Below are positions 1 through 64,000 of a stretch of DNA of 64,000 bases, piece by piece. The notes under the pieces are model-generated. The model was not told where the DNA came from. It searched no databases and saw only the letters and a program-made list of their open reading frames with translations. Source of the DNA: Octopus vulgaris (taxonomy: Eukaryota); contig OX597818.1 in the NCBI GenBank assembly GCA_951406725.2, positions 135,532,001-135,596,000 on the forward strand, given 5' to 3'. Position 1 is the stretch's first letter. The number at the start of each line of letters is the position of its first letter. The position numbers and the translations under genes were made by a program.

Positions 1-139
1 CTACTACTACTACACAAGTGTGTACATGCACACACATACGCAAACATATTTCACAAAAGAGACCATCTAGGTGATTGATAATCACTCATTCACCTTTACT
101 TAACAACCATGCATCAACAAAAGAGGCTCTACATGAGCC

Positions 140-335
140 AACAAACAAGCTTCTATCACCAAAAAATACCCTCACATTACACCCTAACATCTTGAACAAG
201 GAAGGACATATTACATAATGTAGTCCAAGACTTCCGATGACCATCCCATAGACATCCAGTCCATGAGATGGTCATGGATAGAATGTCCTTGATTGTAAGT
301 CTACCCAATCAAAGTTGATCTGATACTAACAACTT
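140..335 (+). repeat. Old dispersed repeat ending in (caa)n, probably an ancient retroelement 3' end
   Basis: gatggtcatgg.tagaa...ttgat..tagg...gggctaaacaacaac-like motif recurs near 3900, 4730, 5900, 10240(-), 18330, 39700(-) and 40530(-). Confidence 0.6.
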
Positions 336-1009
336 GTTTCTTTTTGAATTTGTTTTAGTTTTACTGCAATGGATTTTTTTTTCCTTCTCTCAAATGGCAA
401 ACTGCATATCACCTCCACTCATGTTGCTTTCATCCATGTCATCTCCTCTCATGTTGTGTTACCTCTACACATATTTACTCTTCTCATGTCACATCCACTC
501 ATGTTTGTAAAGCCAGATCAACTTGAGACTGTTTTGTCATTCCCGAGTGTGGGGAATATCATAGAGCAGATTTGATGTAAACAATGTTTGAAATTATGTT
601 TGCAGGCTATCCTTGTAGCTAAACTACTTGCCTACGGTTTCCTGGTTCGATAATTTCCTGTCGGCATGTAGTGATGGATCTCTCTTAGGTCCACACTCTA
701 TAAGTTTTGGTGTGTCCAAAGTTCAGCTTTGTCTCCCTCTTCTTGTACATCAAAGTCTACTCCTATACTTATGATACCACTTATCACTATTTCTAAGCCC
801 TATCTACATGCAACCTATACACTTCACACCAAACCTGCCTCTATGAACAAAGACTTCCAAAACATTCTCCAATGGAGTCTTTTCCAACAGTACAAAGACA
901 GTCCCTGCACACATCAAGTAAATGCCCTTGTATTCCCTCACCACCAATATATAAACAACATGTGTCTAAAAACCTTTAGATTACTACAAATATTAGAAGA
1001 CCAGGCAGG

Positions 1010-1381
1010 ACAAGTGAGCCCAGCCCACTTATGCATGCCTTTCCTCCCTTGGACACACAAAGACCTGTTGAGGCAAGCGAAGTCGATATCGAACCTCATC
1101 CGACAACAGGCACCCATGCCAACCCCCTTTGCTTGCGAAGACCTGTTGGGGCAAGTGAAATCGGAATCGAAATTGAACCAATCCTATGACTGGCACCCGG
1201 CAGATGCCAGGACCCCTAGACTGGTGGTACGTAAAAAGCACTATCCGAATCGTGGCCGATGCCAGCGCCGCCTCGACTGGCTTCCATGCCGGTGGCACGT
1301 AAAAAGCACCCACTACACTCACGGAGTAACCCATGCTAGCATGGAGAACGGATGTTAAACGATGATGATGATGATGATGAT
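1010..1381 (+). mobile_element. 3' end (UTR) of RTE-type LINE or derived short element ('family D'), internally deleted
   Basis: Has ggtggcacgtaaaaagcacc units and ends catgctagcatggagaacggatgttaaac(gat)n. Same sequence at 21335, 37783, 47566 and 49944. A diverged version follows an RTE C-terminus at 43896-44326. Confidence 0.75.
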
Positions 1382-2093
1382 ATTTCTAAAGATCTCTCCT
1401 GGTAATCTCAGTATAACAGCCTGCATCTCAGAGACTAGCCTTCCACTTCAGAACCAGAAAATGCTTCAGTTTCTAACACTTACTAGCTCTGTATAAAGCT
1501 CAAATGAGATCTTCAGTAAAATTAAATTTTGGACAGTGTTGCTGTTAAACATGTGATCATCTTAGGCCTCTTCCAATAAAAGTTACCTATCTAATTAACA
1601 TAGAGTCACTCATTAGCACATTCCAACCTCTAGCCTACAAACATGCTGTCTCCTCTCACAGCTTTTTCCACTGCTCTTCAGGTCCGGTTGCTCTTACACC
1701 TCCACTCATGTCTATCCAACCCATTTGCCTCTTCTTTTAGCACCCACTTTGTGTCCATCACCTACCACAGTCCTCATTACATAGGAAACCAAAACTACAG
1801 TTTAAGGATTGCGTAAAGCCCTTGTTGAAAGCATGTGAAATATAGGAGGTCAGTTAAGAAAGCAATGCTTGTCGTCGTCACTGATGGAGGAAACAAGTAA
1901 AGGAAGGAGCAATTATTTTCAAAAAAACATGCATTTTTCATGCAGTATCTAAGGAAGCTGCCCAAAAATACACTACCAATGCAGTGAATGGGGGAACCTT
2001 GGTCTGCAATATCTATGGATGTGTATGTTTATCTTTGTCAAGAGCTGGGCTCATTAGTCACCCCAAAGTCACAAGTGTCAAATATAAAGTTAC

Positions 2094-2287
2094 CTGAGTG
2101 TACAATTTCTTAATGGGCAGCGACACTCTTCCTCGATCTTGTATATCCAAACATATAAATTCGACATGGGTGATTCTTTCTTGTCTTGGGATTCACGGTC
2201 AAACGGCTGGGTGGAATTGTGCGAAAAATGACGCAGATGATCTAGTGGTGTTGCTGAGCTTTGTATTTTTTTTTGCATAGCTCCCAT
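2094..2287 (-). CDS. Candidate first coding exon of an unidentified host gene (64 codons + 2 nt)
   Basis: Non-repetitive and locally CpG-richer. gccATGG start context. Open frame MGAMQKKIQSS...EEECRCPLRNCTL ends at CAG|GTAACT. No homology recognised. Confidence 0.35.
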
Positions 2288-2732
2288 GGCTACCGAGATA
2301 ATCTACTATAATAATACTCTTGTGTTTATGAATGAGAAAAGGAAGGGGTGATGTCATACTTGGTAGTAGGATGATGAAAATTGTATGCTGCAAAAATAAA
2401 TCAAACAGCGTTTCAACTCTGTGTGAATATATGTGTGTGTATGTAAAGGGGGGGTATGTGAATATGTGCGTGTGCGTGCACAATGGAAGTGGGATGGTTC
2501 ATCTTTGTTCGCTTAGTATTTGGATTTATTTTTTGATTTGGTTGGTCTTTTGGTTGGTCTTTTTTTTGTTGGTCAGTCATTTTTAGCGTTTTGACCAAAA
2601 ATGTCATTCTTAAATTGTTTTTTAATGTAAGTGTACCCAAACAAGTCAAATGCTTACACAGAGCAGGTTTTACAGCCACATCATCCAAAACGACCGGGTT
2701 AAATCAGGCTTAGCTGCTAGTATATATATATA

Positions 2733-2789
<57 letters not shown>

Positions 2790-3354
2790 ATATATTTATG
2801 TATATTTGCAAGATCACATTACAATGTAAGGATGAATTAATGTTGGAAAGTCTTTCTGGGAGTAGTTGGTAGGCTAAAGAAAACTTGAGGTACTTAGGTC
2901 AAATCAGAGACTTCATGTAAGTAGGCAAGAGATAGATAAATATCTTGCTGCACAGGATAGAATATCAGCCTTTTATATGTAACTTTCCACTGAAATATAA
3001 TGAGTCAAGTGTACTGTTGCCACACTCAATGGAATTTCAACAATCTAGGAGATGATGGTCCACTTTTCAGTAGTACTAGTGGTCAACTTGATGAGTAAAT
3101 AGAGGAGTCTCTGTCAACTTGCTAGAAATAGTAACCAAATTTCTCTCAAAAGCATATTGCCTCTAAAAATAGCAGGACTCATTCTAAGATACTCTTTATT
3201 TGAAAAAGAGAATGATTGGTCACAAGTGGATGGTTTTTGATGATAAATCTGCTTTGTGAAAAGTGACATAAACTGGACATAAATTGCATAATCTCTCACA
3301 CTGGATAGAATTACCTCAAAAATCATACCCTTCTATCTTCAAACAAGGACACAT

Positions 3355-3867
3355 CATCATCATCATTGTTCGACCGTGGTCGAGACAATGGAATTTACCA
3401 TGCTACACCAGACTTCATGGTCCATCATGGCATTACGGAGGTCCTGTTGCTAGATGCCTGTATCCCTGGAGATTATATCAGGGTAGGAGAGTGTGCGCCC
3501 TCTGGTATTGCGAGTAGATGGCTTCCAGAGGAGAAGAGTAGAAATTGCCTCATTTTCAGCTCTACAACAATGTCCAGCAAACTGGACTCTCCTACCTTTC
3601 ACAAGAGATGACACAGGTGGTAGTTTCCCATATATTTGCATTTTGGTTGGATGGCGCTTCCACGAGAGATTTTGAGCTCTCATAAGGAGGCGAGTGTAGG
3701 TTCCATCCAACCGCCTCTCAAGCTTCTTTGATAACGTCCAGGTTTCTGAGCCATATAGTAGAATTGGTTCGACTGTGGCTTTGAATATTTCAAGTTTGAA
3801 GTCTCTACTTAGATTTGATGACCAGATCTTATGCATGTCATTACAGGCTGACCAGGCCATACCCTTT
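3355..3867 (-). mobile_element. 5'-truncated RTE-like LINE (C-terminal ORF fragment)
   Basis: ORF 3450-3860 contains ILLYGSETWTL and FAGHCCR motifs. (gat)n tail. 11-bp TSD caaggacacat at 3344-3354 and 3868-3878. Confidence 0.9.
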
Positions 3868-4196
3868 CAAGGACACATTTGATAGTGTTGTCTTAGATAC
3901 ACTATGTCTGAATAAAAGACAGGATGGTTAAGGTTGAAACACCTTTCATTAGAGATAGGAAATGTCATTTTGTGTTGAAAGGACACATTGAAGTTACCTG
4001 TCACATGACGACTGCATTTTTAAAAAAATCTTTACACTGCCCAAGAGTTTTGGCATAAGCATTCTCATTGTTACTCCTTCTTTCTTCAGATTTCTGTTTT
4101 TAAACACAATTATAATGACTTAAAACAAATAATTACAATTATAGATAAAGAAATATAATTAGTACTTCTAAAATTTACAATTTATTTAAAAGATAA

Positions 4197-4587
4197 GCAG
4201 GAGTGGCTGTGTGGTAAGTAACTTGTTTACCAACCACATGGTTCCGGGTTCAGTCCCACTGCGTGGCACCTTGGGCAAGTGTCTTCTGCTATAGCCTCGG
4301 GCCGACCAAAGCCTTGTGAGTGGATTTGGTAGACGGAAACTGAAAGAAGCCCGTTGTATATATGTATATATATGCATGTGTGTGTTTGTGTGTCTGTTTG
4401 TCCCCCTAGCATTGCTTGACAACCGATGCTGGTGTGTTTATGTCCCCATTACTTAGCGGTTCGGCAAAAGAGACCGATAGAATAAGTACTGGGCTTACAA
4501 AAGAATAAGTCCCAGTGTCGATTAAAGGCGGTGCTCCAGCATGGCCGCAGTCAAATGACTGAAACAACTAAAAGAGTAAAGAGTAAA
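4197..4587 (+). mobile_element. tRNA-derived SINE, family A
   Basis: A box tggctgtgtggt, B box gggttcagtccc, ccttgggcaagt CORE-like block, internal TA/TG tract, gagtaaa-type tail. More than 10 copies in the window. Confidence 0.9.
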
Positions 4588-5473
4588 TGAAATTAAATGA
4601 ACAAAAAAAATATTCTAGTTGAATGATTTTTTTTCTTCCCAAACATTATACTTCTTTGAGAAGGCCAAACTTCAATCTTTAGAGAGGCACATGTAGCCTT
4701 AACGCCACAAGTTACCCCACCTCTACCTTTGATTATAAGCCTTTGTGATCAAGTCTGAGCTGAGACTAAGCAACAACAATAATTCAACCTTTTCAATTAT
4801 CCCTTATTCCATTCCTCTAATATTGATTTAGATATATCTGTTGTGGTAACAAGTCTGGAGACAAACTTGAAAGCTTAAACTGCTTTTAAAAAGACAAAAG
4901 CTTATGAAAACTATCAAGTTGATATTTGTCCAGGTGACTTTAACGACTACTCATTAACAAACACAACTGCCTTATATGTATTTTTTTAATCTCCATACTT
5001 AGGTAAAACAATAAAGAAAATTTAAGCTCTCAACAGATACTTCCCTCCCCCCCACTTCCTTCTTGGATGCTATGATATTAATAAAAAAAAATTAATCTAA
5101 AAAAGAACAATGCAGAGATGAGAGAAATTGTGATTGATTAAAAAAATTTTTTTTTAAATTAAAAAAGTCTTTTTTTTTTGTTTTTGTTTTGTTTGATGGG
5201 AGATGATTGGTTACCTGCTTGTGTAACTAATTGAACAGTATATATAATCAATAAATATTTTCATCAGCTGAGCAACTGCAAGTACAAAATATACACCTGC
5301 ATTAGTAATATTTATTGCTGTCACCACCACCATTGCTGTCAATGACAACCATAACAACAACAACAACATCTGAGGTAACCATGGAGTTGGTTTGTGGTTT
5401 CTAGACCTGATTGAGACAGCTGCCAAAAATTCTTTCAAATTTTACTATATTTTCTTATTAAAGAGAGAACATA

Positions 5474-5860
5474 GGCGCAGGAGTGGCTGTGTGGTAAGTA
5501 GCTTGCTAACCAACCACATGGTTCCGGGTTCAGTCCCACTGCGTGGCATCTTGGGCAAGTGTCTTTTTATATAGCCCCGGGCCTTGTGAGTGGATTTGGT
5601 AGACGGAAACTGAAAGAAGCCTGTCGTATATATGTATATATATATGTGTATGTGTGTCTGTGTTTGTCCCCCTAGCATTGCTTGACAACCGATGTTGGTG
5701 TGTTTACGTCCCCGTCACTTAGCGGTTTGGCAAAAGAGACCGATAGAATAAGTACTGGGCTTACAAAGAATAAGTCCCGGGGTCGAGTTGCTCGATTAAA
5801 GGCGGTACTCCAGCATGGCCGCAGTCAAAATGACTGAAACAAGTAAAAGAAAAGAAAGAA
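5474..5860 (+). mobile_element. SINE family A
   Basis: Near full-length match to the copy at 4197. Confidence 0.9.
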
Positions 5861-6444
5861 AGAATATTAGATAATGTGGTCCTAGACACTCCTAGATGGT
5901 CATGGCTAGAAAGTCTGTGATAATAGGTTTGCTGGATCTGAGTTGACCTAGGGCTAAACAGCAATGTGCCAATGTTGCTACTGCTGCCATCACCACCCAC
6001 AACATTATCAATAATACTGGAGGGGATCTCCATGTGGTCTCTCAGCCTGCAAGAAATAGTAGCCAAATGACCTTCAGATCATATTTTACATTTTTTAAAA
6101 AGGGCACATTGGATAACGTGATTCTGGGTTCCCTGTACAGAGCAAAAAGTTGGAGTTGTCACACTAGATTGGCATTAATCATAGGTCTGGATTGGCCTAG
6201 AATTAACTTTTTTGTATTCAGCTTACTCAATCCAATGTAATACTTATTTATTCACATTGTTTAGAATTATATTGTAGCCTTGAGATTTTGATGATGTGAT
6301 TGTTTATGTTTAAAATGACATTTTAGTGTTGGTAGGAAAGGCGAGATCTGGCCAGTTTGAACATAGAGCAAGTTGAATATTTTGGCCAGAAATGGCCAGT
6401 TTAAATACTTACAGGGCTAAACATCAAGAATGGCACTGGAGGGA

Positions 6445-6494
<50 letters not shown>

Positions 6495-6499
<5 letters not shown>

Positions 6500-6800
6500 C
6501 GTGACTGACCAGGCTATCAGATGTTGCTACACATCGCTGGTCACAATGCGCTTCGCATTGTTTTAGCCTTCAAATGACGCCACCCCGCTGGCTAAGCGAG
6601 CAGGCCAACAGAAGAAAGAGTGAGAGAAAGTTGTGGCGAAAGAATACTGCAGGGATCACCACCACCACCCCCTGCCGAAGCCTCGTGGAGCTTTAGGTGT
6701 TTTCGCTCAATAAACACTCACAACGCCCGGCCTGGGAATCGAAACCGCGATCCTACGACCGCGAGTCCGCTGCCCTAACCACTGGGCCATTGCGCCTCCA
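6495..6800 (-). mobile_element. tRNA-derived SINE, family B with tail B2
   Basis: Head ggaggcgcaatggcccagtggttagggc...ggtttcgattccc. Tail ...acaatgcgaagcgcattgt...tcacggtga runs into (TA)n. Confidence 0.9.
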
Positions 6801-6801
6801 C

Positions 6802-6833
<32 letters not shown>

Positions 6834-7002
6834 TTATAAATGGGAGAAAAATACATTGAATACAGCACTACTTCAAAATAAAATACAATGGTCATAAATA
6901 ACTAGAATGCCTTTTGATCCCACTGATACTATCTTTTAATAACTTTCAGATTATTTCATTCCATTTGAAGAAAACAAGCTAAATGTAAAACTTGTTTATT
7001 CT

Positions 7003-7420
7003 ATACTCTTACTCTCTCTTTACTCTTTTACTTGTTTCAGTCATTTGACTGTGGCCATGCTGGAGCACCGCCTTTAGTCGAGCAAATCGACCCCAGGACT
7101 TATTCTTTGTAAGCCTAGTACTTATTCTATCAGTCCCTTTTGCCGAACTGCTATGTTATGGGGACGTAAACACACCGGCATTGGTTGTCAAGCGATGTTG
7201 CGGGGACAAACACAGACACACAAACATATAAACACACATACATATATACATATATACGAAGGGCTTCTTTCAGCTTTCGTCTATCAAATCCACTCACAAG
7301 GCTTTGGTCAGCCCGAAGCTATAGTAGAAGACACTTGCCCAAGGTGCCATGCAGTGGGACTGAACCCGGAACCATGTGGTTAGTAAGCAAGCTACTTACC
7401 ACACAGCCACTCCTACGCCT
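7003..7420 (-). mobile_element. SINE family A
   Basis: Reverse-complement match to the copy at 5474. Confidence 0.9.
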
Positions 7421-8945
7421 ACGTCTATGTTAACCCTTTATTACCATATTTTATCAGCTTTTATCACCTTTTATTACCAAAAATGGTATTGAAATACAAT
7501 GCTTTTGTTAGAATTACTTTTAAAACAAATGAAGAATTTTGTAAAATAACTAAAACTAATGTTTAGGACATAAATTAACGTGAAGTTTTAATGAAAGGTT
7601 TTAATTTAGATGCCTTTAAATCATAGAACCAAGGACAGTCTCTGGTCTCAGAAGGGTTCAGTATTTAGGGTTTCCCTTCCCTTCAGTGTATTTAATTCAA
7701 ATAAACTGTGACTGGCATTGTTGGGACTGACTTTGGGTATCCTGGTTTTAGAACAGGTACACCTGCACTTTGTATGAGAAAAATATAAGGTTTGGTATCA
7801 AAAATGGCATCTGACCATAAAAGGGAATCATGATGGGCATGATAGAGCTCACAAGGCTATCTTCCCTTAAAACATCTGTTTTTCTTAGAAAAGAAAAATA
7901 CCAGTGGATGTACTGAGGATTGACGCAATCAGCTATATGTACCTCTGTGACAGTGTATCAATCAGCTGTGTATACCCTGGTATCAATATAGCTGATTGTA
8001 AGGCATGAAGCTGGTAGAATTGGTAGCATGCCAGGCAAAATTCTTAGCAGCATTTTGTCCGTCTTTACATTCTAAGTTTAAATTCCACTGAAGAATTTAA
8101 ACTTACTCCCTACTCCTAAATTGCTGGCCCTGTGCCAGAATTTGAAATCAGTGTGTGTGTGTGTGTGTGTGTGATTGTGTCAGTCAGTCAGATACATTCA
8201 TGGCATTGTGTCTCTGTATGAACTCAATGATAAGGATGTAGAATAACTTCCAACTGTGTTCTTAGGTGTGTTGTTGTACAGCCTAACATCAACTTTGTTA
8301 CTTTGTTCAATGATATTCCATGACCATCTCATCTTTCTTTCTCGGGCATGGTGTATATGAAACAATTTTATCTAATGTTCAGGTGGAAAACAGCAGTCTT
8401 TAGAGCATCGGACAGAATTATCATCATCATTTAATACCTATGTTCCATGCTAGCTTGTGTTAGACAACTGAACAGGATTCAATGGACCCAAGAACTGCAT
8501 CATTGTTCCAGTATCTGCTTTGGTATGGTTTCTATGTACTGGGTGCTTTTTTGCATGCCACCAGCACTAGTGAGCTCACCATGCAGCTTCCAAGACTATG
8601 AACCCTGAGGGTTAACTTTGTGCTAAGAGACAAGGGTAAAATATGGGTGACAGTATGAGAGAAGGAACCAGAGCAGAATAGGTTTCTTGCTGTACAGGAG
8701 CTACATGATTACTCACCTTTTAGAAAAAAGGGTAGTAGTGGTTCCAGTTCTCTGTACTCTGTAACTGAGTTCCAATCTTGTTGAAGCAAACTTTACCTTT
8801 TGTCCTTTCAAATTTGATAAATTAAGAACTGATATAAAGTGATGGGTTAGCAGAATGGTTAGAGCATTGTAAAAGACACCTTGTTGTATTTCTTCCAGTT
8901 CTTTACATTCAGAGTTCTTGAATGGTATACTTATCCTGGCTTATG

Positions 8946-9158
8946 AAGGCGGTGAGCTGGCAGAAACATTAGCACGCCAGGCAAAATGCTTTGCGGTATT
9001 TCGTCTGAGGTCAACTTTGCCTTTCATCCTTTTGGGGTCGATTAAATAAGTACCAGTTACGCACTGGGGTCAATATAATCAAGAACAGACACACGGATTG
9101 TGTGTCTGTCCTCAATTGCCCTCTCTGTGTTTAGCCCCTTGTGGGTAGTAAAGAAATA
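8946..9158 (+). mobile_element. tRNA-derived SINE, family C, internally deleted (B-box region missing)
   Basis: Head aaggcggtgagctggcagaa, core gcctttcatccttttggggtcgat, tail aaagaaata. 17-bp TSD ggtatacttatcctggc at 8924-8940 and 9159-9175. Confidence 0.88.
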
Positions 9159-9949
9159 GGTATACTTATCCTGGCCCCCAGTTCAGTACTCACCTCTTTG
9201 TCCTCGAGTGTCTTTAGCAGAATTCAATCTGTTCCAAGCATTTGGGACTGATCACCTGTTTGAAGATAACTTCCTTTCCTCCCAACAAGCTTTGGAGGCC
9301 TTGCAAAAACAATTGAGGGTCATGAATCCTACCCTTCTTTCTTTAATGAAACAGTAAAGAAAAATGGGGCCCACTATCAACTGATGTGATATTGACAATG
9401 AACACTATTAGATCAGGGTAGACCTGGTGATAAACAATAACGTGTATTTAGTATATAAACACCTGAGCAGCTGATACAGCTTCAACAATGAAGCTTACAA
9501 GGAAATCTTTCAACAAATGTTTTAGGCAATCTTGTACAGTTTCTAAGTACCATGTTCTGTTTATTCAATCTCAAACTACTTAATAGTTACTCCAAAGGCA
9601 AGTTGTTATTTATGACAATAATTACACAGCAACAACAACAGCAGCAGTAGTTGTAGGATGAGGAGTAGTAGTAATAAGCCATTCACAATTTTTTTGATAG
9701 CACTCGTTAATCTCCCCCTCCCCTCGTTAATCTTCTTCATGGCTATTTAATATATAACATTAGTTATTCTGACAATATCTGGTGAGGAGGTGGAGGAAGA
9801 CTAGAAGTTAATGTAAAGCAAACTATTTATTGTTGTATAAATAACAATGTGGCTTCACTCTCCATATACCTAATTAAATGGTTTCTACTAATAACAATGG
9901 TTTCTAATAACAGTCCCACAGACACACATTTGGGAATGATTATAGTTAG

Positions 9950-10200
9950 CACCTTAGCATTTAAACCATCCATATCCAACTCGTATATTCTACCTGTTCT
10001 ATGTTAAAACTTCCTAGATCCGGTATCACACATCTACCTTATGATGTCATTCTAAAAATAAGCAATCACATCATTGAAATCTCAAAGCCAGGAGATAATG
10101 CATGATTAATTCAAAAGCCAGGAGATGCATGTTTAATTCAAAACAATGTCAATAAATAAGCATAACATTTGACAGAGTAATCTGAATGCTAAAGGGTTAA
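9950..10200. mobile_element. TTAA-flanked piggyBac-like MITE, diverged
   Basis: Ends accttagcattt...aatgctaaagggttaa. Reverse-orientation match to 11738-11958. Other diverged copies at about 6202-6420 and 48025-48253. Confidence 0.75.
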
Positions 10201-11405
10201 ATCCATCCCAGTACTTCACTGCTATGTATTAGTTGTTGTTTAGCACCAGTCAGCCTTGATCAAGCAGACTTATAAGCCAATCCAGCCATAACCATCTCTT
10301 AGGGACATCTAGAACTACATTATCCAGTGTAGCTTTTCATTTCTCAAGTCAATAGAGTGTCATTTGAAGGAGGGGCCCTGGCTATTATTTTTATCAGATC
10401 TTTCATGTGGCAGTTACCTTTATTGACTCACACATATGATTTGAGTGAGATTTGATTGCTATTTCTAACAGGTCTAACTACCTTGTTGAGGTCTCCTTCA
10501 CTATTTCATACATACATGAGACAGTAGAGTGTGATTTGAAGAAGATTTGGTTGCTAATTATACTAGGTCAACCAAGATCTCTATTGTTGGCTCATACATA
10601 TGACAGCAGAAGAATTGGCTGCTTTTTCCAACAAGTTTACCTATCATATAGGGGTCTTCATTTCTGGCTCATACATACATACATACATAAGATAGTAGGA
10701 TATCATCATCATCATCTTTAAAGCATTTACTATGCTCTTTCTATCACATAACTCAGCAATTCTCAAACTGACAAATAACACCCCACTCCTGCTAAAAAAG
10801 TCTTTGTGAAATGTTTTGTCTCTCCCCCACTGTCCATGTAATTCTTCTTTCTTTGACATAGAGTTGGACAATTCTAAAAAGTTTGAAACACAATGTACAT
10901 AATTTTAACTTAATTCAACATGGCTGTGTAGTTAAGAAGTTCACTTCACAACCATTTGGTTTTGGGTTCAGTCCCACTGTACAGCACCTTGGACAAGTGT
11001 CTTCTATTCTAGCCCCAGGTTGACCAATGCCTTGCGAGTGAATTTGATAGATAGAAACTGTGCTGGTGCTACATAGAAAGCATCCAGTACACCCTGTAAA
11101 GTGGTTGGTATTAGAAAAGGCATCCATCCTTAGAAACAATGCCGAAACAGACAATTGGAGCCTGGTGCAGCTCTCTAGCTTTCCAGCCTCTGTCAAACCA
11201 TGACAGCATGGAAAACGGATGTTAAATGATGATAATGATGATAGGTGTATGCATGTGTGTGTGTGTGTGCATCTTCATGTTTGTGTTGCTGTGTTTACAT
11301 TTGTTTACATCACTGTAACTTAGCAATTCAGCAAAAACCAAACAAACAAAACAAAACAAAAATGGCTGATAGAATAAGTACTGGAGTTGATTTAATTGAC
11401 TAAAC

Positions 11406-11722
11406 CAGGGGCTCTCAACCATTTTTTTTTTATCTATGGACCCCTTTGATTATTATTTTGCTCTGGTGGACCCTCATAGGCATTCGATGTTTAAAAACTA
11501 GATTTATATATACTTCTTTCAAAATTCCTATTTGTTTTCCACACATTAATTATGTAAAATGTTAGAGAAAGGAACCTAGCTGTTTCTTGCGATACATACC
11601 AATACATACATCTAAAGCAAAATTTTTTCAGGGGCCCTTCAAATTCTATTGTAGATCCCTAATTTGATATTTTGTTACATGGATCCCCAAGAAACTTATA
11701 CAGCCTCGGCTGAGAATCACTG
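11406..11722. mobile_element. hAT (Charlie-like) MITE
   Basis: TIR caggggctctcaacc / gctgagaatcactg. 8-bp TSD gactaaac. Confidence 0.85.
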
Positions 11723-11737
11723 GACTAAACCCCTTAA

Positions 11738-11958
11738 CCCTTTAGTGTTCAGATTACTCTGTTAAATGTAATACTTTTTCACTCAAATTGTTTTGAATTA
11801 ATCCTGGATCATCTTACAGCTTTGAGGTTTCAATGATGTGATTACTTATTTTTAGAATGGCATTGTAGGTTAGGTGTGAGAGGCTGGGCATCGCCAGTTT
11901 GAATATAAAACATGTAGAATATATTGGGCCGGATTTGGACAGTTTAAACACTAAAGGG
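11738..11958. mobile_element. piggyBac-like MITE
   Basis: TTAA|ccctttagtgtt ... aacactaaaggg|TTAA. Confidence 0.88.
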
Positions 11959-12089
11959 TTAAAGCAGTGCCTCAACATGGTTTCAGTCCAGTGGCTCAAA
12001 CATGTAAAAGAGAAGAAAAGAGAAATTCCTCACAGCACTCTCTCCTTATGAGAAACAACTTGATTAATATTATGGTATCTAATAAACTG

Positions 12090-12346
12090 TGGAGGTGCGT
12101 GGCTTAGTGGTTAGGGTGTCAGCATCATGATCGTAAGATTGTGGTTTCGATTCCTGGACCGGGCAACACATTGTGTTCTTGAGCAAAACACTTCATTTCA
12201 CATTGCTCCAGTCCACTCAGCTGGAAAATGAGTAACGCTGTGATGGACTGGCATCCCGTCCAGCTGGGAACACATACGCCATTGAAACCGGGAAACCGGG
12301 CCCATGAGCCTGGCTAGGCTTTAAAAAGGCCGCTTTTATTTTTTTT
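12090..12346 (+). mobile_element. tRNA-derived SINE with B-like head, CORE-like block and V-domain-like segment
   Basis: A and B boxes. gtgttcttgagcaaaacactt. gatggactggcatcccgtccag resembles the V-SINE domain as recalled. 14-bp TSD tatctaataaactg at 12076-12089 and 12347-12360. Confidence 0.8.
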
Positions 12347-13251
12347 TATCTAATAAACTGCAGGGTTATACATTTTGGTGCAATCCTACGGTTTCCTAAA
12401 TCAACACTAGTACTTGACTGTTACTTTATTTTATTGACTTCTCCTTGATGGATGAAAGGTGTTGTTAACCCTTCATGGGATTTGAACTCAGAATATAAAA
12501 TGACCTGAATATAAACAGCCAACAGCAGTTTGGCTGCTGCCCCACCAGTTCTACTCTTCAATGCAATTCCTTAAATAATATCTAATAATAAACTGGTTTT
12601 TCTGTAGGCTTACTGGTGATTTCATGCATATTTCTGTTATTGATCTGAACTGTATGTGATTATCAATCACAATACTGCACTGCTGGATAGACATGTCAAC
12701 AATTGTATGGATCAATCAACTGTTATTACACATAACGAGAGAGCTGTGTGTGTGTGAGAGAGATTGGATAACAAAGTAACATATCAGTGCAACTGAAAAG
12801 AAGGAATGCCTTAAGAGCCAGTCCATGACTTGCTCAAGTAGCACCATCATCATGACCATTATTATCACCACTGCCACCACCATCATCATTCATCATCATC
12901 ATCATCATTACTACTAATACTACACATCACTTTCATCATCATTGCAATCATCACCACTATCATCATTGTCATCAGCAGCAATTTGGTTAACATCTATTTT
13001 TCTCTCTCTCCATTCTTGTACAGATAAGATGACTGTGTCGGCTCAGATTTATCATCATAGCTTAGGAGATGAGAGAGAGACACACACACACACAAATAGA
13101 GAATAATGATCTACAGTGGCATGTTTTTGCCAAACATAGGAAATCTAGAGGTGGGAAATGCCAAAGTAGTGTAGGATAAAGACAGAAATAGTGAAACATA
13201 GAAAGCTGGAAGTATTGATGGAAAATGAATAGAGAAAGATAAAAGAATGCT

Positions 13252-13399
13252 CTGTGGTAAGTAGCTTGCTTATGAACCACATGGTTCCAGGTTCAGTCCC
13301 ACTGCATGGCACCTTGGGCAAGTGTCTTCTGCTATAGCCTCTGGCCGACCAAAGCCTTGTGAGTGGATTTGATAGACGGAAACTGAAAGAAGCCCATTG

Positions 13400-13444
<45 letters not shown>

Positions 13445-13652
13445 TTGTGTGTCTGTATTTGTCCCCCCAACATCGCTTGACAACTGATGCTGGTATGTTT
13501 ACATCCCCATAACTTAGCAGTTTGGCAAAAGAGACCGATAGAATAAGTACTAGGCTTACAAAGAATAAGTCCTGGGGTAGATTTGCTCGACTAAAAGCAG
13601 TGCTCCAGCATGGCCACAGTGAAATGTCTGAAACAAGTAAAAGAGTAAAGAG
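13252..13652 (+). mobile_element. SINE family A, slightly 5'-truncated
   Basis: Matches family A along its length. Confidence 0.88.
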
Positions 13653-13756
13653 TACATACATATGTATTATTATTATCACAGACAGATCTTGTGTGGTTTT
13701 TACAGTCCAAGGAGCAAGTTATAACCAATGATCAAAAGTCCTTTAGGATTCTTTCT

Positions 13757-14960
13757 TCAGCTCAATATTTGAATCACCTTCCCTAGAATCTTTGCAATTC
13801 CCAGTAATGTTGGCTCCTTATTTTTTTTTTTTTTTCCCCCAGTAGTAGTAGTTCCATTTAAATGTTGATCCCAATCTTCTTCGTTATCTTTGTGATTGTC
13901 GCAAGAGTACCTACTACCACTGGTGCAATTTCCACATTTTTCAAGCTCCACACCTTTACAACTTCCTCTAATATTTTTCATTTTTTTTTTTTTGTTCCTT
14001 TTTTTATACACTCTGTCAAAAGTGAGAGATGCTGTATCAGTTATCCTGTGGTGTTTTCCCTTCTGTTGATGATAACAATGTCTGGCTTTCTTTCCTCATT
14101 CATTTGATCGTATTGAATATTAAAATTCCACAACAACCTAACATATTCATTTTGTTTCACTACATTGATATTCATACCCTTATCATCTCTATTTAAATTA
14201 TAATTTCCATACAGTATCTAATGAAAATGAATGAAGCGTGCAATGTTGTCATACTTTCTTTTCTGTTCTCTTTCTGCAAGCTCACTATATTCACCCACGA
14301 TGTGACTCTTGCTTTCACCATAAGAATTAATCAACATTCTTATTGATGTGTTAGTTCACAGATTGTTCTAAGTGCTTGTTCTTGCACAGCAGATGTTAAA
14401 CCTGATTTTCACTTGCAGTTACATGACCCTAATCCCTACTGTTACTTGGAAGCACTCCACAGACACGTGCACCCTTAACATAGTTCTTGGGGATATTCAG
14501 CGTGACTCAGAGAGTGACAAGGCCGGCCCTTTGAAATACAGGCACAACAGAAACAGGAAGTAAGAGTGAGAGAAAGTTGTGGTGAAAGAGTACAGCAGGG
14601 ATCACCACCATCCCCTGTCGCAGCCTCGTGGAGCTTTAGGTGTTTTCGCTCAATAAACACTCACAACACCCGGTCTGGGAATCGAAACCGTGAGTCCGCT
14701 GCCCTAACCACTGGGCCATTGCGCCTCCACCTTACTGTTACTTATATCTCTAACAAACTGTTTATACATTGCTTTTCCACTCCACTGTGTCTCTTTCTTC
14801 TATTCTGACTCTTATATTCATCTTTATCAATACAGTCTGTAGTTTCCATCACTCCAATGACTTTTACACCGGACAAGAATGGTTCTGAACTGTTGGCTAC
14901 ACACCATCCCAAATTCTGCTCTTTATTTCTTATACCTTCTTTGCAACCTATCAGACTTCC
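13757..14960 (-). mobile_element. Decayed RLE-type non-LTR retrotransposon (R4/Dong/NeSL-like) C-terminal region
   Basis: Manual minus-strand translation gives IVGEYSELAEREQKRKYDNIARFIH (decayed CCHC/RHD region), LWNFNIQYDQ, KPDIVII (PD-D endonuclease) and LLGIAKILGKV. Interrupted by a SINE. Confidence 0.75.
14448..14730 (-). mobile_element. SINE family B with tail B1, internally deleted
   Basis: 11-bp TSD tactgttactt at 14437-14447 and 14733-14743. Tail deletion between two agcactcc microhomologies. Confidence 0.88.
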
Positions 14961-16101
14961 TCCATAGAAACCAAGCCGAAAATTAAATCTGAGATGAGGT
15001 CCCCCAACCTGTTATGGTGTGCAGCAACCCTACAATATGTGTTGACATTGACTGTGAAATGCCTTTGTTTTGCAAATGACTGCCTGGGTTTCCATATCTA
15101 CTCAAAAGAGTTAAATAAATCCCCGGCACATGTGTGACATGATGTATCCTCCCTCAACTAGAGCAGGATATATGGAATGTATTATTTATTAAGATTGGAA
15201 ATGAGACAGCTTGTAAAACTCATGCACAACATTCCTATCCACAAGCTGTGTCACAATATATGGGGGGAAAAATACATTGATCAAACCCACAGCTGGGTGT
15301 TACCTTTGAGGAGACCAGAAAGATAAAAGACTAGCAGGAAGCTGGAAGGTCCTTTCAAAGGGACTCCCATCCTTCTGAAGTGCACAAACTGCACGGTTAT
15401 CTAAAGGAACATTTATATGAACCACTGGTTCAAAATACTGGTTTAGAAAGAGTTAGGGAATAAATACACTGAACCCAAAGATGATAAATGGTTGAGGAAA
15501 ACATCAGTAATAGTTTATCTACAGCTATAGGAGCACTGCCTAGAGAATATAAAAGTTTTTTTGTGATTTGGGGGAAACTGAAGAAGTTCATGACTGAATT
15601 CTGGAGACCCAGGTAACAGTCAGGAGAAGGCAAGGAGTAGAAGGTGATTAGATTCAGTGCCTTTGTCTTTCAATTGCTAATTTCTTGTTAAAGGTCACAG
15701 GTGTTATAGACGATTGCAGTACTAGTCAGACTGACAAGTTTCCCAGACTATGACTCATAAAAGTGTAGTTCTGTGAAGTGGAATGAAATCCAAGGACAAA
15801 GTATTTTTCATGTCTTGCATTTTACTTCCTCCTACCATCCTTCTTTCCAATGATAGTAGCATTTCTGCTCTTTTCGGGGCTTCGGTATTTCACCATGACC
15901 CTGGCAGGGTAACTGACAGATGTTATGCTTTGCCAAAGGGCAACCTGTGATTTTGTCTGGGACTGCTTATTAAGTATCCACAACTAACCTGTATATATCT
16001 ACAGGAGATTCTCCTATCTGCAAACTGGGGACCCAATGGGTGCTCTAATTCTCCGTAGGTAGTGATTTCTTATGCCTGTATTATTAATGATAATGATTAA
16101 A

Positions 16102-16589
16102 CAGTAATCCCTAGACTATAACGAGTATTACATTCCAACACCCCCCCACCGCGATAGGTGAAAATCCGCAAAGTAGAAACAGTACTGTATATCTGTTTTA
16201 TTATTATTATAATTTGTATATATTTATTTTATTATTTTTATTTACTTAAGCTTTCATAAATTCTCTTCACACTCTTAGGAGTTTCATTTTCCATAGTTTG
16301 TGCGATTTTTTGTTTACTCATCTACAGTACACTATGTATTTTCTTTTAATATATTTTTAATTAATGTGTTATACAGTGCAGTACTGTATTTTTATTTATT
16401 AATTTTTAGGCGTGAAAATGCCACAGAAATAGTTAAAATCTAAAAAAAAAAAAATAATAATACTTATCGGCTGCAAAAACCCACATTATACTGAGGAGTC
16501 TGCAATATAAATTTACATATATTAGCCAGAAAAATCCATTATGTACTGAGGGTGTGATAGGTGAACCATGATATGATGAGTGATTACTG
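16102..16589. mobile_element. Tigger/pogo-like MITE
   Basis: Imperfect TIR cagtaatccctag / gagtgattactg followed by TA. Subterminal gataggtgaa at both ends. Confidence 0.7.
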
Positions 16590-16784
16590 TAATACATTCT
16601 ACTATAGGCACAAAGCCTGAAATCTTGTGGGAGGAAGTAGTTGATTATATTGACCCCAGCGCTCAATTTCTACTTATTTCATCAACCCCAAAGGAATGAA
16701 AGGCAAAGTCAACCTCGGCAATATTCGAATAAGTAATGCTAAATGTTTTGTCTGGTGCAGCAATAATTTTGTTAGCTCGCTGAC

Positions 16785-16819
<35 letters not shown>

Positions 16820-17731
16820 CTTGTTATAAATTTCTATTATAAATTATATCAATCCTAGAGCTAGTATGTCAGCTATTCCGTTAATTTAAGCTGCTACTCA
16901 TCAGACATGGACATTTTTCATCCATGTGATTTTTGCTATTTCATCATGCATTGATCAATTAACTTGCGATCTGGCCACCCCTGTTGCTGCTGTTATTGAT
17001 GAATATGATGGAGAGGGGTGGCGGTGGATGTAGTGATGGTGAGGGTGATGGTGATGGCTATCAAGACTGTATAAATCACCAAGTTATCTGTAACTATAAT
17101 CCTCCCTGACATTAATTTCCCTTGCAGACATTAGATTAATATTAACCTCACAGCAGCAGATTACTTGCTAACTCCACCTCCCCCCTCTCTCCCCCACCAT
17201 CTTTTGTTCTTAATCTGTGTTGTGTTTGCTTTATTCTGTTTTATCAAAAAACCCTGATTAAGGTACTTTGTGCATGACTTAATTGTGGTTTGTTCTTTAT
17301 CCAAGTTATTTACTGCTCTCACCCTGGGTCTAATGGTGTAATATATAAAATAAAACAGTTTTCCCTTTGGTCACAATAGCAACAGTGCCGCGCCTGGAAG
17401 TATGAATACCAGCATAGCTATGTAGTTAAGAGGTTAGCTTTGCCATCACTTGGTTCCTGGTTCAATCCCACTGCATTGCACCTTAAACAAGTGTTTTCAC
17501 CATAGTTGATTGACCTGAAGTTGTGGTAATTAAACCGAGTAAACCAAAACTGTAGATGTTCTTCAGGGTCACTATTACTTTGCCTTGGGCCCTCAATTCC
17601 TGACAGAGTCATGGGAGCACTATCACAACATATGGTGTGTCTTGAGCATTTAAACCAGTGATTTAACCGGGGTCCATATAAGATTTTGTTGTTAAAATTT
17701 ATGTGCAATATACTAGCTATACTTCTACAAT

Positions 17732-18142
17732 AGGTGCAGTTGTAGCTGTGTGGTAAGAAGCTTGCTTCCCAACCACATGATTCCGGGTTCAATCCCACTG
17801 CGTGGCACCTTGGACAAATGTCTTCCACTATAGCCTCGGACTGACCAAAGCTTTGTGAGTAGATTTGGTATATGGAAGCTGAAAGAAGCCTGTCATATAA
17901 ATGTGTGTATGTGTCTGTGTGTGTGTCTTTGTGTCTGTGTTTGTTTTCCCATCATTACTTGACAACCGGCGTTGGTGTGTTTACATCCTTGTAACTAAGC
18001 GGTTTGGCAATAGAGACTGATAGAATAAGTACTAGGCTTAAAAAATAAGCCCTGGGGTCAAATTGTTCAACAAAAACACTTCAAAACGGTGCTCCAGCAT
18101 GGCCACAGTGAAATGACTGAAACAAATAAAAGAATAAAAAAA
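17732..18142 (+). mobile_element. SINE family A, older subfamily
   Basis: Matches family A with more substitutions. Confidence 0.85.
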
Positions 18143-18666
18143 TACACAAAATATCTTAATTTTTTTAATACAATTCCTAATAACATTTGATTATAAAAAC
18201 ATGGTAAGATTTTTTTATATAGATCAAATAGGTATGGAGGCCCACAAGAGTAAAATAGGAATCAAAGGAGTCCATAGTAAGGATACATTGAATGATATAG
18301 TCCTAGATACTCTATGTCTGAGAAAAAGACTGGATGGTCAGGGCTGAAATTCTTTTGACCTACTAGATGAGGGCTGATCTGGAGCTAAACAGTAACAACT
18401 ACATACCTACCTGCAGTGTATTTGAACTTAAGAACTTTGAGCTGGTTGTGCAGCACTATGTCTACTACTACTGCTGCTACTACTATTACTGTTGCTGCTG
18501 CTGTTGCTTGACCTTTCAATATCCTGAAGCACTAGTGAAACACTGAACTCTGCAAAGATTAGCAGCAGCAGCATGAGCAGTGGGTGGAGGGGGAGTTAAT
18601 CTGACCCACCACATACTTGACACACAAGTGGTGGTGGTGTTTTTAGACATATAGTGTTCCTTAGTG

Positions 18667-19031
18667 GGAAGCACTCCGTCAGTTACGACGACAAGGGTTC
18701 CGGTTGATCCGATCAACAGAACAGCCTGCTCGTGAAATTAACGTGTAAGTGGCTGAGCACTCCACAGACACGTGCACCCTTAACGTAGTTCTCGGGGATA
18801 TTCAGCGTGACACAGAGAGTGACAAGGCCGACCCTATGAAATACAGGTACAACAGAAACAGGAAGTAAGAGTGAGAGAAAGTTGTGGTGAAAGAGTACAG
18901 CAGGGATCACCACCACCCCCTGCCGGAGCCTCGTGGAGCTTTAGGTGTTTTCGCTCAATAAACACTCACAACGCCCGGTCTGGGAATCGAAACCGCGATC
19001 CTATGACCGCGAGTCCGCTGCCCTAACCACT
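18667..19031 (-). mobile_element. SINE family B with tail B1
   Basis: Near-identical to 46501-46883. ccttagtg repeated on both sides. Confidence 0.9.
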
Positions 19032-19853
19032 GCCCTAACCTTAGTGCAGGGGTTGGTGAACTGGGGCAAATTACCCTAAGTGGGGTAAAAATGAAATTCT
19101 TGAGAGTAATGAGGACTCATTAGACAAAAGCAACATTATATAAAAAATGTGTTCCTTGTTACCACAAAAGTTTTTCCTCTGGTATGAGGAGGCAGTCAAA
19201 AAGTTGCTGCCTTTGCAAACAAGGATTTTCCACTCTAATGAACATAAAAAACAAAGCAGAGTAATTAATTGAATCACAATAATTGTAGCCAAATTGCTCT
19301 GGCATCAAAATGCCCCAATTTTGATGTAATTGCAACAAAAATGAATCATCATTTCTCCAAAACCTGAAGTGAAAAGTTTCTAGGAAACTCCTTTTGATTT
19401 GTAATGAGGATATTAATTTATTTTATTGCATCTGTTTTATGCTTTTTATATTTATAATTGTATTCTCCATATAAATAGATTCGATAAAACTTTTGAATTC
19501 AAAGAATCTATGATTTTCTGCCTTTCAAATCAAGAGGGTAATGTCGGCATAAATAGATATATTTTGGAGTAATTAGTTAAAAAAGTTCCCCGACTCCTGC
19601 CTTAGTGGATCCTGAAACACCTATAAGTTGTTAAGACTTTGTATTCTTGTTATTTATGAATCTAAATAAAATCAGCCTAACAAAGGTCTTCTTCTTCCAG
19701 CTATGTTCACTGACATCTTGGTTATTAGACATTATTCTTATTGAAAATACTTCCATTACAATCTGTTGTCAGGACTGCATTAACAAGAGTTAAGTAACTT
19801 TACCAGGGGACACCAATTGGCTATAATGATATGATGTAATATGCAACCTTTGG

Positions 19854-19894
<41 letters not shown>

Positions 19895-19896
<2 letters not shown>

Positions 19897-20197
19897 AGGC
19901 GCAATGGCCCAGTGGTTAGGGCAGCAAACTCGCGGTTGTAGGATTGCGGTTTTGATTCCCAGACCAGGGCGTTGTGAGTGTTTATTGAGCGAAAACATCT
20001 AAAGCTCCACGAGGCTCCAGCAGGGAGTGGTGGCGATCCCTGCTGTACTCTTTCGCCATAACTTTCTCTGTCTCTTTCTTCTGTTGGCCTGCTCGCTTAG
20101 CCAGTGGGGTGGTGTCATTTGAAGGCTAAAACAATGCGAAGTGCATTGTGACCAGCGATGTGTAGCAACATCTGATAGCCTGGTCGGTCACAGTGAT
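19895..20197 (+). mobile_element. SINE family B with tail B2
   Basis: Matches the copy at 6495. Sits in a (TA)n tract. Confidence 0.9.
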
Positions 20198-20743
20198 ATA
20201 TATATATCATAATTTCACAGTGATATATATATATCATAATGCAAGTGGTAGAATACTTGATTCTACATTACCTCAGTTCACCTATTGTACACTATCGCTT
20301 ATTTTGGTAACATACCAAGATTCTGTTGGTGGAGAGCTTTATCTCTTATTTGTTTCATTCAATGAAACAGGATCTAAATATCAGGTCCCATTGGCTCATA
20401 AGGTACCTAGTCTCAGTATGTTTTTACTTCAGCTGAGTAGTCAGTCTCTCGATGCTAAAGATTTTATCTTCTGCAATGCAACTACATTGAACTATTATAG
20501 TACAACATTATAATATCAGATTAATTCTGATAATTAGTCAGTCTTTTAGCTTAAAAGCCAATTAAGGTTAATATAGGATTTCAACAATATATTGTGAGGT
20601 TTAAAGTCTTTTTTTGTTGGCTGTGTATTTAATCTCATGTTAAGCTGTTTCCTGCTTTTTAAATCTCTCTAACAATAGATTTGGTGCAAAAAAATTTTTT
20701 AATGCTGTCTAGAAATATATAATAATGTTTTTTCTCTCTAGAC

Positions 20744-21018
20744 CAGTGGTTCTCAACCTGTTTTAACATTTGGAACCCCTTTGATTACTTCTTTATTCTG
20801 ATGGACCCTCATAACCATTCTATGTTTAAAAACTAGTTTGAATCAAGTTGAATCAGTGGCTGGAAACTTGTTGAACTATGCAAAACATTAAGGAAAGACA
20901 CCTAGCTGGTTCTTGCAATAAATACATTTAAAACAAAATATATTCATATATTAAAATCCTACTGCAGCTCTCCAGTTTACTATTTTCCTTACATGGACCC
21001 CCATGTTGAGAACCACTG
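20744..21018. mobile_element. hAT (Charlie-like) MITE
   Basis: TIR cagtggttctcaac / gttgagaaccactg. 8-bp TSD ctctagac. Related to 11406-11722. Confidence 0.9.
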
Positions 21019-21334
21019 CTCTAGACAAATGGACACTTGCTATCATACCAACGATACTGTAGAGTCTTAACTGTTTCTGAAACACTGTCGACACTATGCT
21101 CTATAGACCTCTAACACTTGCTGCCACAACGCCAATAATATGCTCTGTCAGTAGTTGCTATCACACCACCAATGTTGTACTCCAGACTCCTAAAAGTTTC
21201 TATAACACCACTAAGTCTGTACTCTATCATTAGTTAGTATAACACTATCAGTACTTATAAACATCTGCTATAAAATCTGGCAGATTTGTGAATGGCTAAC
21301 ACCTTGGATTCAGTTGTTTATCATTGTGTCCATG

Positions 21335-21656
21335 TCGGTGGCACGTAAAAAGCACCATCCGAATCGTGGCTGAAGCCAGTGCCGCCTCGACTGGCTTCCG
21401 TGCAGGTGGCACGTAAAATGCACCAATCCAACCGTGGCCGATGCCAGCCTCACCTGGCACCAGTGCAGGTGGCACGTAAAAAGCACCCACTACACTCACG
21501 GAGTGGTTGGCGTTAGGAAGGGCATCCAGCTGTAGAAACATTGCCAGATAAGACCGGAGCCTGGTGCAGCCTTCTGGCTTCCCAGATCCCCGGTCGAACC
21601 ATCCAACCCATGCTAGCATGGAGAACGGACGTTAAACGATGATGATGATGATGATG
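21335..21656 (+). mobile_element. Family D (RTE-type 3' end)
   Basis: Three ggtggcacgtaaaa units, ggcgttaggaagggcatccagctgtagaaac, (gat)n tail. Confidence 0.85.
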
Positions 21657-21689
21657 TGTTTCCCAAGAAACGTAATTTATGACAATACC

Positions 21690-21890
21690 AGAATTATTGC
21701 ACCATCAGCAAGATAAACCATATAAGCAAAGTAATTCTAAGTCATCCTGAATAGGCAAAAGATTTCATTGCTGAGGAACAAGCAGGACTTTATAAAAATA
21801 GAAGCACTACTGAGCAGATTTTCAACTTCATTACCCTCCAATATTTCCAACACCAAAAAGTCCTATATACTATGTCTTTATAGACCTTCA
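21690..21890 (+). mobile_element. Decayed RTE reverse-transcriptase fragment
   Basis: Translates to IAEEQAGLYKNRSTTEQIFN, the RT domain N-terminal motif. Confidence 0.7.
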
Positions 21891-22715
21891 TTCTTAAAAT
21901 TTTGTAGTGCTTTCTCTTTATAAATCTCATTATACTGTTAAACTGTAGATTTTAATGAAATGCAAGTCCAGTATAAAAATCATAAATATACAACTATTGC
22001 ATGAATATAGGTGAATGTTGCTGATAAACAATAATTATTGGGGTACATTGTGAATGTGATTTTCATGTGTTGCCGTGTCATTTTTACCTACCAAGGTGGT
22101 TTAAATACAATTAAGTTGACTACATGGTTAGTTAGGTTGATTACTACCTGCCAAAATAGGTTAAATACAATTAAATTGATTAGATGTTTACAGATATATT
22201 TACAAGATATCAATTCCTGAGCATCAATTTCCTGTCTCAGAGCTAAACTTGTGTGCATGCAGTCTCTGCAACTTGGAAGCTGCACATCTTCCACTAGAAA
22301 AAGAATTCTGTGATATGTCTTCATGTCTATTCAAAGGTTTTGTAATGGACCAACAAATTAGAGATATTTTCTCTTAATACTGTAGTTACTATGCTCTCCT
22401 ACAAAAAATATATCAATAACATTGTTGTTTTTTGCTTCTTTTTTTTTTTAAATCCTTACTAATGAATGCACCAGTGCAATATTAATTACATGGTAATGCC
22501 ATTCCTGCTCAGAATCAATAAATCATTTAGTTTGTGTTCATAGATGACACTGAAATGTCACTATTTGTCTTTTATTAATTATATCATTAATAAATAGATA
22601 ATCATAAATAAATCCTTAATCAATGATATCACTGAATTTGAACAGATTTAGGAATTATCTGCTATTATGCTTGTAAATTAAAGAAAGAAAAACCCAGAAA
22701 ATTTCACTTGATAAA

Positions 22716-23052
22716 CATTCCGGGTTCAGTCCCATTGTGTGGCATCTTGGGCAAGTGTCTTCTGCTATAGCCCCGGGCCGACCAATGCCTTGTGAGTGGA
22801 TTTGGTAGACGGAAACTGAAAGAAGCCAGTCGTATATATGTATATATATGTGTGTGTGTTTGTGTGTGTCTCCCTAGCATTGCTTGACAACCGATGCTGG
22901 TGTGTTTACGTCCCCGTCACTTAGCGGTTCGGCAAAAGAGACCGATAGAATAAGTACTTGGCTTACAAAGAATAAGTCCGGGGTCGAGTTGCTCGACTAA
23001 AGGCGGTGCTCCAGCATGGCCGCAGTCAAATGACTGAAACAAATAAAAGAGT
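22716..23052 (+). mobile_element. SINE family A, 5'-truncated
   Basis: Starts at the B box and matches family A. Confidence 0.88.
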
Positions 23053-23497
23053 ATGTAAATTGAGAGTCTTTTCACAAGAAGTTCTACTTGACAAGAAGCT
23101 AAACTTTGTGTTTCTCACACAGAAGAGTGCTTAGTTTCAGTTTTCAACTTTATACAACAACATTGTTTGAAGTGTGGTTTCATGCAGTTTAGGTTTTGAT
23201 GACATTTGCAGTGTTGGTTTTAAGAGTCAAAATGCATTTGGGAGTGTCTGGCATGATATTTTATGCACCACAAAAAAAAAAAAAAAATTCAACATTGAGC
23301 AGAAGCTGACTCATATTATTCAATAGATCTTTGCCAAGGCAACCAGTGTAGTTCTTAGACTGGGCACCATTGGAGAGTGGTTTCATACCATCATAGGAGT
23401 CTCCTCTTCCATGTCCGCTTTGACATTTTTCTGGAGCGAGAATCATTAACAATATTCTTGAAAACCATGTGGGAATAATTAGTATTGGAAGCAGGAA

Positions 23498-23770
23498 CAT
23501 CATCATCATCATCATCATTTAGCGTCCGCTTTCCATGCTAGCATGGGTTGGACGGTTCAACTGGGGTCTGGGGAGCCCGAAGGCTGCACCAGGCCGATCA
23601 GATCTGGCAGTGTTTCTACAGCTGGATGCCCTTCCTAACGCCAACCACTCCGAGAGTGTAATGGGTGATTTTATGTGCCACCGACACAGGTGCCAGACGA
23701 GGCTGGCAAACGGCCACACTCGGATGGTGTTTTTTTATGTGCCACCGACACAGGTGCCAGACGAGGCTAA
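23498..23770 (-). mobile_element. Family D (RTE-type 3' end)
   Basis: (cat)n followed by reverse-complement family D sequence. Confidence 0.82.
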
Positions 23771-23859
23771 ATATAAAATTTTGTAAATATAATGATAAGC
23801 TTTCAAAATTTTCACTCGTCACCATTTCTTAACTTACACAGAATACACACATGTTTACA

Positions 23860-25010
23860 CACCACTTTGAAATTGTAGTTAACAAATAAGAGATTAGCTG
23901 ATGACATCTTGATGGACTGGCAGGAAAGGAAGATAATTTGTTGAATTAGTCAAGCACCTTGATAGAGCCTCCACCAAGAATGGAACGGAAATCAGTATTG
24001 TAAATACCAAACCCATGAGAAATGCCAATGGTGCCATGTTATCAAACATCTCTTTATAAGATGAGAAACAATAGTACAGGAGATCATATCCCTTGGGAGT
24101 AATTATTATTGGCAAAAGATCAAGACCTGGTATCCCCACAAGAACTACACAGACACCATACTCAAACTAACTAAATTTAAACCAATATGGAGAGTTACTC
24201 TCTCTTTACTCTTTTACTCTTTTACTTGTTTCAGTCATTTGACTGCGGCCATGCTGGAGCACCGCCTTTAGTCGAGCAAATCGACCCTGTGACTTATTCT
24301 TTGTGAGCCCAGTACTTATTTTATCGGTCTCTTTTGCCGAACCGCTAAGTGACGGGGACGTAAACACACCAGCATAGCAATGCTAGAGGGACAAACATAG
24401 ACACACAAACATATACACACACATACATATATATATACACATATACGACAGGCTTCTTTCGGTTTCCGTCTACCAAATCCACTCACAAGGCATTGGTCGG
24501 CCCGAGGCTATAGAAGAAGACACTTGCCCAAGATGCCACGCAGTGGGACTGAACCCAGAACCATGTGGTTGGTTAGCAAGCTACTTACCACACAGCCACT
24601 CCTGAACAACAAACTCAGATTCCTGCCAGGATGTATGTTTGACATGGATTCTTGTGGCAGAAATTTGGAAGAAGATACAGGCACTGGAAAAGGAAGTGCT
24701 ACTGCAACATCTCAAGTATTTCATACTTGGACCACATCACAAATGAACAGGTTCACAAAACCATTCAGCATCACATTGACCCCCATGAATTACTTCTCTT
24801 GACAATATAGAAAAGAAAGATGAAAGGGTTTGGTTGTATAACATGGTCTGAATGCACTCTTCAAGAGCCCAGAGAACAGGGGAAAAAATGAGGTGAACAG
24901 GGAAAAATGGACAGACAACATCAAAGAATGGATGAGCAAATTGTTAGTGGAAACCCAAATTTTGGCACATGTCCACAACAGATGGAAAAAAACTGGTATA
25001 CAATTTATCA
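23860..25010 (+). mobile_element. Decayed RTE LINE 3' half interrupted by a SINE A copy
   Basis: Fragments translate to NGTEIS (GMEIS-like), KKIQALE and ISYLDHITNEQV. Confidence 0.65.
24196..24603 (-). mobile_element. SINE family A
   Basis: Reverse-complement match to family A. Confidence 0.9.
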
Positions 25011-25070
25011 TAACAGTGCTTCTGATTCCATTAGTAATTTCAGGTGCCTAATACTATATATATGTATATA

Positions 25071-25129
<59 letters not shown>

Positions 25130-25134
25130 ATGTA

Positions 25135-25169
<35 letters not shown>

Positions 25170-25171
<2 letters not shown>

Positions 25172-25473
25172 AGGCGCAATGGCCTAGTGGTTAAGGCAGC
25201 GGACTCGCGGTCGTAGGATCGCGGTTTCGATTCCCAGATCGGGTGTTGTGAGTGTTTATTGAGTGAAAACACCTAAAAGCTCCACGAGGCTCCGACAGGG
25301 GGTGGTGATCCCTGCTGTACTCTTTCACCACGCTTTCTCACAGTCTTTCTTCTGGTGGCCTGCTCGCTTAGCCAGCGGGGTGGCGTCATTTGAAGGCTAA
25401 AACAATGCGAACGCATTGTGACCAGCAATGTGTAACTACATCTGATGGACTGGTCGGTCACGTGATCACGTGA
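25170..25473 (+). mobile_element. SINE family B with tail B2
   Basis: Matches family B2. Lies between (TG)n and (TA)n tracts. Confidence 0.9.
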
Positions 25474-26511
25474 TATATATATATATATATACACATACAG
25501 TTGTATGCATGTCATTGTTCAGTTTTATTTCAAGATGTCTTGCTAATAAAGAGCTGGTTTCTAACCTAATGTATGTATGTATCAATCAATCAATCAGTGG
25601 TATTAATGTGTTTGAAGATCCTTGCAGTGCTACTAATTTCTCAGGTTGATAAATTATTTTCTCCATATCCCTTATTCCTTTCCTTCTTTTTGCCATTTAT
25701 TTCTTCTTATATCCACCCTAACTGAAGTATATAGTCCTCCATTCCCCACATTTTGTCACCTTACCTCATATTCCCCCCTCCTAACATACACTATCATCTT
25801 ACCTAATGCATAATCCCTCCTCTTCATCACCCTACTTGAAGTTATAGCCTTCCTCTCCACTCATACACAACCCTGTTGTGTGTAGTTTCTCCGGCAATGT
25901 GATGAAGACCATCAAGTTATCCAGGGGTGGGGGGTGGGCTTGTTTTGTGAGTCCATGTGTTAAACTGTAGACAACTTCTACTACACTTGTTACTAATCAA
26001 TAATATACCAATTGGTTACTGGAGTGACTATGATTAATAACTTATTTCATAAATATCATAATAACTTATTTCATCATTCTAATGTTAATCATAGTCCAGG
26101 AGGTATGTGTTTAGCCAATGGCTGAGGACTGACTTCATCACACAAGTCTCAGTTATAGTCTAGGATCATAGTGACATATTTCATTACTATAATGTGATTA
26201 TATGTATAGTCAAGTACTGAGAGTCTGCAGGCTTTGAAGCTTTTAAGTGCAACCTTTTAGAAGTGGCTGAATTTTACCTTTAAAAATATATCTTTAATTA
26301 TTCAATACTAGATCATGTAATCTTTGATAATTGCTTTCTGTTAGTATCAGTTAGATACTCCAAGCTAATTAATAAGCAGCTTTTTGTTGTTGTTGTTGTT
26401 GTTGTTATTGTTATTATTATCATCATCGTCATTATTATAGTTGTTGTTATTGTTATTATTGTTGTTGTTGTTATTGTTATTATTATTGTTGTTGCTATTA
26501 TTATTATTATT

Positions 26512-26816
26512 AAGGCGGCGAGCTGGCAGAAACGTTAGCATGCTGGGCGAAATACTTAGTGATATTTCGTCTGTCTTTACGTTCTGAGTTCAAATTCCGC
26601 CGAGGTCGACTTTGCCTTTCATCCTTTCAGGGTCGATAAATTAAGTACCAGTTACGCACTGGGATCGATATAATCAACTTAATCCGTTTGTCTGTCCTTG
26701 TTTGTCCCCTCTGTGTTTAGCCCTTTGTGGGTAGTAAAGAAATAGGTATTTCTTCTGTCTTTACGTTCTGAGCTCAAATTCCACCGTGGTCAACTTTGCC
26801 TTTCATGTTTTTGGGG
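26512..26816 (+). mobile_element. SINE family C monomer plus partial second body unit
   Basis: Full copy 26512-26744, then aaagaaata|ggtatttc junction and about 70 bp of a second body. Confidence 0.88.
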
Positions 26817-26819
26817 GTG

Positions 26820-27174
26820 GGTTGCATAACTGTATAAATTCCTGTTTATAGAATACAAATTTGCCAAAATTTTCTGAAAATTCCCCGAAAAAATTAAAAA
26901 GTTATGAGGGGTTATATGCTGTGCATAAAGCAAAATTTTGCCAATATTTTATTTGTTTACAGTTGACAATCTGTGCTGTCATGCATACAATGACAGTTTC
27001 CAAATCCTGTTTTCTGACTGGATAAAAAATCAAACTTTAAACCTATGTAACTGTTTTTAAAATTTTTTTTCTAGAAAAAGTGAGTTATCACCTGAGATTC
27101 AGCATAGAAAATTACATCAATACACTAAATTTTAGAATTTTCGCAAAACACTAAAAATTTCCACAGGTGCAACC
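26820..27174. mobile_element. Probable non-autonomous DNA transposon
   Basis: Short terminal inverted match ggttgca...tgcaacc. AT-rich interior. Truncates the SINE C dimer. Confidence 0.45.
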
Positions 27175-28226
27175 AAACAGAAAAGATCCAGATTAACATT
27201 GTAGGCTAGGTATGAAAGGTTAGCTCTGGCGAGTTTGAACATACAATAGGTAGAATATTTGGGCCTGATATGGCTAGCTTAAATACTAAAGGGTTAATAT
27301 AAATCTGTTAAACCCTTTTGATACCAACCCATCGGAGATTATCCCTGGCTCTGTGGGTACAAATTTCATGATTTAACGTGATTCAAATTAAAACTGTCAG
27401 TCAAAATTTCATTTCATGTTCCAAACACTGGCTTAATACTGATAATGTTATTTTACAAGATACTTCTTTACTTTCAAAATTTCAACAGAAATATGATAAC
27501 AAAAGGATTAAATCAGCCTTCTGTTATACACAAGCAGAGTGTGGTGTGTTGGCTGGAAACTAAATAACTTCTGTGTGACATTTTTATATTGAGTCTTCTT
27601 GTGTGTGTGTGTGGAAGAGGGTTCTTTTCAACTCTCACTGCTATAAATTACAGGTATAAGAAAAAAAATAGAAAATGCATAATTTTTTTTTTTTTTTGTA
27701 AGCATGAATGAAAACCCCGCCATTACTACAATGAAATTTAACAATTCATTGCTTTTTTCTTTTCCTTTTGTATTCAACTGGGTTGTTCTTTGTATTACTT
27801 GTCCTGTTTTCCATTTTTTTCTCTCATTGTTCACGTAACCTGTTTGTTTCCATACTTCATGTTGTTTGCAGTTGGTGACGTCCTGTACCCATATATGCAT
27901 ACACACACATACACACACACACATTATAATAGAAACTCAGGCCACCATGTGAACAGCAGATGTTTGCATAGCTGGTGAACCAGCTGCCTTCTGTTGGCTG
28001 GTTGGTTGGTTTGTTGGTTGGGTACCACCTGATTATAAACTATTATATATACAAGGCTGGTGGTAGTCTCCTACTTTCATACTAATATGATTCACTGCTA
28101 CTCTTCTATTTTATAGAAAAGCTTACAGTTAAGGATCTTCTTTTCCAGTGAATGTTTCAGTATTTCTGTTATTTAAAATTAACTTGATACACTGAAGCAC
28201 TTATATGCTATTAAAAGCTATTAATA

Positions 28227-28261
<35 letters not shown>

Positions 28262-28293
28262 AAGTTATCATATTTATATATATATCACCATCA

Positions 28294-28590
28294 TCACGTG
28301 ACCGACCAGACCATCAGATGTTGTTACACATCGCTGGTCACAATGCGTTCGCATTGTTTTAGCCTTCGAATGACGCCACCCCGCTGGCTAAGCGAGCAGG
28401 CCAACAGAAGAAAGAGTGAAAGAAAGAGTGGTGAAAGAGTACAGCAGGGATCACCACCCCCTGCCGGAGCCTCGTGGAGCTTTTTAAGGTGTTTTCGCTC
28501 AATAAACACTCACAACGCCCGGTCTGGGAATCGAAACGCGATCCTACGACCGCGAGTCCGCTTCCCTAACCACTGGGCCATTGCGCCTCC
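28294..28590 (-). mobile_element. SINE family B with tail B2
   Basis: Reverse-complement match to 19895 and 25170. Confidence 0.9.
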
Positions 28591-28664
28591 ATTTATATAT
28601 ATATATATATATCATATATCATCATCATCATCATCATTTAACATCTGTTTTCCGTACTGACATG

Positions 28665-28881
28665 TACAAGGGGGCATTGAAAAGTTCCTTTAAGAATATC
28701 GTGGAAGTCCTGGTTGGATGCCCAACTATCCAAGTTCTTTTATAGGGCTTTGAAAAACTGAAGGTCCACTGCAGTAAGTGTGTGAACCTGAGAACTGAAT
28801 ATGTTGCATAAAATCATAATTGTCTGATCCTCCTGTATTTTCTTTTACCCAAAGCCAGGAACTTTTCAGCACCCCCTCATG
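28665..28881 (+). mobile_element. Mariner-derived MITE
   Basis: Imperfect TIR caagggggcattgaaaagttcct / aggaacttttcagcaccccctc. Interior translates GFEKLKVHCSKCVNLRTEYVA*, a mariner C-terminus. Confidence 0.8.
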
Positions 28882-28915
28882 CATATATAGTTATAAATAT
28901 ATGTATATATGTATC

Positions 28916-29311
28916 TGGCGTGGCTGTGTGGTAAGAAGCTTGTGTCCCAACTACATGGTTCTGAGTTCAGTCCCATTGTGTGCAAGTCTCTTCTATGTTT
29001 TCTACAATGGCCTCAGGCCAACCAAGTGTCTTCTGCTATAGCCTCAGGCTGACCAAAGCCTTGTGAGTGGATTTGGTAGATGGAAACTGAAAGAAGCCTG
29101 TCATATGTGTGTGTGTTTGTCCCCCAACTGTTGTTTGACAACTGATGCCGATCTGTTTATGTCCCCATAACTTAACAGTTCAGCAAAAGAGACTGATAGA
29201 ATAAGTACTAGGCTTACAAAGAATAAGTCCTGGGGTCAAGTTCTTCAACTAAAACCCGCATGGTCGCATTCAAATGACTGAAACAAGTAAAAGAATTAAA
29301 GAACAAAAGAA
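28916..29311 (+). mobile_element. SINE family A, older, with short internal duplication
   Basis: Matches family A. The caagt.tcttct...gcctcaggc segment occurs twice. Confidence 0.82.
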
Positions 29312-29833
29312 TATGCTGATTTACCAAAAGTGATAAATTACAGTACTCAATACAAGTGTATAGTAGTCTTTAATACATTATGACTGAAAGGCTCCTATTC
29401 CCAGTATTCTGAGTTAGTTTTTTCCACTAATCTGTTTCCTTTTGAAATATTCACTGAAATATGAAATGAAAGGTTATCTTTATGTCTTTCTGTTTATAAA
29501 AAGGAAACCTTGTGTGTGACACATCCAAAAACAGCTGCTTGGAACTCATAATTTTTTTGATTTCATTTCTGGTTCTCATGGGAGTAGTCTAAATGTCTTA
29601 AACTCCATTCATACAAGCAAAGTGACTAATAATTTTACTTGTGAAATTGTATTGTTATTCAAATAATGACTTAATGTAACAGTTATATGTAATACCTTTA
29701 GTACATATTTTCTGTGGTTGTGTAGATGCATACATATATATATATATATATGGAAAGTTTACGAAAAAAACAAAAGACGGTGGTGTACAAAACAAACAGA
29801 TGTATTAGTATAACGCTCAGGAATAGAAAAAGT

Positions 29834-29869
29834 CTTTTACGTTTCGAGCCTATGCTCTTCTACAGAAAG
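29834..29869 (-). ncRNA. Minimal type I hammerhead-like motif with A6U core deviation, in a probable Penelope-like fragment (about 29750-29925)
   Basis: CUUU-CUGUAGA-A-GAGC-AUAG-GCUC-GAAA-CG-UA^AAAG. Stem I 4 bp, stem II 4 bp, palindromic ACGU stem III. Confidence 0.55.
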
Positions 29870-29929
29870 GTACACAGAAAAAACAAGGAAAGAAAAAAAT
29901 GTGTGTAGTGGCTAACAATCTATCATGTG

Positions 29930-29960
<31 letters not shown>

Positions 29961-30279
29961 TTATATGCACATATATGATTATATTTGCATGCATACATAA
30001 TCATATATATGTATGCATATATACACATATGCACACATACATGTTAAGCATATATTAGACATTTTGAAATCAATGTTTTTCTGACCCTGAATGAAATTCA
30101 AGCAGGCTGGTATTTATATAAAAGATACTTGGCTCCGTGTATACATGGCAGTAACAACTCCATTCTTTTATCCTGTTGTTACTACCTTGAGTCGTAATTC
30201 TTAATTTTTCACTTAACCAAAGGTCGCACCATATTTTTTATTTGAAGCTACTGTTCCTGTATGGTTGCACCCTATCTTA

Positions 30280-30565
30280 TTCAGCTCATGATCATAAGGT
30301 CATGAGGTCAATTCCCAGCGATGCAGTGTGTCCTTGAGCAAGACATTTTATTTCACATTGCTCCAGTTCACTCAGCTGGCAAAAATGAGTAGTGCCTGTA
30401 TTTCAAAGGACCAGCTTTGTCACATACTGTGTCATGCTGAATCTCCTTGAGAGCTACTTTAAGTGTACACATGTCTGTGGAGTGCTCAGCCACATTAACG
30501 TTAGAGCAGGCTGTTCCACTGTTGGATCAACTGGAACCCTCATCGTCATAACTGACAGAGTGCCA
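30280..30565 (+). mobile_element. Old SINE with CORE-like body (as at 12090) and tail B1
   Basis: gtgtccttgagcaagacat...cactcagctggcaaaaatgagta joined to cctgtatttcaaagg...gtggagtgctcagccac...ggaaccctcatcgtc. Confidence 0.8.
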
Positions 30566-31140
30566 ATGCACCCTATCTACAATTAACTGGGAAATTTTGA
30601 ATTCGTGAGGACTTGTCTCACAAAAGATCCATATAAATTTTAACAAAGCTGTAGTGCATTTTCTTTCAAGGCCAACAAATGAATGTCTGCGCTTATAAAA
30701 ATGCTTTTCAAACAGGAGTTCTGTTGCCCCAATATATATTCTAAGTTCATCTTTGCTGTTTGTTTCTACCTTGGTTCTGTATACTATCTACTTTGCCAGA
30801 CAGTTACCATCTAGTGGGCAGTTCTCACAAATTCACAAACACATAATTATTATATGTTTAATATGTATGTTGTGTGTGTCTGTGCATGTATGCAATCGTG
30901 TATATGTGCATACATATATAAATTACATGTATGTTATTTTCAAAGAATGTATATATGTATTGTAATATTTTGTGACAACCAGTACTTAACACAACAAAGC
31001 TTTTACATTTTACTTTTGACAATCTTTTTCTAAAGAAAGTGAAACTGGTCAAGTGAATAAACATCTTTTAAAATTGCGTTTTCAAACTTTCATTCATATA
31101 TATTTCCACTCATGTGGTACCTTACAACTTCACTTTGTTA

Positions 31141-31183
<43 letters not shown>

Positions 31184-32255
31184 GTGTGTGTTTGTGTGTG
31201 TGCATACGTATGTATATATGCATCTACACAGGTGCACACAAAAAGCACATATGCACTGACATTCATTGCTTTAGAAAGTAGTATTTTAAGACATCTCTTA
31301 AACAAAACAATGCAATTGTTATGAAAATTGTTAGAGTAAATTCACTCATACGAAGTTTAAGTCTTTGGCATATTCCCATGAGAACCAGAAATGAAATCAG
31401 AAATGTGAGCTTGAACTAGCTATTATTCCATGTGTCACTAACCAGGTTTTCAACAACTGATTATACTTGCTGTCTGTGTTGCTTCCAATATAATAGTTGA
31501 ATTCATGTAGACTTTCCCTGCTAAAGGATTTTTTTTTCACCATTCATCTCATAATTCAGCAGTCGCATGCTAATTTGTTTGTTATGGTTAAAGTTTTTAC
31601 TGCTAAGTTTTCATACCAATAGCCATTTGTTATGGTCTATGCATGTTGTAAATACTCACCTGTTTCAAAGCAAAGAAATATTCCCAATGGCCTGACATGT
31701 TTTCACAAAAGATTACATACAAATGAAGGCCGCCTCATATATCTTGGCGGCATTCATTTACAAAATGTTTTCAAGACAAGAAGACACAAACACGTGAGCA
31801 TGCATGCACACACACACACACACACACACATACACAGATAATATATCATCATCATCCTCATTTAACATCCAGCTGGCATGGGCTAAGTGGATTGACAGGA
31901 TCCAACATATCAGAAGCGTGTATCATGCTCCAATGTCTGCATTGACATGGTTTGAATGACTGGAAGCACTTCTAACACCAGCCACTTTACAACATATATA
32001 TAATAAATATGTAAGTACGTGTGTGTGTGTATGTATGTATATTTCCCTCTCTCTCTTTCGGAGAGGCACTGAACAGCTATACGCACACATACACACACGG
32101 CAGTAACTTCCACCTACCGAATTCAATCACAAAGCTCCGGTCGGCTCGAGGCTATAGTGGAAGACACCTACCCAAAGTGCCACGCAGTGGGACTGAACCC
32201 AAAACTATGTAGCTAGGAAGCAAGCTCCCTAACCACACAGCCATGCCTGCGCCTA

Positions 32256-32293
<38 letters not shown>

Positions 32294-33254
32294 CATCATC
32301 ATCATCATCATCATCATGGTTTGACATTTGCTTTCCATGCTGGCATGGGTTGGACAGTTTGACATGCAGCTGGCTTGCAGATAGCTGTCCAAATTCCAAT
32401 TGTCTGCTGTGGCATATGCCACGCGGATTACTCGTTTTTGCCATCTGAGTGGATTGGAGCAACATGAGATGAAGTGTTTTGCTCAATAACACAATGCATC
32501 AGCCACTCCTAGAATCAAAGTCACAATCTTGTGTAAAAAACTTAACCACTACATCACATACCAACACGTGCATGCACACACATGCACACACACACATACA
32601 CACACACACACACACACATGTATATATCAAAGACAGACATTTTTTTGTTAATCTCCACTAAGTCCACTATAGGCATAGGAGTGGCTGTGTGGTAAGTAGC
32701 TTGCTTACGAACCACATGGTTCGGGGTTCAGTCCTACTGCGTGGCGCCTTGGGCAAGTGTCTTCTACTATAACCTCAGGCCGACTAAAGCCATGTGAGAC
32801 CAAACTGATAGTTTGGTAACTGGCTAAAATAAACATTAAAAACCAAAAGGAGAAAATAAACAGCTTTGCGAGTTTAACTCAGTGTTTATTGAACAAGAGA
32901 GGTACAAAATTTAAGAAGCAACTCGTCAGAATATACATGTCTGTGAGGAGACATAAACAAGAATAGCAAAAATCTATTATACCAAAAGAACTGGTAATAC
33001 ATATATTACAGGTGTTCTATGAAGCGAACATAAGATTGTTGCACAATTCAACATGAATGTGTAACGACATTAAACATCGTATAAGGTAAAAGAAGGTTTC
33101 TGTAGGAATGCTACGTCATATTCACTTAGTGAGTTTACATGCACAAGGATGAATTATGATGTTGTCGACATTAGGTGCAGTAAGAGCTGGTAGCAGCGAT
33201 GTTGGCAGTGATGAATTTCATTGTCTTAACATGGAGAAAGCAAGCAATATATAT

Positions 33255-33690
33255 ACTCATTCTCATTTATTCTCATTTACTTGTTTCAGTCATTTGACTG
33301 TGGCCATGCTGGAGCACTGCCTTTAGTCGAGGAAATTGATCCCAGGACTTATTCTTTGTAAGCCTAGTACTTATTCTGTCAGTCTCTTTTGCCGAACCGC
33401 TAAGTTACGGGGATGTAAACACACCAGCATCAGTTGTCAAGCGATGTTGGAGGAAACAAACACAACACACACACACACACATACACACATATATCATCAT
33501 CATCATCATCATCGTTTAACGTCCGTTTTCCACGCTAGCACAGGTTGGACGGTATATATATACATACATATATACGACGGGCTTCTTTCAGTTTCCGTCT
33601 ACCAAATCCACTCACAAGCCTCTAGTTGGCCCGAGGCTATAGAAGACACTTGCCCAAGGTGCCACGCAGTGGGACTGAACCCGGAACCAT
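33255..33690 (-). mobile_element. SINE family A containing a ~50-bp family D 3' fragment
   Basis: Reverse-complement family A. (cat)n-cgtttaacgtcc insert at about 33493-33552. Partial A heads also at about 32110-32255 (-) and 32671-32798 (+). Confidence 0.85.
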
Positions 33691-34951
33691 CTATTATTAT
33701 TGTTAATATTGTACTTTTCATCCTGTGTTTGTCCTTACATGTTTTTGATTTATGTTAGCCCTTGTGGCCAATAAAACCAGAATTAATTATTATTATTGTT
33801 GAACAAGAATATTATTGACAGTGACTTCAAAGTTTTGGCCAGCTAAGTCATCATCAGTCTTCAAAACTATAGAGTAACCCATCAGATTAATGTAAAATTG
33901 TTTTTATTATAAACATAAAAACAAACATTAGTGTGTGTGTATGCGTGACAGGTTTCTTTCAATTTCTATCTACCAAACGTTACAAGCATAGATTGAAAGA
34001 TATACATATTCAGCTATAAGAAGGCTCATATCTTCAAGATAAGTTCAAACTAGAATCAACTACACTGTTACTATAGCTTCAATCATCATCATCATCATTA
34101 CTATCATCTAATTTACTGTCTATTTTTCTTAGTTTACATCAGTTTGTAGCTCCAACTGTTTTATACCATCTCCATAGAAAGTTGGTGATGTGTGTGTGCG
34201 TGATAATCACAGTGAGAATTTGAACACTACATGTGCTTCCTAATCATCAGTCTCCATTATGTGAATGCTAAAATGGATTTAGTGGATAAGCTATCATAAT
34301 AAATACATTAGTGACATTCAATGAAAATTCTTGTTGACATCATTTAAACTCAAAATCTCACAGTTCCACTTCTTTGCTGCTAGTTGTTAGCTATACACTT
34401 TTTACACTATAACTTTCAAAGTCTAGGAAAATTCTGCAGTTTCTTTCTATTAGTAAAATATAAGAAATTATATATTTTGATACTCACCGTCATAACTATT
34501 TTAGGAAACAGTGAAATTCGAGATTGGTAAATGTTGATAGTTTGAAAGTATTTTGGCAAAATGTAAAATAAATATGACAAATATGTTACTAAAAAGACAT
34601 TTTAGTTATATACATTTCTTAATGTATATAACCATATTAACCATTATACAGACCATAAATATTATATATTCCTTAAGAGATATCTAGCAAAATCTTAACA
34701 CTAGCACCTTCACAGCAAGTTAATTGTAATATATAAGATATTTGGCAGTTACTTTTTGTACATCTGTTATAATAAATACTGTTACCCATGATACTCATTG
34801 ATTTCTTCCGCATTTCTTTGTTGCCATCAATGTTCGGCAGAACTGCTTTAACATTATAATTCTTTGTTTATAAGGGATGTAAACAAAGGCCACTGCTGCT
34901 CAAGCATTGTCAGTGTGAAGATTCACACACGTACACACACAAACTCTTTGT

Positions 34952-34982
<31 letters not shown>

Positions 34983-35017
34983 CTATAAGATTGTGTGTGT
35001 AGGTAGACTTCTATATA

Positions 35018-35239
35018 TATTTCTTTACTACCCACAAGGGGCTAAACACAGAGGGGACAAACAAGGACAGACAAACGGATTAAGTCAATTACATCAACCC
35101 CAGTATGTAACTGGTACTTAATTTATCGACCCCCGAAAGGATGAAAGGCGAAGTTGACCTTGGCGGAATTTGAACTCAGAACGCAGCGGCGGACGAAATA
35201 CCACAAAGCATTTCGCCCAGCACGTTAACATTTCTGCCA
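35018..35239 (-). mobile_element. SINE family C monomer
   Basis: Same body as the array unit plus most of the head. Confidence 0.88.
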
Positions 35240-36049
35240 TCTCTATATAGCTTGCATCTACTAAATTTTCACTCTCAATGCATTTGTCAATCTGAGGCTT
35301 TAGAAGATGACACTGGTCCAAGGTACCATGCTGTAGGATAGAACCTGAAACCATATCGTTGCAAAGCAAGCTTTGTAACCACACAAGATATTTCACAAAC
35401 TCGCCATTTGATTTATCATTGCCAGTACAAACCCTCCCCAGTTTCCCCTGATTCCATATTGCACCATTCCATATCTCCCCTCCTCATCTTCTCTTCCATC
35501 CCTTCTAGCATGTCTCACCAGAACTTTCATTGATCTAATAGGAAGAAATATTAAGTAGAGATTCAGGTTTCATTTATCATAAAACAAGATTTATTCAACA
35601 AAAGGAAAATCAATGTATCTCTAGTTTCTCCTAAGTTAGTCAGAATCAGTGTCACGCTAAACATCAGAAGAATATATTATCATATCTGAATAAACCTAAG
35701 TCTTCATTTAAACTCCAGCTTCTTCAATATCACAATAGGCTGCACGTCTGTCTATAATTTTTCAGCTTCTGTCATCCTTTTATGCACTAACAAAGAATTC
35801 AGTGTCTTCTACATCTAGAATCACCTGACATACTACTTTTCAAGGATTCATCCTGATTTTAAGACAATAGTACTGATGTCTCTTTGGGAGAATTATTTGT
35901 GCCAATGTTTTAATTTTATTTTAATTTCAAAAGTAAGTTATGTTTTCAAAAAAATATTTTGCAGTTCTTATGTTTTAAAAAGTTTTGCTGTCTACAATAT
36001 TTTAGCTTTTAGAACATACAGCATTGATTAAAAATTGGTTTAATCAGTT

Positions 36050-37112
36050 TTCATTTCAAAAGGAAACTCTGCAGTCAAAGTGACACAAAACATACACTCA
36101 GTTTATGGGAAAGAATGTTTGAATGAAAGAACTTGCAGAAGATGGTTTGCAAAATTCAGAAGTGGAGATTTCAGCCTTGAAGATGAAGATCGAACAGGAC
36201 GTCCGGTTGAGTTTGATGATAAGCTCCTTGAGGCATTACTTGAAGAAAATCCTGCATTATCAGTTGAAGAATTGGCAATAAAGCTTACAATAAACCATAC
36301 AACAGTTTGTCATCTTCAACTACTTGGAAAAGTTCCTAAACTTGGAAAATGAGTGCCTCATGAATTGTTTGAAAGCAACCATGAATCCCGAGTTTACATC
36401 TGCTCTTCTCTCTGTTCTCGTGAACTCATTTCATCCTTTTTGGATAGACTTGTGACTGATGATGAAAAATGATTCTTCTATCAAAATGTTAAACGTCGTA
36501 AACAGTGGCTTGGTAAAAGGGAAAAAGCTCAACCACAACTGAGAAGGGAACTTCATGAGAAAAAGGTTCTTCTCTCTATCTGGTGGAATTGCAAAGGAGC
36601 AATTCACTTTAAAGTGTTGCCACCTAATGCAACAATCAATGCTTAAGTCTACTGTCAGCAATTAGAGCGTTTGAAACCAAGTTTTGAAGGAAAAAAAGAC
36701 CTGCTTTAGTGAATTGAAAGGTAGTGATGTTTCATCAGGACAATGCATGACCCCTCACTGCAAAGATCACATCACAGAAAATTGAAGAGCTTGGTTGGGA
36801 AAAAATTCCTCATCCACCTTATTCTCCCAACCTTGCTTCTTCAGACTACCATTTGTTTCGTAGTTTACAGAATCATTTGGAGGACATAACTTTCGCAAGC
36901 CAGGAGGAGGTTGAAACTGACATTTCAGAGTTCTTCGCTTTGAAACCAAAAGAGTTTTACATGGATGGGATTATAAAGCTTGTAAATAGTTGGAAGGAAG
37001 TCATAGATAATCAGGGAAAGTACATTGATGATTAAATTTCAATTAAATATAACATTTGATCACTTACTTTCTTTATTCAAAATTTGGACAGAACTTATGG
37101 GATGACCTGATA
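36050..37112 (+). pseudogene. Mariner (DD34D) transposase relic with probable right TIR
   Basis: ERTCRRWFAKFRSGDFSLEDEDRTGRP HTH, *VPHEL, VTDDEK*, HQDNA*PL, HPPYSPNLASSDYHLFRSLQN, WKEVIDNQGKYIDD*. Many stops and frameshifts. TIR-like end ggacagaacttatgggatgacctgata; left TIR not found. Confidence 0.93.
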
Positions 37113-37221
37113 GCTCATTTTCTTTCTTGTAAAATTTTACATGAGAACACATATTTGTTTTTATGTATCTTCTATTCCTTTCATCCTATAGATGTACAGA
37201 CACACAGATGGTGAGCTTTAT

Positions 37222-37466
37222 TATATAATATATATATATATATATCTATAAATATATATATATGCATACATACATATATATGTGTGTGTGTATATATATA
37301 TATATATATACATACATACATATATATACATACATATGTATACATACATACATACATATATATGTATACATACATATATATATATATATATATACACATA
37401 CATATATATATACATACATACATATATACACATACATACATACATACATATATATATATACACATA
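37222..37466. repeat. Compound (TA)n/(TACA)n microsatellite
   Basis: Seen directly. It is the longest of many TA, CA, GA, CAT and GTT tracts (others at 2720-2800, 25055-25170, 26385-26511, 45645-45710, 55830-55908). Confidence 0.95.
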
Positions 37467-37534
37467 CATTGACACACTATCTGTGCCCTATCAGTATTTG
37501 CAAAGGGAAGTCATCATTCCCATCTCCAGCCTGA

Positions 37535-37579
37535 CACACGGACCCAAGTTTCTGGGTATTGACCCGTCATCAGCGTGTG
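37535..37579 (-). ncRNA. Type I hammerhead ribozyme motif, probably from a Penelope-like element end
   Basis: CACACG-CUGAUGA-C-GGGU-CAAU-ACCC-A-GAAA-CUUGGG-UC^CGUGUG. Intact core boxes, 6-bp stem I, 4-bp stem II, GUC cleavage triplet. Confidence 0.75.
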
Positions 37580-37782
37580 ACAACCACCAGTTGGGAAGTC
37601 ATTCTCAATGCAAATATATATACTTTTTCCAGTGACGAAAAGTCACTGATCTTGAAAAAGTGGAAACAAGCGATAATAAATCTCTGAGCGAGATATAAAC
37701 AGTACCATGTGTGTATGTGTGTATATATATATATACACACACACATGCATACATGTATATATGTATATATATATATAGTTCT

Positions 37783-38345
37783 ATCATCATCGTTTAATGT
37801 ACGCTTTCCATGCTAGCATGGGCTGGACGATTTGACTGAGGTCTGGTGAACCAGATGGCTGCACCAGACTCCAATCTGATCTGGCAGAGTTTCTACAGCT
37901 GGATGCCCTTCCTAACACCAACCACTCCAAGAGTGTTGTGGGTGCTTTTACATGCCATGGGCACGAGGGCCAGTCAGGCGGTACTGGCAATGGTCACGCT
38001 CAGATGGTGCTTTTTATGTGCCACCTGCACAGGAGCCAGTCCAGCAGCACTGGCAATGACCTCATTTCGAATGTTTTTCATGTGCCGCCAGCACAGGTGC
38101 TAGTAAGGCGACACAGGTAACGATCATGCTTGAATGGTGTTTTTTAACATGCCATCGGCACGGAGGCCAGCTTGTTGCTCTGACAACGATCTAACTCGTA
38201 TGGTACTCTTAGCGCCCCACTAGCACAGGTGCCAGTCATTGAATTTGATTTCAATTCCGATTCACTTGCCTCAACAAGTCTTCACAAGCAGTGTTTAGTG
38301 TCCAATGAAGGAAAGGCACGCATAAGTGAACTGGTTACACCCCTG
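37783..38345 (-). mobile_element. Family D (RTE-type 3' end), long diverged copy
   Basis: About six internal units. Its 5' part matches 1020-1200. Confidence 0.8.
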
Positions 38346-39856
38346 GCATAGTCTCATGTGGTTGGCTTTGGCTTCCTGGATTCTGTAACTTATATATTAC
38401 CTGCCTGGATAGGATGCTGGTCTGTTGCAGGATTACTCATTTTTGCCAGCTGAGTGGACTGGAGCAACATAAAGTGAAGTGTTTTGCTCTAGAACACATC
38501 ACTTTGTCTTGAAACCACAATTTTACAACCCTGAGTGCAGCACACTGACCACTAAGCTATGTACCTCCACGCAAACACAACATACATACATGTACACGTG
38601 TATGTGTGTGTGTGTGCGTGCATCTGTGTTTGTGTGTGAGTGCATGTGTGTATGTCTGCGAGTGTTTTATAGAGTTTGTAAACAGAGATGCCTCCCTGTC
38701 CTGGTTGTATATTAAAAAACATATTGTCATCCTAACTACATTACATATGTACATACTTTTTGTTTTAAGATTTTACTGTTTGTATCTGAAGAGACTCATA
38801 CAAATATCACTGCTATTTCAACACCAAATATTTTCTCGTCTCTTGTTTTAGCTGATTAATTATATCAACCTAACTACTTATTCTCTTTTATCACATAAAT
38901 AAATAAATAAATACATACACATAGTTGATTAAAGTTCTTGTTTGAAGCAAGCATAAAAAACCATCTGTTTGACTTCGTCACTCACAAACTGTCGCCTGAT
39001 ATAATTTACTAATCAACCATTTCTGCAATAATGAACCTACCAGCTACGGTAAATTGTTAGAGGACATCATGAACGGTCTCAAGCAATTCTTATTTAAAAA
39101 TAGAGAGTGATGTATAGCTGAAAATATCTGCATCAGGTATATATGTGTGTGTGTGTGTGTGTGTATGTATCCTCTAAAGAAACTAGGCTATTGAATGACA
39201 GCAACGTTCAAATATGTAATGTTACCCCAACTACTTTCACTTGATAATTAACGAATCATAAGTATCACTGCATTGTAGAAATATTCTTCATTTTATTAGT
39301 ACTTTCTCCTTCCTCAATTACCAAAACCAATTTAGGATAACAGTCTTCTATACGCAGGAAATAGGATTATTTTCCTTGTGATTCCTTAGGGCATATTTGG
39401 TCCATTTTCTGTAATTCTCATTTACTCCAGTTCAATATGTTTTCATCATAAAGTTAACAAGAAATAATAGGGATTATATAAAGTAACCCAAGTTATGCAT
39501 TATTATTATTGTTATTTGTTGTTGTTGTTGTTTTTGTTTAGCCTCAGGTCACCTTGGTTTGCACATACTTACAATCAAAAGTCTTCCAACTGTTACTATC
39601 CACATTTATTGGATGGTAACAGCTGGAATATATATGGAATATATATGTTGTAGCAGTTAGTATTGGTGGGCTACAGCCATTGTTTAGCTCCAGGTAAGTC
39701 TTGAACCAGCAGACCTATGATCAAAGGTATTCCAGTTGTGACTATCCCATCTTTTATACCTGGCGTCACCAAACTTTTTTCACGGTGGGCCAGATAATTG
39801 TGAGAATGATGCGCACGGGTCACATAACCATTTTGTTCAATACAATGCAGTGAATA

Positions 39857-39996
39857 CATCATCATCGTTTAACGTCCGTTTTCCATGCTAGCATGGGTTG
39901 GACGGTTCAACTGGGGTCTGGAAAGCCAGAAGGCTGCGCCAGGCCCAGTCTGATCTGGCAGTGTTTCTACGGCTGGATGCCCTTACTAATGCCAAC
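39857..39996 (-). mobile_element. Family D 3' fragment
   Basis: (cat)n-cgtttaacgtccgttttccatgctagc. Confidence 0.8.
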
Positions 39997-41114
39997 TTGC
40001 CCTTCCGAACGCCAACATGCCCTTCATAACGCCTATACACAAAAAATAAAGACAACCAACATATTTATTTGCCAAAAAATTATCAAAGGCGATGTTAGCA
40101 ATAAGATTGTTATATCACACCCAGTTCGTACATATCCGAATCTCACAAACTAAGCAGCAAAAAAGAGTTTAGTGAGATTTGTGAAACTATTGTTTAACTT
40201 TTAAGATATAATCAATATTTGCTTTGGAATTGCTGCATCCTACCAAGAGAATTGCTTTTAAATGTTCATCAGTCAACCTCGTTCAATGTGCTGACTTCAC
40301 ACACTTCACTTTTGAAAATGTTTGCTCACAGACATAAATTGTTTCAAACACTGATACTATACCAGAGGCAAATGCAGGTACTTACACAAAAGGTACAGGG
40401 TGGCAGCAGGTCAGATCTGGCCTGTGGGCTAGTTTGGTGACCCCTGTTTTATACAGACACCTGTCTGTCTCTTGATCTATATTATCTAGTGTGTTCTAAT
40501 GTGTATCAACTTGTTGTTTATTGTCATTGTTAAAGCTTTGGGTCAACCCTGATCATGCTGAGTTGTGATCAGAAGTATTCCAAACATGACCATCCATTTT
40601 TTTTTTTTATAATATCGTACATTGGAAAAATTACCCAGTTTCCTTCTCTTTCTAAAGTAGTAATGTATAATTTGAGGGAGATTTGGCTGCTATTTTTAGT
40701 AGATTAAACAACTACATAGAGGTTCCTTTTGTTATTGCTACTTTGTTGTAACCATCAAAGTGTAGCAAAGATTAGGATCTTATTGTTTATGTCAGATTTA
40801 AACCCTGAATATTTCTTTCTGCTATTAAGAAGTTTTAAATACTTATAAGGTCTATTTGTCTCCTTAGACATACACATTAGCCATTATAGGCACATGTTGA
40901 GATATACTTAACACTTGCCTCTATGTACATCATTATTTTGTATGTATATACTTTCAGCTACTTTATAGTTCTACTTTGTCATAGTAGAACAAATAACCAT
41001 TTGTCATTATACTTATAATCATTGGTCCTCCCAAGCACTGAGCATGAACCAGTGAGATGTTACATTGACCCTCTCATCCAGACTTGCAACTGTAAGAGGA
41101 AAGCAGAACACAGT

Positions 41115-43872
41115 TATTTCTTTACTACCCACAAGGGGCGAAACACAGAGGGGACAAACAAGGACAGACATAGGTATTAAGTCGATTACATCGACCCCCA
41201 GTGCGTAACTGGTACTTAATTTATCGACCCCGAAAGGATGAAAGGCAAAGTCGACCTCGGCGGAATTTGAACTCACAACGTAACGCAGACGAAATACCTA
41301 TTTCTTTTATTACCCACAAGGGGCTAAACACAGAGGGGACAAACAAGGACAGACATAGGTATTAAGTCGATTACATCGACCCCCAGTGCGTAACTGGTAC
41401 TTAATTTATCGACCCCGAAAGGATGAAAGGCAAAGTCGACCTCGGCGGAATTTGAACTCACAACGTAACGCAGACGAAATACCTATTTCTTTTATTACCC
41501 ACAAGGGGCTAAACACAGAGGGGACAAACAAGGACAGACATAGGTATTAAGTCGATTACATCGACCCCCAGTGCGTAACTGGTACTTAATTTATCGACCC
41601 CGAAAGGATGAAAGGCAAAGTCGACCTCGGCGGAATTTGAACTCACAACGTAACGCAGACGAAATACCTATTTCTTTTATTACCCACAAGGGGCTAAACA
41701 CAGAGGGGACAAACAAGGACAGACATAGGTATTAAGTCGATTACATCGACCCCCAGTGCGTAACTGGTACTTAATTTATCGACCCCGAAAGGATGAAAGG
41801 CAAAGTCGACCTCGGCGGAATTTGAACTCACAACGTAACGCAGACGAAATACCTATTTCTTTTATTACCCACAAGGGGCTAAACACAGAGGGGACAAACA
41901 AGGACAGACATAGGTATTAAGTCGATTACATCGACCCCAGTGCGTAACTGGTACTTAATTTATCGACCCCGAAAGGATGAAAGGCAAAGTCGACCTCGGC
42001 GGAATTTGAACTCACAACGTAACGCAGACGAAATACCTATTTCTTTTATTACCCACAAGGGGCTAAACACAGAGGGGACAAACAAGGACAGACATAGGTA
42101 TTAAGTCGATTACATCGACCCCAGTGCGTAACTGGTACACAACGTAACGCAGACGAAATACCTATTTCTTTTATTACCCACAAGGGGCTAAACACAGAGG
42201 GGACAAACAAGGACAGACATAGGTATTAAGTCGATTACATCGACCCCCAGTGCGTAACTGGTACTTAATTTATCGACCCCGAAAGGATGAAAGGCAAAGT
42301 CGACCGGCGGAATTTGAACTCACAACGTAACGCAGACGAAATACCTATTTCTTTTATTACCCACAAGGGGCTAAACACAGAGGGGACAAACAAGGACAGA
42401 CATAGGTATTAAGTCGATTACATCGACCCCCAGTGCGTAACTGGTACTTAATTTATCGACCCCGAAAGGATGAAAGGCAAAGTCGACCTCGGCGGAATTT
42501 GAACTCACAACGTAACGCAGACGAAATACCTATTTCTTTTATTACCCACAAGGGGCTAAACACAGAGGGGACAAACAAGGACAGACATAGGTATTAAGTC
42601 GATTACATCGACCCCAGTGCGTAACTGGTACTTAATTTATCGACCCCGAAAGGATGAAAGGCAAAGTCGACCTCGGCGGAATTTGAACTCACAACGTAAC
42701 GCAGACGAAATACCTATTTCTTTTATTACCCACAAGGGGCTAAACACAGAGGGGACAAACAAGGACAGACATAGGTATTAAGTCGATTACATCGACCCCC
42801 AGTGCGTAACTGGTACTTAATTTATCGACCCCGAAAGGATGAAAGGCAAAGTCGACCTCGGCGGAATTTGAACTCACAACGTAACGCAGACGAAATACCT
42901 ATTTCTTTTATTACCCACAAGGGGCGAAACACAGAGGGGACAAACAAGGACAGACATAGGTATTAAGTCGATTACATCGACCCCCAGTGCGTAACTGGTA
43001 CTTAATTTATCGACCCCGAAAGGATGAAAGGCAAAGTCGACCTCGGCGGAATTTGAACTCACAACGTAACGCAGACGAAATACCTATTTCTTTTATTACC
43101 CACAAGGGGCTAAACACAGAGGGGACAAACAAGGACAGACATAGGTATTAAGTCGATTACATCGACCCCAGTGCGTAACTGGTACTTAATTTATCGACCC
43201 CGAAAGGATGAAAGGCAAAGTCGACCTCGGCGGAATTTGAACTCACAACGTAACGCAGACGAAATACCTATTTCTTTTATTACCCACAAGGGGCTAAACA
43301 CAGAGGGGACAAACAAGGACAGACATAGGTATTAAGTCGATTACATCGACCCCAGTGCGTAACTGGTACTTAATTTATCGACCCCGAAAGGATGAAAGGC
43401 AAAGTCGACCTTGGCGGAATTTGAACTCACAACGTAACGCAGACGAAATACCTATTTCTTTTATTACCCACAAGGGGCTAAACACAGAGGGGACAAACAA
43501 GGACAGACATAGGTATTAAGTCGATTACATCGACCCCCAGTGCGTAACTGGTACTTAATTTATCGACCCCGAAAGGATGAAAGGCAAAATCGACCTCGGC
43601 GGAATTTGAACTCACAACGTAACGCAGACGAAATACCTATTTCTTTTATTACCCACAAGGGGCTAAACACAGAGGGGACAAACAAGGACAGACATAGGTA
43701 TTAAGTCGATTACATCGACCCCCAGTGCGTAACTGGTACTTAATTTATCGACCCCGAAAGGATGAAAGGCAAAGTCGACCTCGGCGGAATTTGAACTCAC
43801 AACGTAACACAGACGAAATACCGCTAAAGCATTTCGCCCGGCGTGCTAACGTTTCTGCCAGCTCGCCACCTT
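41115..43872 (-). repeat. Tandem array of 15 SINE-C bodies (~185 bp) behind one SINE head, bounded by a TSD
   Basis: Unit starts on +: 41115, 41299, 41484, 41669, 41854, 42038 (59-bp deletion), 42163, 42346, 42531, 42715, 42900, 43085, 43269, 43453, 43638. Head 43823-43872. 12-bp direct repeat gcagaacacagt at 41103-41114 and 43875-43886. Confidence 0.95.
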
Positions 43873-43895
43873 ATGCAGAACACAGTGCTAATCAC

Positions 43896-44326
43896 ATGTG
43901 CTGGTTTTGTCATGTGATGCAGATAGATGAGGTAACTTGCATAAACAAGTGCTGATCACTTAAAGTGGACGGAAGTTGTGATAGACAGAGACTCAGGAAG
44001 ATGTGGAATGTAGTATTGAAAACCAATCTCAAAACACTGAGCCTTACAAAGGAGATGACAGATGACCAAGATATGTGATGCATTGCTGTACTCAAGAAGA
44101 CACCCCCAACAGGTGTCATATAAAATGCATTGGAGTGGGTGCTGTTGCCATGTAAAAATCACCCAGTACACTCTGTAAAGTATATGGTGTTTGAAGGGTA
44201 TCCAGCTGCAGAAACCAAGTCAAAACAGACTATGAAACCTGGTGCAGCCCCTGGCCTTGCCAGTTCCTGTCAAACCATCAAACTCATGCTAGTATGGAAA
44301 AAAGGATGTTAAATGTTGATGATGAT
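43896..44326 (+). mobile_element. Decayed RTE LINE C-terminus and 3' UTR
   Basis: CWFCHVMQIDE...KC*SLKVDGSCDRQRLRKMWNVVLKTNLKTLSL resembles RWFGHV...GRGRPRKTW. Followed by a diverged family D tail and (gat)n. Confidence 0.8.
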
Positions 44327-44333
44327 GGATTAT

Positions 44334-44716
44334 GGAAGCACTCCGTCGGTTACGACGACAAGGGTTCCGGTTGATCCGAATCAACGGAACAGCCTGCTCG
44401 TGAAATTAACATGTAAGTGGCTGAGCACTCCACAGACACATGTACCCTTAACGTAGTTCTCGGGGGTATTCAGCGTGACACAGAAAGTGACAAGGCTGGC
44501 CGTTTGAAATACTGGTACAACAGAAACAGGAAGTAAGAGTGAGAGAAAGTTGTGGTGAAAGAGCACAGCAGGGATCACCACCATCCCTGCCGGAGCCTCG
44601 TGGAGCTTTAGGTATTTTCGCTCAATAAACACTCACAACGCCCAGTCTGGGAATCGAAACCGCGATCCTATGACCGCGAGTCCGCTGCCCTAACCACTGA
44701 GCCATTGCGCCTCCAC
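44334..44716 (-). mobile_element. SINE family B with tail B1
   Basis: Full-length reverse-complement match to 46501. Confidence 0.92.
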
Positions 44717-46500
44717 TGTTGATGATGATGGTGATGATATATATATATATATATATATATAAATTAATTTTCATGGTAGATGAAGCACATATTGTTTTAA
44801 ATAACAATATAAGTATTGGGTTTTAAAATCTTTTATTCCATCAAAATTTTCTTTTAACTTAATATTTGCACACAATTCTTTATTCTTATGAAGTAAACAA
44901 TATATTGTTGTTGTTGTTGTTGTTATTGTTGCTGCTGTTGTTGTTGGCCATCACAGGGTCCATTATAAACACATTCCTCCTTGACTTTAAAATTCCAGAT
45001 TGGTATCCAGCATACCTGATGCCAGGCTCATGTTGGAAAAGGAAGAGAGATGGAGTGCAGGGTTGTACACCTTGGCTTCAGCACTCAAAATGCCACACAA
45101 ATGGAATCACCCAGTGCTTCATGGGGAGCGAGAGGAACTAAGCTAAACTAATAGACTTGGTGTATTTACCCTCCAGCCTTACTTACTCCACTATCTTATA
45201 TCTATATCTTTTATATGTACTTAAAATACTAGCCATTATAGACACATATTGGCACAAACTTAGCCCTTATCTCTGTATACACTACCATTTTGCATTTATA
45301 TCTCAAATCTGTAGAGAATATCTTATGTTCCTTTAATTTTAGAGCAAATTTACCATATTTTAACTACTGAAATATTCAACCTTAGATCAGATTAGAGTTT
45401 ACAGTTGATTGTCAGCAGTTAGAACTTTCTCTAATCTCTAGACGCATACTTCTGTATATTACCATATTTTGAAAAGTGTGTGTGTGTGTATGTGAGAGAT
45501 AGAGAGAAAGAGAGAGGGAAATTGCCATTCTGACATGGAGATGTAATGCTTTTGTATGATGTGTGTTAGTTAATAAAGTGCAGTAGGTAGAATAAGGTAG
45601 TGTGGAGTTCATAAAGTGAAACGTCCACATTGACTAGTCATTGCTGGTGGTGGTGTTGTTGTTGTTGTTGTTGTCGGTGGTGGTGGTGGTGGTGGTGGTG
45701 GTGGTGGCAGTGGCGGCAACAACAGCAGAAAGAAAGATAGTTCCTATGACCATTGTAGGCTTCCAAGACTGGTGGCATCATTGTGTTTAAGGTTCAAGAA
45801 ATGCACAGACAACTCACTACTTCAGGTAAAATTCAGTCAACTGCAAAGGGCTTGTAGAGCAGCTGTGATTTTTCAGTTTTGGTCTCTTCTCTTCAATGTT
45901 GGTTTTATAGGTATTCTTGTAAACAGAAGTAGTGTGATGGATCTTGTTCTGTCATGTAATTAGTATCATCTGCTTTTCTAAGAGCAGAAGATAGCAGCAA
46001 AGAGACACATACTTTTGATATGTCAGAATTGATTGTTGTTGATATTGTTTTTCTTCATCAGTTCTGATATAATACACCTGTTGCTAGTAGGTAGTTGATT
46101 GAACAACTAGGTATGAAACAGAACTGCTGTCCTAATTATGCCGTGTCTCTATCTGGATGAGGACCTAACTTTGGCATGCAGTGTTGAATTATATGCAGTG
46201 CATTGGGTCAGTTTGGACCTATTGTATTCTCACCACTGTCCAGTCTATTTCTGTATAGTCCCTTGATCTAATTAGCAGCCAAATCTTTTTCACATTTTAC
46301 CCTATCATCTTCAAAACAGATTACATTTTCAAAATAAATTACATCCATGTGTGTGCTTATGAGAGAGAGAAAGAGAGAGAGAGACACACATAATGATTAT
46401 AAATTGCTTAAATTACTAAACTACAAACTCATGTGTTGTGAGTTCAGTTCTGCTGCTGATATTTTGTGTTTCTATACAGAACACGTTATTCTACACCTCG

Positions 46501-46883
46501 TGGAGGCGCAATGGCCCAGTGGTTAGGGCAGCGGACTCGCGGTCGTAGGATCGCGGTTTCGATTCCCAGACCGGGCGTTGTGAGTGTTTATTGAGCGAAA
46601 ACACCTAAAAGCTCCACGAGGCTCCGGCAGGGGATGGTGGTGATCCCTGCTGTACTCTTTCACCACAACTTTCTCTCACTCTTACTTCCTGTTTCTGTTG
46701 TACCTGTATTTCAAAGGGCCGGCCTTGTCACTCTCTGTGTCACGCTGAATATCCCCGAGAACTACGTTAAGGGTACACGTGTCTGTGGAGTGCTCAGCCA
46801 CTTACATGTTAATTTCACGAGCAGGCTGTTCCATTGATCGGATCAACCGGAACCCTCGTCATCGTAACCGACGGAGTGCTTCC
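46501..46883 (+). mobile_element. SINE family B with tail B1
   Basis: Full length. attctacac repeated on both flanks. Confidence 0.92.
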
Positions 46884-47565
46884 CATTCTACACTACATTA
46901 CTTCCAGTGACATTGCTGTCAAAATGAATACCAGCTTGCTTTGGAATGTCCAATCTTAGAGTATTGTTCTTCAACACCAATCGTTTTAGAGTACCTTGTT
47001 CATGTCATTAAAATCTAGTTCAGATTACAGACTACATATAACAGCTGGTGGATGCCACCGATCATTCCTGATTAAACTAGCCATGTGCCACAAAACCGAC
47101 TCCATGTGGACATCTTCTTCAGTTACAGATTTGTCATGCACACGCACACAGATACACATGCATACAGACATAACACACATGCACGTGCACACACAAATGC
47201 ACACACAAACAGGTGTTGTGCTCTAGAAGCTCTATGATTAAATCAACTTGAACCAGCTGATTTAATCAGAGCTAATATTCATATAAAAATAAAGTGTGCT
47301 TATCATCATCATTTTAACATCTACTTTTCCACGTTTGCATGTGTCAGACAGAATTCATTGAGACAATTTTCTTTGGCCAGATGCCCTTCCTGTCACCAAC
47401 CCTCGCCTGTTTTCAAGCTGAGAAATATTTCCCCTCTCACTGGACATGTTTTCAGGGAAGATGGGAAAGGAAACACTTTGCATATGTAACAGTGATACTT
47501 ATTTATAACTAACCTATGATGACAAAACCAAGAAAAGCACTCACATAAATATATACATATATATT

Positions 47566-47898
47566 GGCTTCCGTGTTGGTGGCACGTAAAAAGCACCATC
47601 CGAATCGTGGCCGAAGCCAGTGCCGCCTCGACTGGCTTCCGTGCCCGTGGCACGTAAAATGCACCAATCCGACCGTGGCCGATGCCAGCCTCGCCTGGCT
47701 CCAGTGCAGGTGGCACGTAAAAAGCACCCACTACACTCACGGAGTGGTTGGCATTAGGAAGGGCATCCAGCTGTAGAAACATTGCCAGATAAGACCGGAG
47801 CCTGGGGCAGCCTTCTGGTTTCCCAGATCCCCGGTCGAACCGTCCAACCCATGCTAGCATGGAGAACGGACGTTAAATGATGATGATGATGATGATGA
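47566..47898 (+). mobile_element. Family D (RTE-type 3' end)
   Basis: Near-identical to 21335-21656. Confidence 0.85.
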
Positions 47899-48655
47899 CA
47901 GGCTTTTTTCAGTATCTGTCTACCAAATCCACTCTCAAGTCTTTGGTTGGCTCAGAGCTGTGGTAGAATACACTTAGCTGGGGTGCTATGCTGTGTCAGC
48001 CATGTTAGCATTGAAAACAGACATTAAACCTTTAGTTTTCAGATTACTCTGTCAAATGTTATATTTATTTTAATCACACTATCTTCAATTAATCATGCAT
48101 CATGTTGTAAACTTTGAGATTTTGATTATGTCATTGCTTATTTTTAGAACAACATTGTAGGATAGGTGTAAGAGGCTGGATCTGGCTGATTTGGACATAA
48201 AACAGGTAGAATATCTGGGCTGGATATGTCTATTTTAAATGCTAAAGGGTTAAATGAATTTAATGAACAACAAGCAAAAAGAAAACCTTTGACATTTACA
48301 ATAGAGTTTGGTTTATCTTGTAAACAGATGAGGGACCAACCAAACTTCTTTAAATCTTGTTCAGCTGATCCCTATCTTTCACTCTACAAAAATATTCATA
48401 TATACAGATGCTTATATCCATCTGTTACAGTATTGTCTACAATCTGTAGATATATTCTGCAGTACAGCATAGCATTGAAACAAAACACTGTTAATCAACC
48501 AGTAATAATATATCAGTTCCTTGGTTTTGTATTTATATTTTCGTTTCTCATTGTGTTCGACGTTTTTTTGGTGTCCTGTACCCATATATGCGTGTATATA
48601 TACATGTAGAGGTAGGTACGTACATATATGTATGTATAGATGCATATGTTTTATT

Positions 48656-48699
<44 letters not shown>

Positions 48700-48717
48700 C
48701 TGACATAAGTTCCTTAC

Positions 48718-48838
48718 TTTTCCTGATGAGAAGGCGGCATAATGCACCTCTTATTTCTTCGAAATTAGGAATATGCAGTCTTCGAAACATGTCGAAAATA
48801 AAATAAAGGAATTTTGTTAATTCGTCGTTCAACTCCAT
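48718..48838 (-). CDS. Candidate first coding exon of an unidentified host gene (40 codons + 1 nt)
   Basis: MELNDELTKFLYFIFDMFRRLHIPNFEEIRGALCRLLIRK ends at AAA|GTAAGG. Unique, locally CpG-richer. CACGTG and TGACGT motifs within about 110 bp upstream. Confidence 0.35.
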
Positions 48839-48997
48839 TCTTTCATTTATTTGTTTTTAAAAAAACACACAAATTTCCACACGATAGCACGTGATCTCTG
48901 CCCTAGGCATGTAGCTTCAACTGTGTTTTTCTGACGTGAATTTGCTACATGGTATCGGTTAACCGAATTATCCATAATAAGATAATTCATTCAACTA

Positions 48998-49043
<46 letters not shown>

Positions 49044-49943
49044 TTCTCTTATTCTTCGATATAGAAAAGTATTTAACCTTTTGAATTTTATAGAATACAT
49101 TTTCTTTTATGGAATTGAAAAACAAACAATGACTTTGTCGTTCCATTTTTGTATGACAGTTATTCACAGTGTTTTGGTTCTGTAGACTACATCTCTACAA
49201 ATGGTAACTTTTATTGTATATTATTAATGTATTAGTAATATTTCAGTTAAAAATGATAGTAATACTAATAATAATAATAAAGCTATTTGTAGTGACTGTA
49301 TTGTTCTAGAGTTCAGACAGGTCGATGTAGGAAACGAACAAAGTGAAATAAAAGTTGATAATGGAGAATGTACTTTGATAATGTTATTTCTTTCTTTTTG
49401 TTCAAAATAGCGGTATAGAGTGGAAGTGAATAAACCATGTCATTGTTTGTTCTTACCAAAAGAGACTAAAAATGAAAATGAACTACAATATCCTAAGGAA
49501 ACCATTCTGTCTTTCTGGGCAAAAACAATAAACTATATTCTTCACTACTTTATTTGACTTCCACTCTAAACTGATATGATTTATCTAATTACTATTAATG
49601 CCATTATTTTGAATAATATTTTGGTTTTAACTCTGTTCACTTGCATCATCAACCAGTCTGATCTCTAAAATGACACAATGACTAACTACTAATGGCCTTA
49701 TTATTATTTTGAATTGGATCAATGCAAATATATTAATATAATTCTAAACATAAGACAACATTTGTATTAACAAAGTCATGGAAATTGAAACTCATTGTAC
49801 AACTATTAAATAGAAAGAGAAAGTAAAAGTAACCGTATCGTTGTTTATGTTTTTCAAATACCTTAAAAATAAATTGTATGAAATTCAGAAAATTGCTTAG
49901 TCCTGTCTATGAAAGAGGTGAATAAAGCTCATACATCCTCATA

Positions 49944-50272
49944 CATCATCATCATCATCATAATCATCATCGTTTAACGTCCATTTTCCGTGCTAGCACA
50001 GGTTGGACAGTTCGACCGGGGTCTGGGAAGCCAGGGGCTGCACCAGGCTCCAGTCTGATCTGGCAGTATTTCTACAGCTGGATGCCCTTCCTAATGCCAA
50101 CCACTCCGCGAGTGTAGTGGGTGCTTTTTACGTGCCACCTGCACAGGTGCCAGAGGGGTCTGGCATCGGCCACAATCGGTTGGTGCTTTTTATGTGCCAC
50201 CGGCACAGAAGTCAGTCAAGGTGGTGCTGGCATCGGCCACGTTCGGATGGTGCTTTTTATGTGCCACCGGCA
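49944..50272 (-). mobile_element. Family D (RTE-type 3' end)
   Basis: (cat)n followed by reverse-complement family D with three internal units. Confidence 0.83.
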
Positions 50273-51070
50273 CATACATGCATTATGGTTTAACTATTTG
50301 CAATTTCCTTTCGAAGGTGATTTTATCTTTATACCATTATGTTTCCACTGCAGTGTGCTATAGATTCTCTTTAATGGTGTTATCAAAGATTAATCTTTGT
50401 TACCAGCAGAGCTAATAACATCTGAACTTCTCCCAGACTTTCCTTAGTCTGGCTACTATGTTTTTGGAATATCACCTCCACTGTAATTTAGGTCACCTAG
50501 GTAACAGAAATTGTCAACTATTTCTAGGAATCTGAACTTTTGAGAGAATCTGTTTCCTATGTGCGTTTAGTGCTTATTGCTCCTGTGCACCTGCTGCATA
50601 TAAAACTTACCTTCTCTGTTAGCCTACTTTGCCTCTTGTGCATCTATAGGTTACGATGACAACAATGTATGAAATTCCTACCTCCTCCTGTTCTGCATAT
50701 CAGCACAGCTAGTTCCAGACAGTAGCAAATTCCTGTCTTCTTTGGCACTTACTAATATTTTAATCTGCTAAATTTACTTTGTGCCTTCTTGATTCTAACT
50801 TTTGCTCAGCAAGAAATCTATTCTGTTCTGGCTCTTTTTCTCATTCATTACCCTCTCCACTCTTTATTCTGCTAGCAAAAAATTCCTCCTCCCCACTTGG
50901 AGTTCATAGTCTTGTAAGCTGCATGTGACCTCACTAGTTGTAATGGCAAGAAAAAAGAAGCACCCAGTATACAGTGGTTGGTGTTAGGAAGGGCATCTAT
51001 CCTTAGAAACCATGCCAAAAAATCACTGGAGCATGATGCAATCCTTCAGCCCATCAAACCCTGTCAAACC

Positions 51071-51303
51071 TATTTCTTTATTACCCACAAGGGGCTAAAC
51101 ATAGAGGGGACAAACAAGGACAGACATAGGTATTAAGTCGATTACATCGACCCCAGTGCGTAACTGGTACTTAATTTATCGACCCCGAAAGGATGAAAGG
51201 CAAAGTCGACCTCGGCGGAATTTGAACTCACAACATAACAGCAGACGAAATACAGCTAAGCATTTCGCCCGGCATGCTAACATTTCTGCCAGCTCGCCGC
51301 CTT
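51071..51303 (-). mobile_element. SINE family C full-length monomer inside an old family D copy
   Basis: Nearly identical to the array unit plus head. 13-bp TSD accctgtcaaacc at 51058-51070 and 51306-51318. Confidence 0.93.
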
Positions 51304-52132
51304 AGACCCTGTCAAACCATCCAACCCATGCCAGCATAGAACACAAATATTAAATAATAATAACGATGATGAAGATGATTCAGTTATAAGAACTAAGTCA
51401 TCAGCTTATAGGAGTTCCTAAGGATAATCAGTTATGGCCTAGAGGATTCTAATAAATAGAAACTGGCTGGAGACTGAACATTGATGAACTCCTCCCTGCA
51501 AGCTAAATTTATTATTGTGCTCATTGCTAGCCCTCAGCTTGCTCATTGCACTTTTCTTCATGGCCCTCACAAGCCATTCAGCCATCTCTAGTTTCCTTAG
51601 TAACTATCAGAATATAGAATGTTGTACTCTGTTAAAGAGCTTCTCCAGATTAATGTATGCTAGATACAACAACTTACTCCTTGCTAAGCATTTCTGTAAT
51701 TGTCTCACTAGGTTAATGGTATTGGCCGTACCTCTTCTTGGCACAAACCCAAACTACATCTATTCTAGGTTAATTCTTTCCAGAATCATTTGTGTCATAA
51801 GTCTTTCAGTAAGTTTCATAACCTGGTCCATCAGCTTGACATCTTCTATTATTTCCCTTCTCTACCATGTCTTGCTTGCTCTTAGCAGTTCACAATGACA
51901 CTGCTACAGCAATCATTGGGTATACCACCTTGCTATACTACCTGATTGACTATAAGTGTGTTTAGTGTGTGACGTTTATCGTAGTTTCATTGACTCAACA
52001 GCAATATCTGATGGATCAGATGCCTTCCTTGCCTTCATATTCTTAATTGCTCTATCTATGCTGCTATACTGCTGTCATCTTAAATAGTTGGTCTTTCTAG
52101 TATACATTGGGTATACTCTTTCTGACTCTCTC

Positions 52133-52169
<37 letters not shown>

Positions 52170-52640
52170 TAGAGAGGCAAGTTTTGTCTAGTGAATGTTT
52201 TAAAAAAAGATGGTGAATGTAGCAAGGATGGCACGTATGAATGACGAAGCCACCGTGACTATGATTCTATGAACCGTAAAAATTAATACAGAGAGTTGCT
52301 TATTTGCAAAAAAAAAAAAAGAAATATAACATGTGACTTCATTGACCGAGGTTACCGTGGTCTTTTCCGTAGGCTTTTCTTTCCACGGGTAAACCTCACC
52401 TGTCCTCCCCTTTACACTTCATTTTGACATTTCTGTGATAAAAATCCCTATTGATCAATTTTTTCCTTCCCCCCCCCCTTTTTTATTTTATTTTATTCCC
52501 CCCTTTTTTTGTCCTCTTTCTTTCCCTTTACGATCCCTTTTGATCAAAAACCAAACCCCCTTTTTTTACCCCCAAAAGAAAAGCTCTACCTTGTAATTTG
52601 TCCTGTCTGTGTGCAGCCCTGTGTGGCTAATAAAGAAAAA
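52170..52640 (+). mobile_element. 5'-truncated L1/Tx1-like LINE 3' end inserted in (TATC)n
   Basis: ERQVLSSECFKKRW/VNVARMARMNDEATVTMIL* (one frameshift; FxxxW C-terminal motif). Pyrimidine-rich UTR, aataaagaaaaa end, (tatc)n on both sides. Confidence 0.65.
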
Positions 52641-52929
52641 TATCTATCTATCTATCTATCTCACACACACATACATTCTCATTTAACAGCTTCTCATAAT
52701 AGTGCTGCCATGCCTCTTTCTTTTTGCCATTGGTAATGACTGGTACTCCTCTATCATTTCATCTACATGTCTACACTTCTCCCAAATGGTAACTTGATTT
52801 ATTTCTGCCACTCTGTCTTGCAATCCAAAACATCTCATGGTTCTGATCCTCACATTGCAGAACATACACTAATCACTTCTTTTCTGTTTCTTCTCAAGCT
52901 ATGTAGAAAGTGTATCCCCAAAGTTTTCA

Positions 52930-53530
52930 GGATAGACTTTTATTAATTTGAAAGAAGTACAAAACTCTAATCTTCAAAATAAGGTCCTCTAACTTCAGTG
53001 CACTTGTTGTAGTGCTCTGCCCACTTCATGAAGGCCCCAAGGAAATCCTCCAAAGTGAAGTTATTCAGGACCCTTGTCATCTTCAGAATGAATGCTCCTG
53101 AGGTTCTTCAATTTGAGGAACAAATAAAAAAAAAATCACAGGTAGTAAGGTCTAGACCATAGGAAGGGTGAGGGACATTTTGATGCCCATCCCTGTCAAG
53201 TAGTTGGTTACCAGGAGGCTCATTGCTGAGCACCAGGAGAACAAACTTTGCATATATTTTGTGCATGTTCAGATCTTCATGAACAATTCTATGTACAGTT
53301 GTCACATCAACTCCAAATTGTATTCTTGCTGTCTTTATTGACACTCAACAGTTTTCATCCAGAAAATTGTGAATTTTCTCAAACAGCTCTGATGTTCTGA
53401 TATCCTTCTCCTTCCCACTCATGTCATTGTCTCTTCCTCTCTGCTGTCAGTGAAAAAGTTAATCCATGAGCAGTGCTTCATTGCATAGTAAGCTTCCAAA
53501 TGTCCCAACAGCATTCAGCAAAGTAGTCAG
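52930..53530 (-). pseudogene. Internally deleted mariner transposase relic
   Basis: TTVHRIVHEDLNMHKIYAKFV and VPHPSYGLDLTTCDFF (HPPYSPDLAPCDFF-like). Confidence 0.8.
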
Positions 53531-53669
53531 CTGTGACGAATAGTGTTTAGAAGAGTGTATTCAAAGTGCTGTTACAACCACCTCCTTTAATCTGGAATAA
53601 CAAAAGCTGGAAAGCCAGTTTATTAAATGTATACTAACGATGTACTGAAGTAACAATAATCTTGGACAT

Positions 53670-54102
53670 GGATCTTTTCGGTTTGAACGGCAGTTTTTTA
53701 ATATAATTTCCACGTAACTAAACACTTTTAAACTTCGTATACTGGTAGAATGTGTTTATAAAACATCTTTTTCTCTTGGCTTTATTGAGAAAATTCTATA
53801 GTTTGTAACATATTTGTTGTTTTTTTCTTCAATTTCTGCAATTTCAACCAATCAATGACGTCTATTGAAGGTGAAAACATTCTGTGCCATATGAATATGT
53901 CCCTCGTTTAAGAAACAGATTGGGTTTATTTACATTTCTGAAGAAAAAAAAGATACCCTTCCCCCCACCCTAACCCTAACCCTAACTAACCTTAACCCTA
54001 AAACAGATTGAAATGCAATAGATCGATACTAGGGTCATAATTATGGGTGGCAATTTCATATGACACCACTAGAAAAAACTGCCGTTCAAACCGAAAAGAT
54101 CC
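53670..54102. mobile_element. MITE with perfect 29-bp TIR and internal (CCCTAA)n
   Basis: ggatcttttcggtttgaacggcagttttt / aaaaactgccgttcaaaccgaaaagatcc. Flanks ttggacat / taggacag (6 of 8 match). Confidence 0.88.
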
Positions 54103-54474
54103 TAGGACAGTTTATAAAAGTCTTGTCTATAAAAAAAGTCTCAAAACCTCTGTATATTAAATATCTAGCTTCTATTCTAACTACTTGGGTAATACTGTCC
54201 ATTTTCTTCCTATTTCTCCAACCCTGTCCATTTGCTTTTAAGGTTCTGTCCACTGTAGTGTTCCAGCACATCCTTTGACTAAGACCTTGTACCAGCTACA
54301 GTCATATCTATTGTCTGTCTGTCTACCTATTTTGTTGTCTGACTGTCTGCCTATCTATCAAACTGTCTATCTGTTTAACCAAGTGCCTGTCTATCTCGCT
54401 GTCTGTCTGTCTATGTATATGTGTGTGTACCATATATAGTACATACATTACCCATACTTACCATAGCCATATTA

Positions 54475-54860
54475 AATAATAACTCTGAGCACCTTTTCAA
54501 ACTCCACCCATCTAACACCCATGGACATATTTACAAAGTCAGAAAACAGCACAGCTCCCATGACTTCAGGAAACATTTTTTCACGCTGAGAGTTGCTGAA
54601 GCATGGAACAAACTGCCGGCATCAGTTGTTAGTTGTCGGAGCACTGCATCCTTCAAAACTTCCATGCTTTCTGAGATTCGCCAACACTACACCTGATTTT
54701 CTCCCCTCCATACACACACAAGCATGTATCTGACTCATACATTGTTCGCTTTCCAGGCATTTCTACATTACTGCATGTACTTTATATGCACTTTCTGACA
54801 AGTTGTGGTGCACCTGAGCACTGTATACAATAATTTCATTATTATTATTTTATTATTATT
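54475..54860 (+). mobile_element. CR1-clade LINE 3' end
   Basis: THGHIYKVRKQ...RKHFFTLRVAEAWNKLPASVV...SFK is a typical CR1 C-terminus. (att)n tail. Confidence 0.88.
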
Positions 54861-55827
54861 AAATGCTTATCTAAGCTCTACCAAACGATTTTATTTTATT
54901 TTTTAAAATTTATTTCCTGTAAGCTAGAGGGCAGGACCCATTGGCCTGTGTGTTCTCCCCGTTTCATGAAATCAATATGGCTGATTGTGTGTGCCGTGTA
55001 TTCGATGTTAGTGATGAACAACAGTGGGGGGTGAGGTGGGTTGAAGATATATTTGGGACGATGAGGGGGAAAGCAGGGTGAATACACCGAGCAGGTTCGG
55101 AATAGGGGTTAATAAATAAGCAGCTTTATGATTCACGCTTGCCACTTGTTAGTAACAAATGCAAATAATAATTACACACACACACACACACATACATGTA
55201 TACATATACGTATACATATAAGCATTCTTACGTGTACACGCGCGCACACCATTATATTTTGCTCTTCTTTCTCCTCCCCTTTTTCCCAGGCTGATCAGAC
55301 TGCTTTGAAAGGAAACAACAGCAAAATGTTGATGATGATAATAATAATAATAATAATGATAATAATGATAATGATAATCAATAAATAAACAAAAACTACA
55401 ACGTGGACAGTTTGAGAGAGTTGCTAGACATGTTCAATGACTCATTCATATTAACATGCTTGAACACATACATGTAGGCTCTGTGTGTGAGTGTGTGTGT
55501 GTGTCTGTATTTGCTGCTTTCTTTCCTATTTTCTGTTGCCAATAAAAAACTGCTTTAATGATTTATCATTGAAACCCTATCATTTCCTCATCGTTTACTT
55601 AAAATAATTACAATACTTGCTACCTACAAGTAACTTCAAAGACAAGGAAAAGATCGTGTGCGTGTATGAAACACCTAAACTTGGTCTTTCATAGACTTTT
55701 TTTTTTATTTTAATAAAGTCAGTAGGAATTGAACTAAATAACTGTCTCTACTTTGTCTATTTCTGTCTATCTGTATTGTCTGTCTCTCTTTCCTCTTACA
55801 CTCTCTCTCCCTCTCTGTCTGTCTTTC

Positions 55828-55911
<84 letters not shown>

Positions 55912-56008
55912 TTTATGCATACATGCATGTGTATAGATAAATAGACAAATAGATATCAATACACTTATGGGTATACACACGTACATACACACACTCAGTT
56001 ATATAATA

Positions 56009-57401
56009 CTAGCAGAAATACCCGGCGTTGCTAGGGATTAAAATGGTATAGTTTGTATATATTACAGTTATGTTGAAACAGGTGATATGGGAAAGTGCAG
56101 CATTGACAACAAAATATGTGGAGTAAATGCTGGGCTGATTTGACTAAGCAACAGGCTATGCGTCCGTTTGGAGTATTTCAGGATCTCACCTGTCATGGAA
56201 AATTGAAGGTGGGGGTTATGTGATTTTTGAATGCACCGAAAAGCTGTCAGTGAATATACTCTCTTTTGCAGCAGTCAGGGCTGTGTCTAACACGACCCAT
56301 CATCTGAAATTTTAACACCTCCTTCGGGTTTGTTGTCCTACATCACTCATAAAGTAAATTTGGAGGAACTGTAGTTGTTCATTTGTGAGTAACAGAGAAC
56401 CAATGAGGTGATAGACTTGCCCTTGAACTTTGACGTTGGTGTAAATTCATGTTTATCTATCTTCTTAGATGCACCAAAAGATGTCATTTGAAATGCAGAG
56501 TTGTATTATCTGATATTGTTCAGAAAATCCTTTGACTGGATGGAAGTGCCTTCTAGAAGATCCATAAGAGGTTGAGAAGGAGTTGGTAGTGCTGGCAATG
56601 TTACCTGACCGACTGAGCAGCACATACCATTTGCTTCATTTGAAAGTTTTAAAGCTCTACAGAAACGACAATTTGTGTTTAGCACACTAATTTGGACAGA
56701 GTTACCATTTTTATAAGAATGGGATGGATCATATCTGAAAACAGGTTCAGGAGTTGTGGAGAACGAATTTGTACGTAGTCTGTTTCTGAGAGCTATTCTA
56801 CTGGGCCTCAGTCTAATCATTAAAACATTGATTTAATGATCCAGCATTAAATGCTGCAACATGCATTTGCTGATCTTGAGAAAATCTCATCTCTCTTCAG
56901 ACTCTTGCCTTCGGTTTTCTACAATCCTCCTTGCTTTATACTTGTTTCTGGAGAGATTAAATCTTTTCTGTGTTTCTTCCCACTCATTCTATAAAAATTT
57001 ATTTGAAGAGAGCAGAAATTGAAAGAAAAGAAAGTGTAAAGGACAGAGAAAGAAAGTGAAAGATGTATCTACGTTTCTATGAAATGGACGCACGTGTGTG
57101 AGAGAGAAAGAGTGAAAAAGAGAGATAGAGTGAGTGAGTGAAGGTATGTGTCTTGGTGGTTGATGTCTCTTAAGGTACATACACATAGAAAATGTGACGT
57201 CATTATATAAAATGTTTATGATAGTTGATTTATGGAAAAGATTATAATGTTAAATTTTTTAAATGTAAATATTTGAATGGAAATTAAGCTTAATTTGTAG
57301 CTGAAATAGTACTGAATCTTTTGATACCCCATATGTCAAAAATCTGTAACTCGGTTTTGGAATGCATAAGGAAAATATATATATATATATATATATATAG
57401 A
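56009..57401 (-). mobile_element. Internally deleted Helitron with RepHel N-terminal relic
   Basis: CRFCRALK...EANGMCCSVGQVTLPALPTP...FLNNIR*YNSAFQMTSFGA and KVQGQVYHLIGSLL. 3' hairpin ccctagcaacgccggg then CTAG|T at 56009-56012. TC start near 57401 (approximate). Confidence 0.88.
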
Positions 57402-57596
57402 TAGATAGATAGATAGATAGGACAGACTTCTTTCAAACTGAAAGTATTATCTCACATTAGAATAGAGACATAATACTGAAATAGTGTAAGAAATAACAGA
57501 TTGCTCTGAGCCAGAAGTTGGAAATTTATTTGGCCCATGACACTGCATGGACCTTGGCTTTTGTATTTGACGACTGTATTTCAATTTTATGTATAA

Positions 57597-57980
57597 CTAG
57601 CAGTATCGCCCGGCGTTGCTCAGGTTTGTAAGGGAAATAACTATAAAGCATTTTTTAGAGAGTTATAGGCAAAAAATAGCAAAAAAATGGAAAAAAATGA
57701 TGGTAAATTTTTTTGAGAGTAAAAAAAGGTGGAGTTGCGTCCCCTAGACAGTTTGCGGTTTGTGTTTCTGATTCTCGACCCCATGTCGAATTTATCGATT
57801 TTTTTCAGAACTGAGGGAACTTTTCAAAATTTTCGATGTGTTAGTTTTGAATTATGACATTGGGCTATGTGTGTGTCAAGTTTCATCAGAATCGGTTGAA
57901 AGCCGTGGTCAGGGTGAGGGTACAAGCAAACAGACACACAGAAACACGCACAGACAAACTGCCGTTTATATAGAGAGAGA
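57597..57980 (-). mobile_element. Non-autonomous Helitron
   Basis: A|TC at 57980, subterminal cctgagcaacgccggg hairpin, CTAG|T at 57597-57600, no TSD. Confidence 0.85.
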
Positions 57981-58599
57981 TATGTATGTATGAGCAAATG
58001 GGGGGGGGAGTCTACATGGTAGCTAGACCTGGTAGAAATAGCAGCCAAATCTCCCCCAAAACACCCTACTGTCTTAATCCGATAATTCTACCTATTATGT
58101 AGTTCGAATGAGAAACTCTCTCTAACTAAAGATTAAGATTATTAACCCCAAACTTGGACAGTGTTCAGTACTGGAGATGTTTGGTGATTGTATGTGGTGA
58201 TTACTTTTGACTGTTTCTTCTCAATAAGGATAATTGATTGATAACGAATCTTAACACAATATATATACAACTTCAAGTGGAATCAGACATCATAAGAGAG
58301 ACCGCATAGCGACGGTTTTGGCTGACTGTCATCTTGTACTCTCCTTGTTGCTTACGAAATGGTATTTGCTGGCTGTCTGAGCAAACATGTTGCTCTTAAT
58401 GGCAGAACAAACAGGACAAAGAGATTACAAAAATAGTGATCATCACTTTGAAACTAACAATTTTGAAGATCTATTTAGATTACGGAATGCCCCGCTCTCT
58501 CATGTATCCATATTTAAAATTTCAGCGTGACTGGATGAACAACACTCAAGTTATAAGCACACAAACAGACAGACAGACAGAATAGATTTTATATATTAG

Positions 58600-58641
<42 letters not shown>

Positions 58642-58859
58642 GCATACATGCATATACACACGCATGCACACACATACACATACAACTTTCTAGGCACTGA
58701 TGGACCAGAACCTCTTACCTACACTAATTTACGAGCAGAAACTTCAAATTTTCACAACCACAAAGCTAATTTAATGGGACTATACACAGATTAGTACTCT
58801 GTACAGTATTAATAAACTTGTAAACTAATGTACAGGTACCTATTCGTTTAATAATTTAA

Positions 58860-59760
58860 GTAAAGTTTTCAGACAAATTTTGTAAGCTTTAAATCCTGCT
58901 GTTGATTTTTCCTTCAGAAATAAAGTTCTAGCAGGCTTAAGCTTCTTGAAATGTGCAGTTTTATCAATCTTGTATAGCTGTTCTGGCATGTAGTTCCCTG
59001 CAACAACCATTTTTGCAGCTGCTCAGAATAATTAGTAGCAGCTTCTGCATCAGCACTGAAAACTTCACCAGTCATTTTTATGCTGTGCAAATTGAAGTGC
59101 TTCTTAAACTTTTCAAATCAGTCTTTACCAGCCAGAAAAAACTTTTTTATTAGAAGTGTCACCTTCCTCTTTCTGAAAATTGTTATACAAACTTTTGGCT
59201 TTTCGTTTTTAATTAACATTGTGCTTATGAGCACAATTATGTCAAGTCTGAACCTTGATCTATAAACTCAAGAGCTATTCCATTTTAAGTATCACATTAG
59301 ATGTATGCAAAAGTAAGATAAGCAGCTAACGGAGTAAATTCTTGCATACTTGATTTCCTTTTCTCTCTATTGTCATGTATTGTTTCCTCTGTAGACATTG
59401 CAAGCCTTAACCCTTTAGTGTTTAGAATACTCTGTTAAATGTAATACTTTTTCACTCAAATTGCTTTGAATTAATCAAGCATTATCTTATAGCTTTGAGG
59501 TTTCAATGATGTGATTGCTTATTTTCAGAATGGCATTGTAGGTTAGGAGTGAGAGGCTAGATATTGCCAGTTTGAATATAAAACATGTATAATATATTGG
59601 GCCGGATTTGGCCGGTTTAAACACTAAAGGGTTAAAGCTCTGGCAATGTGGCTGATTTTTCTCCTGCATCAATCCTTATTAAAATATCAAGTTTAATTAC
59701 CCATTGCAATTCTTTTACGGTTCCTTTTTGCACTGCTGCCTTCTGGTCCACTTGATGATT
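58860..59760 (-). pseudogene. Tigger/pogo (CENP-B-like) transposase relic interrupted by a MITE
   Basis: Minus translation KLDILIRIDAGEK, KAKSLYNNFQKEEG, *FEKFKKHFNLHSIKMTGEVFSADAEAA, GNYMPEQLYKIDKT, GFKAYK. Confidence 0.85.
59411..59631. mobile_element. piggyBac-like MITE
   Basis: TTAA|ccctttagtgttta ... taaacactaaaggg|TTAA. Same family as 11738. Confidence 0.9.
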
Positions 59761-59942
59761 TCATTCCAGATGTCTTGAATTACAGTTCATTTAACTGTGG
59801 CAGCAGTTATCTACAATAAATATGTAATGAAAAAAAATAACTCCAAGAAAGAAATGTTTTGTGAGAGCAAAACATTTTTCCTTATTCAATAGATGTAAAA
59901 ATGGAAAGAAGATGAAATGGTGAAGTAGTAAAGTGGGAGGGG

Positions 59943-60330
59943 GGAAGCACTCTGTCAGTTACGACGACGAGGGTTCCGGTTGATCCAAATCAACGGAACA
60001 GCCTGCTCGTGAAATTAATGTGTAAGTGGCTGAGCACTCCACAGACATGTGTACCCATAACGTAGTTTTCGAGGATATTCAGCGTGACACACAGAATGTG
60101 ACAAGGCCGGCCCTTTGAAATACAGGTACAACAGAAACAGGAAGTAAGAGTGAGAGAAAGTTGTGGTGAAAGAGTACAGCAGGGATCACCACCATCCCCT
60201 GCCGGAGCCTCGTGGAGCTTTTTAGGTGTTTTCGCTCAATAAACACTCACAACGCCCGGTCTGGGAATCGAAACCACGATCCTGTGACCGCAAGTCCGCT
60301 GCCCTAACCACTGGGCCATTGCGCCTCCAC
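59943..60330 (-). mobile_element. SINE family B with tail B1
   Basis: Full length. TSD aaagtgggagg. Confidence 0.92.
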
Positions 60331-62025
60331 AAAGTGGGAGGAAATACTGTATGGTTATAGAATGGTTACCATGTTCATGGGCACTTCACCTGGTGCTTCT
60401 ATAGTATGATAGCTACCTTGCTATTTGTGACCTACTGTAAATGACAATGCACTCTACCATACAACCCACTTATGGCCTTCAACAATTAATACTTCTAAGG
60501 ATCCCCCCTGACATTTGAGCAAGTTTATTTTTTTGCATATTCCTGGTGTTTAACGTACCTGGACACAAGTCACAGGTAAAGACTACTTTCTCTGTTAGTC
60601 TTCCAGTGATACCACTGCACATCTTATGTGTCCATAGTTTGCAATGGGAATAGAATTTCTCCCAGTACCTTTTCTACATATCAAGCAGTGTTGTCAATTC
60701 AAGACATTTTTTTCAGAAAACCCCAAAATAGTTACACCATTCCATAGCAAAACCGTTGCACTACACTTTGACAATTTTTTATATTTTAGCAGCTGGAGAT
60801 ACAATTGTTTAGCCAAAAGAACTGGCTATTGCAAGCAAAAATAAATATTGAAAAAAACACATTTGGCCAAATTTGGATATACAACAGTTTAACATAATAA
60901 CAACAATATATATATATAATATATATATCTTCCTTCTCACTATCCGGAAATATACTGATGTCAAATTTCTTAAGTTTTCAATGTTTAAACTTTTTGATTT
61001 AGTACAATTTCATTATAATTATCCCCCGCCTCTCTCTCTAATACCTCAATACAAAATATTTATATATATTTTATATTTTATCTAGTTTCAGCTCACGAGC
61101 TGTGGCCATGCTACGGCACTGCCAAATCAATGTTTAACTCAATTTTTTTTTTCTTTTTATACATTTTTTTATTCTTCGATTTACCACCTTCATTTCAGTC
61201 TTATTAATATTGGAATTGTTGATGTTGCCACCACCACCATCATCACTATTATTTTTATTTATTTATCTTTATTTCAAAAATCATGTCTGTTTTACCAGCT
61301 AAAATTTAACTTCATTCAGCAAAAGAAACATCTCATGTGAAAAAATACAAATAGAAATACTGTTATCCAATTTTTCTGTTAAAATAAAATATTTATTATA
61401 TATTTTTATATAAGGACCATACACACATACACACACACACACATGCACAGTGTCTCTTGATTTTTTTTCCTCTCCAGTATGGACCCCTCTTCCTTTCCTC
61501 ACAGCAATATCAATTTTTATTTATTTAACAATATATTATTTTTAGAGTAATTTATTTTTTATTTTGTTGTCTGAGACAATTTCTGTTATTCAGTTAAAGA
61601 AGTCTTTTAGTCCAAATTCTTATTGATTTCTTCCTTTATTTTATTTCTCTTTAAGTTATATTTCTAGAACTTTCTCATTATTGATTTATTTTGATTTAAT
61701 ACCAGTTTATGGTGATGGAGTTATTGAAGCAACATAATTATAGTCAATTCAATTGGTTTCAGTATATTACTGGTACATTAATACTAAATTGGCAGAGTTA
61801 TTAAAGCATCAGATGAAATGTTTGTGGCACACTATTTATTCTGGCACCTCACATTCTGAGTTCATATCTTGCTAAGATCAGATGTGCCGTTCATCATTCT
61901 AGGATCAATAAATAAAGTACTGATCCAGGGTGGGAGATTCATTTAGGAAATCATTAGAGAATTAGATAAGATGCCTTGTAGTATTTATTCCTGCTGTGTT
62001 CTGTGTTCAAATCCCACTGTGGCTT

Positions 62026-62770
62026 CAGGGCAGGATCAAGACCCATAAAGGCCCTGAGCACTTCGATTTTGGTGCCCACATATATAGAATTCAAAATATA
62101 AACAATAATAAACCAGAAAATAATGTTTATTTTTATATATTTCCACTTTATATATATGAAAAGTTTTCTACTTTTTTTAATTGCAAAGTCTTTGATCAGA
62201 TCTTCAAAATTAATCTTACGTAAAACATCTGCTTCTATACTTAGTATAGATAAGGCAGTGGAGGCGCAATGGCCCAATGGTTAGGGCAGCGGACTCGCGG
62301 TTTCGATTCCCAGAAAGGGCGTTATGAGTGTTTATTGAGCGAAAACACCTAAAAGCTCCACGAGGCTCCGGCAGGGGATGGTGGTGATCCCTGCTGTACT
62401 CTTTCACCACAACTTTCTCTCACTCTTACTTCCTGTTTCTGTTGTACCTGTATTTCAAAGGGCCGGCCCTGTCACTCTCTGTGTCACGCTGAATATCCCC
62501 GAGAACTACGTTAAGGGTACACGTGTCTGTGGAGTGCTCAGCCACTTACACGTTAATTTCACGAGCAGGCTGTTCCGTTGATTCGGATCAACCAGAACCA
62601 TCGTCGTCGTAACCGACGGAGTGCTTCCCATCCATAGATAAGGCATCCAGCCTACCTTGTTGGGGATTATTAATATACTTCAACTAAGAAAATGAATGCT
62701 CAGCTGAGCAATTTCTGATCATTAATGCTAAAAATATACGAAAGGCAATATCTACATTTGTAAAAGCACA
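62026..62770 (-). pseudogene. hAT transposase C-terminal dimerisation-domain relic with one TIR-like end
   Basis: AFTNVDIAFRIFLALMIRNCSAEHSFS*LK...RLDALSILSIEADVLRKINFEDLIKDFAIKKSRK once the SINE is removed. cagggcaggat end at 62026. Confidence 0.85.
62258..62630 (+). mobile_element. SINE family B with tail B1
   Basis: 12-bp TSD atagataaggca. Small head deletion between cgcgg repeats, also seen in the 14448 copy. Confidence 0.92.
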
Positions 62771-63757
62771 CACAATAATGTTTATTTTAGCAAATTGAAA
62801 GTAATTTCTTTTGTGCTATAAACCATTTACCATTTCTGTGGTGCTCCGCTTCCCTTGATGTCCTAAGCATGCACTTATTTTGCTGGCCTTATTCTATCAC
62901 CTAGTAAAACACCATTACCTGGACCTCTGTTGCAAGTATCTGAATTAGGTGCTTAGTTTGAAGTTACCTTCCTTTTTCTCTCCCACCAGTCTCAAAGACC
63001 CTGTAAAGGGTCGTAGGCATGCCTTTCTCTCCTGATTAAACAACAAAAATAAAAATTCAGAACTTTTAATTATTTTAGCCACCTTTGACTAATGAAAGGC
63101 AAAGATGAGATGGGCAAGATTTGAACTTGGAACACTAGGGACATGACCAAATACCACAAAAGTATGTTGTCCAATACTACAACAATTTACCATTCACTGC
63201 CATACAGTTAGTTCACTGCTGTACTCTTTGATTTAGGTTGACTCTCCTCCCAACAACAGTTCTTATTTACAACTATTTAACACACTACATGTTAAGACCT
63301 GGATTTTAGTGACTCTCAAACATGAGGAATATAATTTCACTCAGACTTCCATAATTATTCTATAATTCAGAAAGTTAAGTAACCGTGACATACTCCACAA
63401 AATTTAGAATAGTATTTGATGAAGAGAGAGAGAGAGAGAGAGATTATTGTGAATGGGTTAACATATTTTTATACGATATTATTCTGTTGTCATTCATACA
63501 TTTTGAAATTTATTTAAATGACTGACAGTCATTTGAATTCTGATACAGTCAATGCTATTTAATGATAACAATCATCTAGACAATGTTTTCTTTTATACAC
63601 AGTATGCAGCTAAAAATAAAGAGCATGTCAAACCTGAGAAGACCGTGTTTTCAATAGAACTGGATTAATGTTACATGTATAACTCTAGGCGAGAACAAGA
63701 TATGTTCTTGTTGAATGATGTTGCTTCACTGGACATTGTATAATTCTGTACTTTCTG

Positions 63758-63963
63758 TACTTGTTTCAGTCATTTGACTGCGGCCATGCTGGAGCACCGC
63801 CTTTTAGAGTGGTGAAAGAGTACAGCAGGGATCACCACCTCCTGCCGGAGCCTCGTGGAGCTTTTAGGTGTTTTCGCTCAATAAACACACACAACGCCCG
63901 GTCTGGGAATCGAAACCGCGATCCTCCGACCGCAAGTCCGCTGCCCTAACCACTAGGCCATTG
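63758..63963 (-). mobile_element. Chimeric SINE: family B head and body with family A tail
   Basis: B sequence 63806-63963 joined directly to aaggcggtgctccagcatggccgcagtcaaatgactgaaacaagta. Confidence 0.82.
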
Positions 63964-64000
63964 TCACACTTTGTACACAAAACCACATTCCTCTTTGTTT

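Follow-up and report, generated by a model that had tools for sequence, protein, structure and literature searches.

In the blood clam Scapharca broughtonii, short interspersed elements (SINEs) form arrays of the type TSD1-(SINE)n-TSD1 (TSD, target-site duplication) with 4-15 units, according to the sections of that report devoted to the arrays (PMC11481361). The SINE-derived satellites of squamates (sSat) have units shorter than the SINE, and their homogeneity is ascribed to DNA-level amplification in the relevant passages of the squamate study (PMC10702118). The step from interspersed to tandem repeat has so far been argued mostly from old, homogenised satellites. The octopus array described here lies in a 64-kb stretch of DNA (the whole stretch that was analysed, hereafter the window). 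It keeps both of its ends, its TSD and readable variants among its units, and its seed junction is common and fixed in the family. Because ends, TSD and unit variants are all kept, the SINE-to-satellite step becomes testable within one assembly. A literature search, which covered few subscription papers, returned no publication describing this junction or arrays of this kind from a cephalopod. An earlier note on this DNA had started from too strong a premise of novelty, since a head followed by head-truncated units in one TSD is known from the bivalve, as the array sections of the clam report describe (PMC11481361).

The array, its SINE family and its insertion site

We confirmed that the array is real, with one head, 15 bodies, 14 identical junctions and one TSD pair. 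Read along the minus strand, it is composed of a TSD copy, 2 extra bases, a 50-bp head, 15 units as assembled and the second TSD copy (Table 1). The proposal of one head plus 15 bodies within a single TSD is borne out by this layout and by the perfect 12-bp TSD, the count of 15 being that of the assembly. The TSD 12-mer is present at exactly 2 places within the 64 kb, and a flush repeat of this length would arise by chance with a probability of roughly 1e-5. At 14/14 junctions the complete 3′ end is joined to the same base, monomer position 51, just as the earlier note had described, and a full tail closes 15/15 units. Its description of 15 near-identical units of about 185 bp applies to 14 of them (183-185 bp) and not to unit 10, which measures 125 bp. 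The single TSD pair, the full-head first unit and the later units cut at one head position are the features of blood-clam-type arrays. The unit, covering 185 of the 235 bp of the monomer, is shorter than the SINE and there are 13 middle units, where a unit below SINE length and at least four middle monomers characterise an sSat. The 50-bp head is not the complete tRNA-like head it had been taken for: the B-box-like motif, which has one extra base, sits inside unit 1 and hence inside the standard unit. The re-entry point therefore falls within the tRNA-like region, of which the 50-bp head is the 5′ part.

Table 1. Coordinates of the array, its flank and the dispersed SINE copies in the 64-kb window.
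Feature	Position	Strand	Remarks
Head-side flank	43902-44111	+	Host site; decayed C-terminal part of a reverse-transcriptase ORF
TSD, head-side copy	43875-43886		12 bp, perfect
Extra bases		-	2 bases between the head-side TSD copy and the head (43872-43823)
Single head	43823-43872	-	50 bp; 5′ part of tRNA-like region, with 5′ arm and loop of the hairpin
Inner part of head hairpin	43811-43839	-	12-bp helix and 5-nt loop (predicted fold)
Unit array as a whole	43822 to 41115	-	15 units
Unit 1	43638-43822	-	Length 185 bp; C>T at unit position 14, found in no other unit; B-box-like motif at 43796-43787
Unit 2	43453-43637	-	Private C>T makes a four-T run (43589-43586), possible Pol III stop
Units 2-14	41299-43637	-	Thirteen middle units; complete tails, identical junction
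Unit 5	42900-43084	-	Recombinant type: has unit 15's C at position 159 and an internal-type tail
Unit 10	42038-42162	-	125 bp; internal deletion of 59 bp
Unit 15	41115-41298	-	Body as in other units; last 27 bp of the tail type of copies B, C and D
TSD, tail-side copy	41103-41114
Copy A	51071-51303	-	Closest to the array (95.8%); 13-bp TSD beginning GGT
Copy B	26512-26816	+	Full SINE at 26512-26744 (91.1%), same junction, 72 bp of a second body
Copy C	35018-35243	-	87.8%; 8 bp missing at the 5′ end; no GGT after the 3′ end
Copy D	8946-9158	+	73.4%, with a deletion; 17-bp TSD beginning GGTAT

The 15 units comprise 9 distinct sequences, including private substitutions and deletions of 2 and 59 bp. 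Units 1, 2, 3, 9 and 10 have one private change apiece, and 2 of the 7 private events lie within the outer 41 bp out of a total of 2708 bp (post hoc p 0.005). The middle units are about 99.9% alike when the deletions and the G4/G5 indel are set aside. Variants concentrated at the edges are the pattern expected from unequal exchange in tandem arrays. Alleles common to all 15 units are absent in 4/4 dispersed copies, and the body of the array unit is of copy A's type. Unit 15 is a mosaic, its A-type body ending in 27 bp that differ at three sites and represent the B/C/D-type tail. The variant that the earlier note saw in the units at 41115 and 42900 is real: it is an A>C change at unit position 159, common to unit 15 (ends 41115) and unit 5 (ends 42900), and unit 5 has this rare C together with an internal-type tail. 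The G4 allele recurs in units 3, 4, 7, 10 and 11; at other sites these units have the alleles peculiar to the array. These variants show DNA-level exchange in the lineage, here or in a source array, since unit 15 combines two subfamilies, unit 5 holds the rare base and one indel is found in five units; the subfamily linkage in this argument has 4 dispersed copies as its base. A contrast in CpG age between the head and the middle units (p 0.018) was set aside, as it rests on 2 events and miscounts unit 2's non-CpG change.

It is very improbable that the array is an assembly artefact in which a locus of 1-3 units was over-expanded. The G4/G5 difference is indeed of the homopolymer type that is error-prone in long reads, and the count of 15 comes from the assembly. 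However, an artefact fits poorly with 9 distinct sequences among 15 units, with their private substitutions and their 2- and 59-bp deletions, and with the presence of the junction in three independent data sets, as described below.

The monomer, that is, the head plus one unit, is 235 bp long and has 4 further near-full copies within the window (copies A-D in Table 1). This short element (<1 kb) is dispersed in multiple copies: 181,755 contigs match the query in the sequence run X4 and 356,755 in X2, with nearly all depth on the SINE part, and TSDs of 12, 13 and 17 bp flank the array, copy A and copy D, respectively. A TSD search on copy B found none, and the flanks of copy C offer just a 6-bp low-complexity match as a TSD candidate. 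The second body of copy B has 10 mismatches in 72 positions to its first body. ARAGORN made 0 tRNA calls on the element, Rfam gave 0 matches to E 10 over 43300-43950 (hammerhead included), and strict Pol III box patterns had no match in the monomer. Copy B and a distant relative (about 16786-16600, minus strand) both begin directly after (TTA)n, at 26440-26511 and 16787-16819, respectively. Copy A is inserted within a member of another repeat family (51304-51330 and 51040-51070), a related copy of which is found at ~44270-44330, near the array.

A segment at 52597-52642 resembles the SINE tail (80% over 46 nt) and is putatively the 3′ end of a LINE, the candidate partner (presumably Tx1-like). 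A protein search with the 40-residue frame before 52270 of this putative partner found nothing. The stretch 52170-52642 (plus strand) consists of a short frameshifted coding end and a long pyrimidine-rich stretch followed by the SINE's tail, and is a candidate partner-LINE 3′ end. The central part of the SINE presumably resembles the Meta-domain, and the family presumably resembles an octopus SINE, such as OK, OR1 and OR2. In MetaSINEs a 66-bp Meta-domain directly follows the tRNA region; short-motif searches for it in published supplementary text gave nothing, the consensus being in a figure only. The tail 20-mer had 10, 5 and 1 matches in metagenome, genome and viral contigs, respectively; all 16 are chance matches with no further similarity.

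On the head side, a protein search with the flank of the array gave 39 matches, and 2 of the 6 that were scanned carry Pfam RVT_1. When the two flanks were compared as possible halves of one interrupted reverse-transcriptase remnant, the head-side flank matched all 39/39 proteins that it had retrieved, and the tail-side flank had no significant match, with a best rank of 25 of 127,888 (1/5 profile windows). In X2, one contig of 535 nt aligns with 43873-43966 at 1 difference but does not match the SINE head, its orientation being ambiguous; it may represent the empty site, which would make the insertion of the array young. In tblastn searches with P0030, decayed reverse-transcriptase fragments were located at 51379-51840 (minus strand, E 1e-8), 3561-3800 (minus strand, 2e-4) and 43902-44111 (plus strand, 3e-7). 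Other repeats of the window include a dispersed one at 21337-21487, 47565-47728 and 50120-50274, in each copy of which a 63-68-bp unit is repeated in tandem 2.3-2.5 times, and a young one in five copies (44334-44500, 46718-46883, 62462-62628, 18667-18828 and 59943-60111) with 90-95% identity over about 165 bp.

The junction across the family and the head hairpin

The term concatemer-forming SINE, used in the earlier note, is supported at the family level, because the junction of the array is found in the window also in copy B, at 26744/26745, and in three contig sets. A query of one unit, head and flank (43638-44100) was compared with 4 of 24 sequence runs (X2, X4, X15 and X22), the small-share runs X18-X21 and X24 being among those set aside. 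Past the 3′ end of the SINE, the consensus of loose contig ends, judged by eye, continues into the junction. It does so over about 7 letters from 374 contigs in X4 (agreement 0.49), over 12 letters from 465 contigs in X2, which has a second species label (agreement 0.53), and over 18 letters from 174 contigs in X15, probably an RNA run (agreement 0.64). Past the 5′ end, X4 and X2 give mixed flanks only (agreement 0.37). The contigs are sequence variants and not copies, the counts include part of the loose ends, and from the composition of the window we estimate that a G or C can win the consensus only when it is present in at least roughly a tenth of the contigs. In X15 the run-on enters a body of the family type and not the array's own, so it is not derived from this array alone. 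Given copy B and the consensus in all three contig sets, the junction is not limited to one locus, nor is it confined to one or two loci, the outcome that had been named as telling against the proposal; these observations show it to be a family-wide trait.

The main junction was obtained as the loose-end consensus and is absent among the 15 joints listed (there are 390 further joints); a probable reason is that variants peculiar to the array cut the match short. The contig depth of head versus body was left unused, as it depends on likeness and gives no copy number. A second re-entry phase is present in X2, where the 3′ end is joined to monomer position 124 (43749 to 43645, depth about 1300), implying a unit of roughly 112 bp elsewhere in the family. 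Joints of SINE into SINE (43872 to 43731) occur in 5 contigs each in X4 and X2. The junction 22-mer had 0 matches in metagenome contigs. In the raw-read run X22, 14 of 12,895,792 reads match, none at 99%, so that neither junction share nor copy number can be read from it; this run has the same species label as the best-matching run and is nearly devoid of the abundant SINE family, pointing to a label or filtering problem.

The letters GGT follow 3 of the 5 element ends in the window (copies A, B and D; not copy C and not the last unit of the array). For this motif, which was picked post hoc, p is about 2e-5, or about 8e-4 at 2/4 when copy B is left out. The run-on letters open the TSD in copies A (GGT) and D (GGTAT). 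As GGT is found at 1.2% of positions, a bare preference for it cannot account for so common a junction. The sense strand of the standard unit has no four-T run, the one such run in the whole element being unit 2's private change, and Pol III read-through is therefore possible.

These element ends bear on repeated self-insertion, in which every junction would stem from an insertion event of its own at the internal GGT, the 5′ end being joined by homology without a new head. The openings of the TSDs of copies A and D agree with this, copy B resembles a younger body ahead of an older one, and joints of one SINE into another are present in the X4 and X2 contigs. However, all 15 units carry array-specific alleles that are unseen in 4/4 dispersed copies, and GGT is too short a preference to aim 14 events at one locus. 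We consider self-insertion improbable as the origin of the array; only at the first junction does it make a good candidate.

In the predicted fold the head forms one long hairpin and not a cloverleaf (z -3.5), and the heads of the dispersed copies give z-values of -2.9 (A), -2.4 (C), -1.2 (B) and -0.3 (D). The hairpin that had been placed in the anticodon arm is real, and the re-entry G at 43822 opens its 3′ arm with a predicted pair probability of 0.92, but the anticodon-arm setting gives way to a single long hairpin. In 3/5 heads (array, C and D) the 3′ arm opens with the re-entry base, copies A and B being mutated there. The last 6 nt of the element are complementary to positions 53-58, the sole such place in the monomer. 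The junction palindrome, which the earlier note had pointed out, reaches only -1.4 kcal/mol and is predicted not to form in context (z +0.7). The 185-nt circle is predicted to fold no better than its shuffles (z +0.3; 126/200 shuffles as good), and a circle and read-through would look alike in contigs. The claim that the unit has no hammerhead core stands, with 0 Rfam matches and with CTGA, the start of the core, absent on both strands of the doubled unit. An RNA-level route is kept alive by the re-entry position in the hairpin and by the 6-nt complementarity.

Such a route could be rolling or jumping reverse transcription, in which 3′ pieces beginning at position 51 would be cut at the hairpin loop and then joined by template jumps or ligated into a 185-nt circle. 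It would suit both the re-entry base at the start of the 3′ arm in 3/5 folded heads and the unique complementarity of the 3′ end, and L1 ORF2p makes template-jump concatemers in vitro, as stated in the enzymological part of that report (PMC10830420). A single circle, however, predicts identical units with unit 15's tail, whereas with a mixed RNA pool, or with 14 insertions, family alleles should be spread over entire units, and neither is seen. Circle and junction fold no better than shuffles, the unit contains no ribozyme by Rfam or by the core motif, and the re-entry phase at monomer position 124 is a further point against it. The pattern of DNA-level exchange counts against rolling on a single circle as well as against 14 separate insertions, and we regard the whole route as quite unlikely.

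Origin of the array

The reading we favour, at a probability of roughly 0.55, is that this is an array of a dispersed tRNA-like SINE in which a head with two bodies, or a short multimer, was retrotransposed and then grown to 15 units by exchange or slippage. It corresponds to the last of the four routes offered in the earlier note (a dimer or multimer followed by DNA exchange), whereas the other three, namely rolling on a circle, template jumps in a pool of mixed RNAs and self-insertion repeated 14 times, are disfavoured. The source copies of the SINE would already be tandem, so that Pol III would read past the tail, through the junction and into a second body. The reverse transcriptase of the partner LINE would prime at the tail or slightly past it, with the run-on letters acting as microhomology. 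This would yield monomers with a TSD that begins with GGT or GGTAT (A and D), copies with a partial second body (B) and array-seeding dimers. A dimer or short multimer would then insert, and unequal exchange or slippage between units would bring it to 15. The first junction itself may stem from an element that inserted into an older copy, its 5′ end being joined by homology, or from a template jump at the hairpin.

Directly observed in this account are the architecture of the array with its TSD, the junction shared across the family, the run-on into GGT, the mosaic make-up of units and the lack of a four-T run in the standard unit. Several points count against growth from a dimer: the exchange could all have occurred in the source array; near-uniform middle units (about 99.9%) also fit a single burst; copy B, with 10/72 differences and no TSD, is explained by an insertion into an older copy no less well than by read-through; and the last unit of the array has no GGT run-on.

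If the units had been homogenised elsewhere, in a source array, a read-through transcript of it could have given rise to the whole 2.76 kb in a single retrotransposition event, which we consider rather unlikely. A perfect TSD surrounds the entire array, the standard unit is without a four-T stop, the junction is present in the probable RNA run X15, and the 535-nt X2 contig, as a possible empty site, would point to a young insertion. However, the other copies in the window contain no more than 72 bp of second body, and a 2.7-kb Pol III transcript copied fully to the head is demanding.

Compared with growth after the insertion of a dimer or short multimer, a more tentative reading is that the SINE family both forms and mobilises its concatemers at the RNA level, in one event, and homes to its own hairpin base. 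Multimeric read-through RNA, or hairpin-cut 3′ pieces joined or circularised without a ribozyme, would give a head plus n bodies. The run-on 3′ end would home such RNA to the hairpin base of genomic copies, and arrays would jump and feed themselves. If arrays do jump whole, or if a ribozyme-free circle exists, this would be a new route of SINE amplification.

Relation to known arrays

The order of tRNA region, central domain and tail given for MetaSINE/MESC elements in the structural descriptions of those papers agrees with the octopus element (PMC4824008, PMC4758252). Among tandem systems, the non-LTR retrozymes are like the octopus array in having tandem retro-units of similar size that occur as monomers, dimers and multimers; in the defining passages of that preprint they carry a type I hammerhead per unit, whereas the octopus unit has no hammerhead and the array has a unique head and a TSD (bioRxiv 10.64898/2026.07.22.740005). 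With L1 ORF2p, end-to-end joining of templates without homology could make a junction of this kind. In the experiments set out in the enzymological part of that report, however, the jumps are made in vitro and from template 5′ ends, while the octopus re-entry is internal and the variants of the array are unlike those of mixed templates (PMC10830420).

The squamate satellite sSat3Ati2 (179 nt) spans the end of the head, the body and the LINE-derived region, like the octopus unit, and the sSats mostly keep one SINE terminus, a minor class keeping both, as far as the satellite sections of that study go (PMC10702118). Long sSat loci are enriched in subtelomeric regions, and the same sections present no analysis of TSDs (PMC10702118). 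The blood clam arrays share with the octopus array one TSD pair, a first unit with full head and later units truncated at the same head position, by the array sections of the clam report (PMC11481361). They differ in their tails, which in those sections are truncated in the first and middle units and complete in the last, whereas every tail of the octopus array is complete (PMC11481361). A family-wide fixed junction, its hairpin position and the GGT run-on are features of the octopus array that are not reported in the same sections for the clam (PMC11481361). The octopus array is a variant of the arrays known in clam and squamates, distinguished by full tails in all units and by a fixed, family-wide junction at the 3′ arm of the head hairpin.
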